Assembly (NCBI GenBank): GCA_050084515.1
Contig: CM114271.1
Location: 13,144,001-13,208,000 of the forward strand
Reading direction: 5' to 3'
Source of the DNA: Blasia pusilla
Lineage: Eukaryota
DNA length: 64,000 nt
This document shows positions 1-64,000 of this stretch, one piece after another (position 1 is the first letter of the stretch; the number at the start of each line of letters is the position of its first letter). Under the pieces are notes generated by a model. It was not told where the DNA came from. It did not search any database and saw nothing but the letters and a program-made list of their open reading frames with translations. Both the position numbers and the translations under genes were made by a program.

Positions 1-777
1 TGGCGTCCCCTACCTAGGAGATAGATGGTCCATGTTCGAGAGAGAGAACTCCTTAGTGCCTTTCATGTGTGTGCCTTGACTATGCTCCAAGGTTAAAAAT
101 TTGGATAAAATTCCAAGCCTTCACAAAAGAAAAACAAAAAAGAAAAAACAAAAACCAAATCTCCTGAGTGAGAACCCCAAATCTAGATGTGAAGGTGCCA
201 TGTTGGATGGGATGTCAATTTCACATATGTGGAAGGGGTCCCATAAGCCAGATCGGCTTCCTGTGAACTAAAAATCTACTCTACTCTACTCTCTCTCTCT
301 GTGAAGTTTTTTTTTCTCGATAGATAGCTGAACTTGATAAGTGAAAATATGTTTTGCCACTAGATAACCCTGATACTAAAGGTATTTCAGTTATCTAGGT
401 TAGCATATTGATCTTTCTTGTTCATAGCAAGTATTCCAAGTTTTGTTATTGGAGCATTCACGGACAATATCTGGTGTAATTTGTATATATTTTATTGATC
501 AATATATACTAATATTGACATAGTAAATTATTTCAAATTTTCCAAATATTTTTGGGTGGGGTTAGTGAGTGCCTATAGTCATGACTAAAGCCAGAGAACT
601 CCAACAGATTGTGAAGGAACATTGGCAAGAAGTACAGATGGAAGGTGGAACATCAAGCATATGGCAGTGCAAGAATTATTCATATTCTATAAAAACCTAT
701 CATAGCACGCAGATGATAGAGCATTTTACACGAGAGAGACGAAAGAAAAAGGATGGAAATCAGGACATCCATCATGC

Positions 778-2277
778 ACAACTCCATTTTTTGTAAAACT
801 TGGCAAGAGTGCTAGATGCATCTTGAAGACCGTGGTGGCCAAATTTCAGCTCAAGATGACAAAGTTGGACAAGATGAAAAATGAAAAAACCTCATTTTGG
901 TAGAAGGTCTAATGATTCGAGTCCAAAAATGAGTTAGAAATTTTTGAGCTTTTGCTCACAACTTCATTTTGCCTGAAACTTGGCAAGAGTGCTAGATGAA
1001 CCTTGGGGATCATGTTGGCCAAATTGCAGCTCAAGATGATGTGAGAAAAGAGAAAGTGACAAAAGTCACTGAAATCTTTACAAAACTTAGAGATACAAAG
1101 TGGCCTAGTCCGTCAATGCGCTCACAAAAGAGCTTCGATGGAACCTGAACATGGAGATAACTCGACATACAAGAATACGCTACTGCTGCGGCTTCCAACT
1201 ATTTCACTAAACGGGAAATTGGGATTTTTTACCTATTTTTCTTCTTTTCTATTAATAGAATTTTTTTTCTGAGGGCTGTGCCCTTAGATCCCCGCACCCT
1301 GATGCAATAAAGGGTGAGATAATCCTAGCAACGCCACTCTATAAACCACCTACGTCATAATACTATGACTCCTTCGACGTCTAAGTCGGAACCATCAATC
1401 TAGGCTTCTCTTCATACAAGGGGGCTGATCAGATTAATGGTGCTAAGAGAAGTGGATATTGAGAATCCGACAGATGAAAAGTTGGACAAGATGAAAAATG
1501 GAAAAACCTTATTTTGATAGAAGGTCGGGTCCAAAAAGGAGTTAGTAATTTTTGAGCTTTTTCTCATAAGCTTATTTTGCCTAAAACTTCGCAAGAGTGC
1601 TAGATGCACCTTGGTGAACATGTTGGCCAAATGACAAAGTTGGACAAGATGAAAAATAAAAAAGTCTTATTTTGGTAGAAGGTCTGATGGTTCGAGTCCA
1701 AAAAGGAGTTAGAAATTTTTGAGCTTTTGCTCACAACTTAAATTTTCCTGAAACTTGGCAAGAGTTCTAGATGCACCTTGGGGACCATGTTGGCCTAATT
1801 GCAGCTCAAGAGGAAAAATTTAGACAAGATGAAAAATGGAAAAACCTTATTTTGGTAGAAGGTCTGATGGTTCAGGTCCAAAAACGAATTAGAAATTTTT
1901 GAGCTTTTTCTCACAACTTCATTTGGCTGAAACTTGGCAAGAGTGGTAGATGCACTATGGAGACCATGTTGGCCAAATTGCAGCTAAAGATGACAAAGTT
2001 GGACAAGATGAAAAATGAAAAATGGAAAAACCTTATTTTGATAGAAGGTCTGATGGTTCAGGTCCAAAAAGGAGTTAGTAATTTTTGAGCATTTTCTCAC
2101 AACTCCATTTTTCCTGAAACTTGGTAAGAGTGCTAGATGCATCTTGAAGATGCTGTTGGCCAAACTTAAGCTCAAGAAGACAAAGTTGGACAAGATGAAA
2201 AATGAAAAAACCTTATTTTGGTAGAAGGTCTGATGGTTCGGGTCCAAAAAGGAGTTAGAAATTTTTGAGCTTTTGCC
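778..2277. repeat. Tandem array of ~180-bp AT-rich monomers (about 6 copies), interrupted by a solo LTR
   Basis: The motif GATGACAAAGTTGGACAAGATGAAAAATG...GAAGGTCTGATGGTTCGGGTCCAAAAAGGAGTTAG recurs at ~855, 1035/1473, 1631, 1810, 1989 and 2176. Spacings are ~180, 158, 179, 179 and 187 bp. Confidence 0.9.
1040..1472. mobile_element. Solo LTR (433 bp) inserted in the satellite
   Basis: TG...CA termini with a perfect 5-bp TSD GATGA (1035-1039 and 1473-1477). The satellite monomer resumes in register after it. Confidence 0.8.
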
Positions 2278-2680
2278 TACCAATCGCACGCTCCGGCCAC
2301 TTCAGTCGCAACTTCTTGAACCCTATCCAAGTGTGCCTTCAATTCATCTTCTATGACAAATTGCGAGACCGTCTTCTTGTTCACCTTCGAAGGGATCTCT
2401 GGTGTCGGTGTATTGAGGGCTTCTTCCCCTCTTCCATCGTCCTGATTGTCGTGAGGGCTACAATCTTCATGAGGTGGCAACTCCATCTTGTCTTTTACCA
2501 AAATACAAAAAGAAAGCTTATTTAGAAATGATTCCAATAATAGTGATACAATGGCACACGATACATCCGCACATCAATCAAGATTCATCATTTACAAAAT
2601 TTCATAGTAACACATTCATCTTTTTGAACCAAGTCTTTTATTTCTCATGAAAAATATCCAATCCTCAAATGGGTTTACAA

Positions 2681-4382
2681 TCATACTACCACTATTATTG
2701 GCCATAATCCCGAATCTACATCGTCTACACCTAATACTTTCGCATTTGCTCTGATATATGCAATAAGAAACTCTAAGCTTTTGCGATTAGAGGGATTCGG
2801 AGCTAATGCCCACTTTTGAATCCTTTCCAAATAAGTAAATCTCACGTTCGCTTGGGCATTCCCAACAGAGAGGTTGTATGTCACATAGTTCAAATTCTTC
2901 ACAATCATTCCTAGGGCATAGATTTCAGTGGCCTTGCTAAAAGGGAGATTCTGAGGCCGTGTTGTCAACTTTGGTCTATATGCCTAGCATGATTTTTTTA
3001 TTCATGCTGCCACCATCTATGAGGAGACTCCAAGACTTCATCAATCCACATGGCATTCCCCCGATCTCCAACGCCGATGTATGGGCTAGAGTTGGATCCA
3101 AAATGGATGAACATGTTTCTAGCATGGAGGTCGGTATGAAAAATCCCACGCTTGTGGACAAACTCCATGGTACCAAGAAGGACAACCACAAGCTGGTCGA
3201 CATTTGATGCTATTGCGAGACATCTCATCTTTTCCAACTCTCCTAGATTACCCCTCCCCCCGTTCTTCAAGTTATTGCATGCTCGCAACTAACTTCCGAG
3301 GTGTCCACCATTCCAATATGGAAAAATGGCACGCATTGGATCCTCGATCACCCTTCCCATTATGCAAACAATGTGGAAAACTGCTAAACAAGCATAATTG
3401 GTGGAAAACGGCTCTCACACACACATACCACCATGGAGAACGAAATTTGAAATGAGAGAATAAGTGGAGGCTGGTTCTCTTCTCAAGTATATAGGGTATC
3501 TACAAGCAATCCTAACCCTGCCCTTAATCACAGTCTCGAGTTAGACTAACTATGATTAACTAACCCTAGTTGAGATAATCGTGCTTAATTGACTAACCAA
3601 GATTAATCTTCCCTACTTCGTGTGAATACCAAATGTAGCAATTCAGGTGTCTCATGAGCTTGATTGTAACTCAATCTTCAATAAAAAACACCGCGATGTA
3701 AAATACTCCCAAAAAACTCCTCTCGCATCATCGATTGTCTAGATCTTGATAGAGATGAATCCTTATACACCTTCATGCAATAGTATATTTCTTCCCTAAA
3801 GCCATGGGTTCTGTTTATTTTAAAATGGTACACAATTCTGTGTAAACCGGTTCCCACAATATCGCTCAAGTCATGTCTTATTACTACATTCATATCGGAA
3901 ATCAAAGTTGTTGCACATGGAACGGTCAATGTCAACCCCAGAGAAGTACTATGTCCCTTGAAAATACGTTGAGCAGTGCTTAACTCTATACATAATCTTT
4001 CTAGGAGAGCCGACTCTACAACATTCTACTTCTCATCCTTATATGTCTTGAGATCGACATACGCTCTCTCTAGATTAACACCTTGTTGGGCACAAAATTT
4101 AGTCAACCTATCACCCTCCGCGGCATCCACTTCCCAGTCAAATGCATTTGCCACTCTATTGGAAAATCTCTGCAATTCCAAGGTGTAGTTATGTAAACCA
4201 TCCATACCCCTCCAAATGTAGGATCGTCTCTTGTCTAAAAAAAATTGGAAAAACCTGTCCAACCATGCCTCTCTTATGGCCATGTTGAAATCATTCCTTA
4301 GAGTTACTCTTTGCCTCTTGGCCGTGACGTTGGACTCATTTTGGTTCTCTCCTGCTCTCGATGACCCAGCCCCACTAGACAT
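2681..4382 (-). pseudogene. Degenerate intronless Ser/Thr protein kinase with an unknown N-terminal region
   Basis: Kinase motifs occur in order: IVGTGLHRIVY (Gly loop), YCMKVYK (Lys), REEFFGSILHRGV (alphaC), FPYWNGGHL (V), HKRGIFHTDLHARN (VIb), VGDRG (VII), HIDP-like (VIII, frameshifted), SKATEIYALGMIV (IX), LAPNPSNR (XI). It has several stops, a frameshift and an insertion at 3372-3680. Confidence 0.8.
3372..3680 (-). mobile_element. LTR-like ~310-bp insertion splitting the kinase between subdomains III and IV
   Basis: The kinase frame stops at HRGVFY and resumes at VCIMGRVIEDP. The insert has a TATA-like motif and ends TTTTCCACA on the minus strand. No clean TSD. Confidence 0.55.
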
Positions 4383-4809
4383 TTCCCTCGGATGAAGAAG
4401 ATAATAATATCTTAAAAAATACAAGGGAAAGAAATGTACAGGTTGAGATAAGAAAATATTGAGAAGAGAATGTACCAGCGTGTGAATGATGGAAGTTTAG
4501 GGTTGGGCTCTCAAAGGGAATAGGTAGATATGGGCATGTTTAGACAAGGTTACTTGATCACCTCCATATCCCCGATATGCTAAAGAGAACGAATAGAACA
4601 AGAAAAAACACTCGCGTCTATGAATCGTAAATCTCAAAATCACCAAACAAGTTTAGTGAAACAAGAGATTTCCACACTCACAAACACTCACCTAATGTGG
4701 AGTCAATTGGAGTTTATTTAAGATGCAACAAGGAGCACAAATATCCAAGTTGGTCCCAAATAAAATCCAAGTACTCCCAAAAGGCACCCAAGGGATTTCT
4801 CCAAAATTC

Positions 4810-5871
4810 CTAGTAACCTTGGGGGGCTTTGCGGGCCCTAGAGCTCTGATACTGGGCGGGGGGGGCTTTGCGGGCTTTGTCGCGGGCCACAAAGCCCGTG
4901 CGCAGGATGTACACGCGCCCTAAAGCCCGCATGCGGGCTAGGCTGAGGCAAAAAATCAGAGGGGCGACGCGATCCAATTTGTCCATGACGCGGGTCCGAC
5001 AGAAAATTGGGGCCGAGCATGATGCGCATTGGCCGGGAAAGGGTGGATTGCTTGGTGTGCACGGGCCTGACTGCAAGCAACGCATGCTCATGGAGCCCGC
5101 ATGGACATTTCCATCCCCGGGACGGACATATTTCCGCGGACTTAGGGTTTGCGGGCTCATGGGGCCGTATGCAGGGGGCGCTCGTGAGCCCTAGAGCTTG
5201 CATACGATTAGGGCGAGGGCCTTGTGGGCCCGCATGCGGGATTTGTTGCGGGCCACAAAGCTCATGAGCGGGATGTACGAGGGTCCTAGAGCCCGCATGC
5301 AGGCTAGGCCGAGGCGACAAATCAGAGGGCGCGACGCGACCCAATTTGTCTACGATGCAGGTCCGACAGAAAATTGGGGGCTGAGCGTGATGCGCACTGG
5401 CTAGGAAAGGGAGGATTGTTCGATGTGCACGGGCCCGACTGCGGGCAACGCGGGCTCATGGAGCCCGTACCCGGGCCCGCACGGACATGTCCGTCCTCGG
5501 GACGGACATATTTCCGCGGACACGGACTTTGTCCGCGTGCAACCTTGGCCATAGGGCGGGCTCGGGATTTGGGAAGGGGTGCGGGCTTAGATTAAGTAAG
5601 GTAGGCAAGGATTGACCCGCAGTTAGCCCGTACCAAATTGTATAGGGCGTAATGAGGCTCGAGCCTGCCCAATTTGGGCCTATCTTGGGCTTAGGCCAGG
5701 CCAGTTCGGGCTACAAAATAGGAAATGGATGCCTAGACTGGGTACGGGCTTATCGAGCCCAGATGTAAGTTATGGGTGGGGCGGGCTTGGGCATCCGTGC
5801 TTGCATGGACATGTTTGTCCTAGGGATAGGCATAAGTCCAGAGACACGAACTTTGTTCATGTGCAACCTTG
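4810..5871. mobile_element. GC-rich repetitive subterminal region with two stacked right ends of a probable hAT-type DNA transposon
   Basis: An internal ~360-bp duplication (~4925-5250 vs ~5291-5547). The terminus GGACACGGACTTTGTCC...GTGCAACCTTG ends at 5547 and 5871, and the same terminus occurs at 17069 and 58924. Confidence 0.55.
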
Positions 5872-6241
5872 ATGAAGATGTCAAGTCTTTTGTAGTGAAA
5901 TAGAGAGTATCCAAGCGGTGCTTTGGGGGAGATCTAAGGTCAAGCCCAATAGATCAAGGTTCTCAAGAATCATGCAATTACACATTAAGGAATAGGAGAA
6001 CTCTTAAGTGTAAATTTCCCTTCGTGTGAGCTCATTTGGAGCTTATTTGAGGAATTTCTTATTTGTAGTAAGTTTCTAATGTTGAAAGAATTGACTTTAT
6101 AAATATACAAAGTGACCCTTCACCCACTATTGTAGATTTAAGGTTTAGGAGGTGACTTGTGTCATTGTATAGGTCAGCAAAAATATTGCTTGGGGAGAAA
6201 GAGGGAAATAGGATGTATCTTAAGGAGAGAGAATTTCAGAG

Positions 6242-6443
6242 CAAAGTTTTGCATAAATTGCATATTCAGAAATATTTTTGGGAAATTCATAAATATGCAG
6301 TCCCAAATTTTCCTAGAGAAATCCTATAATTAACATGAAACCTCTTTTTTTAGCTACATAGAAACCAAAAACCCGAATATTTCATTTCTTTCCAAAAATT
6401 TTAGAAAATTTAAATTCCATACCAAATATTTTGGTAAACCTTG
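6242..6443. mobile_element. hAT-type MITE (~200 bp)
   Basis: Termini CAAAGTTT...AAACCTTG, flanked by a degenerate 8-bp duplication TTTCAGAG/CTTGGGAG. The uninterrupted paralogue at ~25598 has a single CTTGAGAG. Confidence 0.6.
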
Positions 6444-6555
6444 CTTGGGAGCTCATGATTTATTTCTCTATTGAGCCTCCTTTCTATGAGGCAACATGAT
6501 AGTTATGATACTTCTTGCCTAAGGTTTATAAGTAACCTTATCCTTTCACCATGGT

Positions 6556-7564
6556 TGTTGTGCCCCTACTCCTCTTGAACGTCAATCTCACCTGGTGCAG
6601 AAGCTCACGTTTAATAAGACACACTTACACTGCTAATCTGCACCCAAACACAATCATGTTAGTCTTTTCTGGGCCAATCATCCTTCCAACTCCCGGACTT
6701 CTAAACTCGACCATTCATTAAGGTAAACTCTCCTAGTTCCTCATTTCCCAAGATGGGCAAGTCTTCCTAGACTTGGGTGAGGCTTTCTAGGTAGTCCAAG
6801 CACCTAAAACCACGCTCGAATGTCTAGCGGTCCCAACTGTCCAATGGACCTTGTATGAGTCTCTAACTTAGTTCCAAAAAATGAGTCGTAGGTTGGAATC
6901 CAAGAGGGATTTCTAAAATGCGCTCTTTTGGACTTGGCTAGGGTTCGCACCCCAACATCAACCTCTCGATCCATTCCGTGCCCTCGGTTTTCCCCATGAC
7001 TCCCAAATTGGATTTTAGGTCTCAAGCACCCTTGGAGACCCTTCCCCGTACTAGTTGTTTTGGGATTCTCCGCCCTCCCCATATCTTTGGGACAAGGATT
7101 CTCAAGCCACTCCTTTAATTTGGCCCTCAATCTAGCTCCTCGTTCAATCATTTTCAGGAAGTGTCTTGAACTCTGCCTATGCATTTGTCTATATCTTTGG
7201 TGCATTGGAAGTGGATTTACATAAGCTTTCCAACGCCACCTTATTTGTTCCAAATCCATCTCAGGTCTAGAAGTTATGATCCAAAATATAGTAAAACCCC
7301 AAAATGCTAGTCACGTTCTAAATCCAATTCTTAACCTCATTGGTAACCACTCTTCCTAGGCTTGACTTCTCTCAAGTCTTGGTTCACGTTTGCTTCACGT
7401 TTGCTTATTCGTGAGCATAAATGCGTGAAACTCTCAAGCTTGCTCACATCTCATATCTTATGTCTCCTTCAAGAGATCTCTCCAATGCGCAAACATCCTA
7501 GTGTGAACCCACTAGAGTTCCAATGTTCACTCTTTGCGCATGTTTGGCTATGAGGGTCGTGACA
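6556..7564. mobile_element. Solo LTR (1009 bp), same family as 28482-29478 but in opposite orientation
   Basis: TG...CA ends with a perfect 5-bp TSD ATGGT (6551-6555 and 7565-7569). The reverse complement aligns with 28482-29478. Confidence 0.88.
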
Positions 7565-8048
7565 ATGGTAGTGAGTTTGGTTTGGAGAGAGAGAGAGAGA
7601 AAGAAAGAAATAGAACTTTGTGTTAGCGAAAGATAAGTTTCTATTTTAATTGGAGATATTTTGGGACCTACTCGTATCTATTTTTGGATCCCATGATTGA
7701 ATATTTTAAGCTTGTGTTTTGTGTGCTTATTATTAACAATGAAATCGATGTGTGCACAACACTCTACACACACTTGATAGAGAGTAGAGAATGGGAAATG
7801 TAGAAGGAGGCATGTGGGGAAGTATTAGAGACGATAAAAAATATGCAAACAAAAAAGAACATGATAGAAACTGCGGCATTCAATTCTTATCTCAAAACCT
7901 CTTCCATACGAGGAACCTTCCTCTATAAATAATTGCTATGTGCCCTACAAGATCCTTCATTTAAATTTTTTTGAATGCATTCAGGTTATATTACCAATTA
8001 CCATGCATATGCATAGAATGACTAAAATCTAACTTTATGCATGTTTGT

Positions 8049-9150
8049 TGATACCAAGTGACGCCGAGAAGTTCTTTGCTCTTTTTCCCAAGCTGCAAAC
8101 CTGCAATCACCAAGCAACAATACAGGCAAAACTACAAGCTGCAACACTTGATCACTCAAAATCCCGGCGTGCCACCAAACCTCTCGGAGTTTGGCTCCGA
8201 CTATACCCAACACACTCTCTGATTTCTGATCACAAGGGCTCAGTTCTCCACATTAGGAGCAATCTAGGGAAGCACACTCAGAGTTCAGCCAGCCAATCCT
8301 GATTTCGACGGCGCTTCCGCGTGATTCACTACTAGGCTGAACCAAAGAACCTCCCGCTCTCACTCCAAGTCCAAGACACTCCAATCCAACCGATCATGAG
8401 CTGATAGCAAACTGATCTAGCTTCAAACAACTGTCCAGAAATCTTGCCCAAGCTCGCTCGATCCTACTCGACCTGACCACGTGTTTCACTCCACATCCCG
8501 AGACTGAGCCTCAAGCCTTCAGGTTGTGCGATCCCTCGATTTCATAGCACCCCTTCCTCTTTGCGCATCAACCCTGATCGCTACAGCTCTGATCTCACTG
8601 CCCACGACCCCGCAATGGAAGCGTCTACTTCCCAGCTTTCGAACACATCCAAGAACTCCGAGAACAGCCCTCGTTTCGACCTCGTCTTGCAGTTATACTG
8701 AACTCGACTCCTGTCGGGTTCTTATACTGCCGCGGCGGTTCGGCTCTTTCACGCTCCACGACTAGGACATACTCCCGTACCCGAACTCGCGCCCGGTTCC
8801 GAGTACGTTTGGTACTCACGGAGGTCCACCTGACCTTGGCTGCTCTTCCTCTGCCTTCCCAGTTCTAGCTACCATTGCACACTTTGCGGCGCCGATACAT
8901 TGGGCGGCGGTTTTGGCGGAAGCCCCAATTAGCCCTATGGCAACCCTGTTTATCCCGCCGCTGATTCTCGACTAGTACGGATGCAACCTAGACCTTGTAC
9001 AACTGCAACCTAGACCTTGGCCCATGGTTGACTATGAGTGGCGTCTTTCCTAGTGATCTCGTCATAGCCTGATTCAAGTAAACAACGGTGATCGGCGATA
9101 CCTGGTGGCAGCGTACTTGGGTTCGCGGGTTCAGAATATACTCGACGACA
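8049..9150 (-). mobile_element. 5' LTR (~1.09 kb, 8059-9150) followed by a truncated tRNA-Met-type primer binding site
   Basis: The minus strand starts TGTCGTCGAG and ends CTCGGCGTCA (8/10 inverted match). After 2 nt comes TGGTATCA (8049-8056). The internal region is absent. Confidence 0.6.
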
Positions 9151-11293
9151 TCGAGTCTTGTGTTTAACTTAGGGTTTTGGGATTGAGGCCATTTCTTTCT
9201 TTCTTTTAATTGGTTTTATTTTATTTTCTAGATGTTCTAGAGAATTTTAAGAGGGAATCTCATACTATTGTAAACTATTTTGAGATTAGAAATTGCTCCT
9301 CTAGAACCCATACAAAAATGGAAAAGGATCATGCAATCCCTTCTAAGAAGATCCTTTTGATTCGTGGAATGTCACTTTTGCTATCTTATAGAATTTTCCT
9401 AGGATTCGCATTAGAAACAATCCAATGCTATCAGATCTTCTTTTCCGCCATGGTCACTTCCTTCGTAGCATACTGACTCCCACAAGTCAATTTCTTGCTT
9501 TTTTCTATTCCAAAGAACCACCATAACTTTGAATTTTGTAACGACCAAAAATTTATTTTTTTATGCCCAATAAATGCATCTTTATCTCACAAACTATTTC
9601 ATTCGAACATAGGTTGATCGAACTAGGAAAGAGGAGGCATTTGTGACTATCTATATTTAATTTTTTAATTAGGGGACAACATACTAATAGCTACATGATT
9701 ATGGGAAAGAGTATAATGACTACAAGGATCTTTAGGGAATCTATCTTATAATTGGCAACCTTACATGGACAATATGACAAAATAGTAACTAGTTTGTAAT
9801 TTTTTCTTTTAAGTCACACTAGATATTTTGGAAAAGGAAAATGAATTTGAATGGAAGAGGGAAATGAATTCATTAATTAAAATTAATTAACGATGTAGTC
9901 AATATTTGTTGTTTTGGTGGGAGGAGTGGAAGGGGAGGAGGAGGTATTGTAAGCTTTTATAGAAGGGTGGAATTATTTAGGGGAGTGAGATATTATTTTA
10001 ACTTTAATTGAGGAGTGGGGTTAGTATTTAGAAGAAAGAAATGTTATCATTCCTCTAAAATTTGAGAAAGTTGAAATTATCTTTTAAATTTAGAATATGA
10101 TTATTTAAAAAATCATTTTCTGTGACCTAACTTGCATGTAGGTTGCACGTAGAGTCGTGTACGTGACAAAAATTAAACACTCGGTAGTGATCTTAGGAGA
10201 GAGGCTATGAGGTGGGGACTATGTATTTCTCTTCTAGAAGAGGTGGTGGGGGTCATAGGTGTTTCCGGATTGTGGGGAGGATTATTTTTAAAACTGATTA
10301 AAATTAGGGAACCTAGGGACCCCTTATCTTGTCTATAGATTGTTGGAATTTCTCCACAGTTTGGTTGGCTTGGATTTGATGGAGTCAAACGCATTGGCGA
10401 TAAAACTAGGCTTTTGAGCCAAATGCTCCGATAATATAATATCACGTAGATCATGGGCGAAAGCACCGCTGGGTTTAGGAACCCCTCCTCTGGTGTCGAC
10501 ACGTGTAAGGAGGAATTAATAACAAACAAAAAGAAGTACATTTTTCCACGGGCAGGATGGTAGTAAGAATGTCGCGCTCCGGAGCTTGCGCGTAAGGCTG
10601 TGTATGGTATGGGTCTGCAGTCTCGAGAGTCTGAGCCAGCTGCCGGAATTCGACGAGGTTGCGCTACTCACTACTTTGCCGCTTTTAGTGCGTTGTTCTA
10701 TTCTAACAGACCGCTGAGCTCAATTTTCGGTGTCGAAACCCGTTGGGATCTGGTGCGATCCAGCGGGTGTTACTCCACAGGACTGCAAGGTGCTTCGCGG
10801 GTTCATACATTTGGTGGGCTCAGCTACAATTAGAAGTCCATCGACATATATATAGTCTTGCATGCGACTCAATCTACATTTATAGTCTCGCATCCGTCGA
10901 ATCGACGCAGAAATTCTTGCTTGTGAAGTCTTGGGATCCCGGGGTGGTAGAACTACACGCGTTTGAGACTGAACGCCGAGGTTTTGAGTACGCTTCGTAC
11001 ATTGTTGGACTAGTCGAGTTCGAGAGGCGCGGTTGGGAAGAGAATCGAACGCTACAGCTCGACGATCGAATGTACCAACCAGTCCGACCGGAATCGTGCA
11101 AGAGAGTTGAGTTTTCATTCGAGGTGGGTTCGACTTAATTTAGAGTTTATCAGCGCGTGTTTCCGGTGTCCGGCGAATGATGAGCTCTACTGGAGAAATT
11201 GGAGGGTGTGGATCGCAGAGCTTTTCTTGTGAGCGTAGACGTATACTGATTCGAGTGGAACTGCGAGAGCACTGGGTCACTCTACGGTTCTTA

Positions 11294-11776
11294 GCTAGTT
11301 GATAGTAGCTGACGCTTTAATTGGAGAGACTGTTGACCAAATTTCATCACATGGGAGCTGGCTATTCCTATTTCTTTAGTTGATCGAGTGTCATACTAGA
11401 TCTCTGGGGAAAAAGAAGTTATCGTCACAGTGCAGCCAGTTATCGAAATTTTTTCCGTCATGGTCGTAAGAATGCTGGTAATTAATTGAAGAGACGCCGC
11501 GATGGACTGCCCACATGTTGTTTGGAACTCACAGATGTGCGTGGCTAGTTGATGGTGGCCGAAACTTGAAGTGGAGGGACTGTCGCCCTATTGAGAACAT
11601 GGGAGCTGGCTGTTCCCATTACCTCAGTCGATTTGAAAGTTTTAATCCATCCTATCTCTGGGACGCCAGAGTTTATCATCAGTGTGACTGAAATTTCCGT
11701 CGTTTCATGATCTCAAGAATACTGATGTGAAAGAAGAGACGCTGTGATGAACAGGCCACCCGTAGATTGGAACGCT
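11294..11776. repeat. Diverged ~250-bp tandem duplication upstream of the PAR1-like CDS
   Basis: Colinear blocks GCTAGTTGAT, ACATGGGAGCTGGCT, TCTCTGGG, GAAGAGACGC and TGGAAC occur at both ~11294-11530 and ~11544-11776. Confidence 0.7.
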
Positions 11777-11952
11777 CTTTACTTCGATGGCCTTTTACCT
11801 TGAAATATGCTATTCGATGACTCAGAAATTCATGACAGCGCGTGCTGAATTTTCGCCTGCTCCGATGTGCAGTGACTCACGCCAGTAAGGTTTCTTGCTG
11901 GTAGTACGTGGCGCTGCTGGATTTTGTTTAACGACTCAATTCAACCATTAAA

Positions 11953-13994
11953 ATGGGATCTTTCCGAAGCTCGATTTCGGTATTTCTCTTGTCGCTCTTC
12001 GTGGCGCCTCTAGCGTGCTCTAAAACAATCACAGTGCAACTCGACTGTCGAATGCTACCTGTGGAGGAATGCGCGTTTGCCGTTGATTCTCATGGAAACA
12101 GATGCGTGCTAGAGCGGTTCTTGGGAAACACCGACTACGTATGCCAGGTATTGTGAGGCTCTTTCCCCCGGTCCAGAGGTAGATGGGAGGACTCTCTCCA
12201 TCTGAGCGTGTACATGGCGGTACGATGTAGCTGCCATTACGAGATACCCCCAAAGCGGTAGTGAGCTCAGTAAACGGCTTGCATCAGAAGGCGATCCGAG
12301 TCCAGAGATGTGACCTGCACTACGTGTGCACGAAAGGCCAAATGCCTGGTAAATGAAAAGTGGTCGCCTGCATCCGCTGAAAATGTGCAGATGTACATGG
12401 AAGGAATCTTATAGGCTAATAACCTCTACATGTACTTCAAATCAAAATAATCCATCCGTTCCGCCCCCTCCCCCCCCCCTTCCACGCAATTCATTCTCTT
12501 GCTAGATGTCGAAGGGATTCGTTGTATTCTTTTGTTGCTCAAGGTCAGGTTCTTAATTACCCCTGCTCCAGCCAGTGATTGCCATTATCTGATCAGTTTT
12601 CTTCCAATAAATAGTTTTGGAGTTCTAGTGTTGAAGCGGATGGAACGTTTAACTGGCTACATGTACTGGTTGGTGTGTTCTGCAGACCTCGGACATTGCG
12701 GTAGGAGACGGCAGTCCGGTTGAATACATCGAGACGGACGAGTGCATCAAAGCTTGTGGTGTTGAGAAGATGACGGTGGGATTCTCGACGGATTTGTTTA
12801 CCTCGATCACCTCCACCAGCAAGTTGTGCTCTATTGAGTGTGAAACGGGATGCGCTAACCTCGTGGACCTGTTCAGCAACATGGTCGCTGGAGAAGGTAT
12901 GTTCCTTCACTTTCTCGGGAATCAAATCCTATCGAAATTTGCTGCACTGCTCTACCATACTTCATTCCCACAGGTATGGGCGCCGGAAGAGTTTCAAGTT
13001 GTCATGCAACCCTTCATTTTCATCTCTATCTCGTGCAATAAGCTGAACGACTCGGGCAACCTCTTTCCAGTCTAAGGAAAGTTAATAAGCCTTTCCACTA
13101 AGATCCGTAGAGCACAGTATAAGTGGGATGGTTTCGAAACTCAACATCAGGTCAGCTACGAATTGAAGTCTCAAATAGGATCGGAAAATTTTGTCTCCAT
13201 TTAGTTGGGTCGTGACAGATAGGAGAATGAACCGTTTCACACTCCTGGTAAGGAGTGTGAAACGGTTCATTTCTCGACTTTCTCACGGAAAGTCATGGTG
13301 GTCCGAGCTGTTAATCTTAGATTATAATCTAGAGGTGATCAATCTTGGATTACAATCTATTTCTCACGAAGGAGATTGACGGAGAGCCTTTTTCACACGG
13401 AACGTTTGAACATGTTTGCTCCCCGATGGGCCCGTTCCCGTGTTCGCGATCAAGTATAAACAGGCAACCCTTGAAACTCTCAAATGAGCTGGATGAGAAA
13501 ATAAGCTCTTTTGAAAATAATAGAAGCCGCGAAAGGTGGGACATGCAACGTTGTAAGCTCCATACAATTCATAATACCTTGCGGTGGAACCATTCCTTGA
13601 CTAGTTTCCTTGGGTTTGCAACTCTTTATTACGCTGAGTATTAGCCACATTAGACTTTGTAAACTAAGCTGTAGTGCAGCACTAGATCTTCTTAAAGTCG
13701 AGATCAAAATTCCGGGAGTTTGATCAAAAAAACGTTTCCCTAGTACTAGTTTCACACTCGCCGCCACGGAGAGATCTAAATCTCGAAATCTAGCAGTTGT
13801 CGTAATGACTACTTAAGATGGTGCGAAGAGCGACGGTTTCTCACCACTTTTTTGATTGACCCGGTGGCCGCATGTTGTCACATTCAGGTGCTACCCTTGC
13901 AGAAAAATGTATCGAGCACAGGCGGAGTTTGTTGACCAGAGTCTCAGATGAAGAGAGTATTGCTCCAACCCCGCAGAGATGGTTCCTTTCGTAG
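11953..13994 (+). CDS. PAR1: PAR1-family (photoassimilate-responsive) secreted Cys-rich protein, ~170 aa; exons 11953-12147, 12686-12896, 13888-13994
   Basis: Signal-peptide-like N-terminus, then CRMLPVEECAFAVDSHGNRCVLE...YVCQTS...IETDECIKACGV...KLCSIECETGCANLVDLFSNMVAGEG. GT-AG introns keep the frame. Exon 3 (GATLAEKCIEHRRS...WFLS*) is less certain. Confidence 0.88.
13226..13271. repeat. Perfect 21-bp inverted repeat with a 4-nt loop in PAR1 intron 2
   Basis: AATGAACCGTTTCACACTCCT-GGTA-AGGAGTGTGAAACGGTTCATT. Confidence 0.95.
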
Positions 13995-15422
13995 GTTTAA
14001 TCAGGTTAGTGACATGGGCGTTACAAGTGGTGGACCATTTCCGATGGATACGTTTAAGTCTTACTATTTTAGGAAAAGGAGGTGAAAGATACGGGGTAAT
14101 TTCGAGGTAGCTAGTATATAAAAGTGCTATTTTCTTCTTGCTAAGGTGATCACAAAATTTCTCTAAACGAGATCCTTGTTTGTGGCTGAGCAAGTCATGG
14201 AGGAAAGGTTGTAGTGAAACAGTAGAAAGAAGCAAGAAAGAACTTTAGAGATTTCGATTCGCATTGTATATTGCCGGGTGTCTTTCCGATTATGGTGTAA
14301 GAGCCAATTCGTGCATTCCTTTCCTTTTCACTCCATTTCTTTGTGTCCTTTCCATATCGTTTTCCTTGCATCTATAGAGAGGAGATTATTATTTACTCGT
14401 TAGTAGACAATCTTGTAGCTGCAATGAATATGGCCTCATTGTCCATAAACGAGCAACATACCAATCCGCTGGATAAAAAATCCTATAGTATATGGGTTTT
14501 TGTCATGTAATATCTTTTGTGCTTGTGAATTTTTTTTTAAAGCTTATTACAGGTCTTGAATATGGGAAGGACATGACTTGTGGGATCGGAAAAAAGTGGA
14601 ATTGTGGGTATTGCTATGTAGATGTATCTTCCATGAATAGAAATCTTAGAGTTACGTGGTAAAGTTGTTGATTATGGAGGAGAGGTGTAAAGTTGGGCAA
14701 TTTTTGTTATCGTGCTACTTATATTAATCCATCTTATACCATTGTGCCATCATGTACGCTCGAACAAAATTTTGCATCTGTACTTTTATTAGAAACCCTA
14801 TATGCACAATAAGACAAAATAGTAAGAAACTTGCAATTCTATCCCTTAAATCAAACTTGGTATTTTGAGTGATATAAAGCTGCCTTTCATTGTCCACTCA
14901 ACAATACCATATTTTTTGGAATTCCTCGGTAAAGCTCTAACAAGGAAGCAACCACAAAGGATTTTGTAAAGTCCTTGCTCTTGCAAGCTGAAGGAAAGAG
15001 AAAAGAAAAGGATGAGAGAGGAAAAAGAAAAGTAGATCTTTCGGTGTAGTACCTCACGTCATTCAATCTTAAGGAAGATTTGTCCCCAAATTTGCAAACA
15101 AGGGGATAGGTAATAGACATGCTCTTTTATTAGTTGAAGAGCACTTTTGAGGCATATGGAGAGGAGCAATTTGAAGAGCGAGAAGGAATATTCGAAGGCA
15201 AAGAAGGATGGTAATACTTGAACAAAAACAATAATAGTTTTATCCACAAGATCTTTGCACTTAAGAAGTCGTAAACTCTAGTTCGTTTTGTCTATATTGA
15301 TAATGTTGCTAAGTTATAATATATTCAACTAGATTTGTCAAAAGCCCTAATTTTGACAAGGATCTCTTTAGGCATCTAGGGGGGAAAATTAATATGTAGA
15401 AGAAGACTCTCGTGGTTTGGCA

Positions 15423-15677
15423 AGATGCATATTTTTGTGTTCAACTTGAGGGGAAAATGTGTGACAACCATCAAGAATGCCCATTGGTTCATGAGGCATG
15501 AAAAAATTCACTCTCTCTATGGCTACTTTACCTATGAGTGCTTAATTATGAGATGCATATTTTTGTGTTCAACTTGAGGGGAAAATGTTTGACAACCATC
15601 AAGAATGCCCATTGGTCATGAGGCATGAAAAAATTCACTCTCTCTATGGCTACTTTACCTATGAGTGCTTAATTATG
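15423..15677. repeat. Near-perfect ~128-bp tandem duplication
   Basis: AGATGCATATTTTTGTGTTCAAC...GTGCTTAATTATG occurs twice back to back with about 2 differences. Confidence 0.92.
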
Positions 15678-16789
15678 AGTTTGACTCGGATGGGAGGATG
15701 TCACAAATAGCTAAGTCTTGGAATGACATAGAAGTACAAATCTGGGAAGAAGGTCATGATTAGCTATCAAAGAAGGATTAACTTAGTTGTATTAGTAATA
15801 CAGAACCAAGACTAGTTAATTGGAAAGCTAGGGAAGTGGAAAATCATGAGACAAATCTCATTGTGTGGAGCAATTGCAGAGAAAGCTCCCATAGAAAACT
15901 TAAGATAGGAGAAACATTTTAAAAACAATTCTTGAGCTAATAGGGCAGAAAAATAGGCATGGGCTAAGACTAGTCAAGATGTGTATACACATTGAGACAA
16001 ATTTTGGGGGGAAAGGCATGGAATCACAAGCATGAACTAAAGGTGATCCACAACATGCAAAACATCCTTGAGGCTAGTTCATAAATGAGGGTGAGAAACT
16101 TGGTAATCTGGATTAGTCGAGCTGGTCGATATTGCCAAGTGCCATGCGCATATACATTGCTACACAACATGCATCGTTGTCACCATCCATGTATGATTGC
16201 ACACATTTTTAACATTATATACCATACCCACTCATGACATCTACACACATAGAATATTTTCTGCAAAAATATTTCCAACTAATCCAAGTCATAACAAAAC
16301 TCTATTGTCTCGTAGAAGAAGTTTCATCAAAGAAAAAATGAACTCTCGAACTCACTCTCCTTCAGCAAATCCATTCCTTCTCCCCAAACTCTCTCCTTGG
16401 TGATGTGTCGTAGAGTTTGAGCTTTGTAGGTGGAAGTCTTGGGTTGAGTCTCAAAGACTCAATGGGTTGCACATTCTAAAGGTAGTTGAGGAGCCGCCAA
16501 GCCCTAATCAGTTCAAGTCTCCTCGAGTGCGTACTATCTTCCTAAGAAACCTCTTACCCAAGGCTTGACCAATCTCCTAAATTTGCTTGCCTATACCAAA
16601 GCACGTTCATTAATCCCTCAAGATGGGTCCCAAGTGGTTCCTTAGCTCAAATCTAAAACACAGCCAAACACGCATCACTTTTAGTTCCTTATTCATACAC
16701 TTAAGTCTGTAGGGAGGGTGATTGTTCCCCCTATAGGTTCTTCTAGGGTTTCCTATCAAAACCCTACCCTCCATATTTCCCCCCTTGGA

Positions 16790-17069
16790 GCCCGTACCTG
16801 CCTGCCCACAGCCTACCCCCAATCAGCCTTGAGCTGAGCGCTGCCGCCCTCGACCGCACTTTGCCCACCTCAAGCCCGCACATACGCGCTTAGAGCCCCG
16901 ACTGCCCACCCAGGGCTCGTGTGCGCTTCTAGCCTAGCCACGCGTGCTTGCCTTAAGCTTGCCATGCGGGCCATGCAACGAGTACGGTCTCCGTCAGCCC
17001 GGGTCTAGGTGGCGGGCCCGGGTGCGGGCCGGGCATGTCAGAGGACATGTTCGTTTCTGTGCAACCTTG
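16790..17069. mobile_element. GC-rich right end of the GTGCAACCTTG (hAT-like) family
   Basis: GCCCG-rich tract ending GGACATGTTCGTTTCTGTGCAACCTTG, as at 5547 and 5871. Confidence 0.5.
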
Positions 17070-17072
17070 ATA

Positions 17073-18340
17073 GTAGTAAGATGCCCGTGCGATGCACGCG
17101 AAAAAAAAATGTTTGAAGAGCTTTTGTTAGTGTTTAGTCAGTGAAGGGAAGGGATTAATGATGCTTCACACAAATTTTATTTCATCCAAGTATTTCTTCA
17201 TACACTACATTTTGTGTGTAGTTACCTTCCTTATTTGAATATTCATCACTTCTAATGGTAATGTGGATAGAACTTTTCTTCCCTACTCTAGATAATGCTA
17301 GGTAAAATTGACCATGAGAAAATACGGGAGTAGGAAAGTAAATGCCAACCTTTGACCTTGTGATTTATTAATAGTCATAGCAAAAGCGGGCCGAATAGGG
17401 AATTGAAACCTACATAAATCAAATGGGAAACCATAATCCGATGCAATCGATTGGGATACGTAGAATAAAAACTCGATCTCCAACATTCTTCCTTGTGAGG
17501 ATTTCACCATCTATTCAATGTTGCATAAATCCACAAATCACCAATCTAGTCCCTTTTGCCTATCCATGTGACCCATTCATATTTTGTAAGAGCATCGTTT
17601 GTGTTTGAAGATTGGTGCTTCTATCTTCAAACACAAACGATGAGGAGGTAGTTCAAAAGGCAAGCATGTATTCAAAAATTCAGTTGGATAGATATAACTC
17701 ATCCTCTTATTTGGAATAGAGTCGACGTTAAGATAAACATGCTCTTGTACACAATATGTAATGATTTGGTGAGAAAAAAAATAATATCAGTACAAAAACT
17801 TCCCAAGTACTATATTTGAATAAGAAAATATTTTAAGGTTTAAAAGGATTACCTATCTACGAAATTGAGACATAACAGTTCCATTTATGTCATCAACATC
17901 TCTATTTCTTGGAGTCAAAATAGTTGTATCTCTCAAGAAACCAATGTCATGGAATTGGCCAGGAGAATTGCCATAGATCAAATCAATAAGATCGCATATC
18001 TTATTACTATTAGTAACAAATTTCGAATGGCAATCATATAACGTCTTCTCCCAAATGAGTGTGGAAAGGTGCCCGACCCTCCCCCACTTCCAATAACCAA
18101 TCAAAAAAAGCTTGTATTCAACACGCAAATGACATTCCAACCTTTGAACTTGCATGTTTGTTGTCAACTTCATGACCTTTACATTAGACCAGAAAGATGA
18201 TCCCTTTATGGTGGCTTGGATGATTTTCGACCGATCCATGACGAACTACATGCAACACTTGACGAAAGTCACCACCAAATACCATAAGTTTTCTGCCAAA
18301 TGGTAAGTGCCGTAGTGCATCAGAAACAACTCCCATAATT
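17073..18340 (-). mobile_element. Helitron 3' remnant with degenerate PIF1-like helicase
   Basis: The minus strand encodes LPFGRKLMVFGGDFRQV, SFWSNVKVMKLTTNMQ, ILTPRNRDVDDIN and RFQFPIRPAFAMTINKSQGQ. The 3' hairpin CGTGCATCGCACG is followed by GGCATCTTACTAC (decayed CTAG). Confidence 0.88.
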
Positions 18341-19639
18341 TATTTACATATATATATAAGTCGTATGTAAGGGATCGATGCATGTAGAAGGAAGAATCCC
18401 TCCAAAAAAAGGTCAAATTGGACATACAAGCTCTTAATCTTTTTGGTTCATGGCTTTGTCTTTTCGAGCGTTTTCACGCTCATTGTCATATATTTTATAA
18501 CCAAAAATTCTTCTCTTGAAAAAAATTGTAGCATACTATGTTTCTATTAATTGGCATAACTTTTCTACGACATGTAATGTCTAAGTTGTCTTGATCAATT
18601 CCAAATCACACCCATGGAACAAGGATCCATCTTCGCTCATTCGCTTTGATGCTAATATCACGAAGCATTAAGACTATTATGACAAGAGAAAGTGGTGCAA
18701 GGTTTCAAAAGGAAGATGGTGACACATCTCCCATAATCCTAATTATTTTTAAAGTGGTGAATACTGAATTAGGCTTTTCTTTTAGTTTTCACAAAAATCA
18801 TATGGGTATACTCTTTATCTCTTAAGGGGATGAAAGTTTTTCTTTGGCCCATAGAGTAGATATTATGTTGTCCAAATGAATTTATTCCTTCAAGTCTAAG
18901 TTGGAGTGAGTCACTTGGGAAATCAGTATGTGGCCTGGTTTTTTTAGAAAGTAGGTTGATGGAGAGGGAAATTAATACAAAACTAGATAGAAACTACTAA
19001 TACGGAGTGGAGAGAGTCCGAATGACATTCAATTCCGCTCACATCTCGATTCAATCCTTTGGCTAAGCAAGTTTAAGGGGATAACTTGCATTTTGCACTT
19101 TTTGTAGTTTGAATGGAGTTAGCACCAAGAGATGAACAAAAAACATGGGAGTAGGAGAATAGTATAATAAGGCCTAGTAGTAGGGTTTCTGACTATAGAG
19201 AAAGTTAAAGGTAGTTTTCTAGAAACCCTTGTGATTTAGCAATCGTATTTCTTTTGCTCTTCGTGATTGGGCTAGAGCATGTAATACACGAAGTCAATAA
19301 GTATTTCCTTTGTGCTTCTAAATTAGGTTTGCAAGGAAAAGACACCTTAATGTGTGTCGCCTCAAGTTTTCAATACATTGTATATAACAACACATGACAT
19401 TTTTCATTCCCAAAAATAGACATTCATTTTGAGGCGCACACAATATTCTAGATTATAATTTCCATATATAGAAACATGAACCAAATTTATATCTCGCTTG
19501 GAACATATAAATAACCAAAGGAATTTAAAGTCAAAGACAATGAATATGAGAAGAGTGTGCAATGCCTTAAAATTTTCTTTATTGTACATGATAGTAAATT
19601 GAAATCTACTTAATATTATCAATGAAAAGTATTGAGAAA

Positions 19640-19850
19640 TCTATATTATTATGGGAGAGAGCCTTCTTGATTTGCAAACACTTCTCTGCTTGATACGTGG
19701 CAAATGGGCAACAAGAAAATATTTCCCATACTACGGGCACCATGAAAAAAATTGAATTTATGTGCAGCATCATTAATCTCTTCTGTTCACCGTCTTTACA
19801 CTAGGTCTTAAAACACTTTTTTATTTTGCGTGCATCGCACGGGCACCTTA
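19640..19850 (+). mobile_element. Non-autonomous mini-Helitron, unit 1 of a tandem array
   Basis: 5' A|TCTATATTATTATGGGAGAG. The 3' hairpin CGTGCATCGCACG-GGCACCTTA is shared with the helicase-bearing remnant at 17073. Confidence 0.8.
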
Positions 19851-20330
19851 CACTAGAAGAAAAATGTCACTTTTATGAATGTAGACCTAATGACTACATG
19901 TTTTAATATGACTCGATTGTGAGTGAACTAGTCATGATATGCACTATTAGTCAAAAGTAGTCGTTTGTCTAATCATATTTAGTCATAATAAAGTTTTCTA
20001 AGTCTCTCTAAAAAATGACTAGAAACTTTGAGTCACAAAATAATGTTATGACAACAGAAGTTCCACGTGGACAAGACCAAAGTCTTATGAACTTGGCGCC
20101 AGAATGTAAGTGGTGAATCTCGGGAAGAGAGAAGTAGGCATCAGGGTACGTAGGCGCGCGTTGCAGCAAACTGAACTCCTTGTGTGGCCGGTTTTGTGTG
20201 TGGTCGGGTGAAGGGTTTCATCTATCTTTAAGGTGTGTGAAGATACGGATTGCGAAAGAAGATTGAGGAAGGGAAAGAGAGTGAGTGAAGGCGTGAAGAG
20301 GAAGGAGAACACAAGCTTGTAGGAGGCTGG

Positions 20331-20491
<161 letters not shown>

Positions 20492-20499
20492 TGTTCATA

Positions 20500-23400
20500 G
20501 ATCCCGTGTCCTAGTTAGATAGTGCTTGAGACTAGGAAGGATGTAGAGAGAGGGTTTACACAATCTCCAACATCTACTTTACCTGATTGGGATACTGAAT
20601 GTGTTGAACAATTTTGATGGATCAGCAATATGAGTATTTGTTCTTGTGTAGGAATATCAAGTAGTGTTATTGGTATGTTTGTTGTGAATTTAGTGCAGGG
20701 TCTTTGTATTGTGAATTTAGTACAAGAGACCAAGGAAAATAGAGGGCATATACCCATTCAATAGTGCTTGTTATAAAGCATCCTAGACACTAGGATCTGG
20801 TTCAACAATTCCTTAAGAATAGGATAAGTACACAGAGAGGAAGAAGTGGAGATGGGTATGTAATGAATCTAGGCTATTGAATGTGTAGAACAGTTCTGGT
20901 GGTAACAACAGAGCAAGATCAACATATGCTTTTGTTTGATGTGGACAAAGTTCTTACAGAAGACCAAGACAGTTTTTTATTTGTTGTGTTCCCATCCTGG
21001 TTTTCTTATGGTTAAAGGGTTTATTTTTGGTGCCCCCATCTTAAACTTGAACTTCTGTTAGCTTTATCCCCAGAAGCAAATTTTCAGCTTAGTTTGATTA
21101 TGGTATCCACAAAAATTTTTCATCTTGTTCCCACAGTTCAGGTTTTTGTAGAGGGCCTTGTTCAATCTCTTGAATCTTTGTTCAAAGATGTAGCATGCTT
21201 CTGGTTTTGGTCTTACCAACTTTGCTCTATCAGGATATGCTCATGCTGTGTGTGTTCTGAAATATATGCAAGAGATCAGGAGAAAGAGAGGCTGAACTCA
21301 TAAAGTAGTGTTTGTCATAGTTGGATGTAGCTTGCTTCTGATTTTGTAGGAACCAACTTAGCTATATCAACATATGCTCCTGCTGTGTGTGTTCTGAATT
21401 ATATGCAAGAAATCAAGAGAAAGAGAGGCTGAACTCATAAAGTAGTGTTTGTCATAGTTGGATGTAGCCTGCTTCTGATTTTGCTTAGAAATTAATCTAG
21501 GCTCTAAATATCTTGAACACTTTTGGTGGATTTGTACTCATTTGTTCAGTTAGTGTCACTCAATTGTGCCTATCAGTAAATGTAACTCAACGCCTGTATG
21601 TGTGTTTTGTGTTTTGTGTGTGTGTGCTTCCTCCAGGCTGTTTTGTTGTAAGTGTATACCTATTGCTTTGGTTATGGTATGCAGGATTTTTTTTCCCATT
21701 CAGGTTAAACAATTCAAGTCCTATAGGGAGCTTGGTTGCTTATACAATTACACATTGTTGGTCTAGATAGAGAGGTTGTACTCATTGAGTACTGCATGTT
21801 GTAGCCTTGCGACCATAGACTCCGTATCTCGGGAATACAATGCTTGAGACTTGGATGGTTGTAGAGATAGGTAGAAGTGAAGAAAGTACCATATAAGAGG
21901 AGGGAGACACTATCATATAGTGTGAGTGCTAACCATAAAATCGTAACATGTCGTTGCGGAGCTTCCAAGTATCAACCATAAAGGTCTATACCACCCTATC
22001 TACTTTACCTGATTGGGATTCCCAATAAACAATACTTACCAGTACATAAGCTTAGGGCAATGAATCTAGTTGGGCTACTGTGTATGTTGAACATTTCTGG
22101 TGTTACAAGTTTAGCTTACCAAAGAGAGAAAATGTACTCAATAGTTAATTAGGTAATGCATGTCGTAGCCTTGTGACCTTAGACCTTGCGCCCTGGTTGG
22201 AGAGTGTTGTGACTGGGATGGGAATAGAGAGAGGAAGAATTCATGAATAGAAGCAGGACATTCTCATATAGTGTGAGGGCTGACCATACATCATGTTGGT
22301 GAAGAGCTCTCAAGTCTCAACCAGGAAGCTCTTCACCATCCCATCTACTTGTCTTGGTTGGGATCCCCAACAAATATTGCTTACCAGTGCAACAACTTTG
22401 GTCAATGAATCTAGGCTACTAAATGTGTTGAATATTTTTGGGTGTTACCAGCTTACCAGAGACTGTACTCATTAAGTAGTGCATGTCGTAGCCTTGCGAC
22501 CATAGACCATGCGCCTTGGTTGGACATGAGAGAGATTACTCCTCAAGTAATAAGAACCATATACTTCAATTGATTGGGATTCCCTAGAAACATTACTTAC
22601 TAGTGCAACAACTTTGGGCAATGAATCTAGGCTAGTGAATATGTTGAAAAATTCAGGCATTACTAGCTTAGCAATATCATCATAAGCTCTTGGTCTGTGT
22701 CTTGTTAACTTTGTAATCAGTTATTTTGTTCTACAAGATTGGGATATAGCGTAAAGGCAGAGAGCTCAATGATTTTCATGGCTTTCTCGGTGTTGTTCAG
22801 CTGTATCAATTTGCTGACTGCTTTGATTATGGTTTCCACAAATGCTTTATCATTTTCTTCTCTAATACATGCCATGTAGGGTTGGCTCACATTACTCACC
22901 ATAGTAGAATATTTGGGCAATGAATGTTGGAAACAGATATTCCGTGCCAAACTATTTAGTTATTAGCAACTTAGAATGAGAATCATATGCTCTTACTCTA
23001 TGTGTTGTCTCTTTGTGCAAGAGACCGCGCAGTGACTAGAGCTTTCATCCCTGTCGTTATAGAAGTCCATAGAGGTTAGGAATTGCCCTGGTCCTAATCT
23101 TGAACTTAAGCTGGATTCCCAAGAAATACTTTCTTGGAAAATAGTCGTTGATTCTTGCTTGTTCAGGATCTAGATCTGTCCACCCCATGTACAAGTCCTG
23201 ATTGGAATCCACATAAGCATTGCTTACCACTGTAGCAACTTTGGGCATTCGATAAAGGATAACAAAATGTGTTGAAAAATATTAGTGTTACCCACTCTGC
23301 AATAGCAAAGTATGGGAGTCCTCTGTGTATTCTGAATTTAGTGGTGCCTGTTGTAGTCTCCGGCCATAGACCTTGGATGGATGGTGCTTGAGACATGGAT

Positions 23401-25268
23401 GGACCAAAGACCTCGCACCCTGGTTGGACGGTGCTTGATACTGGGATGGGTGTAGAGAGAGAAACAAGTGAAGAAGATGCCTCTTGAGAGGAGGGATACA
23501 CTCTATATAGTGTGAGTGCTGACCAAACAATGTGTTGGTGCGGAGCTTCCAAGTGTCTACCAAGAAACTCTTCACCACACTATCTACTTTACCTGATTGG
23601 GATCCCCAATAGACATTACTTACCAGTGCTGCAGCTTTGGGCAATGAATCAAGGCTATTGAATGTGTTGAACAATTCCGGTGTCATCAGCCTAGCAATAT
23701 TAGCATGTGCTCTTGCTCTGTGTGTTGTGAATTTTGAGCAGGAGACCATGTAATGACTTGAGGTTTCATCCCCATCGTCACATAAGGTGCAAGAGTTTAG
23801 TTGTGTTCCCATCTTGCTTTTCTCATGGTTCAAGTGGATTGCCCCCATCTTGAACTTGAACTTGAGCTAACAGACTGTACTCATTAAGAAGTGCCTGTTG
23901 TAGCCTTGTGACCATATGTGAGGAGGAAAACACTCTAATATAGTGTGAGTGTTGACCAAACAACGTGTCGGTGAGGAGCTTCCAAGTGTCTACCAAGAAA
24001 CTCTTCACCACACTATCTACTTTACCTGATTGGGATCCCCAATAGACATTACTTACCAGTGCCGCAACTTTGGGCAATGAATCAAGGCTATTGAATGTGT
24101 TGAATAATTCTGGTGTTACCAACTTAGCGATATCATCTTATGCTCTTGCTTTGTGTGATGTGAATTTTGCGTAGGAGACCAAGTAATGACTAGAGGTTTC
24201 ATCTCGATTGTCACACAAGGCACAAGAGTTTAGTTGTGTTCCCATCCAGAGAGAGAGATTGTACTCATTAAGTAGTGCATGTCGTAGCCTTGCGACAGTA
24301 GACCCCGCGCCCTGGTTGGACGATGCTTGAGACTGGGATGGGTGTAGAGAGAGGAAAAAGTGAAGAAGGTACCATAGGAGAGGAGGGAGGCACTCTCATA
24401 TAGTGTGAGTGGTGACCAAACAACGTGGTGGTGCGGAGCTTCCAAGTGCCAACCAAGAAACCCTTCATCACACTATCTACTTTACCTGATTGGGATCCCC
24501 AATAGACATTACGTACCAATGCATCAACTTTGGGCAATGAATCAAGGCTACTGAATGTGTTGAACAATTATAGTGATACCAACTTAGCAATATCAACATA
24601 TGCTCTTGCTCTGTGTGTTGTAAATTTTGAGCAAGAGACCAAGTAATGACTTGAGGTTTCATCCCCATCTTCACTTGTTCCTCTCTCTACACCCATCCCA
24701 GTCTCAAGCACCGTCCAACCAGGGCACGGTGTCTACTATTGTAAGGCTACGACAGACACTACTTAATGAATACACACACACACACTCTCTCTCTTTACTA
24801 TTGAGAGTGTCTCCTTCCTCTCATATGGTACCTTCTTCACTTTCTCCTCTCTCTATACCCATGCTAGTCTCAAGCACCGTCCAACCAGGGTGTGGGGTCT
24901 ATGGTCGTAAGGCTATGACATGCACTACTTAATGAGTACAATCTCTATCCACTTTCCAGCTAGTGCACAGGATGAATGGTTTCAATATATATACTCGTGC
25001 TTTTGCTACATAATGAAAGTATGCTTGATCCAACGACATACTACTCAACAATAGGAGACTACAATTCAAGACAAGGCTTTGAGGATCTAATGTAAGAAAG
25101 TAGGCCAATGACGCGAGTGAAAAATCGAGAAGATTAATCAGAGTCCCAGATTGTACATTTCCCTACATCCTTACACTTGATCCTCCAAGTCGCCTTGTGA
25201 AATGGCGAGAAGATCTCAAGTACCAATACTTGGAGAGAGAGAGACTGTACTCATTAAGTTGTATTTGT
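20500..25268 (-). mobile_element. Cluster of many 5'-truncated 3' ends of one non-LTR retrotransposon family
   Basis: Repeated fragments encode KFKMGAIHLNHEK...CTLCDDGDETSSHYMVSCSKF (ORF2 C-terminal CCHC knuckle)...SLPKVAALVSNVYWGSQSGKVD...WKLR. The repeated 3' terminus ...CAAGGCTACGACATGCACTACTTAATGAGTAC is often followed by (TC)n. Confidence 0.75.
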
Positions 25269-25919
25269 TGTCACGTCTTTTAGGATAGATCGGCGAGATC
25301 TAGTTGAGCGCCTTTGCAAGTAGTGGAGGACAGACTCAAGAGGTTGAGGATGACCTACTAAGGCCCCTAGAAACCTGAGGGAGCTTGTTTCCCCTTCGTT
25401 TTGGCTCATTTGGAACCATATTGAGGAACTTACTATTTTAGGTAAGTATCGTTTTGAGTATATGGTCGACTTTATATTTTTGGTAAGTGGCCCTTGACCT
25501 CCTACATTAGGTCAAGAGCCAAGGAGGTAACTTGAGAGCATAGGTTACCATGGAGAGAACTTGGGAGAGGGGAGGGGTACCCTCAAGGAGAGAGAGCTTG
25601 AGAGCTCATTCTCTCTTTGTTGTACCTCTTGGGTTTAGGGTCATCAGGCGGCGGAACTATGGTTTTGCTTGCCTTGTGTGTGTAACCCAAGCCTCTAATT
25701 AGGAGAGTGGGTTTGGTTTGATATTGAGAGAGACATGTGAGAGTGCATACATTTGAGAGCTTTGGTGTTGCGAGAGATTGGATCTTGATTTATTGGAGAT
25801 ATTTTGGTACTTCTTATCTCGTTATTTGGATGCCATGAGTTAGCATGGGATCGTGCTTGTTTGTGTGTGTGTTCGGTGACAACAATGTATGTTGTGTAGC
25901 GATTTGTATGTTTATGATA
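25269..25919 (+). mobile_element. Long-type (~650 bp) solo LTR related to the PHD-Gypsy LTR
   Basis: TGTCACG start. Aligns with the reverse complement of 59186-59831, and the last ~130 bp match the short LTR at 52996-53124. Confidence 0.75.
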
Positions 25920-25939
25920 TTTTCAAGAGATTAAGTACT

Positions 25940-25941
<2 letters not shown>

Positions 25942-26029
<88 letters not shown>
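25942..26029. repeat. (GA)n microsatellite, ~44 units
   Basis: Read directly from the sequence. Confidence 0.97.
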
Positions 26030-26032
<3 letters not shown>

Positions 26033-27569
26033 GAAGAAGGGATTAGTATTCTTCTTGTTTAGTGCATTGTTTCTTCTAACAAAGCTCTTTGATGTTTAAT
26101 TTGTACGTAGGTAGCTTTAAAGAACTCTCACCAGCAAGCTCTGCACAATTATCTATTTCAAGTTTCTTAGGAAAGGCTAAGAAATAGCCTCTGATTATGG
26201 AGGGAAACTTACCTTCTCGAAGACTCTATGATTCTGAATACTTTTTGTTGAGGTTGCGTGGTCTTTTGGTGGATTGGAAGAAGAAGATATTTTAGAAGAG
26301 TAGGCCTTTAGGGATATTTGATCGAATCTTGGGTCTGCCAATCCTTGTACGTGTAAGGATTTTGCAGTTGATTGATGATTCTAGAAGAAATGACCATGCC
26401 AATGGTTATAAGGTTGGAAAGAGAACATTATTTGATGTGACAGAGTATCATTTCTATGTTAGGTTTGTTGATGTTATTCTCCGCCATGATGAAAGATACT
26501 CTTTACTTGCCTTGATAATGGTCGGGGTGTTGGTAAGGTCATTGTTCATATATACCACGATAAGCAAGGAATGGCTATCGGGACAGACATTGATGTAAAT
26601 GTTACAAAATTGGTGCGTTTGTTAGAGTATGCAATTGAGGTCGGTGGGAAAAGTGTCCAAGTACGTTTAGAGTACAGTAATTTTTGGGAAGGGAAAAGTC
26701 CAGGAGAGCAAGTTTGCACTCGTTGAAGGAACCAAACGGTTTCTGGAAGGACATGTATTTGTTGTTTCAGAATATGTTGTGTTGCTACATGGCAAAGAAT
26801 TCCAGCTCCTAATAGATATTAGTAGTTTGATTAAGCTTGTTAAAGGCTATAAAGTAGGATTTTGATTAATATAACAACTTTTCATTAAAGAGATCATGTG
26901 AAATGATTGTGGTTTGTTTGCATATTTGACTTCAAATATGATTTGTTAAGCACCAAGTTTCTTTAGGAGTGTTTGAATGTGACTCTCAAGAAAGTAACTC
27001 AGATGATAGCTTTTTTCTGAACAAGTTCATACTCTTCTTTCCTCGAGAGTTTCCAAGAAAGCTTCGGGATTGTCATGGATTTTTTAGATAAAATTATAGT
27101 AATGGCTGGCTTTTTTACGTAGGTGTAAGTGATATGTCATTTGCATAGACACTCGTTTATAGTGGGATATTGCAATGGTGTTGAGATCATCTGGATCTAA
27201 TATGTCATGAATGTGATGAAATGGCTTGCAGCGTTACACACACCATTTGAATCGGTCTGAGCTTTCAACGAGTGCAGAAAAATAGACCATCCAAGAAAGT
27301 TATTTATCAATTCCCTAGCAAGAATTCTTTAGTGGACAGTAGTCAAAGCAAGTGTGGGTAAATATAGGATTCAAAGGATTTTTTTCATGTATCAGTAGAT
27401 GAGATATACTACATATATCAAACCATTGAGGTCCATCTTGGAAATCTCTATTTTTTTATTCCCCTTGGTATGGTGTGGTGTGTCGGATGGTTTAGGCTTA
27501 ATTACTCAATATCATGGCCATGGAAACCACCTCCCTTGGACATAGGAAATCTTTACGTCATCCTAATAG

Positions 27570-30500
27570 AGTGGCTACGCATGACTTGTAATTATGGCAT
27601 AGAGAGCTTGCTAGGGCTGAGGCAGATGGCAAGAGACGTATAAAATGCCCTTGCAATGAGTGCAAGGGGTAGAAAACTATTACATTACATACGGTAGATG
27701 ATCACCTACGAAGGAATGGTAGATTCCCTTTGTACCGGTTGTGGAAAGGGATAGAAGAAAGGGACTTCTCTGATGAGGAGTGGCTAGCTGAAGACCAAAT
27801 GGATAGTACACTTCATCAGAAGTGCATTATGGAGTCAATTGTTAGAATAAAAGATGATTGTACTGAAGATAGGGATGCAACATATAATCGAAATGCAGCC
27901 CCTCCTATGGACATGGATGTGGATGTTAACCAGATGTTGAACGAGGTGTTTGCCCAATATGACCAACTATATGAGGGTAATGTTGGTCATGGAGGAGGGG
28001 AAATAGGGGAAGATCCGCATGAGATGACCATTGACATCCCAACTGCAGAACCTGATATGCTAAATGAAGCATGCAAGCCAATTTTTTCCTGATGCCAAAG
28101 TATCTACGCTTTCTTTTATCATGCATATTTTCAATATTTTTGGGGCACACGGTGTACCCAATATAGTTGTTGATGAACTATTCAAGCTGCTTGGAAAACA
28201 CGTATTGCTAGAAGGTAATCGAGTTCCGAAAAGTCATTATGCAGCGAAGAAGCTAGTGGGAAAGTTGGGGTTGGGATACAATACCACATGCTTGTCCTCA
28301 AGGATGTGTATTGTATCGTGGGGATCTACATGGAGCTGAAGTGTGTCCAAAATATGGAGAGAGTAGATTCAAGAAAGTTGGGAAAAGTATGGTTCCATCC
28401 AAGGTCTTGAGGCATTTTCCTATAATCCCAAGACTACAATGTATGTTTAGGTCCAATGCACTTTCAGAATTGATGTGTTGGTGTCGCGACCCTCATGACC
28501 AAACAAGTGCCAAGCGGAACATCGGAACATTAGCGGGCTCACGCTAAGATGGTTTGTGCGTTGGAGTTGTCTCAAAGAGGAGACAAGAGACGAGACGCGA
28601 GCGAGGAGTCGCGTTTCAGGTGTTATGGTCGCAACTGAGAAACCTGGACCAAACGCAGAATGAGACTTGAAAGAAGTCGAGTCTAGGAAGTGGGTTGCCA
28701 AAGGAAAGATCCGGATGTGGAACGCCACTAGCGTTTGAGAGTTTCCGACTGTATTTATGGCCATAACTTTTAGCGCCAAGATGCGTTTGGAGCAAATAAG
28801 GGTGCGTTGGAAAGCTTACAGAGAGCCGGTCCAAACGCACCAAAGATCGCTGCAAACGCATAAGCAGCGGCCGAGATACGACCCAAAAACGACTGTAAGT
28901 GGAGTCGAGTTGAGGGCCACAATGAAGGGCCCGACCCTCTTTTCTCAAAGGGGAGGGGTTATTGGAGAACCCCAGAAGTACTAGTAAGGGGGAAGGTCTC
29001 CGAGAGTGCTTGGAACCCAAACCCCACTTTGGGCGCCGCGGGGCGGCTCAAGAGCATGGAACGGAACGCGAGTTTGGGGTTGGGTTGGAAAACCTGCACC
29101 AAGTCCAAAGTGAGGCGATTTTAGACATCCTCTTGGATTCCACCCGCGACTCAATTACTTGGGTCTCGGTTTGGAACTCACCGAGGACCGTTGAGCAGTT
29201 GGGATCGCTAGCGCGCAAGTGCCGTTCAGATCCTTGACTAACCAGAAAGTCTGTTCCAAGTCTTGAAGGACTTGCCATGTGTTGGAAGCTAGGAACTAAG
29301 GAAGGTTGAGCTTGATGAGACGCCGAGTTGAGGACTCGGTGGGTTGGAACGCCGGTTGGTCAAACCTGACTAACGAGAGTGCGTGTTTGGGTGCAGATTG
29401 GCGATGAGTTCGTGACCTACTGAACGCACGCTTCCGCAACACTAAAGATTGACGTTCAAGGAGAGTAGGGGCGCGACAGTTGGGCACCTGATAATATGAG
29501 CAAGGATGGTATTGTAAGGCATACTGGAGATTCTAAAGCATGGAAACACGTGGATGAATTGTATCCAGATTTCCAACTTGAAAAGAGGAATTGTAGGTGT
29601 GGTTTGTCTTTAGATGGTGTAAACCCCTTTTTAGACAAGGCTAGCTCATGGAGTACTTAGCCCGTTTTACTAGTGAATTATAACTTGCCACCTTGGCTAC
29701 AAACCAAGAATTTTTTCATTCAATTGGTTTTGATCATGCATGGCAAGGAGAGTGTTAATGCGAGGAACATTGACACTTTTCTTGCTCCAATTTTGGAGGA
29801 GTTCATAGAACTATGGCAAGGTGTAGACTTTTATGATGTCAGAAAACTGAATAGGGTGTGGAAGTTTACATGTAGAGCCTTATCCTTTGGAATATCAATG
29901 ATTATCCAGCATATGGACTAGTTTCTGGGCAAAGTCATGTTGGAAAACATGCATGCACTGATTGTGGACCAAGAGTGAACTCAAACTTCTCCAAGGAGTG
30001 CGGAATGCCTATATTTGGAGGCCACCGTCGATATCTGCACCCTAGCCATGAATGGAGACATACAAAGTATGGTATCCACTTCAATGGTGCAAGTGAATCT
30101 AGAGACCCTCCCAAACCTATCTCAACTGATGAGATTCTACAATGGGCAGAGGATAAGCTAATCTACGAGAGAAATGGTGGCCGAGAAGATCATCCACAAG
30201 ACCCTTTTAAGAAGACAAGTGTGAAAAGGACACAATTTTTTGACCTACCTTATTGGAGAGTATCCAATAGAGATCAATAGGGTTTTGAATGTAAAAGCTT
30301 TTATTTCTGTGCTTGAAGAATCCTTATGATGCTTCTAGTAAGTTTTTCTTAACTAGTATTTCTTTGATTTTTCCTAGCACCTCCTTATCAGACATACAAT
30401 CAATGTGATACATGTGGAGAAGAATATAGCTGAAAACATTGTGAAAACAATTATGGGGATGAAGGATACAATGAAAGTTAGACGAGACATGGAAAAACGC

Positions 30501-32150
30501 GGAATCGGACCTCACTTATGGCTACGACCGCATCCTTCAAAGAGCAGGGGTCTTGTTAAACCTATAGCTAAGTATATCCTATCTCCCTTGGAGTTGACAA
30601 CATTTCTTGGAAGGGTTGAGGCATTGAAAGTGCCTTCTGGCTATTGCGGTGAGTTGAAGAAACATGTTGTTAGGAAAAAGTTGGGCAACATGAAGTCTCA
30701 TGATTACCATGTCTTCATTCATCAGATTTTGCCATATTGCCTACGAGGGCTCATGAGTGAAGAGGTGAGGGTCACTATCATGAGACTAAGCAAGGTCCTT
30801 AGGAACATTTCAATGAAGATGTGGGATCCTTCTCGCTATGAGAAACTGCATGAAGATACTGTGGTCACTCTATGCTTGTTGGAAATGCACTTCCTACCTG
30901 CATTCTTTGATGTAATGAATCATCTTCTCTTACATGTTGTAGAGGAGTTAGATATTTGTGGCCCAGTAGCATGTTGATGGATGTATCCTTTTGAGAGGTA
31001 TATGGGAGTGATGAAAAAGTATGTGAGGTCAAAGGCACGCCGTAAAGGATGTATGGCCGAGAGATATGTCCTCAACGAAGCATTGGGTTTTGGAATATAT
31101 GAGGAGGTTTGAACATGTCCAAAATTGAGTATGGGACTATGGAAAGGAAGCAGAGGTGGCTGGAGAGGAACTAGAAGGTGCAGCAACAACCATCACACTT
31201 TCGTGAGACCTTTTAGTCTTGGAGCACAACTATATACTACGCAACACTCAATGCATGGAGAAATGGTATAGGTAGGGTATCTGTATCTAATCTCTATCCT
31301 TGTGTTTGTTTTCTGATTGGAGTATGAGATATGGCATATCTAGAAGGTTCAATTGTTGATGTTGGTAGTTTCTTACTCTAAACTAATATTCATTGAATTT
31401 TACAGGATTTATGAAGAGAGTGAAATTAACAATATGTCCTTCCAAGATTGGGTTCGTCCAGCCATTTTGGAAGCTGCAGAAGGGAACCTTGAGAAGCTTG
31501 ATGACGAGGCATTTGCTCTCTCCATACCTCCTACTGCTTAAGTGCTCTCCTACAAGAATATGAAAGCTTACAGTAGTCATTATAGGGTGGAAGGGAGTGG
31601 AGGATTAAGTTTCTCAACTTATGATTGTGGTATAGGAGCCGTATTTTTGGATGAGGAGGGCGGGGGGATCCAATTCACATAGTGCTTATTCATATGTGGG
31701 TGTTTTAGTTGATATCTTAGCCTTTGACTACCAGATTATAGGGCAACCTCTCATTCTAATAAGAGGTAGATGGATGAGAGCAGACTAGGACTCTAGGCGC
31801 CCATCCATGAAACGAGATGGGGAGGGTTTTCTTCTTGCTAACCTAAATGATAATGAGCCACTTCACCACCAGCCTTTTGTGTTTCCTTCACAAGTAGAAC
31901 AGGTTTTCTATGGAGATCCGGGTGACGGATGTGCGTGGAGAGTAGTACTTAGGAAAGAAGCAAGGTCTCGCCGTAGCTTTGCAGATTTGACAGATATGAA
32001 TTGGGATAAGGAGGAGAGTAGTGAATACCATAGCCTGGAGGTGACTCCTTTTTTGTAGAGACATTTTCCCCATATCAATACTCTTGACGCCATTGAACTA
32101 AATGACGCTAAAGTTGCCATAGCTCAATCGGATTTTAGCCAAGTACATGT
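27570..32150 (+). pseudogene. CACTA Tnp2/TnpD transposase (Transposase_21-like with DUF4218/DUF4216-like regions), disrupted
   Basis: Motifs IKCPCNECKG...HLRRNG, KVLRHFPIIPRLQCMF, SKDGIVRHTGDSKAWKH, LSLDGVNPF, NYNLPPW, MIHVEKNI, MKSHDYHVF, FFDVMNHLLLH, WMYPFERYM and PFVFPSQVEQVFY. Many stops and frameshifts plus an LTR insertion. Confidence 0.93.
28482..29478. mobile_element. Solo LTR (997 bp) inserted in Tnp2
   Basis: TGTCGCGACCC...GGGCGCGACA with a perfect TSD GTTGG (28477-28481 and 29479-29483). The transposase reads LMCW|APDNMSKDG across it. Confidence 0.93.
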
Positions 32151-32357
32151 AGTGGAAGTTTTGCAGAGCATGGACAACGATGGGGATGAATTAGATCATG
32201 ATCTTAGCGATTAGATCAGGATCTCATCGATTAGATAAACTAGATGTCCATAGTTGTGCCTGTTGTGTGTATGTGTTTTTTAGTTCTTGTGGGGTTGAAC
32301 CATTTGATAAACATGTTTTTCCTTCACACAACTTGAGAGCTACCTTTGTGTAGGGAT

Positions 32358-35300
32358 ATGGAGCCAGCTATTGCACAGAGTGATTATTAAAATAGACAAG
32401 GTGAATTAGGAGTCCAGTGTGAGAAGAACCAGAAATCTAGTATGCATAGTCATGAGAAGACAAAGGGAGTTGAGGCCTCAAGAGACTTCAATCATGAGGT
32501 CCATGATGTAGATGCTCCCATTGATAATGAGGTGGAGGATACTAGCACGGCCTACGAGAAGAATCGTGAGCGTAACATTCAGAGAAGGAAAGAGATGGAG
32601 AGAATTCTTTTTCAGAACTGCCAATTAATTGACGTATGTTTTCTTGGCCTAGTGTTTATGGTTGGGGGATCCTTTAGTGGATTTAAGTTAGTGCAAGTAA
32701 ATTTCATAGTGATTGCTAGTGAAATGAAAAGTACACATGATTACTCATGGCGTGGAATGAATTTGCTCTTGTTTATTGAACTAATTGTGAAACATGGATA
32801 GTAATGGAGCAATTCAAGAAAAGAGGCAACTAGCAACAAAGATTCATGTTGCTCTAAATGTGGTAAGCCTTCGCCGACAAAGTGCACGCCTCAACAAGAC
32901 CCTAAATATTCCAGATTTCTCAGATAGGAAATTTGAGAAGGAACCAATGGGATATGCATCACATGAAGACAATGTGGTCGGTTTGGATTCACCCGATCCT
33001 GTAAGTACCGGATTATGGGATTATCCATATTATTCAATCAAATGACATTGATTTTTAGTAGGAGATACTTGATATGAGTATTCTTTCTATGATCCTACCT
33101 TGTTTGCTGATTAAATTGAGCTCTTTACTGTGTATAGGGATCATAATATATGAAAGGAGTCCATGCTGATAGTGTAGAGAGACAAAGATCCCAAGGCCAA
33201 CAAAATGTTGTTAAAGACGGGATGCATGTACATCCCTCTCCACACTTAGACTTGGACAATATGTCCCATAAACCTCCATGAGAGACTCAAAGTTGGAGAG
33301 GAGGCCACTTGTGGGGTGGTCCTCCTTGCGGTGGATGGTACAACCAACCCCCTCCCAATATGTATGGAAGATCTCGGAAGCAGGACTCTCAACCCATGGA
33401 TGAGAGAGGTCTCCATCCATGGGTTGGATGCAAGAGATGCAGAGAGGCACGTTGGGGGCATGTCAAGAAATAGATTTATGTGGGACCATTCATCCCCCTG
33501 GGCTGAATCACATGGACCAGGTTCCTACAACCATGTACCACGTGTTGTAGTAGAAGATTGGAGGCATGGAGAGCGCGGATATCCCCTTGAGAGTAGCCCT
33601 CAATGGAATTCAATGAGTACTTAATTCGATTCATTTTTATTCAATTCACATGAATTTACCATGTCATAATGTATTTGTGATTTATTATCCTCTAATATTC
33701 CTGTGCATGAACAGGTTCCACCTCCAGGAGAATTGGAAGGGCCTTCGATAAGGTGTTGAATTCAGTATCTTTGCCATAACCTATAATTTTGTATGATTTC
33801 ATATATCTTCCATTCAATTGTAGATTTCAGATATCTCCAATGGCTACTTCTTGTGCAGATGTTTAGGGGCCCACCGAGTAGAAGTCAATCATGTATGACT
33901 CTACTGCACCAGAAAACACTCCATCTACAGGTGGCGAGATCCAAACTTCTGGAAGTGGGGATTTAGATATCTTGTTCTAAATTTATGAATTTTCTTGAAG
34001 ATTTCAAGTGGATGTTGGTTCCCATCTCCCCTTGAGCCTCTCCTTCCTACATTGAATTTTTATAAATAAACTGCTCCCAAGTATCTAATAGCATAGAGTC
34101 CTAACACCTTTCTAACTATATGATGAGTGTTCTGATGTGAAAGAAGAGAAGCGAGGATTTTTCCATCGCCATAAAAAGCGTCAGCTTTGGAACAAAGAGG
34201 CCTCAGAGCATAACAAGGCCCATCTTCGACCCACATGTGAGTTATTGGAGACTAGATGGGCCGATAATGCGGCCGCCGGTTATGAGGCATGGTTGAGTGA
34301 TGTAAAGGTATAGATGATGCGTTACTTAGACATCTCATGTGTGGACATAGATAAACAAGATAGTATTTGTATGGCCACCATCCGCAATCAAATGGACATG
34401 GCTTGGGAGTATGTTGGTACATCTAGGTTAAACCCGGATTGCTTAAGGAAGAAGATGTCTTCTTTACTGAAGATTGAGAGATACATGATGAAGACTTACT
34501 TCAAGAGCAAGGGGGGGCATCGTGCCGCAAAATTTCACCCTGATTGTAAGCGTGTAGCATGGGAACGCCCGGTAGACTACTGTTGTCCGACAAAGCCAAG
34601 ATGAAAGCTGAAGTAATTAGTGAAATCGGCAAGGGGCAAGGTGGAGAATCCGAATCCCAATGGACGGTCAAGTGTTCAAGGTGTGAGGATTGGGGTTGTA
34701 AGTGTTCTTTGCAACTCCTTATTTGAGATGATGTTCCTTACTTCCACTATAATCTTATTGTTAATCTCCTTCAATACACAACTATGGGTGCATTCATTCC
34801 AACCAAATGGAGTAAAGAAAGATAAAACATGTACTTTTTTTTACGGTAGGTACATTTCTTAGATTCTTACAATGTTGAGTTGGCGTGTAGGGGGGGGAAC
34901 AACAGAAACTCATAATGAGAGGGAGTTGCGAAGTACTACACGTTTCAATGGGGGCTCAAAGATAAGGTCCATCATTGAGTGGTATAGCATGGAACATGAA
35001 GTATTCATGCTTCTTGGAAGTATTTCTTTAAATGTGCTTGTAGATTGATAGGCTAAATCATTATACCCTCTTCACTATGTCTTTGTGTTTTGCAAAATGC
35101 CGTGGACTCACAAGTTACCAATCAACTAGAGGTGCAAGAGCAACGATGGGTAGAGGATGCAAAGCTTTTAAGGCATGAGTTAAATTCCACAACAGCAGAA
35201 TTAAGTGGACAGATTGCAAATCTGGTCGAAATAGTTGCAGATCTTGCACGGAGGAGAGTAGGGGTAGAGGCTTCCAATGCCCACTCAACACTACGCATGA

Positions 35301-37268
35301 CGGAGTCTAAAGTGCAAGAAGGTATGTCCATTTGTAAGAAATCATTGTATGCTTGGGCAAATCCTCATTGAGTATTTGTTATTATCTTATGTACTTCAAT
35401 ACACAACTACATGTGCAATCCTTCCAACCAGAAGGTAATTTCTTAGTGTTATTTCCATGCTCTTGTGCTTGCCTTGAATTCAACAATGTAGTTATTTATA
35501 ACTGTCTATGAAGATGTGGGTGTGGATATGATAGGAAGGAGGCAAGTGCGGTTATAAAATGTAGATCCACTAAGTGGCGGCTCAAGTGATGGAGAGGCCA
35601 CATATAAGGGCACAGGTACAATATGGTTAGGAAATTCAAGTAGTTAGATATCTCCAATTCTTAGATTTCAGGTTAGTTATTGAGATTTCAGATTACTTAA
35701 TTAGGTTAGTTACTTAAGATGGACTTCCCATATTGCTACAAGGAATCAAAAGATATCTGCTCCCTCCATCAAGTTAGGTGGAGACACAAGCTCAATCGGC
35801 CAAGGTATTTCCTAAACTTTCCTAGTCATAGATCTTTTGAAATGTAGCTCAAAATTAATGGCACCTTCATATTTACAACAAGAATGTGCTCTAGTTCATT
35901 GAGAGAAACTAATAAATCTGGATTCATACTCGTGTAGGAGTGTGCATTGTGACAACTCCTTCGATTCATGTGTTTCCTAAAGGTATGTAGTGTGGATACT
36001 GGCGCTCAATTTTTTTTTTCTACCTTTCCTTTATTGAGGTATGATACCAAATAATGGTTACGATTCTTCATCTTATGTGACTTCATATTCAATTGATTGG
36101 ACATGTAGGAAAGACAGACACTATGCCTAGATTCAAAGATCCTTTGAGTGGTTGCTGAAGTGATGGAGAGGCCACATTGGGTCCGAAAGGTATCCTAAAC
36201 CTTAGTGCATGTTTTCTTACAGTATCTTTAAAGCCAAAGTGGGAGTGGAAAGCCTACTCATAAATGAGAATATTGATCTTGCTGCAATTTGAAGTTGTCC
36301 ATGGATTTTTTTTCACTTTCTTCGAATGCTCTTCAATGTTTTCCAGTAGGAAATGAGAAGATTAGGAGCCCTCCGATGAAGCCGCGTGGAGAGGTGAACT
36401 CCAACCGTGAGGGTAAGTTTTCTTCTACATGCTCTCTTACAAAAATTGGTTAGAGTTTAAGGTTCTCCTTGATGGATGCTTGTTTCAGGTTTTAGCAATC
36501 TGATCTTTTTAGTGTGGAAAATAGCACGTATTCAGATCTTGAGGCATTTTTGATTGCTTTAAAAAAATTTTCAGATCTTGACTTTATTATAAAAAGAGTT
36601 CAGATCTTTCAAATACGATCATTATCTTGTATGATTAAATCTGGAAAAAAAAATATGTATGTAGGGTCACAAAAGAAGAGGAGGACTCAAGAGATTCTAC
36701 TGAAAAAGAATCTTGAAGATAGTTTGCTAGTGAAACCATCTCCAATGAAGAAGAAGTCTAAATCCAAAGTGCACTCTAATTTTGGAAGTGACGGATGTGA
36801 CAGCGAGCCTAAGTCGAGTGGGGGGAGGCAAAAAAAAGAAGGTAATGGCCAATGCTCATGTCATTTTCAAGTATTAGTGTTGTTTGTAAGCTTGCTGCTT
36901 GTTTTTTATATGACATCTGAAGACATGTGTGATATTCCCCATTCAAGTTAGAATCTGGTTGGGAATCATTTAATCATACTTTGATCATGTAGTTGCAGAT
37001 AGGCGATGATGTCTCCTTCACAGAACACAGAAATCCTCCCCATATACTTGCTCATGGAGTGATAACAGGGATATCCGGTCCTGATAAGTGTCATGGCAAA
37101 GACATTCCAGATGGGGTTATGCGGGTCACAATCCAGAGTGTCTTGGAGCCGGAGTATGCGTTATGGCAAACCAATGAGAGGGACGATCCCCCTCAAGGAG
37201 TATTAGAGGATGCAATCGGAACAAATTTACTCTGGCCTGAATTGAATTTGAAGAAACATATACATTAA
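32358..37268 (+). pseudogene. CACTA second gene (TnpA/Ptta-like), multi-exon, decayed
   Basis: Lies downstream of Tnp2 with many GT-AG-like exon fragments. The segment at 34314-34700 (HPDCKRVAWERPVDY...MKSARGKV) and the terminal exon AHGVITGISGPDKCHGKDIPDGVMRVTIQSV...AIGTNLLWP resemble En/Spm TnpA-type domains. Confidence 0.6.
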
Positions 37269-37779
37269 GGCTTTTCGTTGTTTCCTTCATGTTCTCGGAA
37301 ATAGTGGTAGCAAAGGAGATTTTGTGATCCATGAAGCATTTTAAATCTCACTTATTCTGCCAAAAATGAGATCAACTCATATGCTTTGTGGTCAAATTTT
37401 GTGATCGGATATAATATGGTCAGATTTTGTGATCATGTGTTAGTAAAATGTAGTTCCTTGAAATTTGATTCCAAGTTTTATGGGTGTCAAGAGTATTGCT
37501 TCTTTTATACTTCGGACTTCAAGATGAAAAGTAGTATATACAAATACTAGAAGAGTTCAGATTTGAGTCCACATATCATAAAACTTTACCTATAAACTTA
37601 TGGATACTACACTGATTTGTTCCCATATCAGAAAACTGATTCTTAAAACTTCACATATCATAGAACTTCAAATGTAAGTACATTTTGTGCACTTACATAT
37701 CTGAACTCTTTTAGTTCTACGGATTTGAACTCTTTTAGTAAGACTCATTGTATGACTTCTAAGCATACGACAAAAGAAC

Positions 37780-38930
37780 ATGCAATCATTGAGCAAACAT
37801 TACTCACATTGTATGACTGTCATAGTCATTTGATTGAATAATAGGCACTCCATTTAGAGTAAAATGACTCAAATAAATGACTCCATTTTGCAAACCATGA
37901 CTTGGAATGACTAGTCATGACTTATCATGACTCACTTCTATATCTGGACTATCATGGACTACATATAACGTGATGACTCCATTGTTCAAATAAAGACTTG
38001 GCATGATTAATAATGACTTGCGACCACTGACCATGACTCGTCTTTAACGACTTGCCATGTAAAAACATAGATTATTCCGTGACTCATGAACTACCACTTA
38101 TGACTCCAGCATGACTATAACACAATAAATTATGACTCGTGCTATGACTACGCTCATGACTCAAGCAAGTCATTCTTTATGTATCAAATATGACTACATT
38201 ATTCAATTAATGACTTGGCTTGACCAGTCATGACCTATGATGACTGATCATGACTTAAATTTAATAACTAGCCATCTAAAAATATTGATTCATTTTTTAC
38301 TCATAGACTAACACGTACGACTCCAATATCAAATATGACTTCATTATTCAAATAACAACTTGGCGTGACTAGTCGTGACCTATGATGACTCATCATGGAC
38401 TATGAATTATGACTCCATCATGACTACAAAATAAAACATAATGACTCATGCTATGACTAGGATCATGACTCAAGCTAGTCGTTATTTACGTATCAAATAT
38501 GACTTCATTATTCACACAACGACTTGGTATGACTCGTCATGACATATGATGACTGATCCTGACTTATTAGGACTATCAAATATGACTTCACCATGACTAA
38601 AAAAAAATGATTCATGCTATAACTAGGGGAATGACTCATCCAAGTCATTCTTTACGTATCAAATATGACTCACACTAAGTAAAAAGCGTATCATCCATGT
38701 CACTAGTATGACGTGGATTACAAGTCATGTCCACGTGGACTAATTATATCCCTTGCCTCATGACTCTAGTCATTGAAATTAATGAAGTCATGTACACAAT
38801 GACTCAAGTGGTGCTTAGTCATGAGACAAAAATGACTTGTCTTTTATGACTGATGCAGTCATCAATCACCGTGAGTGATGTCATGTATAGTATGACTCCT
38901 CTTAGTCATATAATGTAGTCATAAAAATAC
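37780..38930. repeat. CACTA right subterminal repeat region (dense ATGACT/AGTCAT motifs)
   Basis: Dozens of ATGACT motifs in both orientations before the terminal TAGTG. Confidence 0.9.
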
Positions 38931-38948
38931 CTTTTCTTTCTAGTGTTA

Positions 38949-39255
38949 TCTATATTATTATGGGAGAGTGTCTTCTTGATTCCCTTCCCCAGCTCTTCAA
39001 ATTCTTTTTTATTTCGCGTGCATCGCACGGGCACCTTATTATTATTATTATGGGAGAGTGCCTTCTTGATCTGCAAACACCTCTCTGCTTGACATGTGGC
39101 AACTGGGCATCAAGAAAATGCTTCCCATGCTTCGGGTAGTAAGAAGAAAATTTGAATTTATGTGCATCATCATTAATCTCTTCCTTTCATGGCCTATACA
39201 CAAGCTCTTCAAACATTTTTTTTATTTCCCATGCATCGCACACACACCTTACTAG
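38949..39255 (+). mobile_element. Mini-Helitron units 2 (38949-39038, internally deleted) and 3 (39039-39255)
   Basis: TCTATATTATTATGGGAGAG starts and CGTGCATCGCACG-type hairpins. The last unit ends CACCTTACTAG|T. Confidence 0.82.
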
Positions 39256-40599
39256 TCTTAAGATATGTATGAACGCCACATTTTTCAGATTTCAAAATTA
39301 CTCAATGTAAAATATTCTGGAAAATTGCTTCGTTACATTTTCTCACCAAAATCTAGATTAGTATTTTGGTTAATGCATGACAAATTTAATCTAAAATAAA
39401 GTAATAATTTTGGATCACAGATAATTTCCAATTTTTAATATAAGAAGAAGGAAGAAAGAGAAAAAAATTCAAAAAAGTGTTTTGTGAGGAAATTTTTTCC
39501 AAGTTTAAAATTTTCAACATGAAAGGGAGGAGGGGATAATTGTGAAAATTTTGAAAATGCAAGGAGAAGAGAGGAGGGGATAATTGTGAAAATTGAAGGA
39601 AGGAGGTTAGGGGAAGAGAGAAACGAATGCATTTTGAACAAGGAAGATTGCACATAGAATTTGAAAAAAGTATATAATTTTCAACAAAAGGGATAGATGC
39701 CGAATTAGAATAGTTCACTTAATTTATTCAAAGGGATAGGTTCAAATGAGGAATGTATATAAGTAAAAGAGGATAGGGTTAGAGGAATCCTCTAAGGTTT
39801 CTTATAATGCTGATACATTTCACTTTAAGAGAAGGAGTTCAATTAAGAGGAGACAGTTAAATTAAATGAGGAAGGGAAATGATGACTTCAAGATTTTTAA
39901 AAGTTGAAGGTCATAGGAACCAACCATAGTCTGGGGAGTTTCTTCACGAGAACCGGTACAGAACTGGTGTTCTAGAGCCCGGACCAATAAATTTTGATTT
40001 CCAACCGGTTTTTCAGATAGGTTTACAACGAAATCCCCCCTAAACCTGCCAGTTTTTTCCGACGAGTTTGGATTGAATCGGAAATTTTTTATTTTAGCCG
40101 GCTACGATTACTCGTAACCCCGGATCTCCCCGTTCATTGGAACCAACTAGTCTATCCAGATTTAAGGAGGGCCCATTACTCCCTTCACGATATGAAAGAG
40201 AGACAAAAGAAATCAATTTCCCTCTTTGTCCCTTGCAAGAGCACCTCCAGGATCAAGACCCCAAACGGCTCTTGATCTTGGAGGTGCTCTTGAGGAGTAG
40301 GAGGACTATGGAGGAAGACTATGGCGGACGTTTAGAATTTTGTTTGTAACTATTTCCATGGTGATCCAATCTTTTCAATTTAAGGCCCAATGTGTTCATC
40401 TTCTCAAGCTTGAACTTTGGGTTCTTCTTTTTTCCACTTAAGATTGAGATTTCCAAAGTTCTTGGGATCTTTGAACCTCCTTCTCTCCTAAATGTGCTCA
40501 TAGATTCCTATACGCAATTTCAAACATAGCGCTCTCCTTATAGAGTGATACCGGGTTACCATCGGTTTAAGGGATTCCTCTTGCTTTTCTGGATCTTTT

Positions 40600-43500
40600 G
40601 ATTACGAACTCATTCCCTCATAGCCGTCATTGGTGGGTGGCTCATTTACTCCCCACATCCTCTTTTTTGGTGTTTCCAATTTCTTTCATAACTTTCTTCT
40701 CGAATGTCGGTTTTGGGCGTGTTTGGGCCTATTTCGATCGTCTTGACGAGCTCGTTCTTTTGATATCAAGTAGGTTTTCCACTTTTTTTTTTCCTTCTTT
40801 GTAGGCGCCTATTTTTGGGTACGGGTTTGTTTTAGGTCAATTCCTCCCAACAGTCTTCCTTGCTCTTTCAACTCCTTACCTTATTGTTTCGCCCCTACAT
40901 ACGTTTAGGACATTAGAAATTCATATTCTTGAGCCACCTCTTCCGATACCATATCCATCACTTTTCCTTTTTAATTACTTTTTATATTTTTCTTATAGTA
41001 ACTTTCAATCATAAATTCCGTATTGCCTAATCTTCATCTCTCCACTACTTTTGCTTTGTTCGTTATCCTCATGCTTTCTCCAAACCACGTTTCGTATGTC
41101 TTTTCTTGTCTTCGGAGACTTGCCTACCTTTACTTCTATGTCATCAGAGATAGAGTTGGATTCTCCATCTACTCGCTTATCTAGTTTTACACGCCCTCCT
41201 ACAGCCGTAACCTCTCCCCCCTGGTTCACCTCCTCATCGTCGATCTCGCCATTTTCCTCTAGATGCTAATACACCCATTACACTCGCAACATTTCTTCCG
41301 GATTCTCCTCTTCTCCCTTCTCCGCCTTGTCCTATTGAGCCTAATCCTGATCCATTATTACTGAATCCTTCTACTTTGCCATCCCCACATATCTCATCTA
41401 TGCCCTTGCTTCCAACTCCCATCTATTCTACCCGAATCTCCCCTCTTCCTTCTCCTCCTTCCCCAACCTATTTAACCCCTCATCGTTGGCCATCACCATC
41501 TCTTGCACCTCCCACCTCCTCTCCTTGTAACCCTTCTACTTCTCCATTTGTACCAAAGGTTCGTTGCATACCTTGTGGTAAGGACTTTGCTCCTAATGGG
41601 ATCAAAAGACATCAGCGGTATTGTCCATCCATGCATGGGCCTTCAATCCCTAACCCGATACCAACTCCTACTGCACTCCCCACAACAACTGCTTGGACCT
41701 GGTTAAGCCAAATGATCTCCTTCGCTCTTTCCATCCAGGTCTTCCTCGTCCTAGACTCTACACTCGCATTCCTATTGCTCTTCGCCCCATCACCCAACAA
41801 GCTTTGCTATTCCCATTAGAAAGGTAAGCGCGTCACCCCACAAATATAAATGCTTGGTATCTCCTATTACTCTTCCCACAATGGGTTCTAGTCCTCCCTC
41901 CAAGGGGTGCAACGGGTCATCGTGAAACCTCCACACGTATTCAACGCTTTATGTCAGGGGATTGGGAGGATCTTCAGAATGAGCATGTACTTCGAGCTGA
42001 GGCCTTAGCTGCGACTCATCCCACTCAACATGCCAATCATGGGAGGCCTTCAATACAACAATGCCTTTGACGAAGTCTACTATTGGGGCAAGTTGGTGAG
42101 TTTTCACGTGCAACTCGAGCATTGGGTCCTCTTTCTCCGGCGGTTCCAAGTGCGGAAACAGTGCCTCTCTTAGAAGCTCTTCATCCTTCTTCAAGTGGCG
42201 ATGCTCCATCTTTTGTGGAAGACTATACAACAGACCTTGACTTGGAGCTTGACTTGGAGGTTTTCACAAGGGATTTTCTACATACTCCTCGCTTATCAGC
42301 AAGCGGGCTATCAAGGATGGTTTTTTTGCATCTCCGCGATTGCTTTATCCCAGCAGACTCAGCAAGTGGCTTTGTCTCTCTATGTAATGTATGTGCACAT
42401 ATGGCAGCAGGTCGTCTCCCATTCTCTATCTCTAGGCTCTTAGGGGCTTGTCGTTTGTTGGCTATGGATAAGCCTCCTTCAGGTATGCGCCCTTTGGCTA
42501 TTGGAGAGGTTTTATACCGCTCGGTCAGTTGATCCCTATGCTTGCAATTTCGTCCTCACTTTAGTGCCCACTTATTTCCTCATCAATTTGGAGTGGCAAC
42601 TCTTGGAGTTTGTGAGGCTGTGGTGCATGGGATTCGCTCCACTCTTCATGTTCATCCAGATTGGGTAGCAATTCAAGTCGATGTGGCTAACGCATTCAAT
42701 TCAGTTTCTCGTGCGGCCATCTTTGAGGAATTACGTTGTGCAGGAGGACAACTCGCGAGCCTCATTCCATTTGTTCGCTCCTTTTATGCCTATGATACGC
42801 CCATTATCTATTCCCATCATGCTACTCCTGGGGAATATAGTATTCTACAATCGGCTTGTGGCACACGTCAAGGTGATCCCATGGGGGGCCCACTCTTTGC
42901 CATTGCCCATTTTTGTGCCCTTCGAGCATCAGGGCAAGCATTTCCATCTTGTCTTTTCCCTTCTATTGCTGATGACACTCGCATTTTAGGTCCTCCTTCT
43001 GAAGTGGTTCTTGCTTATACCCATTTCGTGGAGCAATCTCTTTCTTAAACCTTAAAGTCCAACCTAGTAAATATGGAGTATGGTCTCCTTCATGCCTTCC
43101 CTCAACATTCACTCCACCTACTCCTGATTTTCCCATTTACATTGAAGGGGTTAGAGTTCTTGGGGTCCTAATTGGCTTCATCGACTATGTCTCAAAGTTC
43201 TTGTTTGAAAGACCTGGAATGGCTTCATTTATTACCTCATCTTGGGGATCCCCAAGTGGCTTATGGGATTCTCTCCCAATGTTTTCTTCGATGTCCTTCC
43301 TACCTTCTTCGCACTTGTCCTCCCACTTCAAGCTTCTTACATCGGCTGGCCTCTTTTGATGCTTCTATCTTGGCAACTTTTGGTCAACTTCTTGGCCCGA
43401 ATACCTTTGAGGGAGAGGATAGTGTCTTTGCTTCACGACAAGCTATCTTGCCTATTTCTTTTGGAGGGGTGGGACTATCCTCCACAGTCACATCTGCTCC

Positions 43501-44740
43501 CGCAGCCTTTTTGGGGAGTTGGGCGTTGGTAGCACCGATTATGGCTTCAAGGTTTCTCCAAGGAGATACATCTATCTTGATGGATCATATCGCCCATGTG
43601 GAGGAGGGGGACTTGTTATTTCAACAACAACTAAGATGTGCACGAGCTCTTCTTCCTCTTGCTACACAAGCAATTCTACCCCCTTTCAGTCAACTAATTA
43701 CAGAAGGGCTTGATTGACTTCAAGAGCATATCTCCGAGAATCTGCATCAAATCAACTTTTCCAGCATTCTCTCAAAGGCATCCTCTGAAGCTAATCGAGC
43801 TCGTCTACGTTCATGTGCGGGTACCAGAGCGGGGGCGTGGCTTACTGCAAATCCTCTTATTCTTCCATTTCGTCTTCCTCAAAGTATATTCTCGACAGCT
43901 TTGCGGTTACGTCTTGGACTTCCCCATCCTTCTCTCTTAGGTGTGCCGAATTGTGTATGCGGGGATCCCATTGATGCCAAGGGTATCCATATTCTCTGAT
44001 GTGCACATGGTGGAGAACGAATGGCCACACATGATGTCATTAGAGACGCGGTAGCATCGGTGGCTCGTACGGCAGGATACACCGTTGGGCAAGAGCAACT
44101 CCATGTCCTACCTTCAACCACACAAGCAACCTCTCGTCGGAGAGTGGATCTTGTTCTGTCTCGAGGTGGATTCCGGACACTAGGTGATGTGGTGGTTGCT
44201 GATCCAACACGTTCTGACTTGGTGTGTAGAGCCGCACATACCAAAGGTTTGGCAGCCGAAGCTGCAGCAAGAATCAAGGAGTTAAGTTATGCTGTGAGAC
44301 ATGCGACTGACGGATTTATTCCGTTTGCAATGGAAGTATTCGGTCATTTACATGTGTCTTTTGATACTTTCCTGAAAACATGTGCTCACCACTCCCTTGA
44401 GAATCATCACCTTGCCCCTTCCCGTAGTCCTTCTCTCTCGGTTGTTACTACTTATTTTAGGCAATGCATCTCAGTGGCCTTACAACGTGCACAAGCCTTG
44501 GCATTAATACGTTGTGCGGAGGTGGTGGGAGGTCGCTCGCCTCGTCGTCCATTCACGTCTGACCAACCACTCGTGTTCTTGTCAGACTTGTTTCAGGAAA
44601 TCAATCGTGTTGCTCGTTGAGCCGGTGTTTACGTGGGCTTGTTGCCGTTTTCTTTTTGCATTCTTTTATGCATTTTTTTACTCCTCTTTTGAGTTGTTAT
44701 TACCTTTCTTTGTCCTCTTTTGAGGTTTATTTTATAATAA
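40600..44740 (+). mobile_element. CRE-like non-LTR retrotransposon with restriction-like endonuclease, near full length, ORF disrupted; 5' boundary approximate
   Basis: N-terminal Zn finger CIPCGKDF...HQRYC. RT motifs GMRPLAIGE, QFGV, DVANAFNSVSR, GTRQGDPMGG and IADD. CCHC CVCGDPIDAKGIHIL*CAHG. RLE motifs HDVIRD, RRVDLV, DVVVADP, K..Y and FIPFAMEVFG. T-rich 3' UTR ending AATAAA. Confidence 0.88.
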
Positions 44741-46957
44741 AGTGGATTCATTAAAGACAATGTCATAAAAATAAATTATGGAGATGGAATGGGCTTCTAA
44801 TTTGTCTACAATAGAATAAATACATATGAAAAGTCATCCCTTTCTCTCTCCCTCTCCAAGGAAAAATCATATCCTTTTGGGAAACCTTCAAAGAGTCCCA
44901 TTGCCCCGTACATGATAAAAAATATAATACAGTACTGGAAATAGTTTAGAAAGAACTGTGGAGTATAAAACTAATAAAAACTAAAGCATAAAGAAAAGTC
45001 AAAGCGGAGGAGACCATTCCGAGGGCATAAGGAAATCTCGAGGGAAAGAAAAGGCGTATAAAAGAAAAGCAGTGAATGCAGATGCCAAATTTACCAAAAG
45101 TATGTAAGTGGTCGCATTATTTATTTTTTATATATATATATATATATAATTATTATATAGATCCATAGAAAAGACACATTAGGAGGGACAAGCCTAAAGT
45201 TGCGTGGAGGGGCAGGACATGTCCCTCGGCGACCTTGTCCAATGTCGTCGTCCCTAACAAACTCCATCGTCAATCGCCTCACTCAATGGCATGGACTTGG
45301 CTGATCCACACATGATGTCGTGCCAATCAACGCTATGTGCACAACATGATCCTCAACGACGAAAACCTCATCCACGACAGGCTTGTCCTCCCACATGTCA
45401 CCAACACAACTCATCATCTAACATTATAGGTTGGCGCAGGACCTATTTTTGCCATGAACTCTGACCATACGTAAATGGAAGTTAAGATTGGGGCCACGAT
45501 GGGATAGGCCAGATTTTCGAAATTAGAAATGGTCAAAACCGATAAAAAAAAAGTGATCAAAATGGCAAGTTCAAGTTTCAACGGTCCATATCTACTCCAT
45601 AATCATTAGGTTGTGGCTTTTGTCGATGGAACTACAGCTCAGTTGGCAGAACGATAAGGAAATTCTTATGAGAAAATTCTTGCATCTCACCTCGAGATAC
45701 ACTCTCCTAGTCGAGAATGGAGAATGCCGACGCAAATCGGCTGAACTCCACCGGAGAGACGAGATACGATGTTAGATTGGGGAAAAACAACATGAGTCTC
45801 GATTACGAAGAAACTATGCGATGCAAGTTAGAAGGCACCCGCACAAAAGTAATCACTATTCAACATTCGTTTGGAATCATTATAGATGAGCAAGTGGACA
45901 AGAAGTGACGTGTTTCGCCCACAACATAGCGGGAACTGCAACCTTTTCTGCACTCCATGTGACTAGTATTCAGTATAATCATAATACAAAATACTATCGT
46001 TAGATCAAATCGCGATTTGGTGTGCTTTTAGCAGTTGTCCGGTGTATCAAATCAAGTTCTGGGTACTACTCAAATACAGGTCCCAGTCAGACCAAGAAAA
46101 GGGATTTTAATTACGGTAGTCACTGACCAGCAGGTGTCAAAGAACTCGGCATGGCAAAGTAGAAGAGGGATCATCTGATCATCGAGCCAATGAACGTGTG
46201 CATATCCTGGATTGATCCAGTGAAGACGATGTTCACTCGAGGATTTCATCAAGAGAAGACACAAACAACACAATTACCTCAGTAAGGCTCATCACCAGGT
46301 CAAGACAGAAGCTGGTAATTGAATTTGAGATCCCTGTGCTTAGACTTAGCTAGGTCAAAACAGACCACGAATTCCAAGTTCGAGTTTGAGCTTCGGGAGG
46401 TACAATGAACGGAAGAGTCTGTTTCATAGTACTACCTCCAGAATTTGAGGCGTTGGAGTGCAATATTCATCTGTTCTTTCTGGAACTTACGGCGCCTTCC
46501 AAACTTTGTTAACCTTTTAACCATATATTGAGTAGGACAACAGGGAGTTTTCAAACTTCTCTTCGGTTGGCGGATGGTGTCTTGAGGAAAGTGTCCAATT
46601 GATAGCCATTATACACACTCGAAGTCCACCTAAATGCTATCTCAGAAAGTTGAGTGTGTTTCTTGCACCGAATTTTGGGCTGCGTATTTCCCCGTGCTGA
46701 GGAAGCTACAAAAGGCCGTGATACACCCAGACCTCCGCAATGGGCATTCGGCATAACATGATTCAAACTATACAAAGATGGTACAACAGGAGGTCATAAG
46801 CCTCTGTTTGTCGGAACTACCCTTTCTCCCTACTAGCCGTGTAGGAGAACCAAAGAGAAGCCAGAGGAGCTGAGTTTTGAGTGAACGTGATTGGTGACTG
46901 GAGAGGACCAGCGCCTACCTTTTAATAGGCAGTAATCACCTGAATTTCTTAGGGTCT

Positions 46958-49155
46958 TCATGCACTTGCTGCTGCTCTAGGAGATATCTTCTCAGGACTG
47001 TCAGGTAATAGAGATTTCTCAACTTCAGGTACCGTAGTTTTCTCATCCAGACCTTCGGGTACGATACCCCACTGCGACTGGATCCACCTTTCAACTTCTA
47101 AGAGATCGGGGAAGACAACTGATCCACTTTCCCTCCAAATTTTTGATTCAGGGGTGGAGAACCGATCCAAGAGAGCCGCATGCATGCCGATGCTTTTAGC
47201 TGGTATGTAGTCCTTCTTAATACTGTCCCCAATATGCAATGCCTCAACAGGGTTTTGTACATTGGCCATCCGCAATGCCAATTCATATATTCTGGAATCT
47301 GGTTTCTCCACTCCGTCTATGCCCGAGAAGACTCCGAAATCCCACTCTGTTCCCTGCTAGACAGTCCACGTACGATCTTAAACCCAAGCACGAGATCGTT
47401 GACAATGCTGGAACGTACGGCCGGAAAACTTGACCGATTACAGTAACACCAGTCTTCTTCCCATTCCTATCAGGTACTCTAGGACCTACCGACGCTTGCT
47501 GCTATGTTCTGCAGCTTCTGCTGCCCATGCTTCGGGGAGTTTTTTCCCGGGAGCCGTTACGATGCCGGTTTGTTGCAGCTGGAAACGGAAAGTCAGGTTT
47601 TCAGATACAAAGAAATGCCTCATTTCCAATAACTCCAGCTTTTTGACGACGATGTGTGATTTTTACCGGCTAGGTTTCCGAGTGACCCGGAACATTGCTG
47701 CTACTCTTACAAGTGTCGTAGGCGGTTAGCTTCATTGAATAATTTGGAGCTTGGCAGCTTGACTGTAACGGATTCACGCTACATGGGAAAATCTGGCATT
47801 CTACTACAGCATTGAAGGAAAGGTTACCTGATTAAGACCCAATGCAGGCAGAATCGCATCTCGATAGCGGTGCTCCGCATTGCTGACAACCCCAACGATT
47901 ATACCCTGTTTCCGTATCCATCTTAGAAATGGTATCGCATCCGGAAGCAGTGAATATGGTGTCGCAGAGCCGAACGTCCTGTATATACGTATGAAGATTT
48001 TCTCCAGTGTTTCATCATCGTAAGCGTAGCCGGCCTGAACATCGATAGTATCACGACAACCAATTAGTGCTTAGTTTTACTGTCCGCTTACCTTGTCTCT
48101 TTAGTTCCAGAATTCCACGCCAACAAATAAAATGATAGACATTTGTAGACGAACGGATTTCAAAATGGGAGCTGCCGAGAGCCTCTAGTTTGTGAGAAAT
48201 GAAGAGCAGAAATTCAGTTTCATTTCCATTCTAGCGTCGATGGATAAGAAAAAATAAATTTCTCTACATTGAGAGACCAGCGGTGAGCTTCGTGGAATGG
48301 GGGATATGTCCGGATGGGAATTGTGAACTTCCCCAAGATGAAGGAAAAATGAGTCTGGAGCATCCTCAACAATCAGCCCTGTCCTTTCTTGCGAATTTAC
48401 CAAAGAGCTTATGGGTCAAGTCTACGAATCGGAAGGCATTGTTACCGTAACTACCCAGAGCGGGATCAGTGCCTCGGAACAGGGCATACCAATCGGGGCA
48501 TAGTCAATACGGTCTAGTCTACTCGGCGTGCATTTTGAAGACTCCTTAAACACCTATACACAAGAAGCACCCACGAAGATGGCGACTGCGTAATCCATCC
48601 CATGCCCACCGATTGTTGCAAATTACAACGACAGAAAGAACGACGAAATTTAAGTAAAGAGTGCAAATCGAAGTGCGAAAATCATCACACGGCAACCAAC
48701 CCCAAGCCAACTATGGGATACAGTCGGCAGGCCGTTCCTGCATTTCGTTCGTAGTCTGTCCATGCCCAATTGGTCGATGAGCAGGAGTGTCTCCCAGCAT
48801 CCACCTGACCTGAGCTAGTGACTCTTGAGAAACCCCCATCAACGCAAAGAAAGCTCACCTTTCTGAATGAATTGTGTACAACAGTGCGCCACCACTCGAT
48901 GTTGGGCATATTCACTGCGTGGCCAAAGCACGGATACTGGTTTGCCATCTCCTTGTAAGCCAACTTGAACCCCTCGTGCATCCGATCATAATCCGGGCAC
49001 GGGAGTCCCACTCTCTTAGCTGCCAGACAATAGTAATCCCCCAAGCTTCCCTTGTACGCGATGAGCGTGCCCGTCACGTCCACCGTCACCAGCTTCAAAT
49101 GCGGCAGTGACTGCCGCAGCACCGGCCCAGCGAACCCCGCAAATCTCATCGCCAT
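46958..49155 (-). CDS. HAD-superfamily hydrolase, HDHD3-like, ~299 aa; exons 49155-48859, 48034-47828, 47353-46958
   Basis: Motif I VTVDVTGTL, motif II GVVSNAE, motif III GVEKPDSRIY, motif IV LHIGDSIKKDY. Two phase-0 GT-AG introns give an uninterrupted frame. Confidence 0.93.
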
Positions 49156-51922
49156 CGCTCAATCAAAATCCACAATCAAGCCCTCAACAGCACAACACAC
49201 GGCAAGTTACGAAACCCGGGAAAAAAATTCCACCCTCGGCCTGTGACTCCTCCTCCACAGCTAAAGAAACCTACCATCAAGTTGAGCTCGTCGACCCAGA
49301 GCGAACCCCAAATTTTCTCTCCCCCTTGTGTAGGTCGCTGCAAATGAGATCGTCCTTCCTGTGATCGATCTTAAAGACGGCTCAAGGCGGAATCCAAGGT
49401 AGCCGCAGAGCCATGCAGAAATCGAGGCACCGCACTCGAGCAATTCGCACTGCTCGCACCGAAGCAACTTCTAACGCCGCATCAGCCACCGCTGCGGTTC
49501 GGAAGAACACAATGTGCTCTTTCCTATCCAGCTAGCGGAGCAACCGAGCTGAGTCAGACTAGACGGGACAAGCGACGCAGAAACCCCCCATGCGGCAGTG
49601 GTCGTCGCGAAACCAATCAGCAGACAGCTACTTGTTGGAAAAGTGCTGGAATCCATTTTTTTCACAAAATTCACTCCATTCAACGCTTGTGGAGATGGTC
49701 TCGTGCGGGGATCCGCACTGCTGACATGCCCACCACGACGAGGTCGGTTCGGCTCAACCACGATCACACCAGGCAGCTACGTCTGATCCACCTTACTCCT
49801 TCCGTACTACCATTCTCGTGGAGGCGTAACCATTAGCCATAAGATTACGCTCACCTCCAAGAGTTCAAGCTGTCCACTCACAGGTATTTTCCCTGCCTCC
49901 ATATATGTCGCGCAGAAGCGGCCACGGAACTACGTAGTGTGTGAACTACGTATGCTCCCTGCCCCCACCGCACCCTCTCCCTATGGACTGTAACAGTTGC
50001 TTCTTGCAATTTTATTTTATCTCCTTTCCGAGCGAGCTACTTTGGATTGTGGGAATTTTATTCAGATTTTATTTATTACTTCAGATTTTAGGCTCGTTAG
50101 CCAACCACTCGATGGGGTCCATCGTAGGATCGTTTGACATGGACAACCATCGACGGACAGTCACAAAAAAGAGGAAAAAATGAACTCAACAGTTCAATTG
50201 GGACACGCAACGTTTGAACGAACCAGTACTAACATGTACTCAAGTGGTCGCTATGTAGCACCCGCCCCACGTTGATTTTATAGAAATTCAAACTTGAAAA
50301 TATGATACTGATGATGAAATTGTGGGTCATGTCAAAAACCGGATTTTCTTGCAAATGAAGAGTAGTAAGATGCTAAGAACGAAGTAATCCACTACGCCGA
50401 CTACTTGGTTGTTTCCACTCCAACCAAGACTACCATTCTCCTCGTTCTTTAGTATGAGAACACTAGGAAAATTATGTTAAAAAACTATTTATTTTCCAAA
50501 ATTACAAGTTTATCATCTCTTGGAGACTTATGTCATAACGACAACACCATAAAAATCGCTTCCCGTATCCCGTGAATATGGCCCATGTCTTTCCATTTAT
50601 TCGTTACGATGGGATTACCCATGGTTTCAACCCCTTCACCGATACGTGGTTCGTTGCGAGATAAACTAAAAATACTGGGTTTATTATCCTAAATACGCTA
50701 CACTTCAAAAAGAAAATCTCATTGTCGTAGCCTTTGGACGTGTAAGAAAATCTGCCAGCATCACGAACATGAAAATGTGTATATCGTAAAGGATAGTGAT
50801 TCTAATTGCATTGAAACAATTCGTGCATCTTACTCAGAACCATAACCCGGACCAAAGCACATCGTGCTGTCTGCGTTTGAACTTCCAATTTTGGCCATCC
50901 CTTTTACTTCGTTTTCTTCATGTGTTGTAAGTAAGAGTGTTGACTTTATAGGGCGTGGGACACGATGTCAGGTTTTGGATTTATTCCCACTGGCGGTAGA
51001 GTCACATGACTTTTCACTTATTTTTCTCGATGTTCAACATCGTCAAACATTCAACTTATTCGGGTCTGAACTCTATACTCATTGACAAATGCATGTCCTT
51101 ATTTTCTACCACCACTTCGATTAGTAGTGAAACCGACTTTTCTTTACATGCCATGCTTCCATTGACTCATGAGTTTTTCCAAAATTTAGAGACTGCTTAT
51201 AAGCTATTTGAAATAATAACATCTCCAAAATAATCCAAATTATTAACCGAGGATGAGTAATAATCAATCTTCAAAGGTAGGAAAATCCAAAAATTTCAAG
51301 AATTTTAATAACACTCTTTCATTCAAAGCTGATTTAAGGAAAATAAAAATTTTGGAAACTAATGAAGTCATTGATCATATTTTTAATTATATCATCCATT
51401 TTTTAAATAAAATTGACCTCTGCTTCGTATGGGCATCCTCTCGTTACATATTCGAACACTCACTACTAGTAACAATATTGCAAAAGACAAAATTCGGAAG
51501 TCAAATTATTAGGGCATCCATATGTTTGAGAAGTTGGAATGCAACTTTCAAACAATTGAAATACACATAAGAGGCCCGCCGCCCCCTCCTAGCCTTACAA
51601 ATTAGCCACTTCTTCGATTTCTTTTGAGCAGTTATTCAACTCCGGAAGAAGGAAGGGAAAGATATTTGTACCTCAGTGATCCAATACTCCACTGTGATCA
51701 AACATAAGTGGATCAGAGATTTCCATCATTCAAACTCGGGAAAACAGTCAAATTTGAAATGTTTTCCAAGGAATTGTGATCCGCTTTTGTAAAAGGGTTA
51801 ACGGAGTCAAAGACCCAAGAAAAGACCAAGCAATTCAATGACTTAGGTGAGTCTTTCCCACTTCTTATTATGACCCTTACAAGTTCTCCATGTTTTTTTC
51901 TCTTCCATCTAGCCTATCCATA

Positions 51923-51969
51923 TGTAAACCAATGTGGAGCCCTCTCAAAGGGCCCCACATTGGTTTACA
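51923..51969. repeat. 21-bp inverted repeat (20/21 match), 5-nt loop
   Basis: TGTAAACCAATGTGGAGCCCT-CTCAA-AGGGCCCCACATTGGTTTACA. Confidence 0.9.
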
Positions 51970-52082
51970 AAGGACTTGATTTGGTTAGTAAGTAAACTTT
52001 AACTCGAAAGTAGTTATCACCCTTATAACTTCTATATGTTCTTTCCTAGCCATCTTAAACACATGTTTGATAATTATTGTTA

Positions 52083-52268
52083 CTAGTTAGGGCCCGTGCG
52101 ATGCACGATCTTATAATTCAATGTAATTATATATATTTACTATATACACTCCCAGGTTTTTAAAAAAAATGCCATGCATCATAAATTCACAAACTAAAAA
52201 ATTCATAAACACCTATTTAACCATCAAGTTGTCGCCATTTAAAGGACGCTTGTCAACACTAGTATAGA
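52083..52268 (-). mobile_element. Mini-Helitron (186 bp)
   Basis: Minus strand A|TCTATACT...CGTGCATCGCACG-GGCCCTAA-CTAG|T: canonical ends and A|T target. Confidence 0.8.
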
Positions 52269-52995
52269 TTATCTCCCCACCCCCCTTAAGGGATCGATTC
52301 GATGAGCACGTGCGGAGGTCGCACGGACCCATTTTTTTGGGTCCAAAAAGTTTATCTAACGGATTACGAGGGAAAAATCCTCCGGTTTCAATTAATTTCT
52401 GACCGATTTCAGTTAAATGGATCGCGAGGAAATTGGATGAATTCTGCGACCACAAATTTGGGAACAAAAAAATCAGCCACACTCTATACCTTGCGCATGG
52501 AGTCCACCCCTGAGTGGTTGAACATGGAGAGCAAAATCCAACTCAACAAGCGAAACCCTGAATCACTAATCTAACGAAGTGGATCCGACCAAGAGTTAGA
52601 CCGAGTTGGAGGAAACCACAACAAGTGTAATGCCGTCCACAGTAATAGCAGACACGATCCCTTCCGTACGTGCATAACCCCGGTCTCTGGCGGCGTACGC
52701 AATAGGCACGTTGAGACCAGGATTCCACATCTCACGCGCTCTTTCGGACATTCTTGCGGAGTGAGACGAATATCCCTCAAGTGATGGACGGCGTTGGACA
52801 CGAAGGAAAACAACGTGTCAACACGGCGTCTGATTATGACTGTGATAGAGCGCGACGTATTCTATGGTCAGAAGTCGGCAGTCCCCTAAGGCATAGTCTT
52901 CAAATTTGCAAGGTGTCCCACTTGTGGTTTGCAACCGTAGTTTTATACAACATCGTTTTTATGGAACGTCGTGGACAAAATAGCGACGTTTCATT

Positions 52996-55900
52996 TGTCG
53001 TGCGTATACACATCGCTCCACAACATACATCGCTGTCACCGAACACACACACAAACACGCAGGATCCCATGCTAACTCATGGCATCCAAACACAGAGGCG
53101 AGAAGTACCAAAATATCTCCAATCGCCCCCTAGGTGGTGATTAGGTCCCTCTAACTCCAGATAGCCATCTATCCCTACCTACCACGACATACATCTCTAG
53201 GACGCTAAGAGCAGAAAGGCCGGGTGCTCATGTGGCCCCATCGTTAGTTGCCTTCCTGTCATCCATGTCAATGAAAAAGTCAGAATCAAAACCTCTCTAT
53301 TATCTCCTCTATGTACATCTGGGACACATCCATCATCCCTGAGGAACCCTAGTGAGAGGTGGTGTCAGACATGCCATATGCCAACCTCTCGAACATCCAT
53401 CACAGACTAGCATCGTGGCCGCACCACGGGCAGAACCACACAACATACAACGCAAGCCTGCAAGAACTACTGCTAAGCTCGGATCTACTCTACCATCAAT
53501 GTTATGAAGATGACATGGCGAAAAATTATGCACATGGTCCTTCCATACCATACCATCGCGTCCCTCTAGCAAGAGAACATCGGATGGCAAAACGTCACGC
53601 ACTCTCAGGATAGTGCACCCTGCAGTCACATCCAACGTCGTCGGTGCCGTCTACTGCAAGTAGACATAATCTCCCTGATGAAACCTTCGGATAGTTGGTC
53701 GATAACCACCACCCCGAATAGTCGCATACCTCAATGTATCCCGATGATGCGCAATCGCCAAGTTCTCGAACGCGATGGGCATCACTCTGCGAAACAACTC
53801 AGCCCTCTGAGAACATGCTCGCATCCATACATCTGGGTCATCAAGGTCCAAAACCTCACCAGCATCTCGACTAATGGCCGCAGGTAAATCTGGCTCTCGG
53901 CCATAAAGTAGCAAGTACGGTGAAAAAGACGTTGTGGATGCCTACGTGCTGAATCTGTATCCCATCGCCAACCAGGGCAACTAGAGGTCCCAATCTCCTA
54001 GATGACCTCTCTGCAAGCCATACTTGCGTAAACCCCTCTTCACCGTCTGCACAACTCTCTCCGCTAATCCATCCGCCTCGGGATGATCTTGCGAAGTCGT
54101 GCGATGGTCGATCAGCGCCTGATCAAACAAGGCCTGGAACTCACCGCGAAACTCGGAACCCTGTTTTGTCAACACCTCAGCCGGTGCGCCATAATGACTC
54201 AGCACTCTATCAAGGAAGCCATAAGCTACTCCCTCACTCGCTTTGTCAGGCAATGCAACCAACTCGATCCACTTTGAGAAGTGCTCGACCATCACCAACA
54301 CATAACGACTGTGACGCTCTATCAGAGGCAAAGGTCCTGCAAAATCCAAACTCCATCTATACCCTTAGCCCATGATCACTTATGGATGCAACTGTGCATT
54401 GGGAGCATTGAACGATGCTCAGACCCGATCACACTTCATGCACCTGGCAACAAACTGATGAACGTCAATCTGCATGCCTCGCCACCAATACTGAATCTGG
54501 AGCAAGTATTACGTCCGCTTCATCCCAAAGTGACCCAACTCCTTGTAGGCATGCTACACTAGTTGTGCTCTCTACGAAGGATGCGGCATTACGCGTACTC
54601 TACCATCCTCCCAAACCCTCAAAATATGTGTCCCCTCCCAACGGAACCGTCTAGCCCGCTGTAGGATCCAATCTTGCTCTCTAGCACCCACGGTGCTCGC
54701 AACGTTGCCAGTACAAAGGTACTCCAAGACTACTCCATCATCATGAATATCTTGGCCATCTGTCGTCTCCTCACTGGCCTCGGGATCCAAGGACTCTCCA
54801 CTAGACCTCGCCATCAAAATCTCCACACTCTGGCTCTCCATAGCCCACATGCCTAAGTAGGCTGACGCGTGCCATCCTGGCACTAACTCCTCATCACTCT
54901 CTCCATGCCATTGAGCTCCAGTTGCATCTCGCTGACTCGGGCATGGGTTACGACTCAACCCATCTGCATCCTGGTTGAGTGTCCCAGGTCTATGTACCAC
55001 CTGAAAATCATACTCCTACAACAACAGAGCCCATCTCGCAAGCTTCTCTGTAAGCTTGTCGGACTCCATCAACCACTACAGTGGTTGATGATCAATGATG
55101 ATGGTAAAGGGATTGCCGAATAAGTAACACCCGAAATGCGCGAGAGTCCACACTGCAGCCAAGCACTCACCCTCATACGAGCTATACTTCGCCTCTGCAA
55201 CGTTGTTTGAACGGCTAGCGTAAGCCACCACGAACTCTCTACTCTCATCATCATGTTGGGTGAGCACCGCTCCAAGCCCCAACATGCTCCAATCTGTGTA
55301 CAACTGGAAAGGACGCCCCCTGATGGGTCTCTTCAAGATGGGCACGGACGTCAACCTATCCTTGAGTAACTAAAATGCTCGCTCCTGCTCATCCCCAGTG
55401 CCACTCGTGATCCACCTTGGTCAGCAAGGTCACCGGCTTCGCAATCGAACTGAATCCCTTGACGTACCACCGATAGAAGTTCGCCAATCCCATGAATGTG
55501 CGAACACGGCTCACATCTGTAGGGCGTGGAATGTGTGAGATAGCCTCTACCTTTTTTTACTGAACACCAAGGCCCCCAGGGTATATTGTATGACCCAAGT
55601 ACTCAATCTGGTCGTAGAAGAACTTGCACTTGCCTGGATGTAGCTTCAGCCCATGTAATTGCAATCGTCGAAACACCTCCTCTAGATGTCGCTCATGCTC
55701 CTCAACTATGGCGCTAAAGACTACGATGCCATCAATATAAAACCTAGCAAAATCCAGACCTACCAAGATCCTATCCATGATCCTCTGAAACTCATCCGGG
55801 GCGTTCTTTAACCCAAATGGTAAGAACCACCACTGGTACAAACAATCCTTCCCGTGAGGATCAATGCCCCAAAATGCCGTCTTTTTCCGTCCTCCAATCT

Positions 55901-56102
55901 AATAGGCAGCTGATGGTATCTGGCTCGCAAATCCAATGAACTAAAAACCTTTGCATGATCAATCGCATCAAAGATTTCCTCAGGGGTGGGCATGGCATAC
56001 CTATTGGACTTCGTTTGCCGATTGATAGGTTGGTAATCCCCACACATCCGCCTATCATTCCAGTTGCCATGCACATCCTTCTTGGCGGGCATGACAGTGG
56101 CA
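52996..56102 (-). mobile_element. Ty3/Gypsy LTR retrotransposon copy 1: RT-RNaseH-integrase-PHD plus 3' LTR, 5'-truncated
   Basis: RT RRMCGDY, LDLRARYHQ, LPFGLKNAP, YIDG(=YIDD). RNaseH LYTDWS, YSSYEGECLA, DHQPL. Integrase DFAGPLP...VEHFSKWIE...GLAERVVQT. PHD finger. 194-bp LTR TGTCGTG...CACGACA at 52996-53189. Confidence 0.92.
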
Positions 56103-56489
56103 TCCCAGCGACGGACTTTGTTCACGAAGCAGTCCCAACCGGGAAAATTCCACATTTCCGAGCGAGTTGATAAAGTTTCGGAAATGATAATAGTGGATTT
56201 TTTTCTGGGTTGTAATGATGAGAAACTGCCAATCAGAGTCGTAGTTGCACGTAATTTAGCCAATGGGATGGGTTGAACGGACGGAATAAACGGCTCGAGG
56301 CTCTTGAGCTTCTAAACCAGAAAATATTGGCGGTGCCGAGCGTATCCAATGGCGTCTTTGGGCCTTGCACATTTTGACCCTTGTATGGCTCCGTTGTATG
56401 CCTCTTTCCACTGCAATTTCCACGCCCGTGTTGCAGGACTCGCCACTCACAGTCCCGAGCGGAAATCCGCGGTTCCGTTGCCCAGGGGA

Positions 56490-57030
56490 TAACGCAATTG
56501 AAGCATACACAGCTTGTGATGTGCGTCTTACTTGTTAAGTTGTGTTGAGAATTCTCATCCCCCAGTATCCATTGTTGTAGAAGTGCGGCACAGCTCGGGG
56601 TGGAGAACGCATTTTGTGTAGTTAGATGCCATAGCTGGGGCTGGGTTGTTTGGTACAAAATGCAAGACTACTCATACTTTTGCAATTGGTGTTGTTTGAG
56701 GGCAGGTTGGGGAGTGCGAAGATTGATCCTGGCGGACAGTGTAGTTACTGACGGCCTCTGCCGCGGTTTCGTTGCACTTCAGGCTAACGCAATTGAAGCA
56801 TGCACAGCTTCTGATATGCGTTTTACTTATTAATGAGAGGAATTCCAATCCCCCAGTATCCATTGTCATAGAAGTGCGCCATAGCTTGGGGTGGAGAACT
56901 CGTTTGGTGTAGTTAGTTGCCATAGCTTGGGGTGGGTAGTTTGGTAGAAAATGCAAGACGGAGGTTAATTTTGCAATTGGTGTTGTTCGAGGGCGGTTTG
57001 GGGAGTGCGGAGATTGATCTTGGCGGACAG
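56490..57030. repeat. Diverged ~295-bp tandem duplication upstream of the unknown ORF
   Basis: TAACGCAATTGAAGCA...CCCCAGTATCCATTG...TTGCAATTGGTGTTGTT...GGCGGACAGTG occurs at ~56490-56740 and ~56785-57031. Confidence 0.8.
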
Positions 57031-57056
57031 TGAGGCTAGGCGATGTGTCTACTGAA

Positions 57057-58690
57057 ATGTCTACTGAAACGAACCACTGTCGGCTAGATGGCGACAGTAG
57101 CCATGCTGAATGCAACTACTCCTCCAGTGACGATTCGGACTGGATTCACGATTCGGAATGGGAGGTTCTTGGCAGGAGGAGAGCGTAGATGGGCAAGAAT
57201 TTAGCTGCATCGCAAGGCTGTGGGAGTCGCAAGCATGTAAGAAGTAGGGGGGATGGGGTCATAGCCGAACATACTATTCTCACCTGACAAGCAACCCAAG
57301 GCTCGGGGGCCCACAATCACTCTGCAGATCCTGAGAATCTGGTTGGGAACCTCGGGAACCAGAGATTGGCTGAAAAGCAGCATGTGGTGTAAGCAACTCC
57401 AGAACCAGCTCCCACACAGTCTGAGGACACTCAACCCAATAGTCTGAATTCTGCATGTGGCCCCGTCCTTTGTGGCTCTCGTAACGCTTCTGAACGGCAT
57501 GGTTTGAATGTTGTTTATGCTTGCAATGCTGCTTCCAAGAAGTGGGAGTGCTTGCGTTGCAACCGGTATGTTGCTCCCCTAGCTAGCAAAGAAAGATTCA
57601 ATGTTCGCCTAAAGTCCACGCACAAGGTTCTCGACAATTTCCTTGTCCCAAAGCAGAAGGGTGGGAGGAAGCCATCGGATCTTGATCGGGGTCCCAAAAT
57701 TGTGATGGATAGCAAGCAGAAAGCAGGAATAGTAGAACGCAAGGTTGGAGATCCAGTCCATAGGATTGCAAAAAACCGAGTAGAATTCATGAGGAGACAA
57801 CGGATTTGATTTACCCAAAAGTATGATGAACACGAGTTGCCTCTTGACGGGGAAGTAGGCCATCCTTCACCTCTCATACAAGCAATTGAGTCTAGCATGA
57901 AAAAATTCATGGGGATCACATGTTAGAAGGATCTTCTAGATCCTCTCCTTCACTGTGATCTTACCAACCGCTTGAAGGCAAGCGTTTATGACACGGAACT
58001 TGTGTGCAACATACTCCAAACGGTAGTGGAACTGAAGTATGATGATCCGATCAGCAAGCTTCTAACTCCCTGGACAGTTTACATCAACGATGAAGGAGAC
58101 TGGGTGACAGCAGATACAGGGTCATTGTTGTGGAAGTCTACATTCTGCCTTCGCAGAGAAATCGTTGACTGATTGTTAGATTATATTTCAGCAATGCATA
58201 AGAAACAATATCCAGCATTGTAAATGTATAAATCAGCATGGGTTGCTCATCATGTAGAACTTCAGATGAGGGAATGGGACCAGGTAGACCGGCTTCTCTT
58301 GGCCAATTTGGCTACCAAGAAATTTTGGCTGGACAGAGTCAAGTCTCCTAGTATTGCATCCAAGAAAAGTACCCCTTGCAGATCAGAAATCTTGCATGAA
58401 GAGATGTCAACAAAGACATCGGTTGGGCAAAGAGGATCTGATAACAGTATGGCTAGGGGAAATGAAGAACATTCCAGAGCAAGCAGAGAAAGCTTTAAGT
58501 CCCCGAGGCAGAAAAACAATCGAACCTGCTAGCAACATTGGGATGCAGACACCGCCACACACACCCGCCTCTGTGACGAGGCCTTCCAAGGGTAAATCAT
58601 CAGCCAGGCGCAATGCAACCCGCAGCCAGTATTCTTCGGATGTGCCACTTATCATAATTTCCCCGGACATGGGTTCCAAGAGGTAGGCCC
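57057..58690 (+). pseudogene. Degenerate intronless ORF (~500 codons) of unknown family with a C2H2-like finger
   Basis: The ORF fragments at 57504, 57972 and 58224 and an ATG at 57057 share one frame, separated only by point stops. Contains WECLRCNR...FNVRLKSTH. Confidence 0.5.
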
Positions 58691-59185
58691 CACACTTTTA
58701 GTCCATGATGGAAAGCAAGGCAAGGATGAGAGGAGCAATGAGGGAGGAGGGAGTGGAGGTGGACAGAGGAAGAAATGGGGGAGTATGGAACACGAAGGCA
58801 AGTAAGGGGAATAAGAAGGAAGAGAAAGGTGGGGTGCATATGGGCAAGTCTTTCCATAGGACGGACATAAGTCCACAGACATGGACATGTCCACGGACAC
58901 GGACTTTGTCCATATGCAACCTTGATTTGCTAGCGAGGAGCAAGGCGATGGAATCATAGGGGAATCCGGATCTGCTAGCAACAAGAAGGTGGGTGGAATC
59001 TCTGGTCGGTGCGACTTAGAAAATGTTTTTCTACAAGAAAATGCCAATGAACCAAGGTCTAAGTATGCAAACCGCTTAAATGTACAGCAGCTTAAATGTG
59101 GAAATTCCCCTGTTGACAAAGACCAGGTAGAATGGGATGATGGGCACGGTTCCTTGGGGTGTTTAGTGGCAGACTCACAGGTTGG

Positions 59186-59831
59186 TATCGTGCGCATACA
59201 CATTGCTACACAACATACATCACTGTCATCGAACACACACACAAACACACATGATCCCATGCTAACTCATGGCATCCATACACCGAGGCGAGAAGTACCA
59301 AAATATCTCCAATTTGTAAAGTAAGATCCAATCTCTCTCTACACCATCTCACACCATAGCTCTCAAAGGTGTGCACTCTCTCTTATGTCAAACCAAACCC
59401 AATCTCCTAATGAGAGGCTTGGATTACACTCACAAGACAAGCAAGACCATAGCTCCGTCGCCTCATGCCAAGAGGTTCAACAAAGAGAGAATGAGCTCTC
59501 AAGCTCTCTCTCTTGGAGGTATACCCCCTTCCCTCTCCCAGGCCCTCCCAACAGTAACCTATGCTCGAAGGTCACCTCCTTGGCTCTTGACCTGTTGTAG
59601 CGGGTCAAGGGTCACTTTCCAAAGTGGAAAGTCAACTATCCCCAACACGGAAACTTACCCAACATAGTAAGTTTCTCTATATGGCTCCAAATGAGCCGAA
59701 ACGAAGGGGAAACCTACTCTCTCAGGTTTCCCGCGGCCTGAACATGTCATCCTCGACGTCTTGGGCCTGTCCTACACTACTCGTGCAGACGCTTAGCTAG
59801 ATCCCATCGATCTATCATAACACTCGTGACA
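59186..59831 (-). mobile_element. Long-type solo LTR (646 bp)
   Basis: Minus strand TGTCACGAG...GCACGATA, with flanks GTTGG/GTTGT (4/5). Homologous to 25269-25919. Confidence 0.75.
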
Positions 59832-59833
59832 GT

Positions 59834-62800
59834 TGTTGTGCGCATACACATCGCTACACAACATGCATCGTTGTCATCGAACACACATACACACGATCCC
59901 ATGCTAACTCATGGCATCCATACACAAAGGCGAGAAGTACCAAAATATCTCCAATCGCCCCCCTAGCTGGTGGTTAGGTCCCTCTTAATCCATATAGCCA
60001 TGTATCCCTACCTACCACGACATACATCTCTAGGACGCTAAGAGCAAAAAGGTCGGGTGCTCATGTGGCCCCATCGTTAGTTGCCTTCCTATCATCCAGG
60101 TCATAGAAAAAGTCGGAATCGAAACCTACATAGTATCTCTTCTATGTACATATGGGACACATCCATTATCCCCGAGGAACCCTAGTGAGAGGTGGCGTCA
60201 GACATGCCATATGCCAACCTCTCGAACATCCATCACAGACTAGCATTGTGGCCGCACCACGAGCAGAACCACACAACATTCAACGCAGGCCTACAAGAAC
60301 TATTGTTGATCTCGGATCTACTATACCATCAATGTTAGGAAGGTGACATAGCGCAAAATTACGCACATGGTCCTTCCATACCATACCATCGCGTTCCTCC
60401 AGCGTCGTGCGGTGGTCTATCAGCGCCTGATCACACAAGGCCTGGAACTCACCGCGAAGCTCGGTACCCTGGTCTGTCAAGACCTCAGTCGGTGCACCAT
60501 AATGACTTAGCACTCTTTCAAGGAAGGCATAAGCTACTCCCTCACTTGCTTTGTTAGGCAATGCAACCAACTCGATCCACTTCGAGAAGTGCTCGACCAT
60601 CACCAACACATAATGACTGTGACGCTTCGTCAAAGGCAAAGGTCCTGCAAAATCCAAACTCCATCTATATCCTAAGCCCATGATCGATAATGGATGCAAT
60701 TGTGGAGTCGGAGCATTGAACGATGCTCGGACCCGATCACACACCATGCACCTGGAAACAAACTGCTGAACGTCAGTCTGCATGCCTCGCCACCAATACT
60801 GAATCCGGAGCAAGTTGTACGTCCGCTTCACCCCAAAGTGACCCAACTCCTCGTAGGCATGTTGCACTAGTCATGCTCTCTGTGAAGGATGTGGCACTAC
60901 GTGTACTCTACCATCCTCCCAAACCCTCAAAACATGTGTCTCTTCCGAACGGAACCGTCTGGCCCGCTATAGGATCCGATCCTGCTCTCTAGCACCCACG
61001 GTGCTCGCAACGCTGCCAGTACGAAGGTACTCCAAGACTACTCCATCATCATGAATATCTCGGCCACTTGTCATCTCCTCACTGGCCTCGGGATCGAAGG
61101 ACTCTCCACTAGACCTCGCCATCGAAGTCTCCACACTCCGACTCTCCATAGCCAACATGCCTAAATAGGCTGACGTGTGCCATCCTGGCATTGACTCCTC
61201 ATCACTCTCTCCATGCCATTGAGCTCCAGTCGCATCTCGCTGACTCGGGCATGGGTTACGACTCAACCCATCTGCATCCTGGTTGAGCATCCCAACTCTA
61301 TGTACCACCTGAAAATCATACTCCTGCAACAATAGAGCCCATCTCTTAAGCTTCCCTATAAGCTTGTCGGACTCCATCAACCACTTGGTGGTTGATGATC
61401 GATGATGATGGTAAAGGGGTTTCCGAATAAGTAACACCTGAAATGCGCGATAGCCCACACTGCAGCCAATCACTCACCCTCATACAAGCTGTACTTTGCC
61501 TCTGTAGCGTTGTTCGAGCAGCTAGCATAAGCCACCACAAACTCTCTACCCTCATCATCATGTTGGGTGACCACCGATCCAAGCCCCAACATGCTCCAAT
61601 CTGTGTGCAACTAGAAAGGACGCCCCCTGACCGGTCTCTGCAAGATGGGCGCGGACGTCAACCTGTCCTTGAGCAACCTTGAAGACCTTTGCGTGACCAA
61701 TTGCATCAATGATCTCCTCAGGGGTGGGCATGGCATACCTATTGGACTTCGTCGGCCGATTGATAGGTCGATAATCCCCACACATCCGCCTATCCGTCCA
61801 ATTGCCATGCACATCCTTCTTGGCGGGCATGACAATGGCAGATGCATACTCCCCATGCGACATCTTCACTAGTCCTGCTCCGACCAAGTCGTGGCTCCTA
61901 CTCTGAATCAGAGCCCTCTCCATATCACTGTACCTGTAGGGTCGTCCGAAGATCGGTGTATCACTCGACAACTCGATGCGGATCCTCGGTCCCCTCAACG
62001 TACCCAGATCCTCCATGCTAAATGAAAAGCAACTCCTATAACTCCTGAGGAACTGATGTATCCGCCGCGGCTCTCCTCTTGTCAACTTAGGGCCCATATC
62101 TAGCTCCCAAGTCTCCATCATGACTACGGTAGGACTCTCCGGTGTAGGTATTGATGGTTGCTATGGTGCAACCCCGTCTTGAACAACAACACTCAACCGC
62201 TCTCCTACAGTCAAGTGCAAACTCTGATCTCCTCCACATACAGTGCCCAAAACCATGCTCGATGATGTGGCTATAATCTCCTGGCGTACCTGCAAAACAT
62301 CCCAAGAAGTCCAAGGGTGTCTCTCTCGATCTTCCCTAGTGTGTAGATCTCCTCGGGTCTCATTCCTAGCCATTGCCTCCAACGTCTTGGTAGGCATGGG
62401 GCTCACCAACACAACCGATGTGATGTGTCGCGATCTCATATGGCGCTGCTCAGCCACTCCCAAGTTGAGGATCCATGTCAAGCACTTCAGGTCCATTACC
62501 TGACCCAAGACATGGCATCGTGATGCCTCTCACACTGACGGTACTGCCATCACTCCTGTGGGAAATCCCATCGCTCGCTCTCTCTCGTCGGCGTTGGGCT
62601 CCACCAACCATTGAACCTGGTCATCCCAAACCAAGCCAGGACCGGCCTCCTTATATGCATAGGAAGACACTCCACTCTTATAGGAAACTCCGAGAGGGAG
62701 ACTCACAAACGTGGGCAAGGCTGCCCGTGGCCTGCCTACCCTGTTGACCACAATCAACAATGGTCGATCATCATGCCTCACTGCCTGTGATCAACGACTT

Positions 62801-64000
62801 GGATGCATAATGGAATCCAATGCCAAGTGATGGCACTGCTAAATGCTGCTAAGGTCGCCACCTCTCCTGGCCGTCGCTCGATCACTGCATCTGGAAATCG
62901 AATGGGTAATGAGCTTAGGCGCCCATCACCTAACTGCCATCCTGGTCTGTAGGACGTTCACTCCTCCCAATAATCCAGGGAAAATCCCATCGGGTATAAC
63001 ACCGCTCCACCAACCAAGACGTCGTAGGACTCTGCATCAATCACTATCGCCTTGGCTCGCACCACGGACTCATCTGTAGGATGTCGCGGTTGAATCCTCA
63101 CCACGACCTCCTATCGGGTGATATACTATGTGGTACTTCGCTCCACCCAAGGATGTCGTCAGATCCGAATGGACAACCCTCCACATCGGCTCTCGTCAAG
63201 CCCAATCCTCTGAATGACGCTTTCCCCAACATCAGGGGTTGCGCTCCTAAATCCAACAAGACGCGCTGCGGACTAAAAGCTCTACCTCCGGGACTCATCA
63301 ATTGGAAGACCTCTCCTCGGTTATCGAGCAACACAACACCAAGAGAAGCTATGGCATGCTCTATCACAGGTCTAGCGGGCATCTCGCAATCCTAGCGACC
63401 ATGACCGCCATGAATCTAACGTGGACGGCCCGACCATCCGCTCCAAGGGCAGATCCATCACCTCCTCTGCAATCATCTCTGAAGGTGATGCAAGAACTGA
63501 AGTGTAGCGGCCAGCCGAAAAGCCTCGGCGGGCGAACCCCCCAATGTCATAACATCGGAAGCAGAAAATTAAGGAGCGCGGAAAACAATTGTGGCCGCCC
63601 CAACAACGTGCTCGACACATGCCCACTCCTGAACAATACGAGTCGTTGCACTTGCTTCTCCCATTGCCCTCCGTGCCTGCATACCAACAATATCACCAAC
63701 TCTCCAGGAACTCTGATCAGGACCCATCAATGGCGTCCTCATTGCCTCGGACAACGTGAAAGACTGAGGAAGCCTAGTCTGTTTCCTCACTTTCCCTCGC
63801 TATGGATCCAACTCTACGGCTGCTCCACGCCTTACAACTGCGGGTGCCTCCATTTGGGCAACCCCGCACATCCAACCAAGATCCTCCATATCTGCGGCTG
63901 CTCCATATGATGTCGATGCCACAGATCCGCATCGGTAATCGAATGCCATAGCGGCAACCGCTCCTCGTAGCTTATGTATCCGAGCAGACCATCCCGGCCC
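59834..64000 (-). mobile_element. Ty3/Gypsy copy 2: gag tail-protease-C5-MTase remnant-RT-RNaseH-integrase-PHD plus 3' LTR; internally deleted, runs off the window
   Basis: Protease RVLLDLGAQP...YDVLVG. RT N-terminus RPYRYS...YASAIVMPAKKD...RRMCGDYRPIN. Integrase HEELGHFG-like Zn domain and core, then PHD. LTR 59834-60022 matches 52996-53189. Confidence 0.92.
62440..62830 (-). pseudogene. C-terminal half (TRD-like region, motifs IX-X) of a DNMT3/DRM-like cytosine-5 DNA methyltransferase inside the Gypsy pol
   Basis: In-frame EPNADERERAMGFPTGVMAVPSV*EASRCHVLGQVMDLKCLTWIL matches the DNMT3/DRM pattern E-x-E-R-x-x-G-F-P...S...R...LG. Catalytic motifs I-VIII are not present in this copy. Confidence 0.72.

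Follow-up and report, generated by a model that had tools for sequence, protein, structure and literature searches.

The minus strand of positions 59983–64000 of the analyzed window, a DNA stretch of 64,000 nt, very probably holds a decayed, internally deleted Ty3/gypsy retrotransposon copy from a family whose Pol encodes a complete DNMT3-like enzyme between protease (PR) and reverse transcriptase (RT). The family order is gag(CCHC)-PR-DNMT-RT-RH-INT-PHD, and the window copy retains the last third or so of the DNMT domain. An earlier note on this DNA had proposed PR-DNMT-RT-RH-INT-PHD; this order was recovered in the ORFs of relatives, and the PHD finger lies downstream of the integrase (INT) in both family copies of the window. 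The features are as follows:

63500–63988, minus: gag-like region; resembles that of relatives, no Pfam match; the element continues beyond the window end
62829–63385, minus: protease-like region (tblastn with relatives; no Pfam match of its own)
62823–62826, minus: deletion junction; about 300 codons (motifs I–VIII) are gone and the frame changes (relatives' alignment and RNA reads)
62425–62826, minus: DNMT3-like C5-methyltransferase remnant (aligned to relatives and to the family HMM)
62791–62793, minus: in-frame TGA, R or H in relatives (alignment to relatives)
62668–62694, minus: 27-nt insertion, LGVSYKSGV, absent from 10 of 10 aligned relatives
62560–62586, minus: motif IX, ERERAMGFP, the commonest form in the 287 sequences that cover it (alignment to DNMT3A)
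62530–62532, minus: in-frame TGA, S in relatives, written as an asterisk in the earlier note (alignment to relatives)
62491–62508, minus: motif X equivalent, LGQVMD; family majority LGQAMD (aligned to DNMT3A LLGRS)
62251–62424, minus: conserved linker that follows the methyltransferase domain and extends to ...HPWTSWDVL... (alignment to relatives)
61675–62130, minus: RT, N-terminal part; the RT core is missing at 61677/61682, a 573-bp deletion by comparison with the second copy
61389–61742, minus: RNase H (RH; RT_RNaseH_2, 8.3e-26)
60343–61386, minus: integrase, H2C2 zinc domain and core, with stops (Pfam, 9.5e-17 and 1.2e-12)
60148–60276, minus: PHD finger after the integrase (PF00628, 1e-10)
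52992–56102, minus: second family copy, RT-RH-INT-PHD, 5′-truncated; 90–91% DNA identity to the first copy, full of stops

The remnant lies between protease-like and RT-like sequence on the minus strand and corresponds to states 207–330 of the 331-state family HMM, comprising the target-recognition part along with motifs IX and X, both of which are present at its C-terminal end according to the family profile aligned to DNMT3A. The peptide that had been quoted for this place was found at 62425–62826, with the quoted residues in a single minus-strand frame from 62790 down to 62161; the neighboring protease and RT, given as approximately 62900–63382 and from approximately 62100, were placed by tblastn at 63385–62829 and from 62130. 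Using relatives as queries, tblastn located the methyltransferase tail with its linker at 62826–62251, and the remnant segment occurs a single time within the 64-kb window. An Rfam scan of the entire window yielded 0 matches.

The direct profile match that the earlier note had anticipated for this segment failed to appear for the remnant alone. Pfam scans of the remnant, whole and as two halves, returned 0 families at E ≤ 10, and the sole phmmer match in the PDB was an irrelevant cytochrome (E 1.4). A tail-only profile built from 58 sequences reached E 0.31–2.1 against the PDB, with all 18 matches being DNMT3A, 3B, or 3C in the correct place. The motif IX–X match of the remnant alone is thus below significance (E 0.31), and its homology is demonstrated through full-length relatives only. 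Because these relatives carry the same tail after motifs I–VIII, the tail can be assigned to a DNMT3-like domain.

Among 801 candidates, we found 16 homologous proteins with E-values from 5e-45 to 3e-11; PF00145 was precomputed for 12 of the 16 and was detected in 7 of 10 by our own Pfam scan. A second search gave 417 representative clusters with E ≤ 1e-3, including 91 with E ≤ 1e-10, and a further one retrieved 542 homologous proteins. PF00145 was present in 36 of 37 full-domain members at E ≤ 0.001. The earlier note had named fuller copies as the place to look for the upstream catalytic motifs, and in the full-length relatives motifs I, IV (PCQ), VI (ENV), and VIII (RxR) indeed precede the same tail. 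Long relatives share the order CCHC-PR-DNMT-RT-RH-INT(-PHD): relative P0085 encodes CCHC-PR-DNMT-RT-RH-INT in one ORF of 2188 aa, P0191 additionally has the PHD finger (precomputed Pfam), and in algal relatives the chromatin reader consists of PHD plus Tudor. Named relatives belong to Marchantia, Calypogeia, Sphagnum, and Closterium, intact members being present in genomes of liverworts and peat mosses, and the best 120 of the 542 proteins include at least 18 gene models from Marchantia; no Klebsormidium sequence was among the matches listed as best rows of the homolog searches. Family ORFs either carry the annotation “DNA (cytosine-5-)-methyltransferase” or are labeled hypothetical proteins. 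Another 80 loci, on contigs of a viral collection, showed 24–53% identity over parts of the domain and were taken as unrelated methyltransferases rather than family members.

Against the PDB, the family profile matched DNMT3A at 2.7e-20 when built from 11 sequences and at 2.6e-24 when built from 37. With the 37-sequence profile, DNMT3C (9e-23) and DNMT3B (4e-22) followed, then tobacco DRM (1e-11), DRM2 (6.5e-9), HhaI (1.5e-7), and DNMT2 (1.4e-5); no DNMT1 chain was matched at E ≤ 0.01. The alignment to DNMT3A consists of three collinear stretches, the third of which is motif IX–X of the window, and the DNMT3A string quoted in the earlier note is the same stretch that HMMER aligns to the corresponding part of the family profile. 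An AlphaFold2 model of relative P0009, built with the 37-sequence alignment, reached a pLDDT of 91.7 and a pTM of 0.90 (the 11-sequence alignment gave an unusable model with a pLDDT of 48). In a Foldseek search with this model, ranks 1–50 were all DNMT3A, 3B, or 3C (E 1e-19 to 1e-16), with target-length-normalized TM-scores of 0.80–0.85 for catalytic-domain chains. VIA-align superposed the model on DNMT3A with Z 28.6 and an rmsd of 2.5 Å over 272 of 283 residues, model residues 43–365 corresponding to DNMT3A 630–907; a bacterial enzyme with CpG specificity scored Z 24.9, and HhaI scored Z 23.5. The collinear profile and the superposed fold agree with the earlier assignment of the segment to the motif IX–X end of a DNMT3 enzyme. 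Typed by profiles and solved structures, the family domain is closest to DNMT3 and has a non-rearranged motif order.

In C5-methyltransferases, motif I (FxGxG) binds AdoMet and motif IV (PC) provides the catalytic Cys; motifs VI and VIII read ENV and RxR. We counted motif forms in 335 family proteins. Of 175 sequences that cover motif IV, 105 read PCQ and 59 read ECQ; of 200 that cover motif VI, 127 read ENV, 39 ENT, and 12 ENA. HRxR of motif VIII is kept in the listed forms, and the nucleophile Cys is retained in nearly all covered sequences. Within the window's clade (19 rows, support 99), rows covering motif IV have the canonical PCQ. The domain is thus whole at family level: it has the non-rearranged DNMT3 fold and retains the Cys nucleophile, the glutamate of ENV, and RxR.

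Among eight uninterrupted polyproteins, mean identity was 0.51–0.53 in the DNMT domain, 0.40 in gag, 0.48 in PR, and 0.33 in the linker, with 0.63–0.68 in RT, RH, and INT; judged by these identities, conservation of the DNMT domain exceeds that of gag and of protease. Close relatives on metagenome contigs are mostly decayed (where a single alignment spanned the domain, 2 out of 40 loci were stop-free). We computed dN/dS from 51 metagenome copies (29 of 80 loci, which lacked one alignment across residues 95–405, were left out). At dS 0.1–0.3 it was 0.49 in the N half and 0.42 in the tail vs 0.47 in the upstream linker, and it was about 1 in the N half among the 21 youngest pairs. As dN/dS does not separate the domain from the linker, we take no evidence of selection on the enzyme from it.

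The window copy itself is broken. An abrupt junction had been suspected near 62830, and the two frames meet at 62823/62826: one stops with ...AAFSSAITW at 62823, and the other opens with LALDSIM... at 62826. In the numbering of Marchantia protein P0237 the junction joins residues 753 and 1054, and in that of relative P0005 residues 455 and 753. The loss of the catalytic half reported earlier hence corresponds to about 300 codons missing relative to the relatives; motifs I, IV, VI, and VIII all fall inside this deletion, none of them being left in the window copy, and the remnant and the protease stand in different frames. Because of the frame-shifting loss and the two TGA stops in the remnant, the copy is dead. 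With the AdoMet-binding and catalytic motifs deleted, the frame shifted, and stops plus an insertion present, the remnant therefore does nothing in the window copy. Other internal deletions, likewise mentioned in the earlier note, were identified by comparison with the second copy and amount to 573 bp of the RT core and 525 bp after the integrase.

The order PR-RT-RH-INT of a Ty3/gypsy Pol was found in the window copy as well as in relatives. The protease-like region shows a frame change near 63125–63146, in-frame stops, and DLG vs DSG in relatives; in relative P0008 a Pfam scan detected Asp_protease_2 in the protease. The second copy is uninformative on the methyltransferase because its start falls inside RT, and the 5′ end of the first copy lies past base 64000. 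The 194-bp LTR of the earlier note could not be confirmed: the window's single repeat of roughly 193 nt (56549–56741 and 56840–57032) has its two units near each other, in the space separating the two copies, and flanks no element.

In the source organism, both DNA contigs and RNA reads cover 30 of 30 bins, 62338–62901 among them. As these contigs and reads are mostly 85–95% alike, the segment is held by many diverged copies. Nearly all RNA runs in one direction (e.g., 84.9 vs 6.29 in the first bin). At 62822, 59 RNA reads of run X20 depart from the window sequence, and on the element strand their loose ends encode a peptide resembling the WP(S/D)(E/D)LLEGN stretch of relatives. A joint from 61496 to 62000, skipping 503 nt, occurs in RNA only. 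No source-organism copy with an intact methyltransferase was seen; the reads indicate only that transcribed copies extend beyond the junction. The family is abundant, repetitive, and transcribed in the source organism.

It is extremely improbable that the motif IX–X likeness arose by chance and that the segment is merely a conserved PR–RT linker of gypsy elements. The remnant without a significant profile match of its own would fit such a linker, but in relatives the segment continues the PF00145-positive region within single ORFs, and in the model it forms the end of a fold whose alignment with DNMT3A extends as far as residue 907. The 37-sequence profile, the P0009 model, and its superposition refute chance likeness unless the relatives are chimeric assemblies. 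We find it hardly credible, too, that the window copy captured a host DNMT3 fragment or that a host DNMT gene was broken by transposon insertions. The segment being single-copy in the window and the second copy being truncated upstream of RT would allow for this; against it, hundreds of clusters share the identical domain order, and many diverged copies in the source organism carry the segment, as seen in both contigs and RNA reads. The one-off capture that the earlier note had considered is refuted by these contigs and reads together with the domain order shared by relatives.

In intact elements the enzyme would be made as part of Pol. Its target may then be DNA that the element itself has just reverse-transcribed, or the DNA at the integration site, with the PHD finger of the integrase reading host chromatin, a scenario that we favor tentatively and at less than even odds. 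The Discussion of PMC5890265 had put forward methylation of self-cDNA or of insertion sites for elements of this kind. Action of the enzyme in trans on host DNA is rather unlikely. We regard as improbable that the domain is a pseudo-enzyme which, by analogy to DNMT3L, would serve as a DNA- or chromatin-binding or oligomerization module. Non-canonical forms are common (ECQ in 59 of 175, ENT or ENA in 51 of 200), which would suit a pseudo-enzyme; the window's well-supported clade, however, has PCQ wherever motif IV is covered, most family members have ENV and RxR, and the nucleophile Cys is nearly always kept. Moreover, PMC5890265 states that CG sites were methylated by a related DNMT3 domain, that of a DIRS element from a dinoflagellate.

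The closest known system is KnitGypsy-Dnmt3 of the charophyte Klebsormidium nitens, a Gypsy element with DNMT3 (de Mendoza et al. 2018, PMC5890265). Compared by its description in the main text, it likewise has a non-rearranged DNMT3-type domain in the Gypsy Pol ORF, keeps the key catalytic residues, and shows signs of constraint on the domain. In contrast, the named relatives of the window family are from the land plants Marchantia, Calypogeia, and Sphagnum and the charophyte Closterium, and the window copy is a dead fragment. The main text of PMC5890265 contains zero mentions of Marchantia, Sphagnum, moss, or liverwort. In the running text of openly available papers, published Gypsy-DNMT3 elements seem to be confined to Klebsormidium, and no paper describing bryophyte ones was found there. 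On this basis, our results extend the known Gypsy-DNMT3 kind from one charophyte alga to bryophyte-type land plants.

The catalytic domain of animal DNMT3A/3B/3C is the best profile and fold match, with motif order I to X; the family domain differs by its identity of only about 22–26%, by lacking PWWP and ADD, by its location inside a retrotransposon polyprotein, and in motif X (GQAMD vs GRSW in animal DNMT3). Plant DRM2/DRM are also plant de novo C5-methyltransferases related to DNMT3, but their motifs are rearranged, as stated in PMC5890265, and their profile match to the family is far weaker (1e-11 and 6.5e-9) and restricted to the motif I–VI part. SymbioDIRS-Dnmt3 and SymbioLINE-Dnmt of dinoflagellates are likewise retrotransposons with a C5-methyltransferase, but have DIRS and LINE backbones in another host lineage, and in the text of PMC5890265 the authors argue for independent acquisition. 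EpiLTRs from Cymbomonas and Euglena (bioRxiv 10.64898/2026.05.21.726589) are also LTR elements, of green algae or euglenids, with a cytosine methyltransferase and a chromatin reader. As described in that preprint's text, their DNMT is located at the 3′ end of pol, accompanied by an adenine methyltransferase and a chromodomain, and is sister to DNMT4, whereas the window family has the DNMT between PR and RT and a PHD finger as reader. P0138, one protein from Cymbomonas, is distantly related to the tail in the window (E 9.7e-9); Pfam detected neither adenine methyltransferase nor chromodomain in P0138. As in chromoviruses, a histone-reader module is fused after the integrase, a PHD finger here vs a chromodomain at the integrase C terminus there.

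It is conceivable, though doubtful, that Gypsy elements with a working DNMT3-type enzyme form an old streptophyte lineage that crossed onto land and is still transcribed in bryophyte-type plants including the genetic model Marchantia polymorpha, while a green-algal sister lineage relocated the domain to a place between RNase H and integrase, gaining PHD plus Tudor readers. If so, transposon-encoded de novo methylation would be a live and genetically testable part of early-land-plant epigenomes. Cytosine methylation is the main means by which plants silence transposons; a transposon with a de novo methyltransferase of its own would therefore reverse the usual roles. Since Marchantia is transformable and methylome resources exist for it, the role of the enzyme for the element is testable. 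Such elements are abundant in liverwort and peat-moss records, vs the single charophyte alga of the published case, and comparative work could wrongly count family ORFs among host DNMT genes.

The methyltransferase segment of the window's decayed gypsy-type element (copy 1) occurs only once within the 64 kb. Read in a single frame, the minus strand at 62161-62790 gives ...RPRAALPTFVS...GPGLVWD...EPNADERERAMGFPTGVMAVPSV, a TGA and then EASRCHVLGQVMDLKCLTWIL..., an exact match to the peptide quoted in the earlier note, and tblastn with relatives located a protease-like stretch at 63385-62829 and RT-like sequence from 62130, flanking this remnant as had been described. The observation of that peptide between protease- and RT-like sequence is thus correct, and its interpretation as the end of a DNA methyltransferase (DNMT) carried by a gypsy polyprotein proved essentially correct as well. 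On its own sequence the remnant could not be classed as a methyltransferase: Pfam gave no family at E<=10, the sole phmmer match in the PDB was a cytochrome (E 1.4), and a profile from 58 tail-only fragments matched PDB chains weakly (E 0.31-2.1), all 18 chains listed for it being DNMT3A, 3B or 3C, aligned where the earlier note had pointed. The profile search on the remnant alone that was proposed there therefore would have failed.

Homology to C5-methyltransferases was shown only through relatives. Among longer proteins, a word-indexed search retrieved 16 matches (E 5e-45 to 3e-11, 39-62% identity), including Sphagnum jensenii, S. fallax, S. troendelagicum, Calypogeia fissa and Marchantia polymorpha; PF00145 was precomputed in 12 of the 16 and found by our own Pfam scan in 7 of 10. 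An exhaustive HMMER search returned 417 representative clusters at E<=1e-3, 91 of these at E<=1e-10, and a profile search 542 proteins, with at least 18 Marchantia gene models, five from Calypogeia and several from Sphagnum among the 120 matches listed. Upstream of the tail and in the same ORF, full-length relatives carry LFGGISTG, AGWPCQG, YILENVP and SRAHRPRLWWTN, which we take to be motifs I, IV, VI and VIII. PF00145 matches 36 of 37 full-domain members. In three Sphagnum gene models (P0001, P0016, P0007) parts of the catalytic half are missing as well, their break points differing from that of copy 1; these gaps may be introns drawn by the gene caller around stop-rich stretches. P0226, a 1974-aa Gypsy polyprotein with a DNMT domain from a metagenome-assembled genome labelled 'Minisyncoccia bacterium', groups with Monoraphidium (support 100) and is probably a mis-binned eukaryotic contig.

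Searched against all PDB chains, a 37-sequence family profile matched DNMT3A (E 2.6e-24), DNMT3C (9e-23), DNMT3B (4e-22), tobacco DRM (1e-11), DRM2 (6.5e-9), HhaI (1.5e-7) and DNMT2 (1.4e-5), and no DNMT1 chain at E<=0.01; an 11-sequence profile gave the identical ranking. The DNMT3A match consists of three collinear stretches, the third, the motif IX-X stretch of the window, pairing its ERE..GF....S...R..LLG with DNMT3A. An AlphaFold2 model of the relative P0009 from a 37-row alignment reached pLDDT 91.7 and pTM 0.90 (from 11 rows, pLDDT 48, not confident). With this model, all of the best 50 Foldseek rows were DNMT3A, 3B or 3C (E 1e-19 to 1e-16; TM-score, normalised by target length, 0.80-0.85 for catalytic-domain chains). 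VIA-align superposed its residues 43-365 on DNMT3A 630-907 (Z 28.6, rmsd 2.5 A, 272 of 283 residues), followed by a bacterial CpG enzyme (Z 24.9) and HhaI (Z 23.5). Because of these profile and fold matches, the family domain is a complete, non-rearranged, DNMT3-like C5-methyltransferase, the class being assigned against solved structures rather than a tree of host DNMTs. The class remains provisional, since a 2026 preprint puts the DNMT of another algal LTR element beside DNMT4 (bioRxiv 10.64898/2026.05.21.726589).

Copy 1 itself is dead, and what the window preserves of it is a non-functional remnant. One frame runs as far as ...AAFSSAITW (62823) and the other opens with LALDSIMHPSR(TGA)SQAVRHDDRP (62826), positions corresponding to residues 753 and 1054 of Marchantia P0237 and to 455 and 753 of the relative P0005. 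About 300 codons are absent at this junction, with a change of reading frame, and copy 1 covers just states 207-330 of the 331-state family HMM; the abrupt loss of the catalytic half suspected near 62830 is real. A 27-nt insertion in the remnant is missing from all 10 aligned relatives, and in the protease region there are a frame change, stops, and DLG in place of the DSG of relatives. The further internal deletions that had been suspected were also found: 573 bp of the RT core and 525 bp after the integrase are gone from copy 1 and retained in the stop-rich copy 2. A proposed 194-bp LTR probably corresponds to a pair of 193-nt repeats, which flank no element. The features concerned are:

62791-62793, minus strand: in-frame TGA in the copy 1 remnant
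62530-62532, minus strand: in-frame TGA in the copy 1 remnant
52992-56102, minus strand: copy 2, same family, 5'-truncated, RT-RH-INT-PHD, 90-91% DNA identity to copy 1
56549-56741 and 56840-57032: 193-nt direct repeats, 86% alike, 291 nt apart, between copies 1 and 2
52998-53123, 59188-59313 and 59830-59955: 126-nt repeat

Differences between copy 1 and reads aligned over 59800-64000 are mostly C>T and G>A (136 and 124 in run X1 of the source organism, vs 89 A>G and 95 T>C); this excess, counted irrespective of the direction of change, would fit decay of methylated cytosines.

The order PR-DNMT-RT-RH-INT-PHD, as put forward in the earlier note, is right because of the domain orders in P0085, P0110 and P0191 and a PHD after the integrase in both window copies (E 1e-10 and 1.2e-10). 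P0085 is a single 2188-aa ORF with CCHC, aspartyl protease, DNA_methylase, RVT_1, RNase H and integrase in order; P0110 agrees over its extent, P0191 additionally has the PHD (precomputed Pfam), and Closterium P0194 also has its DNMT between PR and RT. In a second architecture (P0070, P0091, P0077, P0083, P0082, P0163, Monoraphidium P0214) the domain lies between RNase H and integrase, followed by PHD and sometimes Tudor too. This second lineage, to which Monoraphidium and one Cymbomonas protein belong, is mostly algal, with motif IV mostly ECQ, not PCQ, and motif VI ENT or ENA. An unrooted FastTree of 119 full domains plus the window, long branches flagged, put the two architectures on nearly separate sides (support 85 and 87), a split that is not decisive. 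One side holds 57 rows (51 second type, 6 unplaced), the other 59 (28 first type, 29 unplaced, the window and one gene model of second type), and four rows (3 second type, 1 unplaced) sit at the drawn root, outside both. Marchantia, Calypogeia and metagenome sequences share a 19-row clade (support 99) with the window, which is nearest to Calypogeia P0003 (68% over 118 columns).

Two DNA contig sets and two RNA runs (X20, X21) of the source organism were aligned to 59800-64000, accepting reads at least 85% alike. All four covered 30 of 30 bins, including the methyltransferase tail, where depth was below that over the integrase. Only 5 of 3446 (X20) and 3 of 3543 (X21) RNA reads were at least 99% alike, and therefore the RNA derives from other family copies, not copy 1. 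Nearly all of it is 'first mate on +', which under the usual stranded library would mean minus-strand RNA, the sense of the element. At 62822, 59 X20 reads depart from the window sequence, and their loose ends, on the element strand, encode a peptide resembling the WP(S/D)(E/D)LLEGN that follows ...SW in relatives; transcribed copies therefore run on where copy 1 is deleted, a continuation seen as loose ends only. Comparable ends occur at the deletions at 60403/60404 and 61677. Both RNA runs also contain a joint from 61496 to 62000 (9 and 18 reads; 503 bases skipped, four other letters between), found in none of the DNA contigs; its source could be a deletion derivative that is transcribed, or RNA processing.

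A set of 335 proteins matched the family HMM. Of the 175 sequences covering motif IV, 105 have PCQ and 59 ECQ; of the 200 covering motif VI, 127 have ENV, 39 ENT and 12 ENA; and HRxR of motif VIII was retained in every frequent form. Across 8 uninterrupted polyproteins (2072-2374 aa), mean pairwise identity was 0.63-0.68 in RT, RH and INT, 0.51-0.53 in the DNMT domain, 0.48 in protease, 0.40 in gag and 0.33 in the linker. Two results weigh against the domain being kept for a reason. Just 2 of the 40 metagenome loci whose domain was covered by a single alignment were stop-free. At dS 0.1-0.3, dN/dS was 0.49 for the N half and 0.42 for the tail (51 loci, 430 pairs) and 0.47 for the linker (423 pairs); in the 21 youngest pairs it was about 1 for the N half. 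Judged from these sequence comparisons, the pattern fits a constrained ORF in active lineages with neutral decay once inserted, and does not single out the enzyme.

What the domain does is more tentative than the anatomy, fold, conserved catalytic residues and family transcription, which are established. The DNMT would be translated within Pol, immediately upstream of RT, and might there act on fresh cDNA or integration-site DNA, as proposed in PMC5890265, while the integrase PHD finger would read histone tails; we consider this quite possible, if at somewhat less than even chances. That the enzyme instead acts in trans on host DNA seems rather unlikely, and a non-catalytic role more improbable still.

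The Gypsy-DNMT3 kind is already known from a charophyte: the main text of de Mendoza et al. (2018, PMC5890265) describes such elements for Klebsormidium nitens only, and Marchantia, Sphagnum, moss and liverwort are absent from it. In the relevant passages of later texts, which name no bryophyte, we find 'streptophytes (Gypsy-DNMT3)' (bioRxiv 10.64898/2026.05.21.726589) and DNMT3 members in retrotransposons 'as previously reported in streptophytes'. Full-text searches of the openly available literature found no account of DNMT3-bearing Gypsy elements in land plants; supplements, figures and subscription journals may contain one. The occurrence, abundance and transcription of these elements in bryophyte-type land plants seem not to have been reported before.

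The window is rich in transposons, and none of its 7 ORFs of at least 170 aa was recognisable as a host gene. DUF4218, found in one of the other transposon ORFs, is a domain of plant CACTA-type transposons:

30378-30974, plus strand: ORF with DUF4218 (1.7e-12)
42533-43045, plus strand: ORF with RVT_1 (1.2e-5)
23291-23866, minus strand: ORF with zf-RVT (1.1e-3)
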